A stretch of 58,662 nt of DNA from assembly GCA_031273295.1 (NCBI GenBank), contig JAISSD010000147.1, positions 1 through 58,662 of the forward strand. Direction: 5' to 3'. Source of the stretch: Prevotella sp. GTDB taxonomy: Bacteria > Bacteroidota > Bacteroidia > Bacteroidales > Dysgonomonadaceae. The notes below the pieces were generated by a model. That model did no database searches and had not been told where the DNA came from. It worked only from the letters and a program-made list of their open reading frames with translations. A program made the position numbers and the translations under genes. Position 1 is the stretch's first letter, and each line of letters begins with the position of its first letter. Below are positions 1 through 58,662 of this stretch, piece by piece.

Positions 1-1
1 T

Positions 2-616
2 CGCTACTCGGAAGATATTGATTTAGTGCAAATAAATGCAGAACCGATTAAAGAAACCATTGACAGAATAAGAGATGTTTTGTCGTTTCTCGGCAAACCT
101 GTTGTCAAACAAAAAGCGCACAACAACACGCTGATATTCCGTTTCGAGTCGGAGATTCCGCCGATAATTCCCATTCGCTTAAAGGTGGAAATCAACAGCA
201 GGGAGCATTTTAATGTTCTGGGCTTGACAAAATTTGCTTTTAATCTTACAAATCAATGATTTTCAGGCAATTACAATATCACAACCTATCATTTGGACGA
301 ATTGCTGGGGACAAAATTGCGTGCATTATACCAACGCCGAAAAGGGCGCGACCTTTTTGACTTGTATAAAGCGTTATCAACCAAAGATGTCAATGCCGGC
401 AATATTATCCGGTGCTACCGCCAATACATGGATTTTGTGGTGGATAAACCTCCTACGCAAAAAGAGTTCCTATTGAATATGGAACAGGAAATGACCGATG
501 AAGAATTTTTAGGCGATACAAACATGCTGTTGCGACCGAATGAAATATACAATCCGCATGAAGCATACGAATGGGTTAAAAGCCGGTTAATAGAAAATCT
601 TAACAAACAGTCATGA
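2..616 (+). pseudogene. Nucleotidyltransferase AbiEii/AbiGii toxin family protein, 5' end outside window, in-frame TGA at 257-259
   Basis: Frame reads RYSEDIDLVQ...LKVEIN...NQ*FSGNYNITTYHLDELLGTKLRALYQRRKGRDLFDLY. ORFs 26..259 and 293..616 are in the same frame; SEDID and K..A...R.K.RD..D motifs of AbiEii. Confidence 0.8.
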
Positions 617-1161
617 AGAATGTTTCAAAAGTGGTGATTAACGATTATACCAAATCTTTTTTTCTGGTTGAACACCTTATTCGCGGCGGACGAAAGCGAA
701 TTGCACACTTACAAGCCCCTGATTATATCCTGAACTCCGGAGAACGTTACAGGGGGTATCGTAATTGTCTGGAAAAATTCCATATTCCATACGACGAAAA
801 TTTAGTTGTAAAAACCGGAATGACCATAGAAGACGGCAGGCAAGCCGCTGAAAAACTGTTGAAAAACCAAATCCCGTTTGATGCCCTGTTTGCCTTTACG
901 GAAACCCTGGCTATCGGGGCGATGAACTACTTGCGCGAACAATCTGTCAAAATCCCCGAAGAAGTTGCCGTAGCCGGATTTTCGGGGACAGTTCTTTCCA
1001 CGATTGTATATCCGCAACTGACGACTGTAGAGCAGCCCTTCGAAAAAATGGGACAGACCGCCGCCGAGTTGATTCTCGAAAAAATCAAGCATCCCGAAGC
1101 GCCTAACCGAACGGTAGCGCTGGATGCGGAAATGAGGTTGCGGGCATCGACGGAAGAGTAA
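613..1161 (+). pseudogene. LacI-family regulator, C-terminal sensor domain only (no HTH)
   Basis: HLIRGGRKRIAHL, ERYRGY, DALFAFTETLAIGAM, VKIPEEVAVAGFS, LTTVEQP, LRAST; 182 aa versus ~340 aa for a full LacI. Confidence 0.75.
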
Positions 1162-1357
1162 AATCTTAACCACGTGCCGACCTCCCGCTTGGGAGCATTT
1201 TGCGAGAACGCTCTGTCAGCATGTTTTCGTTGATAAATACGGCGTTCAGGTTTTCCATGTTCGAGAGGCAAATCGGCAAGCGACTGGATAGACAACCAAA
1301 GAGTATAAAAAGAGGTAGTCGGCAGAAATACTCACCGGATGTTCGTTTGTTTTCATT

Positions 1358-1600
1358 TTACTTATTCATAAAATAAGATTTCAATATTCGCCAATTATAA
1401 ACAATATGAAAAATACCCGCTATCGTAAATACGGTTCCGCAAATTACATGGATTGCCGTCCATACATGATGGGCAAGTGAGAAACGATGATGAATTTCAA
1501 TGATTTGTATCATCACCGCAGACAGGATTAACAGGGCGAAGAGGAGGAACAATGCGATGGATACGATTGCCCGTTTGTTAGCCTTTTTTGATTTCTTCAT
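1358..1600 (-). CDS. Small two-TM membrane protein, DUF4405-like (His-containing)
   Basis: Two hydrophobic segments, WTAIHVICG and HIVYNWR motifs; directly downstream of the ferredoxin. Confidence 0.6.
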   Translation of the reverse strand: MKKSKKANKRAIVSIALFLLFALLILSAVMIQIIEIHHRFSLAHHVWTAIHVICGTVFTIAGIFHIVYNWRILKSYFMNK

Positions 1601-1841
1601 ACGCTTTTTTAAATGGTTTGATGGATATGATTGCGTTGTGCGGACAGGTTTTAAGGCAGGTCATGCAGCCCGTGCATTTATCCGGATGCGCTATTTTGGC
1701 ATGTTTATGCCACAGGAAATTTACTTTGCCAATGACTTTTGACGGACATGCGTCAATGCATTTCCAGCATGTCTTGCATTGACGCCCGTTAATGAGGACA
1801 GCGGGCAGTTTGTCGATGTTTTTTAGCAATTTGCGTACCAT
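1578..1841 (-). CDS. 2x[4Fe-4S] ferredoxin-like protein
   Basis: CKTCWKCIDACP and CTGCMTCLKTCP motifs; ATG at 1841 chosen. Confidence 0.85.
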   Translation of the reverse strand: MVRKLLKNIDKLPAVLINGRQCKTCWKCIDACPSKVIGKVNFLWHKHAKIAHPDKCTGCMTCLKTCPHNAIISIKPFKKAYEEIKKG

Positions 1842-1924
1842 GTTTATCTTGCATTTTAAAATGATGCTGCAAAGGTACGCTGCCGGCAAATACGGGAAAT
1901 GGACGAAAGCGGGTAAGGCCTGGA

Positions 1925-2773
1925 CTATTTGCGGTAATTTGCGCGAAACTGAGTGGGAGACACACCCGATGCTTTCGCAAACAGCCGTGTGAAATAGGCA
2001 TTATCGTTGTATCCCAGTTCAAAGGCGACTTCGCTGATGCTTTTTTCGGTGTAAAACAGCAGGCGCTTGGCTTCGAGCGTAACCGCATACTGTATCCAAT
2101 AACTGACCGGAAAACCGGTAATGTTTTTTACGGCTTCATTCAGGTAGGAGGGCGAAAGATGGAGCATGGAGGCGTATTGTGCCGGACTTTTTACGGTTTT
2201 CAGATGCCTGGCAAGCAGGGATTTGAATTGAATAACAATCGTTGCCTGTCTTTTATTGGAGGCGACAGGTAGCCGTTGCCGGTACAATTGGGCAATCATA
2301 CCGATTAATAACGTTGCTGCGTCTTGTGCCAGAAGATGGTCTGCCGACTGTATTTTTCTGTTCAACAGCGAAAATCCGAATTTCAAATCGTTCAATGTTT
2401 CCGTGTCGGGAACAAGGGTATTCCCCGCAACCGGCGCCATTTCGAGTAGCTCCTTCCATTCGTCTTTTACAAAAAGGGAGTCAATACCCAAAAGCCAGCC
2501 CGACACATTGTCCATCGTCACGCCTAAATGAACCTGTCCCGGAAGAACGCAAACCAGTCCGGTCCCCGTTATTTTATATTCTTTGAAATCAATCAAGTAA
2601 CAGTTTTCTCCTTTTTCCTGCAAATAAAAGAGGTAATGATTGTCGCGATGTGCGTATTCGATCACAGGCGTAGGATTGCCGTTTTGTGTAGCCTTCCCGT
2701 CCTGATAACGTTTCAGGAAAATCCCTGTCGTGATTTTTTCCTGTATTTTATGTGTCGGTATTTGTTCTTTCAT
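1925..2773 (-). CDS. AraC-family transcriptional regulator
   Basis: N-terminal HRDNHY cupin-like region; C-terminal EAKRLLFYTEKSISEVAFELGYNDNAYFTRLF...GVSPTQFR. Confidence 0.92.
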   Translation of the reverse strand: MKEQIPTHKIQEKITTGIFLKRYQDGKATQNGNPTPVIEYAHRDNHYLFYLQEKGENCYLIDFKEYKITGTGLVCVLPGQVHLGVTMDNVSGWLLGIDSLFVKDEWKELLEMAPVAGNTLVPDTETLNDLKFGFSLLNRKIQSADHLLAQDAATLLIGMIAQLYRQRLPVASNKRQATIVIQFKSLLARHLKTVKSPAQYASMLHLSPSYLNEAVKNITGFPVSYWIQYAVTLEAKRLLFYTEKSISEVAFELGYNDNAYFTRLFAKASGVSPTQFRANYRK

Positions 2774-2879
2774 ATCCCAAAAATTGTGCTGCAAAGTTAG
2801 GTAATAATTTGAAATAAATTTCTTTTGAGATACAGGGGTTTTTATAATACTTGTTTAAATACAAAGGTCACTAATGCTT

Positions 2880-2924
2880 TTCTTTGTGTTCTTTGTGACG
2901 CGCTTTGTGTCCTTTGTGTTTAAA
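2880..2924 (-). repeat. ACACAAAG-family repeat, inverted relative to the 3377-3770 array
   Basis: TCTTTGTGTTCTTTGTGACGCGCTTTGTGTCCTTTGTGTTTAAA. Confidence 0.85.
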
Positions 2925-2950
2925 ATTTGGTTTGTTTGTGTTTAAGATAA

Positions 2951-3331
2951 TCACAAATAACCGTTTATTACCCTTTTTATCCCGTCTTTAAATAAGACCG
3001 TATTGAAGTTGATTAATAATCCCAATTTGCAATCGGATAGTCGGAGATAGGTTAATATTTGTGCCATGTGGAGGTCATTTAATGCTTCAACCGATTTGAT
3101 TTCAAGGATTAGCATCTTCTCGACCATTAAATCTATTCGGTATCCGATTTCCAACTTCACCTCTTCGTATATTAACGGCAAAGGCTTTTGTTTTTCTACA
3201 AACAGGTTTTGCTTGCGAAGTTCATAACACAGACATTCTTCATAAACATTTTCTAATAAGCCCGGGCCAAGTTCCTTATGCAATTTAAATCCTGCTTCAA
3301 ATACGATTTTGGACAGTTCGTTTTCAGTCAT
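2951..3331 (-). CDS. GxxExxY protein (PD-(D/E)XK nuclease-like family)
   Basis: LGPGLLENVYEECL, YRIDLMVE, ILEIKSVE, HMAQILTYL, GLLINFN. Confidence 0.93.
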   Translation of the reverse strand: MTENELSKIVFEAGFKLHKELGPGLLENVYEECLCYELRKQNLFVEKQKPLPLIYEEVKLEIGYRIDLMVEKMLILEIKSVEALNDLHMAQILTYLRLSDCKLGLLINFNTVLFKDGIKRVINGYL

Positions 3332-3376
3332 AATGATCACATTTCAGAAATAAAATAAGCGGTAAAGATAGAATAA

Positions 3377-3770
3377 TTTTAAACACAGAGGACACAACTC
3401 TATTTTTTTAAACACAAAGGACACAAAGGTTTTCACAAAGTACACAAAGGTTTTCACAAAGAATTTTTCACAGAGAACACGACTCTATTTTTTTTAAACA
3501 CAAAGGACACAAAGGTTTTCACAAAGGACACAAAGGTTTTCACAAAGTACACAAAGAATTTTTCACAGAGGACACGACTCTATTTTTTTTAAACACAAAG
3601 GACACAAAGGTTTTCACAAAGTACACAAAGAATTTTTCACAGAGGATACAACTCTATTTTTTTTAAACACAAAGGACACAAAGGTTTTCATAAAGTTCAC
3701 AAAGAATTTTTCACAAAGGACACAACTCTATTTTTTTTAAACACAAAGAACACAAAGTGTTTCACAGAGG
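3377..3770 (+). repeat. Tandem array, about 5 units of ~75-95 bp built from ACACAAAG submotifs
   Basis: ACTCTATTTTTTTTAAACACAAAG recurs near 3396, 3482, 3576, 3651, 3725. Confidence 0.92.
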
Positions 3771-3965
3771 TCGCCAGGGTTTTTCTTTGTGGAATACTTT
3801 AAAACGCTGTCCCTGGGGACTTTCGCACATTCTGCATCCCTTCAAATGTCAGTTCGACCAGTCAAAAGCGCCCGGTTACTGCATAATGTCATTTCTTTAG
3901 CGTAATTTATTGTATGTAGTTATTTGAAAATATACCTTTGTTCCCTTAAAATTAATTTACAGATC

Positions 3966-5528
3966 ATGCAAAAAGATATAGACATGCGCATTACGCCGCA
4001 ACAGGCGTCGGATATGGAGAAAATACGGGGCATTTTTTCTTCCCTGTCCGGTATTCCCCTTAAAGAAATAAACTCTGTACGCATCCTCCGCCGTTCTATT
4101 GATGCGCGGCAACGAAATATCTTTGTTAATCTCAGGGTTAGGGGATATGTAAATGAAGAGCAGGATGAGCCGGCTTTTGCAAGCGTTTGTTACCCCGATG
4201 TAAAAGATTGCCCGCAGGCTATTGTTGTAGGAGCAGGCCCTGCGGGATTATTCGCGGCCTTGCGGTTGATAGAACTCGGTGTTCGGCCTGTAGTGATCGA
4301 ACGGGGGAAAAACGTGCGGGATCGTAAACGCGATACAGCCTTGATGAACCGGGAACATATTGTAAATCCCGAATCGAATTACTGTTTTGGCGAAGGCGGG
4401 GCGGGAGCCTACTCGGACGGCAAGCTGTATACCCGAAGTAAAAAACGGGGCAATGTGGAGAAAATATTAAATGTCTTTTGCCGGCACGGAGCGGACCCTT
4501 CCATCCTTGTGGATGCACACCCGCATATAGGAACGGACAGGCTTCCCGGTATTATAGAAAAAATGCGTCTCCGGATTATGCAGTCCGGAGGGGAAGTGCA
4601 TTTCGAAACCCGTATGGACAAGCTGATAATCGAAAACGGGGTTGTAAAAGGTATAGAAACGAACAGGGGAGAAACGTTTTCAGGACAGGTTATCCTTGCT
4701 ACAGGCCATTCGGCGCGCGATGTGTATTATATGTTGCATAAACAGAAGATCAGGATGGAAGCCAAAGGATTGGCCGTTGGATTTCGTGTAGAGCATCCGT
4801 CCCGTTTGATAGACCGGATACAATATCATTGCAAAGAGGGACGGGGTGAATTTTTGCCTGCGGCGGAGTACAGTTTTGCGGTCCAGGCCGGAGGGCGGGG
4901 AGTATATTCTTTCTGCATGTGTCCGGGCGGAACCGTTGTGCCGTCAGCAAGCGGTCCCAGACAGGTGGTTGTTAATGGCATGTCATCGTCCAATCGCGGT
5001 TCCCGCTGGTCTAATTCGGGAATTGTAGTTGAAATTCGTCCCGAAGATTTTCCTGAATATGCTAAATATCGTGAATTGTCTTTGTTGAAATTTGTAGAAG
5101 ATCTGGAAGAGCTGGCATGGTTGCATGGCGGAAAAACCCAGGTTGCTCCGGCCCAGTGCCTGTGTGACTTTGTGAACGGGAAAACAAGCAGTTCATTGCC
5201 GGAAACGTCTTATGTTCCGGGAATCGTATCATCTCCCATGCACGAATGGGCGCCCGGGTTTGTTTCCTCCCGCTTGCAAGAAGCATTCAAGAAAATAGGC
5301 GACAGCTATAAAGGTTATCTTGCCAACGAAGCGCTACTGTTGGGTGTGGAGAGCCGTACATCCTCGCCTGTCCGTATTTTGCGCGATGGGGAAACAATGC
5401 AGCATGTAGAGATGGAAGGACTTTATCCATGCGGAGAGGGGGCAGGCTATGCAGGCGGCATTGTGTCTGCCGCTATGGACGGGGAACGTTGTGCGGAAGC
5501 GCTGGCTGTGAAGATGAAAAAAAAATAA
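3966..5528 (+). CDS. NAD(P)/FAD-dependent oxidoreductase (HI0933/YhiN-like)
   Basis: VVGAGPAGLFAA, GEGGAGAYSDGKL, HPHIGTD, LYPCGEGAGYAGGIVSAA. Confidence 0.9.
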   Translation: MQKDIDMRITPQQASDMEKIRGIFSSLSGIPLKEINSVRILRRSIDARQRNIFVNLRVRGYVNEEQDEPAFASVCYPDVKDCPQAIVVGAGPAGLFAALRLIELGVRPVVIERGKNVRDRKRDTALMNREHIVNPESNYCFGEGGAGAYSDGKLYTRSKKRGNVEKILNVFCRHGADPSILVDAHPHIGTDRLPGIIEKMRLRIMQSGGEVHFETRMDKLIIENGVVKGIETNRGETFSGQVILATGHSARDVYYMLHKQKIRMEAKGLAVGFRVEHPSRLIDRIQYHCKEGRGEFLPAAEYSFAVQAGGRGVYSFCMCPGGTVVPSASGPRQVVVNGMSSSNRGSRWSNSGIVVEIRPEDFPEYAKYRELSLLKFVEDLEELAWLHGGKTQVAPAQCLCDFVNGKTSSSLPETSYVPGIVSSPMHEWAPGFVSSRLQEAFKKIGDSYKGYLANEALLLGVESRTSSPVRILRDGETMQHVEMEGLYPCGEGAGYAGGIVSAAMDGERCAEALAVKMKKK

Positions 5529-5791
5529 TACCCGGAAAATCCGGTGGCGCTATCAAATTGTCACTGTATCCTGTCATTTTGAAGATTCTTTTGATTTTTT
5601 CGCTAAATCTTATATCTTTTGCAGGATGGAGGGTTGTAGCAAATAGACAAATGCTATATTTTTAACATAAATTTACAATTATATTATTTTAACGCCTTAA
5701 ATATTATTTTTTTATAAAATAAGACATACATTTGAGAAGTATTTTGTAAAATTTGTTGCAGGCTGTTATTTTATTATTTATTATTTTGTTA

Positions 5792-6616
5792 ATGAACTCA
5801 TTAGATTTGCGCGGGTATTTTAAACAATTGTTTGTATGGTTGTTTATTATAGTTTTAAATTCATGTAACGGATATAAGCAGCTGGCGTATCTGAAAAACG
5901 CCGGAGATATTACGCCGGAAATATTGTCCGCTACGGCGGTACACGAGCCTGAAATCATGCCCAACGATATAATAAGCATTACCGTTAATTCCAATATTCC
6001 CGGAGCGGTAGCCGGTTTTAACCTGCCGCTGGTTCCCAATAGTCTGAATAATCCGATACAAACTACAGCGTCGTCATCGTCGTCGTCGGGCAGTTTGCAA
6101 AATTACCTGGTAAATAAAGACGGGAAAATAAACTTTCCAATATTGGGGGAACTGAAGCTGGGCGGAATGACGGTCAAAGAAGCCCAGGATCATATTGTTT
6201 CGCTTGTCTGTCCGCGTTACATTACGGAGAGGCCGGTGGTAAATATCCGGTTTTTAAATTTCGAGGTCTCAGTGTTGGGCGAAGTGGCCAAACCGGGCGT
6301 TTACGGTTCTGCAAACGGGCAAATGACTGTATTGGACGCTCTTGCCGCCGCCGGGGATATGACGGTTTATGGTAAAAGAAACAATGTGTTGCTGGTAAGG
6401 ATCCTTGAAAATGGAGAGATAGCCATGCACAGGATCGATATGCAAGATAAAAACCTGGCGCTGAACAAGGATCTGTTTTATCTGCGGCAAAACGACAAGC
6501 TGTATGTGGAAACGAACAAGGCGAAAGGAAACAACTCCCGCTTTGGAACTTTCGAATCGATCAGTTTATCCGCACTGTCAATTGTAATATCGATAATAGC
6601 CATCATAACCCGTTAA
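5792..6616 (+). CDS. wza: Polysaccharide export outer-membrane lipoprotein
   Basis: Lipobox LNSC; YLVNKDGKINFPILG; VSVLGEVAKPG SLBB domain; first gene of the locus. Confidence 0.88.
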   Translation: MNSLDLRGYFKQLFVWLFIIVLNSCNGYKQLAYLKNAGDITPEILSATAVHEPEIMPNDIISITVNSNIPGAVAGFNLPLVPNSLNNPIQTTASSSSSSGSLQNYLVNKDGKINFPILGELKLGGMTVKEAQDHIVSLVCPRYITERPVVNIRFLNFEVSVLGEVAKPGVYGSANGQMTVLDALAAAGDMTVYGKRNNVLLVRILENGEIAMHRIDMQDKNLALNKDLFYLRQNDKLYVETNKAKGNNSRFGTFESISLSALSIVISIIAIITR

Positions 6617-6617
6617 A

Positions 6618-8939
6618 ATGGAAAAAGCAAGCAGTTGGAAAAAAACGGATGAAACAGCGTCCATAACCGATATTATATTGGATTATTCGCGTTACTGGAA
6701 ATGGTTTATCCTGTCTGTCGCCGTATGGCTTATTGCCGGAGCAGTAATTATTCTGGTCACGCAAAAGCAATATAAATCATCCCTGTTGGTTTTATTGAAT
6801 GAAGACAAGAGTTCTAAAAGCAATGCCGCCGAGTTTGACTTGGAAGCGTTGGGCTTGCTGTCGACTACAAACAATATAGAAAACGAGGTCGCCATACTGT
6901 CTTCTCCTGACTTGATGCGCTCTGTTGCAGATACATTGAATCTGCAAACCTCCTGTTATATAATCCAAAGGTTTAGAAAGACAGAGTTATATGACCAGTC
7001 CCCGTTTTATGTTACTGTCGAATCGTCCGACAGGGAAAAAACGGGCAATATCCGGTTTTACATACAAAAAAACGGGACTGAATATGAAATATCCGGTTTG
7101 TACGGAGATATAAATATAAATGAAAAAATACAGGCTTTACCTGCCGTGATTAAACCGGACGACAATACGGCTATAAGTATAAAACCGGTCGGGAAGGAAA
7201 TAGTTGAAGGAGAGAAATACCATGTCTCGGTAAACGATATATCCACGACCGTTTCGTCCCTGATAGCAGGATTATCCATATCGCCAACCAGTAAATCGTC
7301 TTCGGCGCTTAATATCAGTATTATATGCAATAATACGGGAAAAGGCGCCGCGGCGTTGCGCGAACTGGTGAAGCAGTACAACGAAATGAATGTCAATATT
7401 AAAAACGAAATAGCCAACAATACATCGGTTTTCATTAAGGAAAGGCTTAAACAGATATCCGCTGAACTTGCCGACGCGGAGGACAATGTAGTAGACTTTA
7501 AACAGCAGAATCAAATAACGGATTTAAGTACCGAAGCTCAACTGTTTGTGCAACAGACGGGCCAGAACGAACAGAAACTGGTGGAGGTGGAAACGCAACT
7601 GAATGTGATTTCGTTGATCGAAGGCTATGTAAATGATCCGGCAAACAAATATGCGGTCATACCCAATATCGGGATATCCGACGCAGGACTGGCGCAAATG
7701 ATCAACGAATACAATAACAAGTTGCTTAACTCTGAAGTACAGTTGAGAGGCATGGGCGAAGAAAATCCGGCCCGTACGGGACTGATGGAGGACGTCAACA
7801 ACATGCGCGGCAGTATACTGGGATCATTGAAAAACGTAAAACGGGCATACAATATCACAAAACAGGATCTCTTAAAACAATTTTCTTCCACAAAATCCAG
7901 AATTCTGTCTGTTCCTCAACAGGAAAGAGGCTTAATCGAAAAAGTTCGCGAACAACGGATCAAGGAAAACCTGGTTTTATTCCTGATGCAAAAAAGAGAA
8001 GAAACAAACCTGTCTATTGCTTCTACGGCAAAAAAGGCGCGGATCATTGTTTCTCCACAGGAGAATATTCCACCGATAGCTCCAAAATCGAATATAATTA
8101 TCCTGTCCGTTTTGATTCTCGGATTTCTGTGTCCTGTGGTTGTTATATACATTATAAACCTGTTTAGAGTGCATATCAGAAGCAGAAACGAACTGGAAAT
8201 GTTATCGGACGTCGGCATTATCGGGCAAATAGGACGAAATGAAGTTAAGGGACAGCAGGTTGTAGTTCAATATGGACGGAATTCGGGAATAGCCGAGATG
8301 TTCCGTTCATTGAGGAATAACCTCAATTTCGTATTAAAGCACAAGGAAAACCGGATAGTACTTGTGACTTCCACCGTTATGGGAGAAGGGAAAACTTTTA
8401 TAAGCGTAAACCTGGCAATAAGCTTTGCCCTGTCGGGGAAGAAGGTTCTTTTACTGGGTGGCGATATCAGGAATCCCAAGTTGAAAGATTATGTGAACCT
8501 GTCAGGGAAAAGAGGACTGAGCGACTATTTGGCAAACGATGATCCATGGAGAAATTACATAAATAAATCCGGATTAAACGATAATATCGAGGTAATGGTG
8601 GCGGGTACTATTCCTCCCAATCCGAACGAACTGTTGCTGAGTCCGCGTTTAAAAGACTTTCTGGCGGAAGCGAAAGAAGAATATGACTTTATAATAATCG
8701 ATACTGCGCCTGTGGGTTTGGTGTCGGACACATACCTGATAGACGAGTTTGTCGACTCCACCCTGTATATTGTCAGGGAAAATGTTACGCCAAAAGCGGC
8801 GGTCAATTTCATGAATGCGCAGAAAGCGGAAGGGAAACTGACAAACATGTATCTGGTTTTGAACGATTCGTATCTGGACAGTAATTATAACTATAAATAT
8901 GGATATGGAAAGGCCTATGGGTATGGATCATTTAAATAA
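6618..8939 (+). CDS. wzc: Polysaccharide co-polymerase / tyrosine autokinase
   Basis: Two TM segments, Walker A VTSTVMGEGKT, DIRNP, IIIDTAP, Tyr-rich tail YNYKYGYGKAYGYG. Confidence 0.93.
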   Translation: MEKASSWKKTDETASITDIILDYSRYWKWFILSVAVWLIAGAVIILVTQKQYKSSLLVLLNEDKSSKSNAAEFDLEALGLLSTTNNIENEVAILSSPDLMRSVADTLNLQTSCYIIQRFRKTELYDQSPFYVTVESSDREKTGNIRFYIQKNGTEYEISGLYGDININEKIQALPAVIKPDDNTAISIKPVGKEIVEGEKYHVSVNDISTTVSSLIAGLSISPTSKSSSALNISIICNNTGKGAAALRELVKQYNEMNVNIKNEIANNTSVFIKERLKQISAELADAEDNVVDFKQQNQITDLSTEAQLFVQQTGQNEQKLVEVETQLNVISLIEGYVNDPANKYAVIPNIGISDAGLAQMINEYNNKLLNSEVQLRGMGEENPARTGLMEDVNNMRGSILGSLKNVKRAYNITKQDLLKQFSSTKSRILSVPQQERGLIEKVREQRIKENLVLFLMQKREETNLSIASTAKKARIIVSPQENIPPIAPKSNIIILSVLILGFLCPVVVIYIINLFRVHIRSRNELEMLSDVGIIGQIGRNEVKGQQVVVQYGRNSGIAEMFRSLRNNLNFVLKHKENRIVLVTSTVMGEGKTFISVNLAISFALSGKKVLLLGGDIRNPKLKDYVNLSGKRGLSDYLANDDPWRNYINKSGLNDNIEVMVAGTIPPNPNELLLSPRLKDFLAEAKEEYDFIIIDTAPVGLVSDTYLIDEFVDSTLYIVRENVTPKAAVNFMNAQKAEGKLTNMYLVLNDSYLDSNYNYKYGYGKAYGYGSFK

Positions 8940-9906
8940 TTCAAAGATATTAGTTAGCGGCGGCGCCGGTTTTATTGGATCTAACCTTTGTGAAGAGTTA
9001 CTTCAACACAATAATGAAGTTATATGTTTGGATAATTTTTCGACGGGTAAGTCAGAGAATATAATACCTTTTCTCGGCAATAAAAATTTCCGGTTAATTG
9101 TAGGGGATATTCGTGATTTGGATACTTGCAAAAAAGCGGTGGAAGATGTGGATTATGTGCTGCACGAAGCTGCTTTAGGTTCTGTTCCGCGTTCGATAAA
9201 AGATCCGATAAGCGTTAATGATGTAAATGTTTCGGGATTCTTGAATATGCTTGTCGCGTCGAAAGAAGCCGGTGTGAAGCGTTTTATTTATGCTGCCAGT
9301 TCATCTGCTTATGGCGATTCCGCATCCTTGCCTAAAGTAGAAGATGTGATTGGAAAGCCTCTTTCACCCTATGCAATTACAAAATATGTAAATGAGCTTT
9401 ATGCGGACGTCTTTTCACGTATATATGGTATTGATTGTATAGGGCTAAGATATTTTAATGTGTTTGGTCGAAGGCAAGATCCCAATGGTGCATACGCCGC
9501 GGTCATTCCCTTGTTTGTAAAGAAACTTATAAATCATGAATCCCCTGTAATTAATGGAGATGGCGAGAATTCAAGAGATTTTACATACATCAAAAATGTG
9601 GTTCAAATGAACCTGTTGGCTCTTGTCACGACAAATAAGGCCGCTTTAAATACAGTATATAACACTGCTTTTGGAGAACGAACGACATTAAATCAACTTG
9701 TAAAATACCTGAAAGAATATTTAAGCGAATATGATCCCGGTATTGCTAATATTGAAGTTGTATATGGCCCTGACAGACCCGGGGATATACCTCACTCTTT
9801 GGCTAGCATGGAAAAGGCGGAATCCTTGTTGGATTACAGTCCTCGGTATGCTATGAGAGAGGGTTTAAAAGAAGCTGTAAACTGGTATTGGAATAATCTG
9901 AAGTAA
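8923..9906 (+). CDS. UDP-GlcNAc(A) 4-epimerase, WbpP/TviC-like SDR
   Basis: GGAGFIGSNL, HEAALGSVPRSI, SPYAITK, LRYFNVFG, YAAVIP. Confidence 0.88.
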   Translation: MDHLNNSKILVSGGAGFIGSNLCEELLQHNNEVICLDNFSTGKSENIIPFLGNKNFRLIVGDIRDLDTCKKAVEDVDYVLHEAALGSVPRSIKDPISVNDVNVSGFLNMLVASKEAGVKRFIYAASSSAYGDSASLPKVEDVIGKPLSPYAITKYVNELYADVFSRIYGIDCIGLRYFNVFGRRQDPNGAYAAVIPLFVKKLINHESPVINGDGENSRDFTYIKNVVQMNLLALVTTNKAALNTVYNTAFGERTTLNQLVKYLKEYLSEYDPGIANIEVVYGPDRPGDIPHSLASMEKAESLLDYSPRYAMREGLKEAVNWYWNNLK

Positions 9907-11166
9907 ATGGATAAAACAAAAATTGCCGTCATCGGACTGGGATATGTCGGACTGCCTTTAGCCGGGCTGTTTGCGACAAAATATCCTGTCGTGGGTTTTG
10001 ATATTGATAAAGACCGCGTAGATGAATTAATGTCGGGAAACGATCGTACACTGGAAGTTGAAAAAGATATTCTTGAGTCAATATTAAAAAAAGAATCCGA
10101 TAATAATACAGGCTTATTCTGTACCTGTAGTCCGGATGATATAAAAGATTGCAACTATTATATAGTGACCGTCCCAACGCCTGTCGATAAAAACAACAGG
10201 CCGGACTTGACTCCGTTATACAAAGCCAGTGAAACGGTAGGGAAAGTAATAGGTAAAGGTGATATTGTTATTTATGAATCAACAGTTTATCCGGGAGCTA
10301 CAGAGGAAGATTGTATTCCGGTCGTCGAAAAAACTTCCGGTTTGAAATTTAATGTTGACTTCTTCGCAGGTTATTCTCCGGAAAGGATAAATCCGGGAGA
10401 TAAAGAACATACGGTGGAGAAAATAAAGAAAGTGATATCCGGCTCTACACCTGAAACAGGGACAAAACTGAATATTCTGTATTCATCCGTCATCAAAGCC
10501 GGAACGCATCTGGCGCCAACAATAAGAGTTGCCGAGGCAGCAAAAGTGATTGAAAACACTCAACGGGATATCAATATTGCATTTGTAAACGAGCTGAAGA
10601 AAATATTTGATAGAATGGGTATTGATACGAACGCAGTACTGGAAGCCGCAGGTACCAAATGGAATTTTCTATCATTTAAACCTGGATTGGTTGGTGGACA
10701 TTGTATCGGAGTTGACCCATACTATCTGGCACAGAAAGCGCAAGAGTATGGCTATCATCCTGAAATTATCCTTGCCGGTCGCCGGATGAATGACAGTATG
10801 GGTGAATATGTTGCGAGTGAAGTAGTTAAAAAGATGATTAAACAAGGCATTCAGGTTAAAGGATCTAATATCCTTGTGCTCGGTATCACTTTTAAAGAGA
10901 ATTGTCCTGATGTGCGTAATACGAAGGTCGTGGATGTAATTCGCGGATTGAAAGAATATGATGCGAATATAACGATTTATGATCCTTGGGCAAATCCGCA
11001 AGAAGTAAAACATGAATATGGCTTGGATATTCTGACCGAAATGCCGGAAGGGAAATTTGATGCGGTGGTGTTGGCTGTGAGGCATAAGGAGTTTATAAAC
11101 ATTGATTATTCTTCCCTTATAAATAAATTAGGTATTATATATGATTTAAAGCCTGTTTTAGATTAA
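9907..11166 (+). CDS. UDP-N-acetylhexosamine dehydrogenase, WbpO/TviB-like
   Basis: [42 protein letters not shown]. Confidence 0.9.
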
Positions 11167-11169
11167 ATT

Positions 11170-12684
11170 GTGTGGGAAGTTTTTAAAAATATGGTAAAGA
11201 ACAACCAGAGTAATACTGTACAAGCTTTTTGGGTGGTTATTGGAAATTTTGCATCTTTTGGATTTGCTATGGTTAGTTCTATGATTTTGAGTAGATACTT
11301 ACTAAAAGAAGATTACGGAACATATCGACAAGTTATATACATATATAGTACTTTATTAATGGTTTTTACATTAGGTTTACCAAAAGCATTTTCTTATTTT
11401 CTACCTCGAGTAGAATTAGGCGAAGCCAAAGATGTTACCCGAAAAATTAATAGGGTATTTTTTGTCGTTGGATTTATCTTCTCCCTATTATTGTTTCTTT
11501 TTTCATCACAAATAGCAATAATATTAAAGAATGACAATCTTACTCTGGCATTGAAGATATTTTCCCTTGTACCTTTGTTTATGTTACCTACAATGGGATT
11601 AGAAAGTATATTGGCTACCTATAAGAAAACACAGCTTCTTGCGGTATATACAGTTGTAACACGTATAATAATGTTATTATGTGTGGCATTGCCTGTTGTT
11701 TTTTTTAAAGGAGACTATATGTCTGCTGTTATTGGTTTTGTTATATCTTCTTTTTTTACTTTAATTATAGGATTATATTTAAAAAACATACCATTTAAAA
11801 TTGTTCAAGGAATTAAAACCCAGATATCCTATTGTCAAATATTTAAATATTCCTTACCTTTAATGCATGCCAGTTTATGGGGAATATTGATTAATTCTGC
11901 AGATCAATTCTTTATAAGTAGATTCTTTGGTACCGAAACATTTGCTGAATTTGCTAATGGATCATTGGAACTACCTTTTGTTGGAATGATTATTGGAGCT
12001 TCGTCAACCGTTTTAATGCCTCTTTTTTCGAGACAAATACATGAAAAGGTCAATCCTAAACAAGATATTCTTCCTGTTTGGAGGAGCGCATTTGAGAAAA
12101 TTGCAAAGATTATTTATCCTTTAGTTATATTTTTTTGGTTTTTTGCTGATATTGTAATGATTATTTTATATGGAAATTTTTATGAGGGTTCCTCAGTCTA
12201 TTTCAGAATAAAATTGATTGTGAATTTTTTCACATTAATTTCATATGGCCCTTTAATATTAGCTATTGGCGCTACTCGATACTATGCAAATGTTCATATG
12301 ATAGGAGCAATAATTCTTATATTATTAGAATATATAGGTATTCTAATATTTCATTCTCCTGAAGTTGTCATCATGATATCCGTAGCGTGTCAAATTGGGC
12401 GCATTTTTGCTATGCTTCTTTTTATTTCAAAATTCTTTTGCATATCATTAAAAATATTATTTCCAACAGTGTTATCGTTAAAAATATTATTTTTATCAAC
12501 AACCATTTTACTGTTTATTAGATATTTATTAGATAATTATTTTGTTATGAATAACATTATCCAAATAACAATCAGTTTTATTCTATACTTTATTATATTT
12601 CTATGGGGGGCCAATTTGTTAAAAATTGACTATATATCCATTTTGCGTCCATTATTAGTAAATTTCAAGAAAAAGAGAAAATGA
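11170..12684 (+). CDS. wzx: Oligosaccharide flippase
   Basis: ~500 aa polytopic membrane protein, MOP-like N-terminus (ILSRYLLKEDYG), locus context. Confidence 0.8.
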   Translation: MWEVFKNMVKNNQSNTVQAFWVVIGNFASFGFAMVSSMILSRYLLKEDYGTYRQVIYIYSTLLMVFTLGLPKAFSYFLPRVELGEAKDVTRKINRVFFVVGFIFSLLLFLFSSQIAIILKNDNLTLALKIFSLVPLFMLPTMGLESILATYKKTQLLAVYTVVTRIIMLLCVALPVVFFKGDYMSAVIGFVISSFFTLIIGLYLKNIPFKIVQGIKTQISYCQIFKYSLPLMHASLWGILINSADQFFISRFFGTETFAEFANGSLELPFVGMIIGASSTVLMPLFSRQIHEKVNPKQDILPVWRSAFEKIAKIIYPLVIFFWFFADIVMIILYGNFYEGSSVYFRIKLIVNFFTLISYGPLILAIGATRYYANVHMIGAIILILLEYIGILIFHSPEVVIMISVACQIGRIFAMLLFISKFFCISLKILFPTVLSLKILFLSTTILLFIRYLLDNYFVMNNIIQITISFILYFIIFLWGANLLKIDYISILRPLLVNFKKKRK

Positions 12685-13271
12685 AACAAATAAAAAAAAT
12701 AATAAAATTATTTTTACCTTTTTATTCCCAATATAGTCATTACCGTAAGTCAAAGGTTCCTGCTCGCTATAGTAATTTTTTAAAATATCGTCTTGGGTTG
12801 ACTAAAATTCATTGGGCTATGGACAAAAATTGCTTGGTTGCTAATCCTCATAAAATTAGAATTGGTATAAATTGTGCCATTGGAAGTTCTGGAGTATATA
12901 TTCAAGGTGCAGGTAATGTTTATTTCGGAGATTATGTCCGACTGGCACCAAATGTTGGCATTTTAAGTGCAAATCACGATCTTTATGATCACAATAAGTA
13001 TAATTATAAAACAATAAAAATTGGTGATTATTCTTGGATTGGCATGAATAGTGTTGTTCTAGCTGGCGTAGAGTTAGGAACAAGGACAATTGTGGCTGCA
13101 GGCTCTGTTGTTACAAAAAGTTTTCCTGAGGGATTTTGCGTGATAGGAGGTAATCCTGCGAAAATTATTAAATATTTAGATAAAGACAAATTTATTCCTT
13201 GGAAATATGAGGTTGAATATTATGGATTTATTCCTAAAGAAAGGTATGAAAAAAATCTCAAAGAAATCTAG
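12681..13271 (+). CDS. Hexapeptide-repeat O-acyltransferase
   Basis: IGDYSWIGMNSVVLAGVELG...VAAGSVVTK...GGNPAKIIK. Confidence 0.85.
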   Translation: MKQIKKIIKLFLPFYSQYSHYRKSKVPARYSNFLKYRLGLTKIHWAMDKNCLVANPHKIRIGINCAIGSSGVYIQGAGNVYFGDYVRLAPNVGILSANHDLYDHNKYNYKTIKIGDYSWIGMNSVVLAGVELGTRTIVAAGSVVTKSFPEGFCVIGGNPAKIIKYLDKDKFIPWKYEVEYYGFIPKERYEKNLKEI

Positions 13272-13273
13272 AT

Positions 13274-14359
13274 ATGAAATTAACAATAGTAGCGGGAGCT
13301 AGACCCAATTTTATTAAAATAGCGCCCATTACAAAAGCAGTCTTAAATACTCAAAGTAATGGTAAAAGTATTACTTATCGATTAGTTCATACTGGACAGC
13401 ACTATGATAAAAAAATGAGTGATACTTTCTTTGAAGATCTCAATATTCCTCTTCCGGATATTAATTTGGGAATAGGGGGAGGAAGCCAAGCTGAACAAAC
13501 TGCAGGAATAATGATTGAGTTTGAAAAAGAACTTATAAAAAATCCGACAGATCTTGTAATAGTTGTTGGTGATGTTACTTCTACAATGGCATGCTCTATT
13601 GTCGCAAAAAAATTGGGAACTAAAGTTGCCCATATAGAAGCCGGTATTCGTTCGTGGGATTTAACAATGCCTGAAGAGATAAACCGTATGGTAACAGATA
13701 GTATAACTGATTATTTTTTCACAACATCAAGAGTAGCGAATGAGAATTTGAATAATATGGGAATTCCGGAAGAACGGATTTTCTTTGTAGGAAATGTGAT
13801 GATCGATACGTTGTTAAGTAATATTAAGCGTCTGGTTAAGCCTGTTTTCTTTGATGAAATAAATTTATATAAAGGTAATTATATTGTACTTACACTACAT
13901 CGTCCTGCTAATGTCGATGAAATTAAGAAACTAGAAGCGACAATAAATGAAATAGCTAATAATGTGGAAAGTTTACCAATTATTTTCCCAATACATCCCC
14001 GAACAGCCAAAAGACTCTCAGGAATAAATGTTTTCTCAGATAATTTACATATTGTTGACCCATTAGGGTATTTGGAATTTAATTATTTAGTAAAGAATGC
14101 TAAAGCTGTAATAACTGATTCCGGAGGAATTACTGAAGAGACTACAGTGATGGGGGTACCTTGTTTAACATTAAGAGATAGTACAGAGAGACCCGAAACT
14201 TGTACCATTGGTACAAACGAACTTGTCGGTACCAATCCAAAAGCAATAAAACCTGCATTACTAAAACTATTCTCAAATGAATGGAAAAAGGGAGGGCTCC
14301 CGGAATTATGGGATGGGAAAACGGCTGAAAGAATTGTGAATATATTATTGAGTTTATAA
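13274..14359 (+). CDS. wecB: UDP-N-acetylglucosamine 2-epimerase (non-hydrolysing)
   Basis: GARPNFIK, HTGQHYD, HIEAGIRS, TLHRPANVD, TDSGG, TERPET. Confidence 0.92.
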   Translation: MKLTIVAGARPNFIKIAPITKAVLNTQSNGKSITYRLVHTGQHYDKKMSDTFFEDLNIPLPDINLGIGGGSQAEQTAGIMIEFEKELIKNPTDLVIVVGDVTSTMACSIVAKKLGTKVAHIEAGIRSWDLTMPEEINRMVTDSITDYFFTTSRVANENLNNMGIPEERIFFVGNVMIDTLLSNIKRLVKPVFFDEINLYKGNYIVLTLHRPANVDEIKKLEATINEIANNVESLPIIFPIHPRTAKRLSGINVFSDNLHIVDPLGYLEFNYLVKNAKAVITDSGGITEETTVMGVPCLTLRDSTERPETCTIGTNELVGTNPKAIKPALLKLFSNEWKKGGLPELWDGKTAERIVNILLSL

Positions 14360-14362
14360 GAA

Positions 14363-15460
14363 ATGAAAATAATTATTATATCTGTTACTTTTTATCCATC
14401 TCAATCTCCTAGGGCTTTGAGGACAACAGAACTAGCTTTTGAGTTTGCACATAGAGGGCATGAGGTTACTGTTTATGCTCATTTGGGAGATTATGACTAT
14501 CGAGAAATCGAAAAAAAGAAAGGGGTAAAAGTAAAAAATATAAAGACTTTCTTTCCAATGATAAATTCCGATGGAAAAAAGGTTGGAAAATTTAACAATT
14601 CTATTTTGAATAAGATTTTTAGTAAGCTTTTCCAATTTATCAATTATCCTGATATTGAACTTATGTTCAGAATACCTTCAATTATAAAAAAAGAAAAGAA
14701 GCCAGATTTATTAATCTCGATTGCTGTACCTCATTCTATCCATTGGGGCTGTGCTTGGGGAAAAAAGAAATGTGAAAAAATATTTCCGGATAAATGGATT
14801 GCTGATTGTGGAGACCCTTTTATGGGAAATCCTTTTCATAAACGACCTTTTTATTTTAAATATTTAGAAAAATGGTTTTGTAACAATACTGATTATGTTA
14901 CAGTACCTATTGAAGGGGCAAAAAAAGCTTACTTTGAAGAATACAGGCATAAAATTAAAGTAATTCCGCAAGGTTTTAATTTTAACCATTTGAAACTATA
15001 TAATGGTATAATAGCTAACGAAATACCAACATTTTCCTATTCAGGTGTATTTTATAAAAACATTAGAGACCCACGTCCTTTTTTAGACTATTTATGTACA
15101 AGAGAAGATAAATTCAAATTTATAATTTATACAAAAAATCATCAGGTTATTGCCCCTTATTTAAATAAACTTGGTGAAAAAATTGAATTTCATGATTATA
15201 TTAGAAGAGAACAGCTTATATATGAATTAAGTACAATGGATTTTTTAGTGAATTTTGAAAATAATAGTGAAGTACAAATTCCAAGTAAGTTAATTGATTA
15301 TGCTTATACAAAACGTCCGATTCTTTCTATTGGAAATAATTTTGATAAATCTATTGTTGATGAATTTTTAGAAGGAAATTATAGCAAAAGATTAATTGTT
15401 GATGTGACACCATATTATATAGAAAATGTGGTTGATAAACTACTTAATTTAATAAAATGA
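14363..15460 (+). CDS. Glycosyltransferase (GT4-like)
   Basis: HRGHEVTV, WIADCGDPF, IPSKLIDY. Confidence 0.75.
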   Translation: MKIIIISVTFYPSQSPRALRTTELAFEFAHRGHEVTVYAHLGDYDYREIEKKKGVKVKNIKTFFPMINSDGKKVGKFNNSILNKIFSKLFQFINYPDIELMFRIPSIIKKEKKPDLLISIAVPHSIHWGCAWGKKKCEKIFPDKWIADCGDPFMGNPFHKRPFYFKYLEKWFCNNTDYVTVPIEGAKKAYFEEYRHKIKVIPQGFNFNHLKLYNGIIANEIPTFSYSGVFYKNIRDPRPFLDYLCTREDKFKFIIYTKNHQVIAPYLNKLGEKIEFHDYIRREQLIYELSTMDFLVNFENNSEVQIPSKLIDYAYTKRPILSIGNNFDKSIVDEFLEGNYSKRLIVDVTPYYIENVVDKLLNLIK

Positions 15461-15552
15461 ATAGTGCAAAGATATTGGTTACAAATGATTTTTGTCCAAA
15501 TGGCCGTAATAGATTTAATATTGTTAAATATAGTTCGATGTGGATCTTATAG
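15457..15552 (+). pseudogene. 31-codon remnant resembling the N-terminus of a CapA-family metallophosphatase
   Basis: ATGA-coupled to the upstream stop; MNSAKILVTNDFCPNGR resembles the KIL(I/V)xGDFCP start of CapA proteins. Confidence 0.35.
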
Positions 15553-15586
15553 AAGTATCTTAATTTAATATTAAAAGAAATTAATA

Positions 15587-16600
15587 ATGAAAATAGCAAT
15601 TCACCAAAATGAACATTCATTTAGTATAAGATGGATTGGATATTGTATAAAGCAAAATATACCATATAAGATTGTCAATTGTTATGAATCTGATATAATT
15701 GAGCAATTATCAGATTGTAGTTTTTTAATGTGGCATTTCCATCATCTTGATTATCGTGATGCTATTTTTGCAAAACAACTTGTTTTCGCTATTGAGCAAA
15801 AAGGTATAAAAGTTTTTCCTGACTTTCATACTTGCTGGCATTTTGATGATAAAGTAGGACAAAAATATTTACTTGAATCTATTGGGGCTCCTATGGTAAA
15901 ATCATATGTATTTTATTCTAAAGAAGATGCCTTGAAATGGGTAAATAGTACATCTTTTCCTAAAGTATTTAAACTAAGAGGAGGTGCAGGAGCTTCTAAT
16001 GTAAGTCTAATCAATAATAAGAATAGTGCAGGTAAAATTATAAAGAAGGCTTTTGGCAAAGGATTTAGTCAATATAATGGGTGGGGAAGTTTTAATAATA
16101 AAATTAGATTGTATAAAATAAATAAGGCCACACGACTAGACCTCATTAAATCTTTTATTAGAATATTCTTTCCTGCGAATTTCGCCCGAATGCATGGACG
16201 GGAGAAAGGATACGCTTATTTTCAGGATTATATACCCAATAATAATTTTGATATAAGAATTATTGCAATCGGTAGTAATTTTTTTGGAATTAAAAGAATG
16301 GTAAGAGAAAATGATTTTAGGGCATCCGGTAGTGGTAGAGTAATTTATAATAAAAATGAAATTGATATTAGATGTGTAGAAATAGCAAAAGATGTCAGTG
16401 AAAAGTTAATGACACAAAGTATTGCTTTTGATTTCATTTTCGATAAAGAAAATAATCCATTGATAATAGAGATAAGCTATGGCTTTTCCTATGCAGTATA
16501 TGATCAATGTAATGGCTTCTGGGATAAAGATTTGAATTGGAATGAAGTTCCATTCAATCCTCAAGAATGGATGGTCAATACTTTAATACAATCTAAATAA
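15587..16600 (+). CDS. ATP-grasp (RimK-like) ligase in the polysaccharide locus
   Basis: DDKVGQKYLL, FPKVFKLRGGAG, YFQDYIP, DIRI, DFRASGSG, IIEIS. Confidence 0.82.
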   Translation: MKIAIHQNEHSFSIRWIGYCIKQNIPYKIVNCYESDIIEQLSDCSFLMWHFHHLDYRDAIFAKQLVFAIEQKGIKVFPDFHTCWHFDDKVGQKYLLESIGAPMVKSYVFYSKEDALKWVNSTSFPKVFKLRGGAGASNVSLINNKNSAGKIIKKAFGKGFSQYNGWGSFNNKIRLYKINKATRLDLIKSFIRIFFPANFARMHGREKGYAYFQDYIPNNNFDIRIIAIGSNFFGIKRMVRENDFRASGSGRVIYNKNEIDIRCVEIAKDVSEKLMTQSIAFDFIFDKENNPLIIEISYGFSYAVYDQCNGFWDKDLNWNEVPFNPQEWMVNTLIQSK

Positions 16601-16611
16601 TTTTAATTGGT

Positions 16612-17793
16612 ATGGAAGAGGATAAATTTCATAAAAGTGTATTCTTTTTAATAAGTCCTATTTTTTCATTACCAATGACTTTCTATGGGATTGCTAAAAA
16701 GTCATCATTTAGTCTTTTTTTATTTACTCTGACAATTGGTTTTTTAAGTTATCTGTATGTTCCATATATATCTGATGATAGGGCATCTCATTATCTTAAG
16801 TTCATAGATTTAGGGAAGATGTCTTGGTATCAAATTACAGCTTATCTGGTAGACAGACCTGATTTTTTATTTTCTATCTATTTGGCAATAATGTCTAAAA
16901 TAGGACTTTCTTTTCAGATTACTGCCTCTATTGTCAGTATCGCTTCTGTTAGCATAACTTTCTTAATATTTAATAAGTTAACAAAGGATCAAAATAAATA
17001 CTGTTTTCTATCATTTATTCTAATTTTTTTTACGATAAGTCTTCTTTCTCTATTTTCAGGAATGCGCTATTATTTTGCATGTACGATTGTTTTTCTTGCA
17101 TTTTATTATGTCTTTTTTGAGCAAAAAAAGATTAAAGGTTTTGCTTTTCTCCTTCTTGCAGCTTGTACTCATTTTAGTACAATGTTATTTATTCTTGTAA
17201 CAATACTTGTTTTATTATTAGAAAATAAACCAAATTGGTCAAAGACATTATTTTTAATCTCATTCTTGTTTTTGTTAATTCCTAGGACAGAATTATTAAT
17301 GCAAATATCAAATCTTGGTTTTTTTGATAGTGCAATAGATTCGAAGATCAATGCATATTTAGGAGAACGTGATTTTGTTAGTGAGGGGATGGATAACTCC
17401 AGTAGTGCAGTAATCATTTATTGGGGATCAAATTTATGGCTATATATAGCATATATATATCTTTTATTTACATGGAAAAATACATCTACTCTTAGGACAA
17501 TCCTATATTGTATGATTTTTTTTGTTAATATTTTTTATCAGGCGCCTACTGTTTTTCAAAGATATTCACTTGTTATTCAATTTTTCTTTGCTCTATTAAT
17601 TCTTATTGATTTAATTAATTCCGGAAAAATAAAGTTTTTTTATATTTTCCTGGCGCTATTTTCTATTCGTTTTGTATTTCAACTCATTATAATAAGAAAT
17701 ATAATAGTTGAGAGTTATTTTGACTCAGATACACTTTTACTTATCACAGGGCTATTCAAGGAAATAACTGATATGAACTTTTTACGTAATTGA
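16612..17793 (+). CDS. wzy: EpsG-family / Wzy polymerase
   Basis: ~10 TM segments, SGMRYYFA, LLAACTHFST. Confidence 0.75.
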   Translation: MEEDKFHKSVFFLISPIFSLPMTFYGIAKKSSFSLFLFTLTIGFLSYLYVPYISDDRASHYLKFIDLGKMSWYQITAYLVDRPDFLFSIYLAIMSKIGLSFQITASIVSIASVSITFLIFNKLTKDQNKYCFLSFILIFFTISLLSLFSGMRYYFACTIVFLAFYYVFFEQKKIKGFAFLLLAACTHFSTMLFILVTILVLLLENKPNWSKTLFLISFLFLLIPRTELLMQISNLGFFDSAIDSKINAYLGERDFVSEGMDNSSSAVIIYWGSNLWLYIAYIYLLFTWKNTSTLRTILYCMIFFVNIFYQAPTVFQRYSLVIQFFFALLILIDLINSGKIKFFYIFLALFSIRFVFQLIIIRNIIVESYFDSDTLLLITGLFKEITDMNFLRN

Positions 17794-17797
17794 AAAT

Positions 17798-18883
17798 ATG
17801 GAAAAGAAAAAAGTAGCTTTTTTTGTAACGGGCTTGGAATCAGGAGGAATCGAGAACTATTTATTAAGATTCTTGACTCATTATAAAGATGAGATAAATG
17901 CTCATGTATATTGTAAATCTGGTGCAAAGGGTGTATTAGAAGATAAATATAAGAGTATTGGAGCACAAATAATCCCGATGAAAATAGGTTATTTTAATTT
18001 GTTTCAATTTAAAAGGATTTATGATAAGTTCATTATAGAAAAATATTGCACAGTATGTGATTTTACAGGAAATTTTGCTGGTATAATAATGATGTTATCT
18101 TACTATGCTAAAATAAATAATAGGATTGCTTTCTATCGTGGTTCAACTAATCACTTCAGAGCAAATTATATTCGATTATTATATAATGAGTGGATGAAAA
18201 AACTAGTAGAAAAATATTCTTCGTATATCTTATCCAATTCTAAAGTTGCATTAGATTTTTTTTACCCAAACAGAGATCGACAAGATTCAAGGTGTCAAGT
18301 TATTTATAATGGAATTGATTCAAAAAAGTTTTTGTCAACAAAGGATGAATTAAGAGATGAATTATCTATACCTAAATCAGCTTTTGTCGTTGGACATGTT
18401 GGTAGATTTGCTAAAGAAAAAAATCATGATTTGATAATTAAAGTTGCTTTTGATCTTTGTAAAAAACACGATGATATTTTCTTCCTTTTATGCGGTAAAG
18501 GAGTTGATGAAAATTTAGCAAATATTGTTGAACAAGAAGGTTTGTCATCAAGAATAAAATTATTAGGCAATAGGACTGATATTATAAGAATATTAAATAC
18601 AATGAATTGTTTTTATTTCCCATCAAAAACAGAGGGACAACCAAATGCATTAATAGAAGCTTTAATTACAGGTCTACCTTTCGTCGCTTCCAATATTGAA
18701 CCAATAAAAGAGTCAATTCCAAAAGCATTTCATGATCAATTGGTAAATATTGATACTATAGAACAAAGTTGCTTAAAAATTTTAGAAATTTACAATAAAG
18801 ATAAAAATATAGATTTAAGAAACTGGGCTGTTGATTTTTATAATGTAACAAATTTATTTGATCAGTTTTTCCGGAAATTATAA
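17798..18883 (+). CDS. Glycosyltransferase family 4
   Basis: GGIE, VIYNGID, GHVGRFAKEKNH, PSKTEGQPNALIEA. Confidence 0.88.
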   Translation: MEKKKVAFFVTGLESGGIENYLLRFLTHYKDEINAHVYCKSGAKGVLEDKYKSIGAQIIPMKIGYFNLFQFKRIYDKFIIEKYCTVCDFTGNFAGIIMMLSYYAKINNRIAFYRGSTNHFRANYIRLLYNEWMKKLVEKYSSYILSNSKVALDFFYPNRDRQDSRCQVIYNGIDSKKFLSTKDELRDELSIPKSAFVVGHVGRFAKEKNHDLIIKVAFDLCKKHDDIFFLLCGKGVDENLANIVEQEGLSSRIKLLGNRTDIIRILNTMNCFYFPSKTEGQPNALIEALITGLPFVASNIEPIKESIPKAFHDQLVNIDTIEQSCLKILEIYNKDKNIDLRNWAVDFYNVTNLFDQFFRKL

Positions 18884-18994
18884 TTATTCTGTGAAATAAT
18901 AATGAATGTTTTGGAATTAAGTGAAAGTACAGAAAGTCAAATGTGAATATTTTATCACATGCGCAGAGTCAATAAAAAATGAAAATTGGAATAA

Positions 18995-20197
18995 ATGGAA
19001 TTAGTTTTTACTACAGGAGCGAGATTTGAGAGAAGTTTAGATGGAAAAATATATTCTGTCACAGATTCTTTTAATATGGATATTTGGAACAGATATTTGG
19101 CTGTTTATAACCATTTGTATATTATTGCACGAGTTGGAGATAGTTTGAAAGAGTATCCTAAAGAATTATTGGCTGAATCAGATAAAGTAACATTCATATG
19201 CCTTCCTTGTTATAAAGGCATAAATGGATATCTGAAGGAACGAAAAAGAATTTATAGAATAGTTCGAAATAATATAGATAAAAAATATAACTATATATGT
19301 AGGGTTCCGGGGATTATTGGATCTGTGGTTTCTAGAGAATTAAGAAAGAATAACATACCATATGGAGTAGAAGTTGTAGGAGATCCTTGGACTGTATTTT
19401 CATTTCAGAATATTAGAAATATCTTGAGTCCATTTTTGAGAATGCAAGGGTATCTCTCTTTAAGAAAAGTTGTACGTGGTGCATCTGCCGCGTTATATGT
19501 TACAGCAAATCAATTACAAAATAGATATCCTGCGAGGAAAGGTGTATTTACTATAAATGCATCAGATGTAAATTTACCAAGTGAATTGATTTGTCTACAG
19601 CCTAAAGAATTTAGAAAAAGAAGGGAAACGGATATTGTGAAATTAATATCGATAGGTTCGTTAGAGCAGCTCTATAAATCTCCAGACGTAGTAATAAAGT
19701 CTATTAAATTGCTTTCTGACAAAAAAATAAATTGTCGATTAACGTGGGTCGGAGATGGTGCTTATAAAGAAAGAATGATAGCTTTATCTAAAGATTTAGG
19801 TGTTTTTGATAAAGTTTTATTTATAGGAAAAGTAGTACCATCAAAAGTTAGAGAATATTTATTGGATTCGGATATTTTTATTCTTGTATCACGATCTGAA
19901 GGTTTGCCAAGAGCTGTGATAGAGGCTATGTCTGTTGGATTACCCTGTATTGGTACAAGAATAGGAGGAATACCCGAACTTCTGGAAAATGAAGTATTAA
20001 TTAAGCCTAATGATGAATACGCGTTGGCTGATGAAATTGATCTTTTTGTCAATAATTCGACTTTTGTAAATATGCAGGCTAAGCGTAATTTACTTGAGTC
20101 AAGAAAATATGCACAATCTCTTTTAGAGCAAAAACGGCAAACTTTTTACAAATCATTAATTAAATTATCAAATAGTGATGATATTGACAAGAGATAA
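18995..20197 (+). CDS. Glycosyltransferase family 4
   Basis: SRSEGLPRAVIEAMSVGLPCIGTRIGGIPE. Confidence 0.88.
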   Translation: MELVFTTGARFERSLDGKIYSVTDSFNMDIWNRYLAVYNHLYIIARVGDSLKEYPKELLAESDKVTFICLPCYKGINGYLKERKRIYRIVRNNIDKKYNYICRVPGIIGSVVSRELRKNNIPYGVEVVGDPWTVFSFQNIRNILSPFLRMQGYLSLRKVVRGASAALYVTANQLQNRYPARKGVFTINASDVNLPSELICLQPKEFRKRRETDIVKLISIGSLEQLYKSPDVVIKSIKLLSDKKINCRLTWVGDGAYKERMIALSKDLGVFDKVLFIGKVVPSKVREYLLDSDIFILVSRSEGLPRAVIEAMSVGLPCIGTRIGGIPELLENEVLIKPNDEYALADEIDLFVNNSTFVNMQAKRNLLESRKYAQSLLEQKRQTFYKSLIKLSNSDDIDKR

Positions 20198-20338
20198 AGA
20201 TTTTTTTGATAAAATTCTTCATATTGAATTTATTAATTTCAAAACGATAATAAATTCGAAAGAAATACAAATTAATGTTTGATTTTCAATTAGAAAAATT
20301 GATTTCCATATTTATTAAAACGATAGAAGGATATCTTA

Positions 20339-21496
20339 ATGAATAAACTCATCCGCATAACAACAGTTTCAATCTCATTAAATAAGCTTTTAGAGGGACA
20401 ATTAGCTTTTATGAAGCAATATTATGAGGTAATAGCTGTTTCATCAGATAATCAGGCTCTTAAAAAAGTAGGTAAGAAAGAAGGTATTCGTACTGTCTGT
20501 ATAGAAATGACCCGTAAGATAACTCCTATTCATGATTTAAAGGCTTTATGGAAATTATATCGTTTTTTAAAAAAAGAAAAACCGCTTATAGTACATACCC
20601 ATACCCCAAAGGCCGGCACAGTAGGCATGATTGCAGCATGGTTAGCAAATGTTCCGAACAGGATTCATACAGTAGCCGGTTTACCGTTGATGGAAACCGG
20701 AGGAGGAAAAAGGAAACTTTTAGATATAGTTGAGAAAATAACATATAGGTGCAGTACATTGGTTCTGCCTAATTCTTATGGATTGAAGGATATTATACTT
20801 AAAGAGAAACTTTGCAAATTATCGAAACTAAAAGTAATAGCTAATGGAAGCTCAAATGGAATAAATACATCATACTTTGATCCTACCCTATTCTCCGATA
20901 TTCAAAGAGGAAATCTCAAAAATGAACTAGGAATAAAGGATACAGATTTTGTTTTCATTTTTGTAGGTCGTATCGTAAAAGATAAAGGGGTAAATGAACT
21001 GGTAAACGCATTTGAAGAAATTAGCAAAAGATATAAAAATATAAAATTATTATTAGTTGGACCTCTTGAACCTCATCTTGATCCTTTAAAGAAGGATACA
21101 TTAGGAAAGATTAATAATAATACAAATATTATTGCTGTTGGCTTTCAATCCGATGTAAGACCCTATTTTGCGATATCTGATGTATTAGCCTTTCCCAGCT
21201 ATCGGGAAGGTTTTCCCAATGCCGTTATGCAAGCGGGAGCTATGGGGTTGCCTTCAATAGTGACGGATATTAATGGATGCAACGAGATTATCGAAGATGG
21301 TGTAAACGGGTTAATTATACCTTCCAAGAATAGAGAAGCCTTGGAAGAGAAAATGGAATTATTGTTAACAGATAAAGAACTTCTGGCTAAATTAAGAGAC
21401 AACGCCCGGGATAAAATTATTTCTCGTTATGAACAATATATGGTATGGGAAGCATTATTGTCAGAATATAAATCTTTAGAGAATAGGAATGTATAA
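20339..21496 (+). CDS. Glycosyltransferase family 4 (CapM/PglA-like)
   Basis: [35 protein letters not shown]. Confidence 0.9.
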
Positions 21497-22100
21497 AAAC
21501 TTTTTCAAACATATATTCGATTTTATAGTTGCGTTGACAGGATTCATAATCTTATCTCCACTATTGCTATTTATCACATTGTTATTGACAGCAGTAAATA
21601 ATGGAAAACCTTTTTTCTTTCAGCAACGACCGGGCAAGAATAATAAGATATTCAAAGTTATCAAATTTAAAACAATGAATGATAAGAAAGATTCTAAAGG
21701 GAACTTCCTGCCTGATGCTGACAGATTAACATCCATTGGTAAATTTATAAGAAAGACTTCACTGGATGAAATTCCCCAGTTGATAAATGTCATAAAAGGA
21801 GATATGGGCTTAATAGGGCCGCGTCCATTATTGGTGGAATATCTTCCCTTATATAATAAAGAGCAGATTAGAAGGCATGAAGTTCGTCCCGGTATAACAG
21901 GGTGGGCACAGGTAAATGGCCGTAATGCCATCTCTTGGCAAGAAAAATTTGAACTGGATGTATGGTATGTTGATCATATATCTTTATTTTTCGATATTAA
22001 AATACTGTCACTTACTGCATTAAAAGTTTTTAAATCAGAAGGCGTAAATTCCGGTACGAACGCCACTATGGAAAAATTTGGAGGAAATAAAAAAGTATGA
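21489..22100 (+). CDS. Monotopic phosphoglycosyl transferase (PglC-like initiating sugar transferase)
   Basis: [34 protein letters not shown]. Confidence 0.92.
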
Positions 22101-22699
22101 AGAAAGTATATCTATTTGGAGCAGGAGGGCATGCCAAAGTCATTTTAGACATTCTTCAATCAAATAATATTATTGTTGAAGAGCTATTTGATGATGATCG
22201 TGCGATTAAGAATTTCATGGGTATTCCCGTGTCGCAGGAAATAAAATCGCCTATGATAATCAGTATAGGGAATAATTCTATAAGAAAGAAGATTGCAGCT
22301 AAATTTTCTGATAATATATATCATAAAGCAATGTCCAAGACTGCAATAATATCTGATAATGTGCTGATTGGCGATGGCAGTGTTGTGATGCAAGGCGCTA
22401 TTATACAATCATCTTCTCAAATAGGCAATCATGTAATTATAAATACCGCTGCGACAGTAGATCACGATTGCACCATACATGATTTTGTACACATAGCTCC
22501 GGGAGTAAATCTCTGCGGGGAAGTAATGGTTGGCGAAGGAACTTTAATCGGTGCGGGTTCGACTGTTATTCAAGGAATTAAAATAGGGAAATGGTGCGAA
22601 ATCGGAGCAGGCTCGGTAGTTATAAAAGATGTTCCGGATAATGCTGTTGTTGCAGGCGTTCCCGCAAAAATATTAAAATATAAAGAGGCTAAACCATGA
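22097..22699 (+). CDS. PglD/NeuD-like N-acetyltransferase
   Basis: [13 protein letters not shown], hexapeptide repeats, GVPAK. Confidence 0.88.
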
Positions 22700-23829
22700 A
22701 CAGTCGCATCCATCTCTCGCTGGCTCACATGGGCGGACAAGAGCAAAAATTTATACAGGAAGCATTCGATACCAACTGGGTTGTACCTATGGGGCCTAAT
22801 GTTGATGCATTTGAACGGGAGCTGGCAGAGTTTCTCAGCGGTGATGTATATGTTGCCGCATTAAGCGCCGGTACAGCCGCATTGCATCTAGCCCTGATCA
22901 TCACAGGCGTGGAAGCGGGAGATGAAGTTCTTTGCCAGAGCTTTACTTTTTCGGCTTCTGCAAACCCTATTGTTTATCAGGGAGCAACTCCGGTTTTCAT
23001 TGATAGCGAAAAAGACACATGGAACATGTCGCCCGAACATTTGGAAAGGGCCATAAAAGACAGATTATCAAAAGGGAAGAAACCGAAGGCGATAATACCC
23101 GTCCATTTGTATGGCATGCCTGTAAAGATGGATGAGATTCGGGAAATATCCGTGAAGTACGGGATTCCCGTTGTTGAAGACGCCGCGGAAGCGTTAGGTT
23201 CGAAATATAAAAATCGGCATTGCGGAACCTTTGGCGAAATGGCAGTTCTTTCATTTAACGGAAACAAAATAATAACGACGTCCGGAGGCGGCGCTCTCGT
23301 TTCCCGTAATGAAGAGTATACTGTGAAATCCCGTTTCCTGGCAACACAGGCCAGAGATGCGGCTCCTCACTATCAACACACCCATATAGGATATAATTAC
23401 AGGATGAGCAATGTGGTGGCGGGAATAGGCAGGGGGCAAATGCTGGTATTGCCGGAACGGATAGAGCAAAGAAGAGCAAACAACCGGTTTTACAGGGAAC
23501 AGTTGAAAGAAATTGATGGCATAAGTTTTCAGACGGAACCGTCTATCGATTATTTTTCCAATTATTGGTTGACCTCCATATTGATAGATCCGGAAAAAAC
23601 AAACGGGAAAACCAGAGAAGATCTGTATTCGGCTCTGAACGGGCTGAATATCGAGTCCCGGCCTCTTTGGAAGCCGATGCACCTGCAACCGGTTTTCAAA
23701 GATCATCCTTTTTACGGAGACGGAACGAGCGAATCATTATTTAAAAACGGCCTGTGTTTGCCATCGGGAACAGGGTTGACCGTAAACGATCTGCAAAGAG
23801 TTGCGGATGCCGCAAAATTCACATTATAA
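22696..23829 (+). CDS. DegT/DnrJ/EryC1/StrS aminotransferase (PglE-like)
   Basis: GTAALHLAL, EDAAEALG, SFNGNKIITTSGGG, GYNYRMSN. Confidence 0.92.
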   Translation: MNSRIHLSLAHMGGQEQKFIQEAFDTNWVVPMGPNVDAFERELAEFLSGDVYVAALSAGTAALHLALIITGVEAGDEVLCQSFTFSASANPIVYQGATPVFIDSEKDTWNMSPEHLERAIKDRLSKGKKPKAIIPVHLYGMPVKMDEIREISVKYGIPVVEDAAEALGSKYKNRHCGTFGEMAVLSFNGNKIITTSGGGALVSRNEEYTVKSRFLATQARDAAPHYQHTHIGYNYRMSNVVAGIGRGQMLVLPERIEQRRANNRFYREQLKEIDGISFQTEPSIDYFSNYWLTSILIDPEKTNGKTREDLYSALNGLNIESRPLWKPMHLQPVFKDHPFYGDGTSESLFKNGLCLPSGTGLTVNDLQRVADAAKFTL

Positions 23830-23837
23830 CAAATCTC

Positions 23838-25847
23838 ATGATAAAACAAACCGCACACAAAATATATAAAAAGTTTCTTGAAAACCGGTTGTTGAGCAGA
23901 TGGTTCGTCTTGTTGATAGATACGGGAATAATCGTTTCGGCAACGGCGATTTCTTATCTGTTGACATTGCAGATATACAGGAACATACAGGCTGTCAGCC
24001 ATCCTGTGTTTTTAAAATATCTGGCTATTACGGTTTTTTTTAATTTATTTTCCTTCCGCTTATTCAAAACATACAGGAGGATCATCCGTTATTCTTCTAT
24101 TTATGAGTTTCAGAGGATATTATGTTCGTTGTCTTTAACCTGTCTTTTGATTTTTATTTCGTTATATGAATTGCTGGGTTCATCGGGCAGCGTGTCCATG
24201 GCATATTGCAGTACATTGTTTTTGGTTTCACTGATTGGCCTTTATGTATTTCGCATCGTTGTTGTATACACTTATCAAATGCTGACGCGGAAGTTCAGGG
24301 ATAATCCGCCGACGCCGGTTTTTGTATGGGGATTAAATGAAGAAAACATAGTAATGGCTCAACTGACAAATACCGGCCAGAGTAAATTCAAGATTATCGG
24401 GTTTCTCACAACAGAGCCGGAGCCGAGGTTGAAAAAATTCGCCGAATTACCGGTCATCATTATTCAAAAAACGGCGGATTTCAATAAATACAGAGTCAAG
24501 GATATTCTGTTCACAAAAGAAAGCGATTTGAAAGCCGACGCCGCTTACGTCGAGCAGATGCTGAGCGTGAATGCCCGCATATATGTAACCAGATACGTGA
24601 ATGTGAATGAACCGGAACAGCTGTCTGACAAAAGCCACATTCGTCCGGTTCAGATAGAAGACTTGCTTGGACGTCCCGAAATAAATATAAGTCTGGATGT
24701 TATTGCCGAAAATATCAAAGACAAAACAATTCTGGTAACCGGCGCGGCGGGATCGATAGGCAGCGAAATAGTGAAACAGCTGGCGAAATTTTCGCCGGAA
24801 TCGATTATCTGTCTGGATCAGGCGGAAACGCCGTTGAATGATCTTGACATGGAATTGAAGAAAATGTATCCCGGTCAAAATTGCATTTCAATAATTGGAG
24901 ATATACGCAACCGGGCCAAACTGGTCGGGATTTTCGGAGAATACAAACCCGATATTGTTTACCATGCCGCCGCGTACAAGCATGTACCGCTGATGGAGAA
25001 ATATCCGTGTGAAGCCATAGTCACAAATGTTTTGGGCACAAAACTGCTGGTGGATCTGGCGATTGATCATGCTGTGGAAACATTTGTCATGGTATCGACG
25101 GACAAGGCCGTAAATCCGACGAATATAATGGGGGCGACAAAACGCGTAGCCGAGATATATGTGCAAAGTTGCGCGGCCGATTTACAAAAAAACAAATCGA
25201 ACACGAAATTTGTGACCACCCGCTTTGGAAACGTGCTGGGCAGTAACGGATCTGTAATTCCCTTGTTTAGAAAGCAGATAGACAAAGGAGGCCCGGTCAC
25301 GGTGACGCACAGGGAAATCATACGCTATTTTATGACAATACCCGAAGCCTGCCGCCTTGTACTGGAAGCGTCCGTTATAGGAAAATCAGGTTATATTTAT
25401 GTTTTTGATATGGGAATGCCTGTCAGGATATATGATCTGGCGAAGAGGATGATAGAACTGGCAGGCCTGGCGCCCGAGGTGGATATTGCCATAGAATTTT
25501 CGGGATTAAGGCCTGGCGAGAAGTTGTATGAAGAATTATTGAACGATTCGGAGATCACGGAACAAACTTCACATGAGAAAATAATGATGGCGAAAGTCAG
25601 GGAATATCGTCTGACGGATGTTTTGCCTCAAATAGAATCCATAATTTCTGCCGCTGAAAATGGCGACAGGTATGGAGCTGTTTCGAATATGAAGAGGCTG
25701 GCGCCTGAATTTATCAGCAACAATTCCGAATTTGAGATTCTGGACGGGCATAAAACCGGTTCTGCAAACAAGGGATCGTTACCGGTCGCGGCCGGAAGAT
25801 TGCAAGTGGCGCAGAGCGACTTGCAACCTGATCTCTGCAATCCGTAA
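23838..25847 (+). CDS. UDP-GlcNAc 4,6-dehydratase (PglF/CapD-like)
   Basis: N-terminal TMs, TGAAGSIGSE, HAAAYKHVP, STDKAVNP, RFGNVLGS, RPGEKLYEE. Confidence 0.92.
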   Translation: MIKQTAHKIYKKFLENRLLSRWFVLLIDTGIIVSATAISYLLTLQIYRNIQAVSHPVFLKYLAITVFFNLFSFRLFKTYRRIIRYSSIYEFQRILCSLSLTCLLIFISLYELLGSSGSVSMAYCSTLFLVSLIGLYVFRIVVVYTYQMLTRKFRDNPPTPVFVWGLNEENIVMAQLTNTGQSKFKIIGFLTTEPEPRLKKFAELPVIIIQKTADFNKYRVKDILFTKESDLKADAAYVEQMLSVNARIYVTRYVNVNEPEQLSDKSHIRPVQIEDLLGRPEINISLDVIAENIKDKTILVTGAAGSIGSEIVKQLAKFSPESIICLDQAETPLNDLDMELKKMYPGQNCISIIGDIRNRAKLVGIFGEYKPDIVYHAAAYKHVPLMEKYPCEAIVTNVLGTKLLVDLAIDHAVETFVMVSTDKAVNPTNIMGATKRVAEIYVQSCAADLQKNKSNTKFVTTRFGNVLGSNGSVIPLFRKQIDKGGPVTVTHREIIRYFMTIPEACRLVLEASVIGKSGYIYVFDMGMPVRIYDLAKRMIELAGLAPEVDIAIEFSGLRPGEKLYEELLNDSEITEQTSHEKIMMAKVREYRLTDVLPQIESIISAAENGDRYGAVSNMKRLAPEFISNNSEFEILDGHKTGSANKGSLPVAAGRLQVAQSDLQPDLCNP

Positions 25848-25966
25848 ACAAATTACCGCATACCAGGAATCTGTTTAAATCGCAATACTGCATTACCGAG
25901 GCAGTGAACAATTCTCCTCTAGCTTCATTGGGGGTTACTCGCATTAAAGACCTCCAGCTGGATTCA

Positions 25967-26033
25967 TTAACACAAAGAACACAAAGCGTATCACAAAGGG
26001 CGCAAAGCATTTCTTTTGCATCCTTTGCGTTAA
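25967..26033 (+). repeat. Single TTAA-bounded ACACAAAG/ACGCAAAG palindromic element
   Basis: TTAACACAAAGAAC...ATCCTTTGCGTTAA; close to the reverse complement of the core of the 42.1-43.0 kb repeat unit. Confidence 0.8.
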
Positions 26034-26374
26034 AAACCGCCTGCGGTGATATTTTTTGAACGAAGTTTTGAAAGTCAATGCCCAAAATTCAATCATCCCG
26101 ACATATACTGTTATAAATTCAAAACTCCTGACTTGGCACAGAATAAACTGTCGCATTTTTACAGTGCTTGAATGTCCAATATATTTATACAAAGCATATT
26201 GCGATATTAAATCTGTCAAAATCGCGACGATATTAGTTCGGGGTATTGTTTTTATAAATCGTTCATTAAAAGCAATTAAAACTTTACCGCGTCAGGAGTT
26301 CTGAAATTGTTTATTTCTTATGCCTTAAAACAAGTTCGGATTTTATTTTTTCTCCCGGATATTTCTTTTGTAAA

Positions 26375-26406
26375 TGAAATAGTGTTATATTTGCAACATT
26401 GTTTCA
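26375..26406 (+). promoter_or_regulatory. Bacteroidetes -7 promoter element overlapped by a palindromic, probably Zur/Fur-type operator
   Basis: TGAAATAGTGTT-ATATTTGC-AACATTGTTTCA (10/12 inverted match); TATATTTG fits TAnnTTTG; TGCAACATTGTTTCA is itself near-palindromic. Confidence 0.6.
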
Positions 26407-26424
26407 TTTAATATTTATACCATA

Positions 26425-26832
26425 ATGGATGCCGAACAGATATTAAAACGCCATAACCTGAAGAATACAGGTTGCCGTAAGTTTATAATCGGCGAGTTAC
26501 TCGACGGGGATTGCGCATTGTCGGAGAGCGAGATCAAAAAAGCCTTGCCGGATTTGTTTGACCGGGTCACATTTTACCGTTCGTTGAAGACATTGGAGGA
26601 GAACAGCATAATCCATCGTGTCGTTCTACACGATTCTACGGTTAAGTACGCGTTGAACAGGGAGGTTTTGCCGAAGGGGGAACATGCCCATTTTCATTGT
26701 ATGGAATGCGATGCGGTAACTTGCATGGAAACAGGGGCGTTGGCGCCGGTTGCCATTCCTCAAGGATTTTCCGTGGATTCGATGGATGTGTTGCTTGAAG
26801 GCACATGCCCCGGGTGCAAAAGGCAAGGTTAA
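26425..26832 (+). CDS. Fur-family regulator (Zur-like)
   Basis: DRVTFYRSL, HAHFHCMEC, GTCPGC. Confidence 0.88.
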   Translation: MDAEQILKRHNLKNTGCRKFIIGELLDGDCALSESEIKKALPDLFDRVTFYRSLKTLEENSIIHRVVLHDSTVKYALNREVLPKGEHAHFHCMECDAVTCMETGALAPVAIPQGFSVDSMDVLLEGTCPGCKRQG

Positions 26833-26901
26833 TGATCGGGACGCTGCGTTGTCAGGAAATCAAAAATATTTATTCACAAACAAAATAGTTGGACGACCTA
26901 T

Positions 26902-29340
26902 ATGAAAAAGATTTTATTTGTACTTTTTTTCTCTGTTGTTTATCTTCAACTTGCGGCCCAACCGGCTTGCGCGATATCGGGAAAAGTGACTGACCGGAAT
27001 ACGGGCGCTCCCATAGCGGGAGTTGCCGTTTCCATAATGAATACCTCACTGGGAGAACTAACCGACAGCGCCGGTTTTTTCAGTTTTTGTCATTTAAACG
27101 CTAAAGAATATGCGCTTTTTGTAAATTATGCGGGGTATGAGACTGATACTGTACATGTGACATTGCATAATGATACGGTTTTGAATATTCGCTTGAAACC
27201 TTTGTCTGTGGAATTGGAGGAGGTGGAGGTTTCCGCCGAATCAAGGACGTTTTCGGGAACAGGAATTGTAAAGGCTATAAATTACGATAATCCGTCCACC
27301 TCGTTCAATAAAATGCTGGGCGTTTTGCCGGGCGTAACTACCATGAATATAGGCGGAAGCATTTCAAAACCTGTGATAAGGGGGCTGAGCGCCAACAGGG
27401 TAGCGGTATTGAACAGAGGTATAAGCCAGCAGAACCAACAGTGGGGAGCCGACCACGGTATAGACATAAATCAGTTGGATATGCACAATGCATCCGTATA
27501 TAAAGGGCCGAATACTTTATTGCTTGGATCCGGAACTGCGGCGGCGATAGATATTCAACCGTATGGATTTGAAAACGAGGACTATTTCAAAGGAGAAGCG
27601 CAACTGTGGGGAGCCTCGAATAACGGGTTATTCGGAGCGGGAGCTACAGCCAGGCTGCAAAAAGACAAATGGTTTTTCCAGGGAACGTATGATTATAAAG
27701 ATTACGCGGACTACAGGTTGCCGGCCGGTAATGTCGATTATGAATCACAGGAAATAGCTTTGCCTGATAAACGTTTGCCAAATTCGGCAGGGAAAGAGTA
27801 TTCGCTTTCGGGAACAATCGGATTCAGAGAGGGAAACGTTACTTCCTATATGAATGTCAGCGACAATTATCAGAAAACGGGGCTTTTTGAATTGTCCGAA
27901 GAACATTCCGGACACGAAGACGGGCATGACGAAGAAGAAGATCATGACGAAGAAGAAGATCATGATCATGACCACGATCACGATATGGATAATTCACACG
28001 GGAATACCGGTTTGCCGTATGCTGCCGCGAATCATTTTTCCATTACAAATAATACCGGATGGAAAACTTCTTCGTTTCGCCTGTCTGTGAATACAGGTTA
28101 TCAATATAACCATCGTCGCGAGTACGAGCATTTTCACGAGCATTATGAAGGGCAGGCGGAACCTGTTGCAGATGATGATATTGCCGTGGATTTCAAGCTG
28201 AAAACATATTCGTCCGATGCCCGGCTCTATCTGGACGAAGGCAAAAAGTGGGCGAAAATAATAGGGGCAAGCGTGGAATATCAGCAAAACAGGGTAGGAG
28301 GGTTTGAATATTTCCTTCCCGAATACAACCGGATCTCGGGAGGGGCGTCTTTTGTAAATACATTCATGTTTACAGGGGAATGGCAGCTTTCTGCGGGTGT
28401 GAGATATGATTTCGGAAAAATGGATATCACAGGCTTTTATGATAATGCTTTGGCAGTCTATCTGGAGGATCAGGGGTTTGAGCCGGCTGTAGTGAAACAA
28501 TATGCGCAACGCGCCTATGACGTCGACCGTAATTTTGGTAACTGGTCGGCCAGTGTAGGATTTGAGTATCATCCCGAGTCGAACAGTAACCTGAGATATG
28601 CTGCGAATCTGGCCAAGTCTTTCCGTTTTCCTTCTGCGAACGAACTTGCCGCCAACGGCGTACATCATGCCGCGTTCCGTTACGAAACAGGCAATCCGGA
28701 TCTGAAAGCAGAGAATGGCTATACATTGGATTTGAGTATAAATTATGACAACAGGCCCGGTTTATCCCTCGAATTCAGTCCTTTTATAAATTATTACTCC
28801 AATTTTATTTTTTTACAGTCTGCAGACGAAACTCCGGTATCGTTGTATGATGAAAAGCCTTATCACTACTCGCAGGCCAAGGCTGTATCCGGCGGCGGGG
28901 AGTATAAAGCCGCGTGGCTGTTGCTGAACCGGATTGAGTTGTCGACAATGGGAAGCCTTGTGCTGAACAAGAACCTGGACGATCATAACCCGTTGCCGTT
29001 TACCCCGCCGTTCACGATGACTAACGGAATAAAATATTTAAAAAACACGGAAAAGAAGACAGGGTTGACATATTATCAGTTATCTGTTTCACATCAGTGG
29101 TATGCAAGGCAAAGCAGGGTTGGTTCCGATGAAAAGGAAACCCCGGGCGCAAACTTGTTCCATGCAGGCGCAGGATTTGATTATCGGTTTACCCCCAAGT
29201 TCGCGATAAACTTTAATTTGCAGGTGCAGAACATGTTTAATACCCGTTACCTGAATCACATGAGCTTGTACAGGCGGCTGAACATACCGGAACCGGGGAG
29301 GAACATACAAGTGTTTTTACGCATTCCGTTCAACGGTTAA
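26902..29340 (+). CDS. TonB-dependent receptor with His/Asp/Glu-rich loop, probable Zn/Ni/Co uptake
   Basis: Signal peptide, carboxypeptidase-like N-domain, KPVIRGL, QQWGADHG, EEHSGHEDGHDEEEDHDEEEDHDHDHDHD, C-terminal EPGRNIQVFLRIPF. Confidence 0.9.
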   Translation: MKKILFVLFFSVVYLQLAAQPACAISGKVTDRNTGAPIAGVAVSIMNTSLGELTDSAGFFSFCHLNAKEYALFVNYAGYETDTVHVTLHNDTVLNIRLKPLSVELEEVEVSAESRTFSGTGIVKAINYDNPSTSFNKMLGVLPGVTTMNIGGSISKPVIRGLSANRVAVLNRGISQQNQQWGADHGIDINQLDMHNASVYKGPNTLLLGSGTAAAIDIQPYGFENEDYFKGEAQLWGASNNGLFGAGATARLQKDKWFFQGTYDYKDYADYRLPAGNVDYESQEIALPDKRLPNSAGKEYSLSGTIGFREGNVTSYMNVSDNYQKTGLFELSEEHSGHEDGHDEEEDHDEEEDHDHDHDHDMDNSHGNTGLPYAAANHFSITNNTGWKTSSFRLSVNTGYQYNHRREYEHFHEHYEGQAEPVADDDIAVDFKLKTYSSDARLYLDEGKKWAKIIGASVEYQQNRVGGFEYFLPEYNRISGGASFVNTFMFTGEWQLSAGVRYDFGKMDITGFYDNALAVYLEDQGFEPAVVKQYAQRAYDVDRNFGNWSASVGFEYHPESNSNLRYAANLAKSFRFPSANELAANGVHHAAFRYETGNPDLKAENGYTLDLSINYDNRPGLSLEFSPFINYYSNFIFLQSADETPVSLYDEKPYHYSQAKAVSGGGEYKAAWLLLNRIELSTMGSLVLNKNLDDHNPLPFTPPFTMTNGIKYLKNTEKKTGLTYYQLSVSHQWYARQSRVGSDEKETPGANLFHAGAGFDYRFTPKFAINFNLQVQNMFNTRYLNHMSLYRRLNIPEPGRNIQVFLRIPFNG

Positions 29341-29440
29341 GATGATGCCGGAATGTCAATAAACTAAAAAAATCGTGGCTTGTAACCTGTAACTCGCAAC
29401 TTTATCGTATTTTCGCAGCTGTAAATTTATACAATCTGCA

Positions 29441-30028
29441 ATGAGAAGCTTTTGTTTGTTTATTGTTTCGTTTATTCTGTTGTCAGGCTTCTATTTTTCG
29501 TCATGCGCGAAGGTTGAGGACGACGAAAGGGAGTCGCCGTCAATGTCGGACGTCAGGATAAATATAAACGATACGCTGAGATATGATAAATTGACGCTAA
29601 GGATAAACGATAGTTTGAATGCTAATCCGGATAGAATGGATACGGTAGTTTCCGCCAAATGGATGTATATATCCGCCCGGTTTAGGGATAACGAGGCTCT
29701 GTCTACTTTTAAAGTTGAAATATTTCCGGAATACAAGGATAAAAGAGGCCGTGCGGATATTAAGGATTCTGTAATGGCTGTTGTAAAGCCGGGTCAAATG
29801 ATATTCAATGCAAGGGATACAGTGGTGTACAGGAACAGGCTTGCACAGATACCCGATACAATAACCCGGACTCATAAAGACGGCGTTGTGGATACTCTGG
29901 CTTTAATTCAAGGAATTTACAACATGAAAATCGCAGTTATCGATAAAGCCGGAAATGGAGATTCCATAATGAATTATAAAGTTGTGTTACTAAACCGGAA
30001 ATCATTGTACGATGCAAGAGTAAAATAA
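29441..30028 (+). CDS. Lipoprotein of unknown function (possibly DUF4625-like Ig fold)
   Basis: Lipobox FSSC; DNEALSTFKVEI and AVIDKAGN motifs; follows the TonB receptor. Confidence 0.6.
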   Translation: MRSFCLFIVSFILLSGFYFSSCAKVEDDERESPSMSDVRININDTLRYDKLTLRINDSLNANPDRMDTVVSAKWMYISARFRDNEALSTFKVEIFPEYKDKRGRADIKDSVMAVVKPGQMIFNARDTVVYRNRLAQIPDTITRTHKDGVVDTLALIQGIYNMKIAVIDKAGNGDSIMNYKVVLLNRKSLYDARVK

Positions 30029-30049
30029 TAATTGTACTTTAAATAATTG

Positions 30050-30083
30050 AAAGCATGATTCCTGTTGCGGATCATGCTTTTTT
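30050..30083 (+). terminator. Intrinsic terminator
   Basis: AAAGCATGAT...ATCATGCTTT stem followed by a T-run. Confidence 0.75.
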
Positions 30084-30845
30084 ATGCTTCAGTTTCCGGC
30101 TTGTATCTTGCAATTCCTTTAACCGCGTCTTCAGACTTCAGTTACAAGCGAGGGCTTAAAACTTGATAACCGGCAATTGTAGAAGCGAAAGCGAGTCAAG
30201 CCTGACGCATTTTTCATTCATTCATTCATTTACGGTATTGTACCGAATAATGCTGTCTTTTATGTGTCGTTCCATGCGGGCATAGCCGTCAGGTTAAGGA
30301 CGATAATACTCTGTGGCCAGGCCTAAGCCCCTGTCTGACACTTGTTATAACTGTCCTTTCGGGACGTAATTGCCGGGAAAGATAAATAATGGCAGCAGGA
30401 GAGCGGATTGTCGATTTTGAAGCGGTTGCTTTTAAACCGCTATTAACCGGCTAAACCAAAAAAGCCAGTCGGTTAATGTGATTAACAAATAATAAATAAT
30501 TGGTTTTTGCCAGATTAATTTCTTTTACTATCTTTGTACCGGTTTGTAGCAAAAGTTGTTTTGCATATCTCCGGTTCTATACTGGAAATGTTTTATAGCT
30601 TGAATAAACCGGAAGGTGTATTTATTTGAAACATAACGGATTATAAAAATAAGTTCAACTCCACCGGAAACTTGGGAACCAACGGACTTTTAGACTTTAT
30701 GGTAATAATCGCTTTGTTTTGTATTATTATCTTCTAAAAAATCAAGATCCATAAATTTATAATAGTATTTAAATTGCCGTAAGGCTATTCCTTAATTATT
30801 TTTTGAAATACAAACAAAATCAATATAATTTTAATATAGATATAC

Positions 30846-32714
30846 ATGCGTATATATAACATTCTTGAGCTTAACGAAAAGCTCACCATAGAACTAAGAA
30901 CTATCGCTAAAGAACTTGGAATCCGACGCCCTGACGCTTATAAAAAAGACGAACTTATCTATAAAATACTGGATGAGCAAGCTATCACGGAAGCCAAAAA
31001 TAAAAATTCGGAGAGTTACCAGAGTGAAGACAGGATAGAGCAACAGCAAAAAAAATCGCAAGTTGTTGCCAAAGAGAGGCAAAAAGTCCGGAATCAAACT
31101 CCAAAACAACAAATGACTCCTGCTCCTGCAACGGAAAAAATAACGGTTCAACCGAAAAAAGAGGAACTTCCAAAAGCCAAACCTCAGGAAGAGGTAAAAG
31201 AAGAATCCAGGCCGGATCTGGCGAAAATTCCTGTTGTGGAGAAAAAAGAAGCTCAGGCTCCTGTTATGGCTATGGAAAAAGCTCCGCAAAAGGAGATCTT
31301 GGTTAAAAGGAATAATACGGATCCCAAAGAAAACAGGCCGGAAACGGAGGCCAGGCCTCAGCAGCCGGCTGTGAAGCCTACGCAACTGGTCTTTCGTTCA
31401 AACAAGGTGAGAGAAGAAGAACCGCAGGAGCCTGTTCCCGGATTGCCTTTGCTTTCTCCGTTGGAAGTGGATTCGGAAGTTGCTCCCATTGAAATAATAA
31501 TGCCTGAAATACCTGCAAAACAGACGGCAAAACAGTCACAGCAACCTCAAAACCAGAAACAGAATAATCAATCGCAAGACAATAAACAATTCGATTTTGA
31601 AGGCATACTGAGTGCAACCGGGGTACTTGAAATTATGCAGGAAGGTTACGGATTTTTGCGCTCGTCCGATTATAATTACATGTCGTCGCCAGACGATGTG
31701 TATATCTCTCAATCGCAAATTCGTCTGTTTGGACTGAAAACAGGCGATATTGTAGAAGGACCCATCCGTCCGCCAAAAGAATCGGAAAAATTCTTTCCGC
31801 TGGTGAAAGTCGACAGAATCAATGGCCGGACGCCGGACGAAGTCCGTGACCGGGTACCGTTCGACCATCTGAAACCTCTTTTCCCGGATGAAAAATTCAA
31901 ACTGACCAAGGGGCGCAACGATAATTTATCATGCCGTGTAGTCGATTTATTCTCGCCAATAGGAAAAGGGCAGCGCGGGCTTATCGTTGCTCAACCGAAA
32001 ACAGGAAAGACCACATTATTGAAAGACATAGCGAATGCCATCGCCGCCAATCACCCCGAAGTATATATGATAGTGCTTCTCATCGACGAACGCCCCGAGG
32101 AGGTAACCGATATGGAACGCAGCGTAAACGCAGAAGTGATTGCATCTACGTTCGACGAACCGGCCGACCGTCATGTGAAGATAGCCGAAATAGTGCTGAG
32201 CAAAGCGAAACGCATGGTCGAATGCGGGCACGACGTGGTCATATTGCTAGACTCCATTACGCGTCTGGCTCGCGCCTATAATACGGTACAGCCGGCATCG
32301 GGTAAGGTTTTGACCGGAGGGGTGGATGCGAATGCATTGCATAAGCCAAAACGTTTCTTCGGCGCCGCCCGAAATATAGAAAACGGAGGTTCGCTGACCA
32401 TCATAGCTACAGCATTGACCGACACGGGTTCCAAGATGGACGACGTTATCTTCGAAGAATTTAAGGGCACAGGTAATATGGAACTTCAACTCGACCGTAA
32501 ACTATCCAATAAACGCATCTTCCCTGCCGTGGATATCATTGCATCCAGTACGCGCCGCGACGACTTGTTGCTTGATAACGACACGCTTAGCCGTATGTGG
32601 GTTTTGCGTAATTTCTTGTCGGATATGAATTCGGTGGAAGCAATGCAGTTCCTTGAAAACAGATTGAGAAAGACAATAAACAATGGGGAGTTCCTTATTT
32701 CGATGAACGATTAG
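30846..32714 (+). CDS. rho: Transcription termination factor Rho with long Q/K/P-rich N-terminal insertion
   Basis: [50 protein letters not shown]. Confidence 0.97.
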
Positions 32715-33151
32715 GAAAAGAGATCTGCAATCGGCAATGTACCGGGAAACTGTTTAAATTTTGCCCGTTCGAATTTTCAAGGTTGTTTTTTCTTTTGTGA
32801 AGTGACAATAGCGGACTATCGGGGGTGTATTTGAAACGTCAGGCCGACGTAGTCAAATGCATCCGCTATCAGGCCGGACAAGGGGGGCAATCAAACAAGA
32901 CCGGTCAAAAACAGACAGGGAAACTGTTTTAATTTTGGTCAATGAAGCATTTTGGCTCTAAAACGGTTCTTTGTTTGCCGGAAATTTTATCGTTTAGCCT
33001 GTATTTGGTCGTTGCCATGTGTTTTCAGGAACCTTTGTAATACGGAACGTCAAGGGAAACTCTTTCGCTTTTTTATTAGCTTCAGACTATATTGATAACA
33101 AGATGAACATAAAGCTGTCGGTTAACGGCCGGCGCCAAACGCTAAAAAACA

Positions 33152-34189
33152 ATGCAACAATTTAACATCGGGAAACCGGATGACGAAATCCGTTCCTGTC
33201 TACAGGAAAAGATTGACAGCCTGACAAAACCGAAAGGTTCACTGGGAGTATTGGAAGATCTTGCCATGCAGATTGGCTGGGTACAGCAGTCTCTGAATCC
33301 CCGACTGACTAATCCCTGCCACATCGTATTCGCCGGAGATCATGGTATCGCCGCCGAAGGCGTAAGCCTTTCACCGCAGGAAGTAACCTATCAGATGATA
33401 CTTAACTTCCAGGCAGGAGGAGCAGGCATAAATTTTCTGGCCCGGCAGCACGGTTTCGACCTCAAAGTAGTAGATGCAGGCGTTAATTTCGATTTCAAGG
33501 AAGGAGATCCTGTCCTGAACAGGAAAATACGGAAAAGCACCCGCAATTATTTGCACGAAGCCGCCATGACACGCGAGGAAATGGAATTGGCCATACAGTA
33601 TGGAGCCGGGTGTGTGCAGACCTGCTATGACGAGGGGTGCAATGTTATCGGTTTTGGTGAAATGGGGATAACCAATACCTCGTCGTCGTCCTTGTGGATG
33701 GCCTGTCTTGCAGGTATCCCGTTAGACCGGTGCACAGGCGCGGGCTGTGACCATACGGGCAATATCGTCAGCCATAAATATAAAGTGCTGAAGCAAGCGA
33801 TGGAAAATTACAGGGGAGACGCTTCCGTCGAGGACTTCATGCGTTACTTTGGCGGATATGAAATGGTAATGGCGGTAGGCGCCATGCTAAAAGCCGCCGA
33901 ACTGAAAATGATGGTTCTTGTGGATGGTTTCATTATGACTAACTGTATGCTGGCGGCTTCCAAACTGAACGAAAACGTGCTGCATTACAGCATTTTCGGA
34001 CATCAGGGCGATGAAGCGGGGCACAAGCTTGCGCTGGATTACCTGAAAGCGAAACCGCTTCTTCATCTGGGTTTGAGGCTGGGAGAAGGAACAGGCGCAT
34101 TGTGCGCCTATCCTGTTGTCGATTCGGCCGTGCGCATGATAAACGAGATGAATTCGTTCAAGGAAATAAAAGTGACCAAATATTTTTAA
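33152..34189 (+). CDS. cobT: Nicotinate-nucleotide--dimethylbenzimidazole phosphoribosyltransferase
   Basis: [33 protein letters not shown]. Confidence 0.95.
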
Positions 34190-34490
34190 ATAGTTAGGGG
34201 TTGCAAGTCTGAAAGAGGAGCCGGCAAAATCCTGACTGCCCGCAGGGCGAAATATCCGGCAAACTGTTTTTATATGGAACGGGCGTAACGCCAAAAGGGT
34301 GCATTTTGGATTGTCGCAAGTATGCAGGATATGCGAAAGTCCCGCAGGGGACGGCGCTTTTATGTTTGCGGCGATTTGAATTGAATTTCGACGCAGTCAA
34401 ATGCACTCGCGCCAAAGCGCATGAAACAAGGTTTGGCGGAGCCAATATGTCAGGGTTTCTTGTGACCGTTAAAAAACAAATTATATACGC

Positions 34491-35243
34491 ATGAAAAATA
34501 TTGCAGCGGCCCTTGTCTTTTTCACCCGTTTGCCGTTTTGGCGGCTAAAGGCATTCGATGTACCTGTCGAGCGCTATAAGCAGGCAATTAATTACTGGCC
34601 TGTGACAGGCTGGCTTACGGCTTCGGTGATGGCGGGCGTACTCTGGGGATCGGCGCAGATCCTGCCTTATTCTATTGCTGTTGTTTCAGCGATATTAAGC
34701 CGTTTGCTGATTACGGGAGCATTGCACGAAGATGGTCTTGCCGATTTTTCCGATGGGTTTGGCGGAGGGATAACCCGGGAGCGGACGCTGGAAATAATGA
34801 AAGATTCGCATATTGGAACCAATGGAGTCATCAGTTTGATATTCTACTTTTCATTGTTTTATCTGCTTTTGAATGATCTTGATCTTGAAACGGCTTGTAT
34901 TGTGATACTTGCGGCAGACCCGCTATGCAAATTTATCGTGTCGCTGATAACGCTGTTCCTGCCGTATGCCCGTAATGAGGAAACCGGCAAATCGAAAGTA
35001 GTTTACAGTAAAATGTCAATCGGAACAGGGGCCGTATCCGTAATATTCGGGCTGCTTCCCTTTATTTTATTGTTGAAAATTGACTTTTGGCCGGTGATAT
35101 TATTCCCTGTCTTTGTTTTCACAGGACTGATCCTTCTGATGGGAAAGAAAATTCGGGGTTATACGGGCGATTGCTGCGGAGCTGCATTTTTGATGTGTGA
35201 ACTGTCTTTTTATCTGGGGATAATGATAGCGCTAAATTATTGA
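34491..35243 (+). CDS. cobS: Adenosylcobinamide-GDP ribazoletransferase
   Basis: FFTRLP, TGALHEDGLADFSDG, IMKDSHIG, GYTGDCCGA. Confidence 0.95.
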   Translation: MKNIAAALVFFTRLPFWRLKAFDVPVERYKQAINYWPVTGWLTASVMAGVLWGSAQILPYSIAVVSAILSRLLITGALHEDGLADFSDGFGGGITRERTLEIMKDSHIGTNGVISLIFYFSLFYLLLNDLDLETACIVILAADPLCKFIVSLITLFLPYARNEETGKSKVVYSKMSIGTGAVSVIFGLLPFILLLKIDFWPVILFPVFVFTGLILLMGKKIRGYTGDCCGAAFLMCELSFYLGIMIALNY

Positions 35244-35394
35244 GGAAGGTAACTTTATTGATTTGCCAATATTCGAATTGGCTGATCTATTGATTGATCT
35301 TCATGGAACGGGCATGCAAAAGCAGCGCCAGCGAGCATGAAACAAGGTCTGGCGGAGCCAACCATGCGACCTTTAAAAAAAAAATTGTGTACAC

Positions 35395-35913
35395 ATGAAA
35401 ATATACGTCATACGACATACGGCGGTAGGGGTAAATGGAGTTTGCTACGGACAAACGGATGTGCCGTTGAAAGATACTTTCGAAAGCGAAGCCGAAGCGG
35501 TAAAGCAAAACCTGAAAGGCATATCTTTCGATGCGGTCTTTTCCAGTCCGTTGAGCCGGGCGAAAAAACTGGCGGAATACTGCGGATATAAAGATATACA
35601 GTTGTACGACCGGCTAAAGGAGCTTCACTTCGGCGATTGGGAAATGCATCCGTGGGACAGGATAGACATGGCGGAATGGGAAAAGGACTGGGTAAATACG
35701 CCTGCGCCGAACGGCGAGTCTTTCAGACAGATGTACGGCCGCGTGGCGTCTTTTCTGGATGAACTGAAAGAACGGGATTATTCCAGTATCGCCGTCTTTG
35801 CTCATGGCGGGGTAATAAATTGTTTTAAAGTATATTTCGGCCGGGCGGATTTGGCCGGAGCATTCGATGATATGCCGGAGTACGGGCAGATAACGGAATT
35901 TGAACTTGTTTGA
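35395..35913 (+). CDS. cobC: Alpha-ribazole phosphatase (histidine phosphatase)
   Basis: IRHT, YGQTDVPL, SSPLSRA, ELHFGDWE, AHGGVI; cob context. Confidence 0.88.
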   Translation: MKIYVIRHTAVGVNGVCYGQTDVPLKDTFESEAEAVKQNLKGISFDAVFSSPLSRAKKLAEYCGYKDIQLYDRLKELHFGDWEMHPWDRIDMAEWEKDWVNTPAPNGESFRQMYGRVASFLDELKERDYSSIAVFAHGGVINCFKVYFGRADLAGAFDDMPEYGQITEFELV

Positions 35914-36135
35914 ACCGGTCGAATACATATAGCATTGATTCGGAAGCGTTTTATGGTGTTATGAAGCGTCTTTCGGTATGGATGTCGCCGGAGGCGGTGC
36001 GCGCTTACTGCTGTTGCCGATTCTGTTAATAATCGTGAAGAGATGCGGCTTTGCGAGGGACGGCAGTCATCTCATTCTTTCTTTAGAAGCTTTTTTCATA
36101 AATTATCTTAACGTTTTTTCTTTAGTCGGGATACT

Positions 36136-39100
36136 TTGATCCGGATGAGGGTAAATCTCTTTTTTTTTGATAATTTTGTAGCTCTAAAAAGAAGAGTTAT
36201 AAAACGGTTTAAGCAAATATTTCTAACCATTTCAGGGATAATTTCCGGATTGGTTATCCTGTTGTTCGGCTTGTTGAATACGCCTGCCGTTCAGGATCAT
36301 GTCAAAGACCTTGTTGTGAAGGAGCTAAAGGCCAAACTGGGAACCGAAGCGGGCATAGGCCGTCTCGGTTTTTTGCCATTCAATACCGTCGCTATCGACA
36401 GCCTGTATCTTTACGACCGGTCAAACGCGAAAGTACTGATGGCCGATAAAGTTTCGGCAGGCGTGGATATTTTCGCCCTTATGAAAGGCAAGATAGTGGT
36501 CACGTCTGTATGGCTGACCGGTTTTGAAGCGCATCTGTCAAAAGATAGCCCGGATGCTCCCTTGAATATACAATATGTGATTGATGCATTCAAGTCGAAA
36601 GACAATAAGCCGAAAGCCGGACTGGATATCAGGTTGAATGCCGTGAACCTGTCCAATGGCCGTTTTACTTACGATATAAAAGACCAGCCGTTCAAAGAGG
36701 ATCTGTTCGATGCAAACCACATACAGGTATCCGGTTTGGATGCCAAGATCACTGTGAAATCAATGCTGGAGGATTCGGTCAATATCCAGGTTAAAAAAGT
36801 CAGTTTGAAAGAGAAGAGCGGTCTGGAAATATCGGGCCTTGTATTCAGGGTGGTAAGTCAGGGAAAGAAAATATCGATCAGGGGATTTGAACTGGATCTG
36901 CCTTCTTCGCGTCTGGCATTGGGCAGATGCGAGATAGACCTTACCCCGGCAAACGACACGGCTAAAATCCTTGATTGCGCCGTTCTTGATTGTCGCATAG
37001 CGCCTTCATATATAGCGCCCGGGGATCTGGCCGCATTTGTACCTGCATTGCAAAACTTCAAGGATCCGGTACATATACGCGCGCGCGTCTCGGGTTCGAT
37101 GAATGACCTGGCCTTGTCGGAGTTGTCTGTGGACTATGGGGAAAAGATGCGCCTGATGGCAAATGCCGGGATCAGGGATATCGGGGATGCCGGAAAAATG
37201 TATCTGTCGGGCAGTATCGACGAACTGGCTGTCGGGGTTAACGAAGTGGAAAGTATCCTTGATAATTTCTCGAAAAACAAAATACGGTTGCCTTCCCGAT
37301 TGAGGAAGTTTGGCTTGATATCGTTTGCCGGTAACATTTCGGGCTATTTGAAACAGCTCTCGGTTTGTGGAAACCTGGATACGGATATGGGAACTGTAAA
37401 AACAGATCTGCTTTTTGGCCTGAATCCGGGAAACGGACTGAGTTCCTTTGTGCATGGAAAAGTTCATACATCCGGTTTCGAACTGGGAAAATTGCTGGAT
37501 AACAAGGATATGGATAAAATATCGTTAAATCTGGCTGTTGATTTCGAGAAACCTGTATATGGCAGGATCAGGGGAACAGCCAAAGGCGACATTCACAATT
37601 TCGATTTCAAGGGATATACTTACAGGGAAATTACGCTGGACGCCGCTTGCGATGGCCTGCGGGTAGACGGGCAACTGAATGTGAATGACGAGAATGGCAT
37701 CCTGAGTGTCGACGGGTTGTTTGATCTGTCGGACATGGAAAATCCGGAATTGAAATTCAACGCGAAAGCAAGGAATGTCCAGCCGGCTAACCTGCATCTG
37801 GCTGAAGATATGCGGCATTCTTATCTGTCGTTTGCCGTAGACGCCGATTTTAGAGGCAGGCACATCGATAACGTCTGGGGATATGTAAAGATAAGCTCCA
37901 TTGACTTTATACGCGAAGACAGATTGTTTCAGATGGATAGCCTGGTGGTCAGAGTCGCCGGATTGTCCGACGACCGCAGGCTGAGTATAAATTCCAGCTT
38001 GCTAAAAGGGGAAATCAAAGGCGCATATTCCATGTCGTCGATGATAAACAGCATGAAACAGACATTGAGCATGTACTTGCCGGCGCTGATAAAACCCTGT
38101 AACCGGAAAAAGCCGGACAGGAAGCCGGACAGGATCAATTTCGACTTGCAGATAAACAATAGCGAGTCGTTTAGCCGCATACTTGACCTGCCTGTCACCG
38201 TATTGAGTCCCTCGAAAATAATAGGGTCTTACAATAACCTGAACGACAGATTCAATATCGAGATATTCGCTCCGTCGGTAAGGGCTGCCGGGATGAATAT
38301 AAAGTCGGGATATGTTGCGATAAGCAACCCGCACGACACGATAGACGCAAAAATAAATGTGTTGATTACAGGCAAGAAAAATGAAGTCTATGATATTGCG
38401 GTAAACTCAAAAATAAAAGACAACCTTGTCAATACGGATATATCGCTGGTGAATACGGGTGTGCAAAAGGCCCGGGGCGATTTTTCGATCAGTACGCTTC
38501 TGACCGGAAACGGAACAGAGCCTCTCAGGGTAGATATAAACACATTGCCAAGCGAACTGTTGCTGAATAATGCCAGTTGGAAAATGAACCGGTCGCATGT
38601 TGCTATACAGGACGGATTGATAGCTGTCGACAATTTTTCGGTGTATAACGAAGATGGCAGTCAGGAAATAAAAGTAAACGGGAAATACACGCAAAAAAAT
38701 TCGAATGATATACTGAAGGCCGAATTGAAAAATATTAACCTCGAATATATTTTCCAGACGCTGGCTATTGACGCTCTTCAATTCGGCGGTTCAGCCACGG
38801 GAAGCCTGTTTGTATCCAGTATAGAGAGAAAACCGTATGCGAATACGCGTCTCGAAATAACCGGTTTCAAATTTAACGGAACGGAATTGGGTAAACTGAA
38901 CTTGTTCAGTGAACTGGATGATGAAACCAATCAGGTTATCCTCGACGGATTGATTGTCGGCAACGAAAACAAGCAGACAAAAGTAAGTGGTACGCTGGAT
39001 CCTGTAAAGCAAAAATTATCGATCGATTTCGACGCCGACAGTATCGATATCGGTTTCCTGAACAAATATGCCGAAACCGTCTTTGATAATATAACCGGAC

Positions 39101-40695
39101 GGGGTACAGGGAAGGTGCGTTTGTATGGAAACTTTTCGAATGTGACGGCAGAAGGGCAAGCCTTTATTGACGGCGGAAGCGTGGGTATTCGTTTCCTGAA
39201 TACGCGCTATTCGTTTTCCGATACGGTTTATATGAAGAAAGACCTTGTCTACTTTAATGATATGACGCTGACCGACCAGTTTAACAACAAGGCGCGTGCA
39301 AGCGGCAAGGTAGCTCATGATTTTTTCAGTAACTTCATGTATCTGGTCGATTTGTCGGCAGATAACTTCCTTGTCTACAATGCTTCGCCGGCAACAAATC
39401 CGTTGTTTTACGGTAAAGTGTTTGGCAGTGGAAACGGTACGGTCGGAGGCGACGAACGCGCCGTGGATGTAAACATCAGGATGCGTACCGACGCAAACAC
39501 GCTTGTGCGCATGAACTTTATGGAAGATGCAGTCAATGAATATTCGTTCATAACGTACAGGGAAAAACAGGAGGAAAACGCGATAAAACAGGTCAACGCT
39601 CCGATGTTTGTTCCCCGTAATGATACGGGAATGGATATAAATATGAATTTTTATATTGACGCCACTCCTGACGCCACATTGGAACTGCTTATGGACCCTG
39701 TGGGCGGAGATGTGCTGAGAGGAACGGGAAGCGGAGCCATGCGCTTTGAATGGAACCTGAAAGCGTCTCCCCGTCTTTATGGTACATATAATATCAACAG
39801 GGGGAATTATAATTTTACCTTCCAGCGATTGATGGAAAAGCGGTTCAGTATACAGGACGGGAGCAAGGTGCAATTCAGGGGAGACCCCTTCGACGCCACT
39901 CTGGATGTGGAAGCAATATACAAGATCAATGCCAGCCTGAACGATTTGGACAAGGAGCTGGCCGAGAGGGTGGGGCAAACTACTATTCCCGTAAATTGTG
40001 TTCTCAACCTCGTAGGCCCTCTCAAGCATCCCAATGTGGGGCTTGATATAGCATTGCCTTCGGCAGACGCAGAGGTGGAGCGGCAGGTGAAAAACATATT
40101 GAATACGCAGGACGAGATAAACAAACAGGTTGCATACCTGCTGGTCTTGTCGAAGTTTAAAGCGCCGGGCTACGCTACTCCGGGTACGCAGACGTCCGAT
40201 TTTGCCGCCGTAGCCTCTGCCACGCTATCCAATCAGTTGACAAAGATAGTGAGCAAGATAGATGACAGATGGCAACTGGGTACCAATATCCGTTACAGCG
40301 ATACCGAATTGACCAATACCGAAGCGGAATTGCTGCTGTCGAGCCAGTTATTGAACGACAGGCTGTTAATAAACGGAAACTTCGGTTACCGCAATGATAT
40401 TAATCTGGACAACGAGTCCATGATAACGGATATAGATATAGAATATCTGTTGAATAACGCCGGTACATGGCGGATAAAGGCGTATAATCATTACAACGAA
40501 AAGTATTATTCTTTGAAGCATGCCACACAGACACAGGGCGTCGGTATCATATACAGAAAGGATTTTGACGAATTGCGCGACCTGTTCAAAAACCAGAGAT
40601 TAAGGCCAAAGAAAGATACGGCGCCGCTTCCGGTTGTTCCCGATTCTATCCGGAAGGGCAGTACATTAAGTCCTTTTATCAGAATGAAGAAATGA
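36136..40695 (+). CDS. tamB: Translocation/assembly module TamB-domain protein (start uncertain)
   Basis: ~1500 aa, N-terminal anchor, beta-rich; C-terminal GSKVQFRGDPFDA, LLNDRLLINGNFGY, QGVGIIYRKDFD. Confidence 0.85.
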   Translation: MIRMRVNLFFFDNFVALKRRVIKRFKQIFLTISGIISGLVILLFGLLNTPAVQDHVKDLVVKELKAKLGTEAGIGRLGFLPFNTVAIDSLYLYDRSNAKVLMADKVSAGVDIFALMKGKIVVTSVWLTGFEAHLSKDSPDAPLNIQYVIDAFKSKDNKPKAGLDIRLNAVNLSNGRFTYDIKDQPFKEDLFDANHIQVSGLDAKITVKSMLEDSVNIQVKKVSLKEKSGLEISGLVFRVVSQGKKISIRGFELDLPSSRLALGRCEIDLTPANDTAKILDCAVLDCRIAPSYIAPGDLAAFVPALQNFKDPVHIRARVSGSMNDLALSELSVDYGEKMRLMANAGIRDIGDAGKMYLSGSIDELAVGVNEVESILDNFSKNKIRLPSRLRKFGLISFAGNISGYLKQLSVCGNLDTDMGTVKTDLLFGLNPGNGLSSFVHGKVHTSGFELGKLLDNKDMDKISLNLAVDFEKPVYGRIRGTAKGDIHNFDFKGYTYREITLDAACDGLRVDGQLNVNDENGILSVDGLFDLSDMENPELKFNAKARNVQPANLHLAEDMRHSYLSFAVDADFRGRHIDNVWGYVKISSIDFIREDRLFQMDSLVVRVAGLSDDRRLSINSSLLKGEIKGAYSMSSMINSMKQTLSMYLPALIKPCNRKKPDRKPDRINFDLQINNSESFSRILDLPVTVLSPSKIIGSYNNLNDRFNIEIFAPSVRAAGMNIKSGYVAISNPHDTIDAKINVLITGKKNEVYDIAVNSKIKDNLVNTDISLVNTGVQKARGDFSISTLLTGNGTEPLRVDINTLPSELLLNNASWKMNRSHVAIQDGLIAVDNFSVYNEDGSQEIKVNGKYTQKNSNDILKAELKNINLEYIFQTLAIDALQFGGSATGSLFVSSIERKPYANTRLEITGFKFNGTELGKLNLFSELDDETNQVILDGLIVGNENKQTKVSGTLDPVKQKLSIDFDADSIDIGFLNKYAETVFDNITGRGTGKVRLYGNFSNVTAEGQAFIDGGSVGIRFLNTRYSFSDTVYMKKDLVYFNDMTLTDQFNNKARASGKVAHDFFSNFMYLVDLSADNFLVYNASPATNPLFYGKVFGSGNGTVGGDERAVDVNIRMRTDANTLVRMNFMEDAVNEYSFITYREKQEENAIKQVNAPMFVPRNDTGMDINMNFYIDATPDATLELLMDPVGGDVLRGTGSGAMRFEWNLKASPRLYGTYNINRGNYNFTFQRLMEKRFSIQDGSKVQFRGDPFDATLDVEAIYKINASLNDLDKELAERVGQTTIPVNCVLNLVGPLKHPNVGLDIALPSADAEVERQVKNILNTQDEINKQVAYLLVLSKFKAPGYATPGTQTSDFAAVASATLSNQLTKIVSKIDDRWQLGTNIRYSDTELTNTEAELLLSSQLLNDRLLINGNFGYRNDINLDNESMITDIDIEYLLNNAGTWRIKAYNHYNEKYYSLKHATQTQGVGIIYRKDFDELRDLFKNQRLRPKKDTAPLPVVPDSIRKGSTLSPFIRMKK

Positions 40696-41867
40696 ATTTG
40701 AGTCCCGGCACAAGAAACTTTATCATTGAACACGAACCGGACGATGTTCATGCCCTGGCTTTGAAAGCGAAGCAATTTCCCGGTATTGACATGCAACTGG
40801 CTATCCGTCAGATTGCGGGGCGCAAAATAGCCAAAGAGAAAATACCTTCGTGGTATGCCGACAGCTCGATTGTTTATCCCGGACGCTTGTCATTGGAACA
40901 GTGTTCTTCGGAACAGACGGCCCGTTTCAAAGCCTTGTTGTGCGGCGGAGAATCGATGGTAGACCTGACCGGCGGCTTCGGGGTGGATTGCTCTTTTCTT
41001 GCAAACCGTTTCAAGAATGCGATCTATGTGGAGCGGCAAGAGGAGTTGGCGGAAATAGCCGCGCATAATTTTAGATTGTTGGGACAGGGACACATCAGGA
41101 TCGTAAACGGCGACGCTGTTGGCTACCTGTCTTCAATGGCCCCTGTAAACCTGATTTACATTGACCCTGCCCGAAGAGACAAGGCAGGCCGGAAAGTGGC
41201 GCTGATAGAGGATTGCACGCCTGATATCCTCGAACTGGGATCATTGCTGGAAAAGAAATCGGAACAAACGATGATAAAGCTGTCTCCGATGCTGGATATT
41301 GCATTGGCTGTAAAAACGATGAAGTCGGTTTCGGATGTATATGTGATCAGTGTAAACAACGAATGCAGGGAGTTGTTGTTTATAAGGAAAAAAACGCGGG
41401 ACAGGATAAAATATCATTGCGTAAATATCCGGAATGGCAGTGCAGATATATTTTCTTTCTACAAAGAAGACGAAGATCTTGTTTCTCTCTGCTATACGGA
41501 TACGGTCGGTAAATATCTGTATGAGCCGAATGCCTCTGTCTTGAAAGGCGGAGCATATAAAAGCATAGCCCGGTCATACGCTTTAAGCAAACTTCATCCT
41601 GCCAGCCATCTATATACTTCTGATACGTTGCATAATGATTTTCATGGACGCAAATTTGTCGTCGATACAGTCTGTTCATTAAGTAAAAAGGAACTGAAGG
41701 CGCATTTGCCGGGTATAGACCGGGCTAATGTAACTACCCGCAATTTCCCCTTGTCGGTACAGGAAACAAGAAAGAAAACCGGATTGAAGGACGGGGGAGA
41801 AGCATATGTATTTGCCACTACCCTTGCCGATAACAGGAAAGTATTGCTGATTTGCCACAAAGCCTGA
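40692..41867 (+). CDS. SAM-dependent methyltransferase with THUMP-like domain
   Basis: LEQCSSE, DLTGGFGVD, YIDPARR, IKLSPMLD, YLYEPNA. Confidence 0.88.
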   Translation: MNLSPGTRNFIIEHEPDDVHALALKAKQFPGIDMQLAIRQIAGRKIAKEKIPSWYADSSIVYPGRLSLEQCSSEQTARFKALLCGGESMVDLTGGFGVDCSFLANRFKNAIYVERQEELAEIAAHNFRLLGQGHIRIVNGDAVGYLSSMAPVNLIYIDPARRDKAGRKVALIEDCTPDILELGSLLEKKSEQTMIKLSPMLDIALAVKTMKSVSDVYVISVNNECRELLFIRKKTRDRIKYHCVNIRNGSADIFSFYKEDEDLVSLCYTDTVGKYLYEPNASVLKGGAYKSIARSYALSKLHPASHLYTSDTLHNDFHGRKFVVDTVCSLSKKELKAHLPGIDRANVTTRNFPLSVQETRKKTGLKDGGEAYVFATTLADNRKVLLICHKA

Positions 41868-42056
41868 AAATCAGATGTATGCCGCGTGAAGTATAAAAAG
41901 GGCGTTGAAACGTCGGTTCGACCGGTCAAATGCATCCGTTCCATTTTAGCCGGAGCCTTGTTTTTGCATGCAGATGACGCGGATTGAACGGACGACCGCA
42001 GATCATGGACAATGAGTTTCTATCCCCCGATATAACAAACACGAACAATCCGGTTC

Positions 42057-42082
42057 GGGCGAATACACAGGTTCGTCCCTGC
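42057..42082 (-). repeat. REP-like palindrome
   Basis: Minus strand reads GCAGGGACGAACCTGTGTATTCGCCC. Confidence 0.65.
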
Positions 42083-42089
42083 ATGCCGG

Positions 42090-43010
42090 TTCTTTGTGTC
42101 CTTTGTGATACGCTTTGCGCCCTTTGTGTTAAATGAATTTTCTTGCAGTGCAACAATTTGAATTGCTTTGTGCATGGAAGATATATGGTAAAAACGAGGT
42201 TCTTGTGCTCCGAAATTTTTAACGCAAAGGATCCGCAAAATCTGCAAATGAAATTCTTTGTGTCCTTTGTGATACGCTTTGTGCCCTTTGTGTTAAATGA
42301 ATTTGACCATTTTTTTTTGCAATGCGACAATTTGAATTGCTTTGTGCATGGAAGATATATGGTAAGAACGGGGTTCTTGTGCTCCGAAATTTTTAACGCA
42401 AAGGATCCGCAAAATCTGCAAATGAAATTCTTTGTGTCCTTTGTGATACACTTTGTGCCCTTTGTGTTAAAACAACAACTGTTTGAAAAACGACTATTTT
42501 AATGCACTCTATTGTAAAAAAACCTCGTTTCCACCTAATTTTTTCCAACAAAACAACCTCGTAGCCAATGAGTTACCCCGGACACCCAACCTCATTACCT
42601 CATAACTCATTGTTTTTCAACTATTTTACCGTTAATTGTTTGATGATAAAATTTAAAGCGCCTTTCGTATTCTTGCGCATGTATTTCTTTTGTGGCATGG
42701 CATTCTTCCGGATTTTCATTATATTCATTATATTCCATTTTTATATATTTTATTTTTAAGGTAATGAGGTCGGGGGAGGTATGATATTCCATTGCTACTG
42801 AGGTTGTTTTGTTTATTGGAATCAGGTAAAAATGAGGTTCTTGTGCTCCGAAATTTTTAACGCAAAGGATCTGCAAAATCTGCAAATGAAATTCTTTGTG
42901 TCCTTTGTGATACACTTTGTGCCCTTTGTGTTAAATGAATTTGACCGTTTTTTTTTGCAATGCGACAATTTGAATTGCTTTGTGCATGGAGGATATATGG
43001 TAAAAAAACC
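42090..43010 (+). repeat. ~165-175 bp direct repeats with CTTTGTG motifs (42090-42470 and 42829-43010) interrupted by an IR-bounded segment
   Basis: Near-identical copies of TTTTTAACGCAAAGGAT..GCAAAATCTGCAAATGAAATTCTTTGTGTCCTTTGTGATAC..CTTTGTGTTAAA. Confidence 0.9.
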
Positions 43011-43212
43011 GTAACTACTCAGGTACTTTATATAAGCATAAACACCAGATAATCAATTATATATCACATTAAGAAAAATCAGTCATATTTGAGCGTTTAT
43101 TTTATAATTCATTGATAATATGCAGTTTATAAATCTTGTCTACATTAAACATCAAAATATGAATCGAGATAAATATTTGTAAATCAATTCGTTTTGGTAC
43201 CAGAATAGTTAC
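43011..43212. mobile_element. MITE-like element with ~16 bp terminal inverted repeats
   Basis: GTAACTACTCAGGTAC at 43011 versus GTACCAGAATAGTTAC ending at 43212 (14/16); non-coding AT-rich interior. Confidence 0.6.
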
Positions 43213-43248
43213 ACTTTATATGGCATTGTCGTTCCATTTTATAAATAC

Positions 43249-44356
43249 TTTAAGTTTCCACCCTTTAACCTCCAGTAAATCAAGGAAAAAAGCAGTGATA
43301 ATTCGATATAATTTGCTAATTTTGTGGTAGTTAAATACAAAAATACAAATTTAAAAAACTATCACCGCTTATGCGTGTAAAAATAAGCATTTTAGAGGAA
43401 TTGGCAAGCATTCTGACGAAAAAAGAGAAGAGAGATGGCGGGATTTTCCATTTTTCAAAACAGTTTAAAATCGGGCGTCTTAAAGCTGTTTTGCGATGTA
43501 AAGCAACAGGGATTTACGCTGACGCCGGTACTTGTAGCGCTGATTTTATGCCGTTTGGGAGGCATCAGCGTTTATGCGGCGCAAAAAACAGGCAACCTGC
43601 ACATGGATGATAATACGATATACCGTTTGATGAACAATCCGTTAATAAACCGGAAATCAATAGTTTTATCTTTTGCCGGACAATTTTTGCGTTGCGCGGC
43701 AAAAACGGCGTCCCTGCAAAAGAGGCGGTAAAATGCTTCATAATTGACGACACGGATATCGGAAAAACAGGTAAAACATTTGAGGGTATCAGCAAGATAT
43801 TCAGCCATGTAACACACAGCTACAAGTTTGGATTCAGGAAACTCGTCCTCTGCTTTTGGGACGGAAAGAGCCTGATTCCCTGCGGGTTTTCCCTGCACCG
43901 TGAAAATAAAAAAACGAATACGGGCTAAACAAATGGGCAAGGCGCAAAACACCGATTTTTGCGGACAGATTGCCGATATTTCGCTAACGCTGATAACATA
44001 CACGATACTTGAACTTTACAAGCGTTTTGAAGATTACGAAACACCGGGGCAACTTTTCCGGACAACGCAGGAAGAATTGCTGGAAAAAACGCTTTGCGGG
44101 CGCATCGCACGGGTATTTTTGAGGATTGTTGCAGATTTGCCGGAAATTTTCAGTATTGATATGGAAGAAAGCATGAGGCGTTTAATCGCAGCTAAAACAT
44201 CGGACAGGAGGTTGCATATTTTATTAAACGCTATAAATCAGCTAGATGAAAACAGTGAAGACTTGTTAAACGTCTCATGATTTTCTGTTGGCAATCAATT
44301 GATTACAACAAGCATCTCCATTATTGACGATGATGATTAAGGGTGGGAAACTTGAA
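43249..44356 (+). mobile_element. Degenerate IS (IS4/IS701-like DDE transposase, frameshifted and internally deleted)
   Basis: TIRs TTTAAGTTTCCACCCTTTAA and TTAAGGGTGGGAAACTTGAA; fragments DDNTIYRLMNNP, CFIIDDTDIGKTGKTFEGISKIFSHV, WDGKSLIP across frames 43371-44280. Confidence 0.8.
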
Positions 44357-44718
44357 TTCTTGATATGTGATTGATTATTTGATATTTATGCTTGTCCAAG
44401 GAACTGTTACTAAATAACATGATGATTATTATATTAAAAAATCATGACAGTAAATTTAATTCATAACAGTTCCCAAGGTACCTGGGTAGTTACAAAAATT
44501 GATATTGAAACCGGCATTTGCACCGTATTGCGTTTATAATATAAAAAAACAATATTTTAGATATGATTTCAAATTACTGATACACAATCAAGTATGATTA
44601 TATATTGGCATGTGTTTAACATGAATTTTGCACTCCCTGCCTTTCAGGATGTAATTGCCGGGCATGTTCATTTTACCCGATATGTTATACCGGGCCGGGA
44701 TATGTAAAGATTTCAGCC

Positions 44719-44982
44719 TTACATTCCTATTTGAGTCTTGATATAATGATTTGCGTCGTCTTCCGTCAGAAAATACAATGAACCTCTAAACTCAAACGGG
44801 AACTTTTTGCCGGGTATCCAGACAGGCTTCCGTTCTTTTTTCTCCATCACGAAGTTTTCATAAGTAGTGGGCGTCTGTTCTTTTTCATCGGCATGGCTTA
44901 TCCTATACGTCTTGACTGACAATTTTTTCGGGTCTACTCTGTATAAAATGTCCCCGGATCCTAAAGTTTCTGTTAATTTCAT
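44719..44982 (-). CDS. Hypothetical protein
   Basis: 87 aa ATG ORF with protein-like composition; no recognised family. Confidence 0.5.
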   Translation of the reverse strand: MKLTETLGSGDILYRVDPKKLSVKTYRISHADEKEQTPTTYENFVMEKKERKPVWIPGKKFPFEFRGSLYFLTEDDANHYIKTQIGM

Positions 44983-45343
44983 GCGTATTATAATTTGTTT
45001 TTTTAAGGAGACATGAAACTCGCAACATATTTATGTTCTTCGGCGCAACTTTTGCAAGCCTGTTTCATGGGAGTTCTCGCTATTAATTAAGATGATATAT
45101 CGGGTAATATATTTATTAAATGAAACACGCTTGTAAATTGTTCATGGAATATATTTTCTTTAACATTCAGATTCAGAGGAACGGGGGACGGCTGACAAAA
45201 GCGTTTATAAATCTGTTTTTATTGCTGCGCAAACGAACCCATGCGTGCAGATTTACTAAATTATATTATCTTTGTGCGGGAAATACAGGCAAATTAAGTC
45301 CGGTAATATAGCAGGTATTGATAAATCGCAAAAACAGCTATTA

Positions 45344-46663
45344 ATGAAAATCGCAATTGTTGGCACAGGTTATGTAGGTCTTGTTACAGGGACTTGTTTT
45401 GCAGAAATGGGAACAGAAGTTTATTGCGTTGACATAGACCAAAAGAAGATAGACAATCTGAAGGCCGGCATTATCCCGATTTTTGAACCCGGACTGGACG
45501 AAATGGTGGAACGTAACCACAAAGCAGGCCGGCTACACTTTATAACGGATCTGGGTTCCGTCATCAATGACGTTGATATTGTATTTTCTGCAGTAGGCAC
45601 CCCTTCCGGCGAGGATGGAAGCGCCGACCTTAAATATGTGCTTGAAGTGGCGCGTACAGTGGGCCGGAACCTGAATAAATACATGGTGATTGTTACCAAA
45701 AGCACAGTGCCTGTGGGTACCGCCAAACTGATAAAGAAGACGATACAGGACGAACTGGACAAAAGATCCCTGTCGGGTCTTGAATTCGATGTGGCGTCCA
45801 ATCCGGAATTTTTGAAAGAAGGGGCCGCTATTACAGACTTTATGCAACCCGATCGCGTAGTAGTAGGAGTGGAGTCGGAAGAAGCCCGAAAATTAATGGA
45901 GAAACTCTACAAGCCGTTTACGCTGAATAACTACCGTATTATTTATACGGATATTCCATCGGCTGAAATGATTAAATATGCCGCGAATGCCATGCTTGCC
46001 ACACGTATCAGTTTTATGAACGACATTGCCAACTTGTGTGAGATTGTCGGCGCTGACGTGACTATGGTGCGTAAGGGTATTGGCTCCGACGCGCGTATCG
46101 GTTCCAAATTCCTGTATTCCGGCTGTGGATATGGAGGCAGTTGTTTCCCCAAAGATGTGAAAGCCATCATAAATACAGCCCGCAGACTCGGCTATAAAAT
46201 GGAAATACTGGAAGCCGTGGAAAATGTGAACGAGCGTCAAAAGAATATCCTTTTCGATAAACTGATGAAATATTACAACGGGGATATTAAAGGGAAAACA
46301 ATAGCGGTTTGGGGACTGGCTTTTAAGCCGAAGACAGACGATATGCGCGAGGCTCCGTCTCTCGTTTTGATAGATAAAATACTCAAGGCAGGAGCCGGGG
46401 TGAGGGCATACGACCCGGTGGCGATGAAGGAAGCCAAACTTCACAAACCGGGTAATACTGTTGTGTATGCCAAAGATATATACGATGCAACCCTCGATGC
46501 GGACGCCATACTGATGGTTACCGAGTGGAACGAATTTCGCCTGCCTGCATGGGAAGTTATCAAAAAGACGATGAATAAACCTGTTGTCTTTGACGGGCGC
46601 AATATCTATAATAAACAGGAGATGAACGATCTCGGATTCGATTATTTCGGAATAGGTAATTGA
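45344..46663 (+). CDS. ugd: UDP-glucose 6-dehydrogenase
   Basis: MKIAIVGTGYVGLV, KSTVPVGT, SNPEFLKEG, GYGGSCFPKD, FDGRNIY. Confidence 0.93.
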   Translation: MKIAIVGTGYVGLVTGTCFAEMGTEVYCVDIDQKKIDNLKAGIIPIFEPGLDEMVERNHKAGRLHFITDLGSVINDVDIVFSAVGTPSGEDGSADLKYVLEVARTVGRNLNKYMVIVTKSTVPVGTAKLIKKTIQDELDKRSLSGLEFDVASNPEFLKEGAAITDFMQPDRVVVGVESEEARKLMEKLYKPFTLNNYRIIYTDIPSAEMIKYAANAMLATRISFMNDIANLCEIVGADVTMVRKGIGSDARIGSKFLYSGCGYGGSCFPKDVKAIINTARRLGYKMEILEAVENVNERQKNILFDKLMKYYNGDIKGKTIAVWGLAFKPKTDDMREAPSLVLIDKILKAGAGVRAYDPVAMKEAKLHKPGNTVVYAKDIYDATLDADAILMVTEWNEFRLPAWEVIKKTMNKPVVFDGRNIYNKQEMNDLGFDYFGIGN

Positions 46664-46696
46664 ATTGGCGGATCAGCAAATTTGTAACTGAATAAA

Positions 46697-47368
46697 ATGA
46701 TCGTTGTAGAAGGAATTACAAAAAGTTTTGGCGCACTGAAAGTATTGAAGGGAATAGACTTGCGTGTAGAAAAAGGGGAGATAATATCTATTGTCGGAGC
46801 AAGTGGCGCAGGCAAAACAACCCTTCTGCAAATCATGGGCACATTAGATAAAGCCGATAGTGGAACAGTTTGTATAAACGGCCGGGATCCAAGTAAACCG
46901 GGCGATTCCGGACTTTCCGCTTTCCGCAACAGGAATATCGGGTTTGTGTTTCAATTCCACCAACTTCTGCCTGAATTTACAGCTTTGGAAAATGTAATGA
47001 TTCCGGCTCTGATTGGTAAAGAAAAAGAATCGCGAGCCAAAGCCAAGGCAATGGAGCTTTTTGATATGCTTGGGCTTTTGTCCCGTACAGAACACAAGCC
47101 GAATGAGCTTTCGGGGGGAGAAAAACAGCGTGTGGCCGTAGCCCGCGCCCTGATAAATGATCCTGCCGTTATTCTCGCTGACGAGCCGTCGGGTAGTTTG
47201 GATACCGAAAACAAGGATGAGTTGCACCGGCTGTTTTTCAAATTGCGGGATACACTCGGGCAGACTTTCGTCATTGTAACCCATGACGGGCATCTGGCTT
47301 CCATAACGGACCGTACCATTCACATGAAAGATGGTATGATTGTAGAAAACCAGCCTGAAATTTTATAG
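46697..47368 (+). CDS. ABC transporter ATP-binding protein, LolD-like
   Basis: [36 protein letters not shown]. Confidence 0.9.
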
Positions 47369-48490
47369 ATGGATACTCTTGCCGATAAACGCCTTTACCG
47401 GATTGCCTTTACCCTGATACCGGGGATAGGCGACATTACTGCGCGCAATCTATTGCAGATAATGGGAGACGAGGAGGCAATATTCAAATCGGGGAAAAAA
47501 GCCTTGTTGGGAATTCAGGGGCTTTCTCCCAAACTGGTCAATGAGATATTGAACCCCGAAGTCCTTTTCAAAGCGGAAAAAGAACTTGAATTTGTAGAGA
47601 AGAACAATATTTCCATCTGTTTTATTAGCGACAAGGATTATCCGTACCGGCTGAAAGAATGCGCTGACGCCCCTGTTCTTTTTTATTTCAAAGGGAAAAC
47701 CAATCTCAATGCAGACAAAATAATCAGCATTGTGGGTACCCGCAACTCAACAACTTATGGAAATGGCTTTTGCGATTCGTTTCTGGAAAAAATTTCGGAA
47801 ATATTGCCGAATACGCTTATAGTCAGCGGCCTTGCTTATGGGATAGATATACATGCCCACAGAGCGGCCCTTAAATATAATTTGCCCACGGTGGGCGTTT
47901 TGGCTCATGGATTGGATATTATCTATCCGTCTGTGCATCGCCAGACAGCGATGGAAATACTTGAACAGGGAGGGCTGTTGTCCGAGTTTCCCGGTAAAAC
48001 CGAGCCTGAACGTTTTAACTTTGTTCGCCGCAACCGCATTGTGGCGGGTATGGCCGATACGGTTATTGTGGTGGAGTCGGACGAGAAGGGCGGTTCGCTG
48101 ATAACCGCCGAAATCGCGAATTCGTATTGCAAAGATATTTTTGCCGTACCCGGCAGGATAACGGACAGATATTCACGTGGATGCAATAAATTAATAGCTT
48201 CTCACAAGGCGGATCTGTTTCAGTCGACAGAGTATTTTCTTCAACAAATGGGATGGGACGAGGAATCGCGGAAAAAGCAGAAAATGCCGCGTCAACAGAA
48301 CTTGTTTTTGGTATTGACAGGTGAAGAACAAACTGTTGTGGATAAACTGGCGACTGTTGAATCACTACATATAGACCAGCTTGCCAGAGAGCTGGATATT
48401 CCGGCCTATCGCCTGTTCGCCACTCTTCTTGAGCTGGAGATGAAAGGGGCGATAAAAAATCTTCCGGGAAATATGTATGCGTTGAAGTAA
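47369..48490 (+). CDS. dprA: DNA-processing protein DprA
   Basis: SIVGTR, VSGLAYGID, RRNRIVAG, GGSLITA, FAVPGR, C-terminal winged helix. Confidence 0.95.
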   Translation: MDTLADKRLYRIAFTLIPGIGDITARNLLQIMGDEEAIFKSGKKALLGIQGLSPKLVNEILNPEVLFKAEKELEFVEKNNISICFISDKDYPYRLKECADAPVLFYFKGKTNLNADKIISIVGTRNSTTYGNGFCDSFLEKISEILPNTLIVSGLAYGIDIHAHRAALKYNLPTVGVLAHGLDIIYPSVHRQTAMEILEQGGLLSEFPGKTEPERFNFVRRNRIVAGMADTVIVVESDEKGGSLITAEIANSYCKDIFAVPGRITDRYSRGCNKLIASHKADLFQSTEYFLQQMGWDEESRKKQKMPRQQNLFLVLTGEEQTVVDKLATVESLHIDQLARELDIPAYRLFATLLELEMKGAIKNLPGNMYALK

Positions 48491-48565
48491 TGACCGAAAA
48501 CTAAAAAACGGGAACGAATGATCACCGTTTCCCTGATTTATTATACTTGTAAATATAGTTGTGGA

Positions 48566-49441
48566 ATGGATCGGCAGATGACATTATTCGATTTTGATGA
48601 GGAAAGTACCGGAAACGGCATTGTCAATGTTGCATCTGTACCTCAGCGCAGTCCATTCCGTTATCCGGGAGGGAAAACATGGATTATTCCCGTTGTCCGT
48701 CAATGGATACGGCAGGAGAATAAACCGGTAGCTGAATTGATCGAACCTTTTGCCGGTGGCGGAATTGTAAGTCTCACCGCTGCATTTGAAGGATTGGCGA
48801 GCCATATTACAATGGTTGAACGGGATGAAGAAATTGCCGCAGTATGGGAGGTAATGCTGAATGGAGAAAATAAATGGCTTGCCGATAAAATCTTTTCTTA
48901 CAACCTGACTGTTGACAACGTAAAATCGGAATTGGATAAACCGGACAAACAGCTGCATGACATAGCATTTTGTACCATTCTCAAAAACCGGATTTTTCAT
49001 GGCGGCATTCTTGCCAAAGGTTCGGGGATGACTAAAAACGGTGAAAACGGGAAAGGCATCGCCTCTCGCCCTAAAACTTTACGGGACAGAATTATCGCGA
49101 TCGGGTATATTAAAGACAAAATCAATTTTATTACAGGGGATGCTTTTGATATATTGGAGCAAAACAAGAACAACGATAAATCTTTTTTCTTTATCGACCC
49201 TCCTTATACTGTTGCAGGTAAAAGGCTTTACACCTATTTCGATATAGACCACGAACGTTTATTTGCTTTAATATCCGTATTAAAAGGTAAATTCATGCTT
49301 ACTTACGATAATACTGATGAAATAAGGCAATTGGCGGACAGGTACAATCTTCAATATAAAACCATCCCCATGAAAACCACTCATCATCTGGAAAAAAAAG
49401 AAATAGTTATCTCGGATAATTTTTCATGGTGGAAAAAATAA
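48566..49441 (+). CDS. Dam/D12-class N6-adenine DNA methyltransferase
   Basis: SPFRYPGGKTW, EPFAGGG, FFIDPPY. Confidence 0.88.
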   Translation: MDRQMTLFDFDEESTGNGIVNVASVPQRSPFRYPGGKTWIIPVVRQWIRQENKPVAELIEPFAGGGIVSLTAAFEGLASHITMVERDEEIAAVWEVMLNGENKWLADKIFSYNLTVDNVKSELDKPDKQLHDIAFCTILKNRIFHGGILAKGSGMTKNGENGKGIASRPKTLRDRIIAIGYIKDKINFITGDAFDILEQNKNNDKSFFFIDPPYTVAGKRLYTYFDIDHERLFALISVLKGKFMLTYDNTDEIRQLADRYNLQYKTIPMKTTHHLEKKEIVISDNFSWWKK

Positions 49442-49589
49442 GGATTTGCAAATCGTCTCTTCCCTGTCAACTCCTCGAAGAACGTCTCCCGGTAGGTTGC
49501 CAGACTCCTCCTCATGCGATTTGATAAATACGTCGTTATTGTAGAATGAATCAATCCGCTCTTCCACTATACAGGAAGAGTGGATACGA

Positions 49590-49790
49590 TCGCAAACAGG
49601 TGCGCCCCTGCGGTTTTGCGAGATATTACATGCAATTTGTCCATATTCGTTCAAAATCATTTCTCTGTCCGTTATTTTCACTTTTCCGAAACGGCATACT
49701 GTCTTGACAGCATGAAGTCCGCTAATAATCGTCAAGGCATAGCGTCTGGTTAAGGCTGGAAGTCTTTCATATCCCAGCCAGACATGGCAT
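49590..49790 (-). pseudogene. REP-associated tyrosine transposase (RAYT) N-terminal remnant with adjacent REP-like motif
   Basis: Peptide VCRFGKVKITDREMILNEYGQIA resembles the RAYT CLFG.I..GEM.LNEYG.IA segment; followed on the minus strand by GCAGGGGCGCACCTGTTTGCG. Confidence 0.55.
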
Positions 49791-49850
49791 GTCGGGTAAA
49801 ATGAACATGTCTGGCAATTACGTCCTGAAAAGGACAATATAATAAATATC

Positions 49851-50413
49851 AAAAACGGCCTCTTAGTTCTGTTTCCGTATCGAATTCCGATAATTGAATA
49901 TAAAAAGGCGGAAATCTGTAATCGATTATCCGGGCAAACAAAATATCTTTGTTGTATAGAGTGGATTAAAGAATTAACCGTTGTTAACGTTCTAAAATCA
50001 TATTATCTCGCATGCATAAAACAACAGCGACAGCCGGAGCAGTACTTCGAAAAACCTTTACCCGTTTCTTCGGGCAGGGTGTTTCTTCGCTGTTCTTTCG
50101 GACTTGTATTCCGAAAGTCAATATTATCAGGCCTTACGCTTCGTATAGACAGATTGCAGGTGGCGATATGGAAAACAGCCTCTTTGTCCGGTCTTTGTTC
50201 CGAATTCCGATAATTGAATATAGAAAGGCGGAAATCTGTAACCGATTATCCGGGCAAACAAAATACCTTTGCTGCATAGAGTAGATTCAAAATTAACCGT
50301 TGTTAACGTTCTAAAATCATATTATCTCGCATGAATAAGACAATATCGGTAGCCGGATCAGTACATCGAAAAGCGTTTTCCCGTTTCTTCGGGCAGGGTG
50401 TTTCTTCGCTGTT
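49851..50413 (+). repeat. ~240 bp tandem duplication (49851-50094 / 50171-50413) of a promoter plus gene start
   Basis: Both copies carry CGAATTCCGATAATTGAATATA.AAAGGCGGAAATCTGTAA, TA(T/C)CTTTG and ATG...FFGQGVSSL. Confidence 0.9.
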
Positions 50414-50769
50414 ACGGAGCTGTAATGCCGGTGGTACAGGACAATCGATGGCAGACGCCTTTTTTCGTTTTTTTCTGGCAATGCCTGTCATCCTGTTCTC
50501 CCTGTTACCGGTCTTGTCGCCGGCACAGGGTCTTCCGGTCGCCGGAACAAAGGCTACCGGAACCAGTCATATCGATCCTTATGCTCCCAAGGTATTTTAC
50601 TTTCCTTTCGGCAGTTCGGCTTTGCTGCGGGATTACGCCGATAACCGCAGGATGTTTGAGGCTTTGGACTCTCTATTGCGTACAGAAGAGATTGTTTCAG
50701 CTATCGACACTGTCCAGATACTCGCCGGCTGTTCGCCTGTCGGGTAGCGAGGGATACATTAGGAATTAA
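50331..50769 (+). pseudogene. Truncated OmpA-like (DUF3575/DUF3868-type) fimbrial-operon protein
   Basis: Signal-like segment, then FYFPFGSSALLRDYADNRRMFEALDSLL...IDTVQILAGCSPVG; continues as SEGY in another frame and then stops. Confidence 0.6.
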
Positions 50770-50866
50770 GAATCAAGAAAAAAATTAAAAATTAAAAATT
50801 AAGAATGCAGAATGTCGAAATTAATTAAGAATTAGGAAATTAATGAAGAATTGGGAATTACGGAAT
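50761..50866 (+). repeat. Degenerate heptamer array (AATTAAG / AATTAGG / AATTAAA)
   Basis: GAATTAAGAATCAAG...AATTAAAAATTAAAAATTAAGAATG...AATTAAGAATTAGG. Confidence 0.6.
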
Positions 50867-50905
50867 CAATGAGAAATAAAGATATAAAATCAAAAATACG
50901 GATAT

Positions 50906-50930
50906 GTAGAGACGTGGCGTGCCACATCTC
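50906..50930 (+). repeat. GTAG-type REP palindrome
   Basis: GTAGAGACGTGGCGTGCCACATCTC. Confidence 0.65.
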
Positions 50931-51077
50931 CGATAAAAAGCACGGAAAACAGCAGGACGTGTATCACATCTTGCATGCTTTCGACAATTGCCATCAAGAA
51001 AAGGAATTCGTTCGGGAATTATCCCGGCTTATATATTATTGTTTAATTATTAATTTATTAACTTAAAAAAGAGAGTT

Positions 51078-53267
51078 ATGATTACAAAAAGACGAAATTT
51101 CGTTTTCCGGTATTTGCCGGGTTTGTTCTTGTCCGGGCTGTTGCTTTTGTCAGGTTGTTCGCAGGATGATGTTTCTGACGTTCCTGCAGGTTCTAGTGCT
51201 ATTAGCTTCAGGGCTCAGGGCGGTATGTCTTCCTTGAAGGCTACAACTACTGGCGCTGATTACATCAGGAGTTTTGCGGTCAATGCACATTACGGCCAAT
51301 ATGATGCTACCGGTAAATTCCTGATCGAGGGCGCTACTGTTTATCGCGGCGAGGGCGGCGGTAATAGCTGGACTTATTCTCCTCAGGCTTACTTCCCGAC
51401 AGAAGACAAGGGCGCCGTTGAGTTCTTCGCTTATTCACCTTCGGGCAGTGAAAACGTGAAGGCCGGTCTAAAGGCTGCAACCGATGCCACCCAGACCATC
51501 ACTTATGAAGTTTCCGTCCCGAACGGTTCTGCCACATCCCAGGAGGACTTGCTCGTCGCTCGCCAGACAGTGGAGTACAGCAGCGTGAATAGCGCTTACC
51601 CAAGCGCTGCAGTTGGCTTGCAGTTCCATCATGCCCTGTCGCGTATTCTGGTTGCAGCCTCTTCCAGTCTCGGTCAGGAAGTGCCAGTCGTGATTACAGG
51701 CCTGGCGTTGAAGAACCTGTATTCCAAAGGCGACTTGTCGTTGTCCTCAAGTAATATTCCTGTTACGGGAGGTTGGGGTTATGCCGACAATACTCCCGGC
51801 GCCAAAGTTTTGTGGACGAATGATACAGAGGCATCTACCATTAAAGATTACGCATACAGTCTGCCAGCTTCCGGGGTTCATGTCGGTGAAACACCCGCAA
51901 CAGTCACCGGTGACGACCAGGGGATTTTCATCTTGCCTCAGGCAACCATAGGTGCGGATGTTACAAATGCCGACCGCGATGGCGAGTTCGGTTTGGAGAT
52001 ATCTTATACGATCAATGGCAACGAGGCTTCGTCTCAAGCTTTCGTTCAGTTCTCCGACCTGGTCAGCAGCTCTTCCACAGCAAGCGTCACCTTCGAGATA
52101 GGCCGTCAGTACGTATTGAATTTGACATTCGGCGCTGGTTCGGGTACCGGTGGTGGCGGCGATACTCCCGGAGGTACCGATCCTGACATTAACATCGGGG
52201 CCAAAATCAGCTTCAGCGATCTTGAGGTTGATCCTTATCCCGATAACATACAGGCTCCGCCACCGCCTCCTGTACCTTATCCTCATGAACCTGTGATCTG
52301 GTCCCAGTCTAACATCTATTATGACGAGACTGCGGATGCAGCTACAAACGTGGGTGCATTGACTTTCTCGGAGACTGCCGACCATAATCTTTACCAGGGA
52401 ATTTACTTCAGGTGGGGTAGTTTGGTCGGCGTTTCCGCAAGTGCAAACATGAGTAGTTTCAGCAATGTCGACTACTTGTTTATCCCGGATGTAGATGGTG
52501 ACGGGTTGTATCACAAGGTACAGATTTCGGCTCTTGCGACTCACTCTGATTTGACCGATGTCATCGGTCTCTTTAAAGCCTCTCTTGCTCTTGCGCCAGC
52601 AGTCTGGACTAATGTCGCAAGCGGTGATACCGATGCGTTGACTGCCTTGTGGACTGCTCTTCCTTACGCCACTAGCACCGACGTTATTCCCGTCTCTCCC
52701 GTTTCTGCCACCGGAAGGACAGAACGGGACGACAATGCCTTGACAACAGAATCTGCTTCCCTGTACAGTTCTTACAAGGGCGACGTATGTAAATACCTGG
52801 TCGACAAGAGTTCTACTAACGGTAACAGTTTCTCGAATACAACCTGGCGTTTGCCTACTTCCAGCGAGTTCGGTCTCAAACCCGCTGGCAATCACACCAA
52901 TAGTGATGCCGTTAACGGTATTACCATCGGCGATTACTTCACTAAATGGGTTTACGATGATTACAGTAGCGTTTCTTTCACTGGCGGCATTCTTGAAGAC
53001 GGTACAGACTCCATGATAGGGAATCATTATTGTACTTTGAACTGGGTATATGAGAACACCGACAAGCCGGACTTTCCCGCTTCAGGGAACCGCGGCAGCG
53101 ACAATGGCGGCCTGAGCTACGGCAACAACGGCAACTTCTGGTCGTCGTCAGCCTACGGTACGTCGTTCGCGTACAACCTGTTCTTCAGCAGTAGCAGCGT
53201 GAACCCGGACGGCAACGGCAACCGGTCGAACGGTCGTAGCGTTAGGTGTGTCAGGCCCGGAGAATAA
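51078..53267 (+). CDS. Fimbrillin (Mfa1-like/type V pilin) lipoprotein with C-terminal CLec-type variable domain; DGR target
   Basis: Lipobox LSGC; WTYSPQAYFP, VEFFAYSP, QEDLLVA, LQFHHALSRI; Gly/Pro linker; C-domain YFRWGS, WRLPT..EF, FPASGNR, NFWSSS, GRSVRCV. Confidence 0.88.
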   Translation: MITKRRNFVFRYLPGLFLSGLLLLSGCSQDDVSDVPAGSSAISFRAQGGMSSLKATTTGADYIRSFAVNAHYGQYDATGKFLIEGATVYRGEGGGNSWTYSPQAYFPTEDKGAVEFFAYSPSGSENVKAGLKAATDATQTITYEVSVPNGSATSQEDLLVARQTVEYSSVNSAYPSAAVGLQFHHALSRILVAASSSLGQEVPVVITGLALKNLYSKGDLSLSSSNIPVTGGWGYADNTPGAKVLWTNDTEASTIKDYAYSLPASGVHVGETPATVTGDDQGIFILPQATIGADVTNADRDGEFGLEISYTINGNEASSQAFVQFSDLVSSSSTASVTFEIGRQYVLNLTFGAGSGTGGGGDTPGGTDPDINIGAKISFSDLEVDPYPDNIQAPPPPPVPYPHEPVIWSQSNIYYDETADAATNVGALTFSETADHNLYQGIYFRWGSLVGVSASANMSSFSNVDYLFIPDVDGDGLYHKVQISALATHSDLTDVIGLFKASLALAPAVWTNVASGDTDALTALWTALPYATSTDVIPVSPVSATGRTERDDNALTTESASLYSSYKGDVCKYLVDKSSTNGNSFSNTTWRLPTSSEFGLKPAGNHTNSDAVNGITIGDYFTKWVYDDYSSVSFTGGILEDGTDSMIGNHYCTLNWVYENTDKPDFPASGNRGSDNGGLSYGNNGNFWSSSAYGTSFAYNLFFSSSSVNPDGNGNRSNGRSVRCVRPGE
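53085..53255 (+). repeat. DGR variable region (VR)
   Basis: 57 codons aligning with 53827-54003; TR AAC codons appear as GGC, AGC, TAC, TTC or GAC. Confidence 0.88.
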
Positions 53268-53354
53268 GCGCCCTTAAGGCGCGCATCCGATTCATTTGAT
53301 TTATTACCTTCCCGCATTTAAGAGCGGGAAGGTTTGAATACCGCCTTTAAGGCG
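53268..53354 (+). other. Three hairpins directly after the VR stop (candidate DGR target-recognition cruciform / terminator)
   Basis: GCGCC-CTTAA-GGCGC; ACCTTCCCGC-ATTTAAGA-GCGGGAAGGT; CGCC-TTTAA-GGCG. Confidence 0.7.
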
Positions 53355-53527
53355 TTCGAAATTTTTTTCGCTCCGGTTATGTCAAAGGAAGTTAACCATT
53401 TAACAATGTTTAACAGAATGAATTAATATTGAATAGCAAGTGCATGGGTGAAGAGTGTAATATGGAGGAGAAATTGCGCCGGGAGTTCTGCCGGGCCGCA
53501 AGCTCCGGCAGAAGAGTGGTTAATACT

Positions 53528-53812
53528 GTCTGAACACGATTTAAAGGATTAAAGGATTACAGGATTTTCATATGATAATAATTTTGTTTTCAATTGACAT
53601 ATGGAACTTGCATGATTTTTATTATCACGGACTTTGGTGATTTGACAAAAATCATGCTTCGTTTCCTGATTGTGTCCGTAAAGAATTGTTACTGAATAAT
53701 ATGACTGTTATTGCATTACAAACGCATGTTTTACAATGTATTAAAAATTATTGCAGTCAATTTGATCCGCAGCAATTCCTGAATCCTTGAATCATATAAA
53801 TCGTGTTCTGAC
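53528..53812. mobile_element. ~285 bp element bounded by ~39 bp imperfect inverted repeats, abutting the TR 5' end
   Basis: GTCTGAACACGATTTAAAGGATTAAAGGATTACAGGATT versus reverse complement GTCAGAACACGATTTATATGATTCAAGGATTCAGGAATT. Confidence 0.65.
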
Positions 53813-53826
53813 TTTTCCCTGTTTTC

Positions 53827-54003
53827 GGGAACCGCAACAACGACAATGGCGAGCTGAACAACGTTGGCAACAACGGCAACTACCGGTCGTCGTCAGCCAA
53901 CGGTGATGCGAACGCGTACAACCTGAACTTCAACAGCGGCAACGTGAACCCGAACAACAACAACAACAACCGGACGAACGGCTTCAGTGTCAGGTGTGTC
54001 AGA
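53827..54003 (+). other. DGR template repeat (TR)
   Basis: Intergenic AAC-rich copy of the VR ending AGGTGTGTCAG; about 22 of ~35 mismatches fall at TR adenines (manual count). Confidence 0.88.
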
Positions 54004-54273
54004 GCATTTGTTTCAATTTCAGAGCCTGTTCAAGTTTTGCCTGCCAGATGGATTGTCTCCGTTCTTTCGGGATTTCCTTTTCCATTCATCAATAAAAATA
54101 CAACGCATGAAATTCATCTGTTCATGCGTTTTTTACATATACCTTCCATGCGCAAAACCATGCCGTACACGGTATAACAATAAAAAAACAAATAACCTGT
54201 AACAGCAAGGAGGCATCCCTGCAGGATAGCCGAGCGATGATGAACGTTGCGTTCTACCGAACGGCGCTTTAAT

Positions 54274-55518
54274 TCAGTCCAGTTTATGTATTACCAGCCC
54301 CGAACGGAGTTTCGGCTCGAACCATGTCGTTTTCGGCGGCATGATATTTCCCGAATCGGCTATGTCCATCAGTTGTTTCATGGTTACAGGATAGAGGGCG
54401 ATCGCCAGCTTCATCTCGCCGCTGTCGACACGTTTTTTCAGTTCGCCCAGCCCCCTGATACCGCCAACAAAGTCTATGCGTTTGTCGGAACGCAGGTCTT
54501 TGATTCCCAGGATTTCATCCAGAATGTATTTTGATGAAATCGTTACATCCAGTACCCCGATAGGGTCGTTGTCGTCATAGGTTTCCGGTCTGGCTGTCAG
54601 ACTGTAGCACTTGCCTTCGAGATAGATGGAGAAATTATGCAAACCTGCGGGCGATACTATATCCGTACCTTTTTCTTCGATGCTAAAGCGTACTTTCAGT
54701 TTTTCCAGGAATTTACCGGCTGTCAGTCCATTCAGGTCTTTTACCAGGCGGTTATAGTCTATGATATTCAACTGTGTGCCGGGGAAACAAACAGCCATGA
54801 AGAAGTTATATTCTTCATCGCCTTTATGGTTCGGGTTCTGTTTCGCTTTTTCAGCTCCTACAAGCGCGGCTGCTGCTGACCGGTGATGCCCGTCGGCAAT
54901 GTACAGGCCGGGTATTGCCGCAAACAGTTCCGTGATTCTACCGATATCGTTTTTGTCTTTTATCACCCAGAAATGATGTCCTACGCCGTCATTGGACGTG
55001 AAGTCGTATTCGGCTTCTCCCGCGACGATTCTCTTTACTGTTTCGTCCAGTTCCCTGTTGTCGGGATAGGCAAAGAATACAGGTTCTATGTTCGCGTTGT
55101 TTATCCGCACATGTTTCATACGGTCTTCTTCCTTGTCTCTGCGCGTCAGCTCGTGTTTTTTTATGCGGCCGTTCATATAGTCTTCCACACAGGCGCATAC
55201 CACAAGCCCGTACTGTGTTTTCCCGTTCATTGTCTGGGCGTATACGTAGTAATATTCCTCCGGATCCTGCAGCAGCCAGCCTTTTTCCTGAAACTTGTTG
55301 AAATTTTCGACGGCCCGTTTGTAAACATCCGGATGATGTTCGTCCATTATCGTTTCAAAATCGATTTCGGGCTTGATAATGCGATATAGCGACTTTTCGT
55401 TGCCTTCGGCTTCGAGGCGCGCTTCGAGCGAGCTCAAGACATCATAAGGACGTGAAACTACTTCCCTGACAATACTTTTGGGAGGTCTCACTCCTTTAAA
55501 CGGTTTAATTACGGTCAT
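54274..55518 (-). CDS. DUF1015 family protein
   Basis: IKPFKGVRP, SRPYDV, IKKHELTR, YIADGHHR, MPPKTTWFEPKLRSGL. Confidence 0.92.
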   Translation of the reverse strand: MTVIKPFKGVRPPKSIVREVVSRPYDVLSSLEARLEAEGNEKSLYRIIKPEIDFETIMDEHHPDVYKRAVENFNKFQEKGWLLQDPEEYYYVYAQTMNGKTQYGLVVCACVEDYMNGRIKKHELTRRDKEEDRMKHVRINNANIEPVFFAYPDNRELDETVKRIVAGEAEYDFTSNDGVGHHFWVIKDKNDIGRITELFAAIPGLYIADGHHRSAAAALVGAEKAKQNPNHKGDEEYNFFMAVCFPGTQLNIIDYNRLVKDLNGLTAGKFLEKLKVRFSIEEKGTDIVSPAGLHNFSIYLEGKCYSLTARPETYDDNDPIGVLDVTISSKYILDEILGIKDLRSDKRIDFVGGIRGLGELKKRVDSGEMKLAIALYPVTMKQLMDIADSGNIMPPKTTWFEPKLRSGLVIHKLD

Positions 55519-55886
55519 GATACTTTGGGTTTTATAATTAAGGTAAACGATATTTCAAACAAGACAAAGGAGTTTTCAACAACGAAAACTTTCTTTTTGT
55601 CAATTGCAAATATATAAAAACAATGATAAACAAGAGGCGCTTTATCCGATAATTGATTGAAATATTTTGTAAAAACATTTTGAAACAGCCTTTGAAATAA
55701 AGACGAGAATAATTCTTTGAAAATATTTTGTTTTGAGATATAATTACTAATTTTGAAAACTTTATAATACCGGGACTTGTTAGCGTTTTGCAGGCAAAAC
55801 AGTTGCAAAAAGGCCGGTATGAAAATACGCCGGTAAATATTAATATTAAATAACGCAGGAGATACTAATTCCTAAATTTTATAACA

Positions 55887-56981
55887 ATGAAGAAATATAA
55901 TTTTAGCGCAGGCCCGTCAATTCTTCCTCAACAAACAATCGAGGAGACGGCGCAAGCCATTCTGAATTTCAACGGGTCGTCATTTTCCTTGATGGAAGTG
56001 AGCCACCGCGGAAAAGATTTTCAGGGAGTAATGGACGAAACCGTTGAGTTGTTCAAGGAGCTGTTGGAAGTGCCGGCAGGTTATTCGGTGATCTTCCTCG
56101 GAGGAGGCGCCAGCCTTCAGTTTTGTATGGCGCCTTATAACTTGTTGGAGAAAAAGGCCGCCTACCTGAACACGGGCACATGGGCAAGCAAAGCTCTGAA
56201 AGAAGCAAAACTGTTTGGCGAAGCGGTAGAAGTAGCTTCGTCCAAACCGGCCAATTTCACATATATCCCGAAAGATTATGCGATCCCTGCCGACGCCGAT
56301 TATTTCCATATCACGACTAACAATACAATCTTCGGTACAGAGATACATACCGATTTGGATTCTCCTGTGCCATTGGTCGCCGATATGTCGTCCGATATAT
56401 TTTCCCGTCCCGTCGAAATATCCAAATACGGTTTGATATACGGCGGCGCACAGAAAAACCTTGCGCCTGCGGGAGTAACATTCGTTATCATAAAAGACGA
56501 ATTGCTGGGAAAAGTAACCCGTCCGATACCTACAATGCTGGACTACCGCACGCATATCGAAAACGGTTCCATGTTCAACACCCCTCCGGTAGTACCTGTT
56601 TATGCCGCAATGCAGACATTGAGATGGCTGAAAGCCAACGGCGGCATACCTGCCATGTACAAACGCAATCGGGAAAAAGCGGCATTGCTCTACGACGAAA
56701 TTGACCGCAACCTGGTATTCAAGGGGACTTGCGCTATCGAAGACCGTTCACTGATGAATGTATGTTTCGTCCTGTCTTCCGGGTATGAAGGCAATGAAGC
56801 CGCATTCCTCGAATTTGCAAAAGAAAGGGGATTGTACGAGCTGAAAGGCCATCGTTCTGTCGGTGGATTCCGCGCTTCCATATACAATGCGATGCCAATA
56901 GAGGGTGTTCAGGTACTGGTGGATACCATGAAAGAATTTGAAAGGAAACTGGTAAAACAAGAACCCCAAAAGGGCCTTTAA
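55887..56981 (+). CDS. serC: Phosphoserine aminotransferase
   Basis: [47 protein letters not shown]. Confidence 0.96.
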
Positions 56982-57067
56982 TAAAAAATGTCATAAAAAA
57001 CAATTTAAATAAAAAATTCCCGGTTGTACCTCTCTCCAGAGAGGTTCGGGGAGGTACCGAATAAAAT

Positions 57068-57988
57068 ATGAAAGTATTAATAGCAACAGACAAGCCCTTT
57101 GCGGCAGAAGCAAAAAGCGGGATTCGTGATGTAGTGGAAAAAGCGGGATTCGAACTTGTTTTGCTTGAGAAATATACAGAGAAAAGGCAGTTATTGGATG
57201 CTGTGGCCAATGCGGATGCGGCCATAATCCGTAGCGATATATTCGACAAGGAAGTATTGGATGCCGCAAAAAACATGAAAATCGTTGTGCGTGCAGGCGC
57301 CGGTTTTGACAATATCGACCTTGAGGCGGCGACCGCAAACAACATTTGTGTGATGAACACTCCGGGACAGAATGCAAATGCCGTAGCAGAACTGGCTCTT
57401 GGCCTTGCCGTATATGCGGTGCGTAATTTCTATAACGGAACATCGGGTACGGAACTTATGGGTAAAAGGCTAGGTATACACGCCTATGGAAATGTAGGCC
57501 GCAATGTGGCGCGTATAGCCAAAGGCTTCGGTATGGAAGTGTACGCTTACGACCCCTTCCTTGCGGCGGAAGCCATCGAAAAAGAAGGCGTGAAGGCTGT
57601 GGCGTCGGCGGAAGACTTATATACTGCCTGCCGTTTTGTTTCATTGCATATCCCTGCAACGGCGGAAACAAAAAATTCCGTCAATTATGCGCTGTTGGGC
57701 AGGATGCCTGAAAACGCGTTGCTTATCAATACCGCACGAAAGGAAGTGATCAGCGAAGCGGAAATTGTAAAATTGATGGAAGACCGCAAAGATTTCAGGT
57801 ATGTTACCGATATTATGCCGGGTAATCACGCCGAAATGACTGAAAAATTTGCAGGAAGATATTTTTCTACTCCCAAGAAAACGGGCGCGCAGACTGCCGA
57901 AGCTAATACCAATGCAGGTATTGCGGCGGCAAACCAGATTGTGGACTTCATTAAGAACGGAAACGAAAGGTTCAGGCTGAATAAATAG
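57068..57988 (+). CDS. serA: D-3-phosphoglycerate dehydrogenase (short form)
   Basis: RAGAGFDNID, MNTPGQNANAVAEL, SLHIP, INTAR; follows serC. Confidence 0.85.
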   Translation: MKVLIATDKPFAAEAKSGIRDVVEKAGFELVLLEKYTEKRQLLDAVANADAAIIRSDIFDKEVLDAAKNMKIVVRAGAGFDNIDLEAATANNICVMNTPGQNANAVAELALGLAVYAVRNFYNGTSGTELMGKRLGIHAYGNVGRNVARIAKGFGMEVYAYDPFLAAEAIEKEGVKAVASAEDLYTACRFVSLHIPATAETKNSVNYALLGRMPENALLINTARKEVISEAEIVKLMEDRKDFRYVTDIMPGNHAEMTEKFAGRYFSTPKKTGAQTAEANTNAGIAAANQIVDFIKNGNERFRLNK

Positions 57989-58032
57989 AGCCTCCTTTCT
58001 TTCCGGCTTGGCCAAAGAAGAGGAGATGGAAT

Positions 58033-58074
58033 ACGGGAGATGGGCGCTCATCAGAGCGCCCATCTCCTGTTTAT
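58033..58074 (+). terminator. Strong hairpin after serA
   Basis: ACGGGAGATGGGCGCTC-ATCA-GAGCGCCCATCTCCTGT, 17-bp stem with one G:U, short T-run. Confidence 0.7.
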
Positions 58075-58345
58075 GAAAGTACAATATCCCTGTTATGATG
58101 TTTTACAGGCCCTTTCATTGGGCTTATTACAATGGAATTGATCTGAAATTTCTTTTTTTTGTTTCCGGTTCCGGTCAAGTATTTTTGCCCGTAGGACATC
58201 CATATCAATAGAAAAAAACACCCTGCACAAAACCTTTTCCCCGTGATTCACAAACAAATAATGTGAATCCCCTGCGGGGAATGATGGAGGGGCCGTATCT
58301 TTTACTACAGATATGCAAGGTACGGACTATCCCCGTTCCGAACCC

Positions 58346-58371
58346 GTAGGGGCTACCTGCATGTGCGCCTT
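58346..58371 (+). repeat. GTAG-type REP-like motif
   Basis: GTAGGGGCTACCTGCATGTGCGCCTT. Confidence 0.55.
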
Positions 58372-58410
58372 GTTTGCGGTTGCCTGTGATTGCGTCCGTC
58401 AAAATGTTCG

Positions 58411-58493
58411 GTTTCCGTTCCGAATTCCGATAATTGAATATAAAAAGGCGGAAATCTGTAACAGGCCAGTCAGCAGTATTAAATATCTTTGTT
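58411..58493 (+). promoter_or_regulatory. Third copy of the conserved fimbrial-gene upstream motif with -7 promoter element
   Basis: CGAATTCCGATAATTGAATATAAAAAGGCGGAAATCTGTAA identical to 49881-49921, followed by TATCTTTG. Confidence 0.8.
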
Positions 58494-58616
58494 CGGATTA
58501 GGTAAACATAATGGACATATTCGGTTCCCTTCATTCATTCGGAAACTTTTCCGGCCTGTCGTATTGCCGTTCAATTAACCGTTAATTATTTGATTGCCAA
58601 TTATAAAGAGAGAGTT

Positions 58617-58662
58617 ATGATCACAAAAAGACGAAAATTCGTTACCCGGTTCTTGCCGGGAT
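58617..58662 (+). CDS. Start of a paralog of the 51078 fimbrillin lipoprotein (runs off the window)
   Basis: AAGAGAG..TTATG ATC ACA AAA AGA CGA AAA TTC GTT ACC CGG TTC TTG CCG GGA = MITKRRKFVTRFLPG versus MITKRRNFVFRYLPG. Confidence 0.75.
   Translation, partial: MITKRRKFVTRFLPG

Follow-up and report, generated by a model that had tools for sequence, protein, structure and literature searches.

The locus described here is probably a relic cassette of a diversity-generating retroelement (DGR): an intact gene for a predicted tip adhesin, bearing an adenine-mutagenesis pattern, stands beside a template that lacks a reverse transcriptase (RT), avd and half of its leader, and that is likely uncopied. 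The gene's variable region (VR) would last have been written in trans by a sister template, and the gene is one of ~140 of its kind in the genome. The locus lies on contig C49 (JAISSD010000147.1) of a Prevotella sp. assembly (GCA_031273295.1); positions 1 to 58,662 of this contig form the window, i.e., the whole stretch of DNA that was analysed and to which all positions refer (Table 1).

Table 1. Features of the locus, by position in the window
Feature	Position	Strand	Details
OmpA-DUF3575 gene, truncated 5' remnant	50331-50747	+	blastn; 138 codons; such genes precede paralogous pilin genes
Target ORF	51078-53267	+	729 aa; intact
Target domains			lipoprotein signal (Cys27); type V pilin N-terminal domain, ~residues 40-385; head domain, ~400-729
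VR	53085-53254	+	residues 670-725; TR homology from ~53072
Three inverted repeats 3' of the target stop	53268-53282, 53307-53332, 53340-53356 (region 53268-53356)		candidate target hairpin and terminator; DNA fold
avd remnant, last codons only	53410-53460	+	aligns to the 3' terminus of avd from G006, where the gene is intact, and to the C121 avd end
DGR RNA leader, 5' part (RT-7-like)	53468-53527	+	outer-duplex strand and first hairpin only (folds)
Dispersed repeat	53528-53812		31-nt inverted arms (53528-53558, 53782-53812); replaces second half of leader
TR	53827-54002	+	non-coding; homology from ~53814; 23 AAC/AAT codons in a 67-codon profile match
Post-TR spacer	54003-54045	+	contributes the 3' strands (54004-54012, 54014-54020) to two long-range duplexes, both predicted

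A preliminary description of this DNA had paired the VR with a template repeat (TR) and proposed an adenine bias between them, and both claims hold under formal alignment. When the two were aligned globally (53827-54002 against 53085-53254), 21 of the 55 aligned TR adenines differed in the VR (12 to G, 8 to T and 1 to C), compared with 13 of 115 non-A positions (Fisher p=8.1e-5). The ~22 adenine mismatches counted earlier become 21 over this span, the 22nd being the last base of the coordinates used then (54003 against 53255), and the two whole-codon indels reported alongside them reappear as gaps. Among the 22 aligned AAC/AAT codons, position 1 differs in 8, position 2 in 9 and position 3 in none. 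VR and TR share an identical final 11 bases, and their homology ends a few bases past this shared terminus. Codons ending in C make up 0.60 of the VR, versus 0.32 of the remaining target gene. A DGR-type adenine-mutagenesis pattern in the last 57 codons of the target gene is thereby confirmed.

The protein that carries this VR has a two-part beta-sandwich pilin domain, recognised by Pfam (Mfa_like_1, PF13149; residues 81-357, E=2.5e-15, above the cut-off) and by Foldseek, in which type V pilins were the best matches (4QB7, E=6e-14) and the entries listed among 43 PDB matches at E<=0.001 were type V pilins or similar putative adhesins. Its lipobox reads LSGC, with Cys27 invariant across 15 aligned homologues; Lys54, within an LKATT motif, is nearly invariant in the homologue alignment and is a candidate for the basic residue at which a protease cleaves such pilins after the lipobox, a residue that is Arg in the Bacteroides proteins. 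The head domain was modelled with a pLDDT of 91.8. Searched with VIA-align, this model gave 4EPS (Z 5.4, rmsd 4.4, 148 aligned) and PorK (Z 5.2) as its best rows, along with Mtd (Z 4.7, rmsd 4.0, 147 aligned), Lcl (Z 4.7, rmsd 3.4, 99 aligned), TaqVP (Z 4.1) and TvpA (Z 4.0); nearly all rows were C-type-lectin/FGE folds, and every Z was below 8. Foldseek with the head domain returned no match at E<=0.001 (best rows, 4EPS and Lcl), and the VR profile returned none against PDB sequences. We assign the head to the C-type lectins because the VIA-align rows agree, each at Z < 8, and because Lcl_C and FISUMP match it weakly; this prediction is in line with the fold named earlier as typical of DGR target domains. 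The evidence supports a lipoprotein built on a type V pilin base, whose predicted C-type-lectin head carries the VR at its C-terminus, and which is predicted to act as a pilus-tip adhesin. No anchor or stalk subunit gene adjoins the target among the local ORFs.

Around the target gene, the expected machinery is largely missing. Upstream, the OmpA-DUF3575 remnant matches (blastn) the same position at contigs C4 and C97, in front of paralogous pilin genes, where ORFs of 415-434 aa combine a weak OmpA match with DUF3575 (on the same ORF at C4, on an overlapping one at C97). Downstream, sequence similar to the inverted-repeat region occurs on 25 other contigs; the post-VR hairpins have predicted stems of 5 and 10 bp and loops unlike the GRNA consensus of phage DGRs, and may be terminators. 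Genome-wide, a generic hairpin count found stems of at least 6 bp within 45 nt after only 19 of 139 VRs, a result that does not establish a conserved target hairpin. There is no intact avd at the locus, and the surviving last codons read AWVKSV versus AWAKSV in the compared avd ends. The leader, 81-89% identical to nine others, is cut after its first hairpin: the other two hairpins are gone, as is the strand that would form the upstream side of a 9-nt duplex (folds, duplex table), while the 3' spacer is kept. Positions 53300-53900 give no RT-7 match, versus 33 other matching places in the genome. Parts of the dispersed repeat match 69 contigs and other genomes of the genus. The post-TR spacer is identical at 32-40 of 43 positions in eight of nine sister TRs, and the next ORF beyond it is DUF1015, on the opposite strand. 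No RVT_1 match was found on C49, nor any RT after the TR, and a promoter scan stayed at chance level.

The truncated leader is related to 33 RNAs elsewhere in this genome that resemble Rfam RT-7 (RF03028; PMC5737381). Sister leaders score 32-104 bits against RT-7, the best (103.6) over the whole model, all below the gathering score of 116.8; the intact ones are thus related to RT-7, below its cut-off. In the cassettes studied here these RNAs follow avd and precede the TR, and pairing with the post-TR spacer is predicted for them, whereas the main text of PMC5737381 offers only speculation that further RT motifs act in DGRs (its supplement may go further). Of 38 cassettes examined, 32 have the upstream 9-nt strand, pairing at 7-9 of 9 positions with its post-TR counterpart, and lineages differ by compensatory changes; five of the nine upstream positions had been set by the search pattern. 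By RNAduplex, 20-nt tails against the 330 nt upstream gave -7 to -13 kcal/mol in intact and broken cassettes alike (-8.2 at the locus); given this overlap, energy alone does not discriminate between them. Among the 10 cassettes with the locus leader type, none combines an intact leader with a full TR. As described for the Bordetella DGR, deletion of the upstream duplex strand abolished reverse transcription (10.1101/2023.10.23.563531); by analogy with that distant DGR, the locus may have the same requirement.

We next consider which template wrote the VR. A cognate current template should differ from its VR only or almost only by A-to-N changes; with 13 non-A differences and two indels, the adjacent TR does not fit that description, and none of 174 VRs matches it below ~11% non-A mismatch. 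The TR on C95 fits better, with 1 non-A mismatch over the first 35 VR codons (versus 5 for the adjacent TR) and 10/108 overall (versus 13/115), but in the 33-nt VR tail it, too, disagrees at 7 non-A sites. At several positions where the VR departs from a non-A base of the adjacent TR, it agrees exactly with other TR copies, a pattern not expected of random error. Among TR tails that share the disrupting repeat, that of C167 has no non-A difference to C278 in 33 nt, that of C121 none to C256 and C289, and that of the adjacent TR two to C295 and C36; a half-length TR at C289 differs from the C256 VR at 1 of 81 non-A sites. By comparison, the intact DGR on C68 has five targets, each with 0-2/129 non-A mismatches, although DGRs rated functional in PMC5758913 also include non-A differences (<=11 per target) and codon indels.

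The genome surrounding the locus holds ~140 lectin-tipped paralogues, 15 AAC-rich TRs, four full-length DGR RTs (YVDD) and a single intact avd, which is on C68 (a split copy is on C121). DGR-type RTs lie only on contigs other than C49, three RT halves sit at contig ends, and the C68 RT is only 47-48% identical to the C41/C152/C154 clade. The figure of 140 counts paralogue ORFs with VR-like ends, as opposed to matched or active targets, and only six of them come within 2% non-A mismatch of a TR. Together these proteins occupy 208 kb, ~5% of the genome; 33 of 34 genomes of genus relatives have 0-10 profile matches. We rejected strain mixture as the cause of the expansion, since contigs share only 17 matches that reach 1 kb and >=90% (26 kb in total) and contamination is 2.5%. 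The target genes have been kept, as their open frames and pN below pS show. In all 14 paralogue pairs compared, the VR has a lower pS than the pilin domain, which suggests that retrohoming in trans went on for a long time.

The templates vary as well. Across TR copies, tails differ by 19-42% and heads and flanks by ~10%, the tails changing in a codon-conserving manner (pN/pS 0.47 in the VR frame). In 22 leader+TR units that are non-coding, and whose ends were judged by eye, the leaders average 89% identity and the adenine-poor TR parts 71%; these units look adenine-mutagenised themselves. On present data we rejected these units both as templates of coding genes (the best coding VR has ~24/137 non-A mismatches) and as small proteins (the frame from the leader ATG varies among copies). 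A metagenome scan with the C121 accessory protein gave 141 pattern matches, none confirmed. It is conceivable, if somewhat doubtful, that a distributed DGR network is at work in this genome, or was until recently. A few RTs and one Avd would act in trans on dozens of free-standing RT-7 template RNAs, and the 3' end of each RNA would direct it to some of the ~140 tip genes, with templates themselves overwritten by mutagenic homing, evolving and feeding new non-adenine alleles into the repertoire.

For the locus itself, the relic reading would run as follows. The ancestral cassette likely comprised, in order, the target, a MutS-like accessory gene, avd, an RT-7 leader, TR and RT; an intact cassette of this type exists in the relative G006, whose RT is 70-73% identical to those of C152, C154 and C41. 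This cassette would have been amplified many times in the genome, the target genes being retained while the machinery decayed and was shuffled, likely as copies recombined with one another. The latest rewriting of the VR was likely done in trans by a sister template, C95-like over the first 35 codons, together with a C41/C152/C154-clade RT, and the gene is now likely a fixed or rarely rewritten member of the ~140 surface proteins. This reading draws on the lack of an RT on the contig, the avd stub, the unmatched RT-7 interval and the missing duplex strand; on the excess of non-A mismatches over the C68 DGR and the better fit of C95; and on the lower VR pS in all paralogue pairs and the intact G006 cassette. 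Counting against it, the TR is undecayed (its AAC/AAT codons persist, it is open in the VR frame, and spacer and outer duplex are kept), and TRs with the same disrupting repeat closely match remote VRs. Of the preliminary description's hypervariable surface adhesin, a DGR-written VR on a fimbrillin/type V pilin-like lipoprotein with a predicted lectin head therefore stands; a working element that diversifies it now is not supported, given the half-replaced leader, the absent RT, the avd stub, the 13 non-A differences and the better-fitting TR elsewhere.

In another reading, the TR would be a live satellite template. Though it has no RT or avd of its own, it would be transcribed, be copied in trans by RTs encoded elsewhere in the genome together with the C68 Avd, and rewrite remote paralogues with matching 3' ends; different RT-less TRs would address different target subsets. 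The codon-conserving divergence of TR tails, their matches to particular VR tails (0-2 non-A differences), the C289 half-length TR and the four full-length RTs all suit this reading, as does the finding that Bordetella avd, TR and RT function in trans from a plasmid (PMC3240598). We nevertheless consider it unlikely: the leader lacks two hairpins and a duplex strand, no VR comes closer than ~11% to this TR, and the sole intact Avd comes from a DGR with an RT distant from the matching RT clade. Less likely still is an assembly artefact: either the 285-nt repeat led to a false join with this TR where the C95 copy belongs, or a gap in the assembly hides an intact cassette together with its RT. 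The assembly has 312 contigs and breaks at dispersed repeats, so the VR-TR adjacency is putative and an intact cassette may be missing from it; C95, whose TR fits the VR better, and C167 both start inside the same repeat with the same 139 nt, and three RT halves end contigs. Also in keeping with an artefact, the flanking dprA and DUF1015 are separated by 62-77 kb in three relatives, and in two they fall on different contigs. However, the locus repeat differs from the C95 and C167 copies at ~10% of sites, which an assembler could separate, and C95 mismatches the VR tail; since its leader is broken in the same way and no RT follows, the relic reading would stand with C95 as the neighbour.

That the adjacent TR is the current template, as the preliminary description implied, with sloppy retrohoming behind the non-A differences and indels, seems very improbable. 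The adenine bias is strong, the TR lies 570 nt from the VR with predicted target hairpins between, and noncanonical changes are reported in 23% of DGRs (PMC5758913), but the exact matches to other TR copies, the broken leader and the absence of a local avd or RT argue against it. Finally, in a genome rich in repeats and paralogues, the second repeat might have arisen without any retroelement, as a copy of the gene's 3' end that has since decayed. This is refuted by the lack of third-position changes at AAC/AAT codons (0/22), and homology is bounded at both ends, with only ~13 nt (from 53072/53814) added on the upstream side; remnants of a DGR leader and of avd precede the TR, and intact DGRs of the same layout exist in relatives. 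We give this explanation virtually no weight.

Among known systems, the Bacteroides DGRs described as acting on type V pilin tips (BfrT, BthT and BunT, with Avd and Msl; 10.1101/2024.11.15.621889) share with the locus a lipoprotein pilin, a C-terminal C-type-lectin VR and similarity to 4QB7/4EPS; the intact relatives of the locus cassette, in G006, in G055 and on C68 of this genome, likewise have an accessory ORF, avd and TR, with an RT in G006 and C68. Unlike in those Bacteroides DGRs, at the locus the local machinery is gone, the TR does not match cleanly, anchor and stalk genes do not adjoin and the tips number ~140. The remote and remnant targets described in cyanobacteria (PMC7517822) have in common with it dispersed paralogues, an RT-less TR-VR remnant (Nostoc all3226) and lost machinery with a kept target; there, 219 paralogues encoding signalling proteins are spread over 21 genomes, whereas here 140 ORFs for surface pilins occur in one. 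Treponema denticola (seven remote targets; PMC5758913) and Thiohalocapsa PB-PSB1 (15 target genes; 10.1101/2023.09.22.558884) likewise have chromosomal DGRs on several or distant lipoprotein/C-type-lectin genes, with intragenomic duplication, though their counts are of matched or active targets and ours is of paralogues. Free-standing template RNAs, found here, are not described for either DGR in the available text of those two sources.

Taken alone, the locus is ordinary, as pilin-targeting DGRs and RT-less remnants have both been described; the surrounding genome is not. The cassette is probably a relic and of a known kind, but it sits within an expansion of DGR-derived adhesins ~10 times the size of the published target counts that we found, paralogues being counted here. 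The genome shows how a DGR can leave behind a large standing repertoire of surface adhesins, nearly all of which RT-anchored surveys would overlook (PMC8144416). Two ideas become testable: that RT-7 forms the 5' half of a DGR RNA which two covarying long-range duplexes close, and that the template genes were, as it appears, mutagenised themselves, which would break the usual one-way TR-to-VR rule.

When the variable region (VR) of the target gene was realigned with the template repeat (TR) of the window, one entire contig (C49) of a genome (G000) of 4.17 Mb in 312 contigs, changes were found at 21 of the 55 TR adenines versus 13 of the 115 other bases (Fisher p=8.1e-5), with two codon gaps. 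The mismatch counts of the preliminary description were thus correct, and the adenine bias it had read from them held in the formal alignment. Across 22 aligned AAC/AAT codons, positions 1, 2 and 3 had changed 8, 9 and 0 times. The target protein has a lipobox (Cys27) and a Pfam Mfa_like_1 domain at residues 81-357; its full-length model (pLDDT 78.7) matches type V pilins, best 4QB7 (E=6e-14), and its nearest named homologues are from Dysgonomonas termitidis and uncultured Bacteroidia, which makes a host of Dysgonomonas type likely. The head domain (residues 400-729, pLDDT 91.8) gave nothing in Foldseek at E<=0.001. In VIA-align, C-type-lectin/FGE folds made up nearly all of its rows, with 4EPS at the top (Z 5.4, rmsd 4.4, 148 aligned) followed by PorK (Z 5.2), Mtd and Lcl (both Z 4.7); at these modest Z values, the structure prediction agrees with the lectin-type C-domain proposed in that description. 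We infer that the target is a predicted pilus-tip adhesin.

Features of the window and of other G000 contigs
Feature	Location	Details
Target ORF	window 51078-53267	729 aa; 3' segment recurs 570 nt downstream
VR	window 53085-53254	end of target gene
TR	window 53827-54002	
320-nt tandem repeat upstream of target	window 49846-50413 and 58386-58510	possible shared promoter module; portions match ~105 contigs; at least 5 tandem copies on C140
Low-complexity runs, 7-nt unit	window 50755-50890	also inside TRs at C57, C160, C182, C192, C204, C289; in six cassettes, breaks up the TR or takes the place of half of it
Fragmented IS4-family transposase; D12-class adenine methyltransferase gene without evident partner	window 43435-44280 and 48518-49441	
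Start of another target-gene paralogue	window 58582-58662	contig end
Sole complete DGR (L036)	C68:28204-33267	649-aa pilin-like target, accessory ORF, avd, leader, TR, RT
Leader units	C154 (L037), C152 (L038), C264, C125, C232, C250, C2, C50, C37, C122, C312, C162, C219	22 non-coding units, ~370 nt
Predicted lipoprotein	L037:276-1049 (C154)	258 aa; ADP-ribosyltransferase exoenzyme domain PF03496, E=2.7e-17; directly upstream of leader unit
Short lectin-only ORFs	C15, C24, C300	~12, 140-170 aa; VR-like ends nearest C154 TRs; several tandem on C15
Putative group II intron-type RT	C76:372-2177	601 aa; short contig with conjugation-like genes

An RVT_1 search of C49 gave no match. The genes 3' of the TR are DUF1015, serC and serA, which the paralogue start at the contig end places between two family members. 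The VR-TR interval holds three inverted repeats, a stub of the DGR helper gene avd, the first 60 nt of the leader (the RNA segment before the TR), common to nine other places, and a repeat of 285 nt that has inverted arms and portions of which match 69 contigs. Intact sister leaders match Rfam RT-7 (RF03028; 33 in G000, scoring 32-104 bits, short of the gathering score in every case), and the window's leader copy gave no match to it. The related genome G006 retains the full order target - accessory ORF - avd - RT-7 - TR - RT; its avd end and post-TR motif are the same as the window's, and its RT shares 70-73% identity with those of C152, C154 and C41 and 48% with that of C68. The accessory ORF, for which Pfam gave no match, is presumably the MutS-like gene Msl, judging by its position and the accessible part of 10.1101/2024.11.15.621889.

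The homology between TR and VR stops ~13 nt upstream and just past the shared end downstream; the extended upstream homology named earlier as the mark of a decayed duplicate is absent, and that the second repeat is a plain duplicate seems next to inconceivable. Compared with all 15 AAC-rich TRs, the VR is closest to the sister TR on C95 (10/108 non-A mismatches), the adjacent TR ranking second (13/114), and over VR codons 1-35 the C95 TR gives one non-A mismatch versus five for the adjacent TR. Over the last 33 nt of the VR, none of the AAC-rich TRs falls below 6 mismatches, and the tail of the adjacent TR differs by 2 from each of two remote VRs, those of C295 and C36. Elsewhere, the C68 TR shows 0/129 non-A mismatches to its own target and 1-2/129 to remote targets on C225, C115, C224 and C137, and a half TR on C289 shows 1/81 to the C256 VR. 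We regard it as very improbable that the window's TR and VR are a current cognate pair. Ten sister TRs are ~90% identical to the window's in flanks and head, where homologous, and 58-81% in the last 12 codons (pN/pS 0.47 in VR frame). Long co-evolution with a target, then recombination, explains this tail divergence; occasional homing into TRs also would.

In every cassette that has it (32/38), a 9-nt leader segment pairs at 7-9 of 9 positions with the bases directly after the TR; the other six are five repeat-disrupted TRs, the window's among them, and a single copy located where a contig ends. Five of the nine upstream duplex positions had been set beforehand by the search pattern, and the four free ones covary with their partners (AATA/TATT, GTTA/TAAC, TGTC/GACA, GTTT/AAAC). 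A second predicted pairing joins the 5' and 3' ends, its sequences, by eye, unrelated across four families. Two predicted leader-to-post-TR-spacer duplexes occur in the RT-7 leaders of G000 and of loci L056, L028, L113 and L115, with compensatory changes between lineages. In Bordetella, according to the accessible part of 10.1101/2023.10.23.563531, no cDNA is synthesized without the upstream-downstream duplex; by analogy, because the window lacks the 9-nt duplex strand, its template RNA is likely inactive. The second pairing is retained in the window, and duplex energies by themselves did not separate broken from intact cassettes. A live satellite template appears unlikely to us. Among 10 cassettes with the window's leader type, 4 carry a repeat insertion and 6 have an intact leader but a partial TR, whole leader and whole TR being together in 0/10. 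A mis-join, or a hidden intact cassette, we hold to be distinctly unlikely.

Direct observations are the adenine scar, the absent genes, the break in the leader, the closer fit of a remote TR and the family expansion. The locus behaves like what was once a DGR target, its template now stranded; it fell short when tested as a complete DGR, and we favor, with some reserve, a relic cassette whose target was retained. An ancestral target-Msl-avd-RT-7-TR-RT cassette would have been amplified, its machinery then decaying and being shuffled; the last rewriting of the VR probably occurred in trans, and the protein would act as an adhesin.

A profile of VR-like ends, searched against the G000 contigs, gave 197 matches over 135 contigs: 140 long or contig-truncated ORF ends, the 15 AAC-rich TRs, 22 leader units and 20 others. 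The 140 ORFs (53 complete, 87 reaching a contig end) total 208 kb; strain mixing was rejected as the cause of this expansion. An 18-row cross-genome profile, biased to G000 because it was built from it, gave at least 150 matches in G000, 44 in G043 and 0-10 in the other 33 genomes of the genus. Five further Bacteroidales genomes, selected as homologue holders, gave 8-46. Smaller expansions are those of G043 and G051 (46 matches); one query for a DGR-type RT in G051 found none. RT-7 matches number 1-2 in 3 of 34 relatives. Of DGR-type RTs, G000 has four at full length, three as halves at contig ends and six as short 3' remnants; of avd it has one intact and one split copy.

In 109 of 130 testable ORFs, the VR is richer in C-ending codons than the sequence upstream of it (by at least 0.15 in 57). 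Within the 45 VRs nearest the window's TR family, positions 1-3 are changed in 63%, 53% and 10% of the 987 codons opposite AAC/AAT, versus 22%, 16% and 24% of 1,547 other codons. Between the target and 14 other complete subfamily paralogues, pS was 0.33-0.67 for the pilin domain, as against 0.13-0.57 for the VR; the VR value was the lower one in 14/14 pairs (by a small margin in two). The pairs, with one sequence common to all, are not independent. The low VR pS suggests that VRs were re-templated from common TRs long after gene divergence.

The leader units, several in tandem around the RT genes of C154 and C152, comprise a full RT-7-like leader, a TR-like part poor in adenine and a 3' end that hardly varies. 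In the 19 that were measured, mean identity was 89% for leaders (29% A) and 71% for TR parts (18% A); the TR parts had zero stop codons, and C stood at 65% of the third positions of their variable codons. No unit gave a template match to the coding VRs found. From sequence, we read these units as template genes that may have been overwritten by mutagenic (adenine) homing.

The accessible parts of published work already describe DGRs targeting pilins (10.1101/2024.11.15.621889), up to seven remote targets (PMC5758913), one genome with 15 targets (10.1101/2023.09.22.558884) and TR-VR remnants without RT (PMC7517822); PMC4372165, PMC5737381, PMC8144416, PMC3240598 and PMC12875486, likewise seen in part, served as further comparison. 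Our search of the literature, which took in few subscription papers and no supplements, returned no report of a DGR-target expansion this large, of RT-7 as a DGR leader or of mutagenised template genes. Comparison with published target counts is loose, because a VR-like end was enough for a paralogue to be counted among the 140; they are not established active targets. What lifts the significance of these findings above that of the locus alone is how large the family is, together with what was seen of the template RNAs.

Follow-up and report, generated by a model that had tools for sequence, protein, structure and literature searches.

A decayed DGR cassette beside a lipoprotein pilin gene in a Prevotella sp. 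genome with many dispersed DGR targets

General background on DGRs is given in PMC3521204 and PMC8144416, and targets remote from their DGR are described in the accessible text of PMC5758913 and PMC7517822. The accessible text on Thiohalocapsa PB-PSB1 (PMC10907252) describes duplicated DGR loci that lack the machinery, MITE-like erosion of these loci and a complete locus that diversifies targets in trans, all of which recall the genome studied here. A lipoprotein pilin with a C-terminal variable region (VR) is likewise shared with the type V pilus DGRs of Bacteroides, laid out as pilin-Msl-Avd-TR-RT (bioRxiv 10.1101/2024.11.15.621889), and with architecture D (PMC5758913). In the accessible parts of these two papers, no genome has more than five DGRs and no DGR serves more than seven non-adjacent targets. 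In the BPP-1 DGR RNA, as here, the flanks of the template repeat (TR) pair with each other and a hairpin follows the VR; in BPP-1, reverse transcription is lost when the upstream strand, which is paired with the spacer, is deleted (bioRxiv 10.1101/2023.10.23.563531, main text as accessible). The hairpin after the VR is described in the accessible text of PMC12875486 as helpful, not strictly required. Cyanobacterial remote variable proteins resemble the present case in their dispersed target paralogues, and Nostoc all3226 is a remnant TR-VR pair without a nearby RT (PMC7517822, as far as accessible).

Here, we analyze a window of 58,662 bp, which is one entire contig (G000:C49, JAISSD010000147.1; 0 N) of Prevotella sp. 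assembly GCA_031273295.1 (G000; 4.17 Mb, 312 contigs, 98% complete), an assembly without contigs below 2.5 kb. A preliminary description of the window had noted a VR-TR pair without RT and Avd, and had offered two readings, a minimal target and TR unit served by a remote RT or a DGR that lost its enzymes. We think it somewhat probable, from sequence comparison, that the cassette is an eroded duplicate of a pilin-msl-avd-TR-RT element whose own TR is likely inactive and whose pilin is likely a remote target still rewritten in trans.

The window cassette and its relatives

The target gene is a plus-strand ORF (51078-53267) encoding a 729-aa lipoprotein pilin with a C-terminal VR and an N-terminal Mfa_like_1 domain (Pfam PF13149, E 2.5e-15). 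The VR itself, recognized as a repeat pair with the TR, lies at about 53073-53255 (+). With regard to a C-type-lectin fold, its domain gives a weak Lcl_C match (E 0.0019) and a weak FISUMP match (E 4e-4), both below cut-off, the C-terminal 166 aa of the pilin were modeled from a 21-row alignment at a pLDDT of 44, too low for use, and a PDB sequence search with the variable domain returned 0 matches. Two DNA hairpins 3' of the VR (53268-53282 and 53306-53333, +), likely the target-recognition element, are intact (DNA fold z -4.4, more stable than all 200 shuffles) and homologous to those at the same position of an intact congener DGR (G006:C24). The TR (about 53813-54003, +) is an open frame with 22 AAC codons, separated from the VR by 545 bp, half of which is filled by a MITE-like 285-nt element that the preliminary description had missed (53528-53812, unstranded) recognized by its inverted repeat and genome-wide copies. 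Past the TR come a 3' trailer (spacer) common to sister TRs (54004-54075, +), an unrelated dispersed repeat (54097-54178, unstranded; 56 genome matches of at least 60 nt) and, as the right boundary of the cassette, a convergent DUF1015 gene (54274-55518, -; PF06245, E 2.7e-109), with its stop at 54274, 270 bp past the TR as previously stated. The relatives align to the window locus only in the DUF1015 part; a further housekeeping-type gene, which we take to be pncB, comes after DUF1015 in seven of the ten relatives that have flanking sequence, and the cassette finds 0 matches there. A promoter scan gave 5 sigma-70-like sites against 2.4 expected, an uninformative excess.

Several other features surround the pilin gene. 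A 138-aa ORF upstream of it (50331-50890), with no Pfam match, stops just before an AAGAATT-type repeat (129 genome matches), which suggests one more gene cut short by a repeat; on C204, too, the pilin has an ORF of this sort in front of it. The upstream unit of the pilin gene is duplicated in the window (49846-50413 and 58386-58662), another pilin gene from this family starts at the extreme contig end, and a lone D12-class adenine methyltransferase gene (48518-49441) lies left of the pilin region.

The reported lack of machinery in the window holds for the RT (tblastn with the genome's eight RT ORFs, best E 0.26). No RT gene stands 3' of the TR, where in intact relatives it starts ~40 nt past the TR, and no gap is present there, so the refuting case named in the preliminary description, an assembly break that hides an adjacent RT, does not apply after the TR. 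An intact avd is also absent from the window (Avd and MSL queries, best E 0.15), but a decayed avd 3' stub, aligned to the avd end of G006:C24, had been overlooked at 53389-53459 (+). Its last codons read AWVKSV where the intact homologue ends AWAKSVK, and its alignment score of 57 exceeds all 2000 shuffles of a 90-nt target (maximum 55), a region picked by position after the match was seen. In G006:C24, the intact homologue, the order is pilin, post-VR hairpins, avd, non-coding leader, TR, short trailer and RT, and the window has in common with it the post-VR hairpins, the avd end, the leader and the trailer.

Sister cassettes within the genome fill in the steps of loss. C121 retains msl and a frameshifted avd, followed by the same insert as in the window; C169 carries the same insert and has lost its TR; C139 is an insert-bearing copy itself hit by an insertion; and C97 keeps an RT tail only. 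The TR 5' half is missing in C57, C160, C192, C204 and C289, with an AAGAATT-type repeat instead, and the TR 3' half is missing in C182. All 12 TRs seen of the window's family (family A) are damaged, none has a linked RT, and an intact family-A DGR is absent from the assembly. The branch of the preliminary description that invoked lost enzymes is directly supported by the avd stub and by the sister cassettes, which between them show each step of the loss. The preliminary interpretation as a whole stood in part: a remote RT and Avd do exist in the genome, while the comparisons indicate that the window cassette is a decayed full cassette and not a designed minimal unit. Of the properties of a complete, autonomous DGR it has the adenine-biased TR/VR repeat at the end of the target ORF, and it lacks the RT gene, avd/msl, a structured RNA intact on both sides of the TR and the identity of VR and TR at non-A sites; with its avd stub, insert, sister series and intact congener copy it has the makeup of a degenerate DGR locus such as those of PMC10907252. 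A complete cassette would have been copied to this site and its msl, avd and RT deleted, and the inserted repeat would have taken out the strands of the leader needed for pairing with the trailer and for closing the TR domain.

The 285-nt element is bounded by terminal inverted repeats of 31 nt, and a dispersed repeat of 100 nt is nested inside it (~53566-53668); genome-wide, the element's ends give 35 terminal-repeat matches and 6 paired elements, and the nested repeat 40 matches. It occupies the place of the conserved inner leader domain, and the leader motif is absent here. The remaining 5' part of the leader (53468-53525, +), delimited by alignment with intact leaders, holds the outer-helix strand, the first hairpin, of which the window family has 11 genome copies, and the 4 nt that begin the predicted trailer-pairing strand; the fragment has a fold z of -2.5, with 4 of 200 shuffles as stable. 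Across six DGR families, in four sequence solutions, a leader strand of 9 nt pairs, at 7-9 of 9 positions, with the bases directly past the TR, and for C68, C41 and G034 the own trailer is the best or equal best partner of the leader (8 versus 5-8). The inner leader is closed by a 7-bp helix, with 6-7 of 7 positions paired in four sequence versions. The duplex energy of leader and trailer, a weak test, clearly beats shuffles in only 3 of 14 units with intact leaders. The insert deletes five of the nine outer-helix bases and the entire inner domain, and both helices are broken or absent here. We infer that the leader-trailer helix is the counterpart of the BPP-1 avd:Sp 'cPRT Stop', and by analogy with that duplex the missing leader strands would block cis-primed cDNA synthesis.

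The TR as a template and the VR as a target

The VR and the AAC-rich TR beside the pilin are, as first described, a real repeat pair; their differences are adenine-biased and affect 22 of 56 TR adenines versus 16 of 127 other bases, with 3 gaps (Fisher p 1.1e-4). The best TR/VR pairs of intact DGRs differ at 0/143, 2/140 and 1/132 non-A sites. Since a second target within an intact relative DGR differs from its TR at 20/129 non-A sites, a mismatch between VR and TR is by itself no proof of a dead TR. When 177 VR-like sequences were compared with the window TR, none of the best 15 of the 177 did better than 14/128 non-A mismatches. The window TR has CGG (Arg) at a codon where 39 of 43 family VRs, the window VR included, have TGG (Trp), and its 5' variant occurs in 0/43 family VRs; GAG at columns 40-42 is, like CGG, an allele of its own. 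It retains 21 of 24 consensus AAC codons, and within columns 16-189 each of its deviations from the family consensus is a base that VRs also have. Among assembled TRs, A at column 157 occurs only in the window TR (13/43 VRs) and GGT at columns 91-93 only in the window TR and that of C95 (11/43 VRs). TGG is found in all 11 GGT-bearing VRs and in all 7 that bear A157/C159, which suggests that they were written from an ancestor or sibling of the window TR. The window TR is probably dead or crippled as a template.

A working satellite would require that the insert-bearing TR is transcribed and copied by a remote RT-Avd, with the terminal hairpin of the insert standing in for the leader, and that it acts as one donor of a shared pool patching many VRs. 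This we regard as unlikely on the sequence features at hand, even though the AAC codons, the first hairpin, the outer-helix strands and the trailer are all retained, the alleles of the window TR are common in VRs and the same 3' insert junction is found in five assembled full-length family TRs. Insert-bearing TRs seem to be still reshuffled, because these copies differ more from one another in their TRs (21-32/~180) than in the adjoining end of the insert (2-17/~130). A patchwork of TRs fits 41 of 43 VRs better than a single TR, a comparison made with no null model and an outcome that missing donors could also give, and the C256 VR has the CGG codon and differs from the C121 TR at just 6/125 non-A sites. 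It speaks against a working satellite that the conserved leader domain is gone together with half of the leader-trailer helix, that CGG is absent from every VR with the distinctive alleles, that the 5' variant is absent from all family VRs and that the same insert is present in the TR-less C169 and the insertion-hit C139.

The VR gives a different picture from the TR. Compared with ten aligned family TRs, the window VR is mismatched at 21 of 48 adenine columns and at 0 of 68 invariant non-A columns (p 3.5e-10), and no other of the 43 family VRs is free of mismatches at the invariant non-A columns, where the mean is 7%. Its 16 non-A mismatches to the neighbor TR are mostly at columns that vary among TRs. 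By this pattern the window VR looks recently rewritten. The best single assembled TR still leaves 10-13 non-A mismatches to it, among them the C95 TR, which at 13/121 scores better than the neighbor TR. No family-A VR has a clean match to any single assembled TR, so the true donor is unseen, and it may be unassembled, given that five RT copies are cut at their starts and contigs below 2.5 kb are missing. The part of the cassette most likely served in trans is the VR, not the window TR.

Targets, templates and machinery elsewhere in the genome

An iterated VR/TR peptide profile yielded 200 matches in the genome, 15 AAC-rich TR-like and 185 VR-like. When matches were kept only if they spanned at least 55 codons and closed a long or 5'-open frame, and two non-coding contig-start units were removed, 139 DGR-type target genes on 114 contigs were left. 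Most encode lipoproteins of 600-900 aa, and the set comprises at least four TR families; a contig start truncates 86 of the genes, and 50 of 52 complete long ones have a lipobox-like motif. The target domain has 110 matches in this genome versus 0-16 in each of 34 congeners, the query favoring its own genome. It had been proposed that each dispersed adhesin carries its own template; this was rejected, as a TR lies within 2 kb of only 7 of the 127 targets that could be scored. Short (~150-aa) VR-like genes of another type occur on C15, C24 and C300, with eight motif matches on C15 and no own TR seen.

Outside family A there are 28 leader matches, and 21 complete units were analyzed. Such a family-B unit is non-coding, ~380 nt long and sharp-ended, dispersed or in tandem, and consists of a leader, a TR-like core and a short trailer; about 25 are spread over C154 (L028, L050), C152 (L026), C125, C264, C232, C250, C2, C37, C50, C122, C162, C219 and C312. 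Mean divergence is 12% for leaders and 32% for cores, and 3.5% versus 33% in one tandem pair. At the 22 NAY consensus codons of the cores, mismatch is 48%, 38% and 13% at positions 1, 2 and 3, and 19 of the 21 cores are heavily and individually adenine-mutated, keeping only 1-5 AAC. C152 and C154 have such mutated units directly in front of their intact RTs. The simplest reading, which we consider likely from these mutation patterns, is that family-B template copies have been overwritten by mutagenic cDNA. Two other roles were considered for the units: RT-copied SINE-like elements are not supported, the adenine excess in leaders being small (10% versus 7-8%), and as templates of coding VRs the cores gave no clean match, the top-scoring pair having 23/150 non-A mismatches. 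TR self-mutagenesis is known from an engineered recombineering system (bioRxiv 10.1101/2025.03.24.644984, accessible text), and no natural case was found in the accessible literature searched. A wider scheme is doubtful to about the same degree as the working satellite: a distributed hypermutation network, in which few RT-Avd enzymes would serve dozens of stand-alone templates, including the insert-capped one, giving patchwork VRs in ~140 pilus tips and mutual overwriting of templates. If it were true, templates would evolve and the one-way rule from template to target would break down.

The proposed search of the genome for a DGR RT and avd found both on other contigs, and the possibility that the genome has no DGR RT can be set aside. 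Full-length DGR-type RTs number four (C68, C41, C152 and C154), five more are cut by contig starts (C104, C310, C108, C84 and C38), three of them with the catalytic YVDD in an open frame, and four RT 3' remnants lie on C97, C227, C258 and C51. The label "DGR-type" is based on their place beside TRs and avd and on their resemblance to the RTs that belong to complete congener DGRs. One further RT, on C76, is of the group II intron type (PF00078 and tblastn). In an RT tree built without reference DGR RTs, C104, C310 and C108 group with C41, and C152, C154 and G006 show no clear grouping, so the tree does not point to one RT as the enzyme of family A. A metagenome scan with the C108 RT found 12 loci at 36-49% identity and no close intact cassette.

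The complete pilin-msl-avd-TR-RT element of the genome, C68:28207-33279 (L032), carries the sole intact avd in the assembly and is distant from the window family. Its VR differs from its own TR at 14 of 44 adenines and 0 of 143 non-adenines, and four genes elsewhere, on C115, C137, C224 and C225, match the C68 TR with 1-2/143 non-A mismatches; trans-targeting thus occurs in this genome. Of the features of a remote DGR target, the window VR has RT and Avd elsewhere and a post-VR hairpin; a distant TR that differs from it at adenines only is not among the assembled ones. The window VR would be rewritten by RT, Avd and template RNA produced at other loci, and the template that wrote it probably belongs to copies that the assembly lacks, upstream of the five start-cut RT genes. 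Further DGR-related sequences were noted: at C41:661-3775 the TR and full-length RT are split by AAGAATT-type repeats and an MSL-like ORF; stand-alone MSL-like genes lie on C117, C51 and C18; the RT frames C152:13951-15267 and C154:5648-7090 extend into an avd-like tail (…QLAMWVKSAK) that opens the next template unit; and a congener DGR, L058 (G034:C70, 875-1513), has two tandem leader and TR units before its RT, which differ at a few adenine positions.

A full relic, with TR and VR both frozen and the VR last rewritten before the machinery was lost and since kept by selection on the pilin, we judge slightly less probable again than the working satellite. It would fit the damaged, RT-unlinked state of all family-A TRs, the lack of an assembled intact family-A DGR and the distance of the window VR from the TR of the intact C68 system (42/120 non-A mismatches). 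It is at odds with the absence of drift in the window VR at the invariant non-A sites and with the start-cut RTs, three of which are open through YVDD, in an assembly where, for want of contigs below 2.5 kb, collapsed intact cassettes would be missing. A chimera, in which recombination or mis-assembly at the insert joined the VR to the TR and flank of another cassette and so hid the RT, is very improbable, since the higher score of the VR against the C95 TR and the start of the C95 and C167 contigs within near-identical insert copies (2/135 differences) are countered by the 9-11/127 differences between these copies and the window insert, which suffice for assembly through it, by the lack of a clean match of the window VR to the C95 TR either, and by the same RT-less layout on the unbroken contigs C121, C204, C192, C289 and C261.

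Comparison with described systems

The eroded, trans-served duplicate that we favor belongs to a known kind, because degenerate MITE-eroded loci served in trans (PMC10907252), remote targets and the pilin-msl-avd layout are published, as far as the accessible texts go. The window cassette is an ordinary, well-resolved case of DGR decay. It shows that an RT-less target and TR with good AAC content can hide a broken template RNA, so the flanking RNA should be checked before the label "satellite" is applied. On RT-less, orphan or non-autonomous templates and large pilin-DGR expansions, only the papers cited here were found in a search of the accessible literature.

Differences from the described systems are seen at several levels. 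The Bacteroides layout with msl and avd is matched by C68 and, with a broken avd, by C121, whereas the window copy is without msl, avd and RT (compared with the accessible text of bioRxiv 10.1101/2024.11.15.621889). Unlike in BPP-1 (bioRxiv 10.1101/2023.10.23.563531, accessible text), the leader here is non-coding, 170 nt long and past the avd stop, the equivalence of the two being drawn from position and pairing only. In Thiohalocapsa PB-PSB1, trans-served VRs equal the donor TR at all non-A sites in the accessible account (PMC10907252), whereas the present assembly holds no exact donor.

The genomic setting outweighs the cassette itself, with its 139 targets and its dispersed template cores that bear the DGR's own mutational signature. 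It provides a natural system for two questions, whether an RT uses the templates of other loci and how a TR is normally protected from its own cDNA. Thiohalocapsa PB-PSB1 has 9 loci and 15 targets in the accessible text, compared with 139 pilin-type targets and at least 13 places with DGR-type RT sequence here, and the cyanobacterial case, with different targets in a different phylum, has 76 remote targets over 21 genomes (PMC7517822, accessible text), compared with 139 in this single genome. The cited papers give much lower numbers, both per DGR and per genome.
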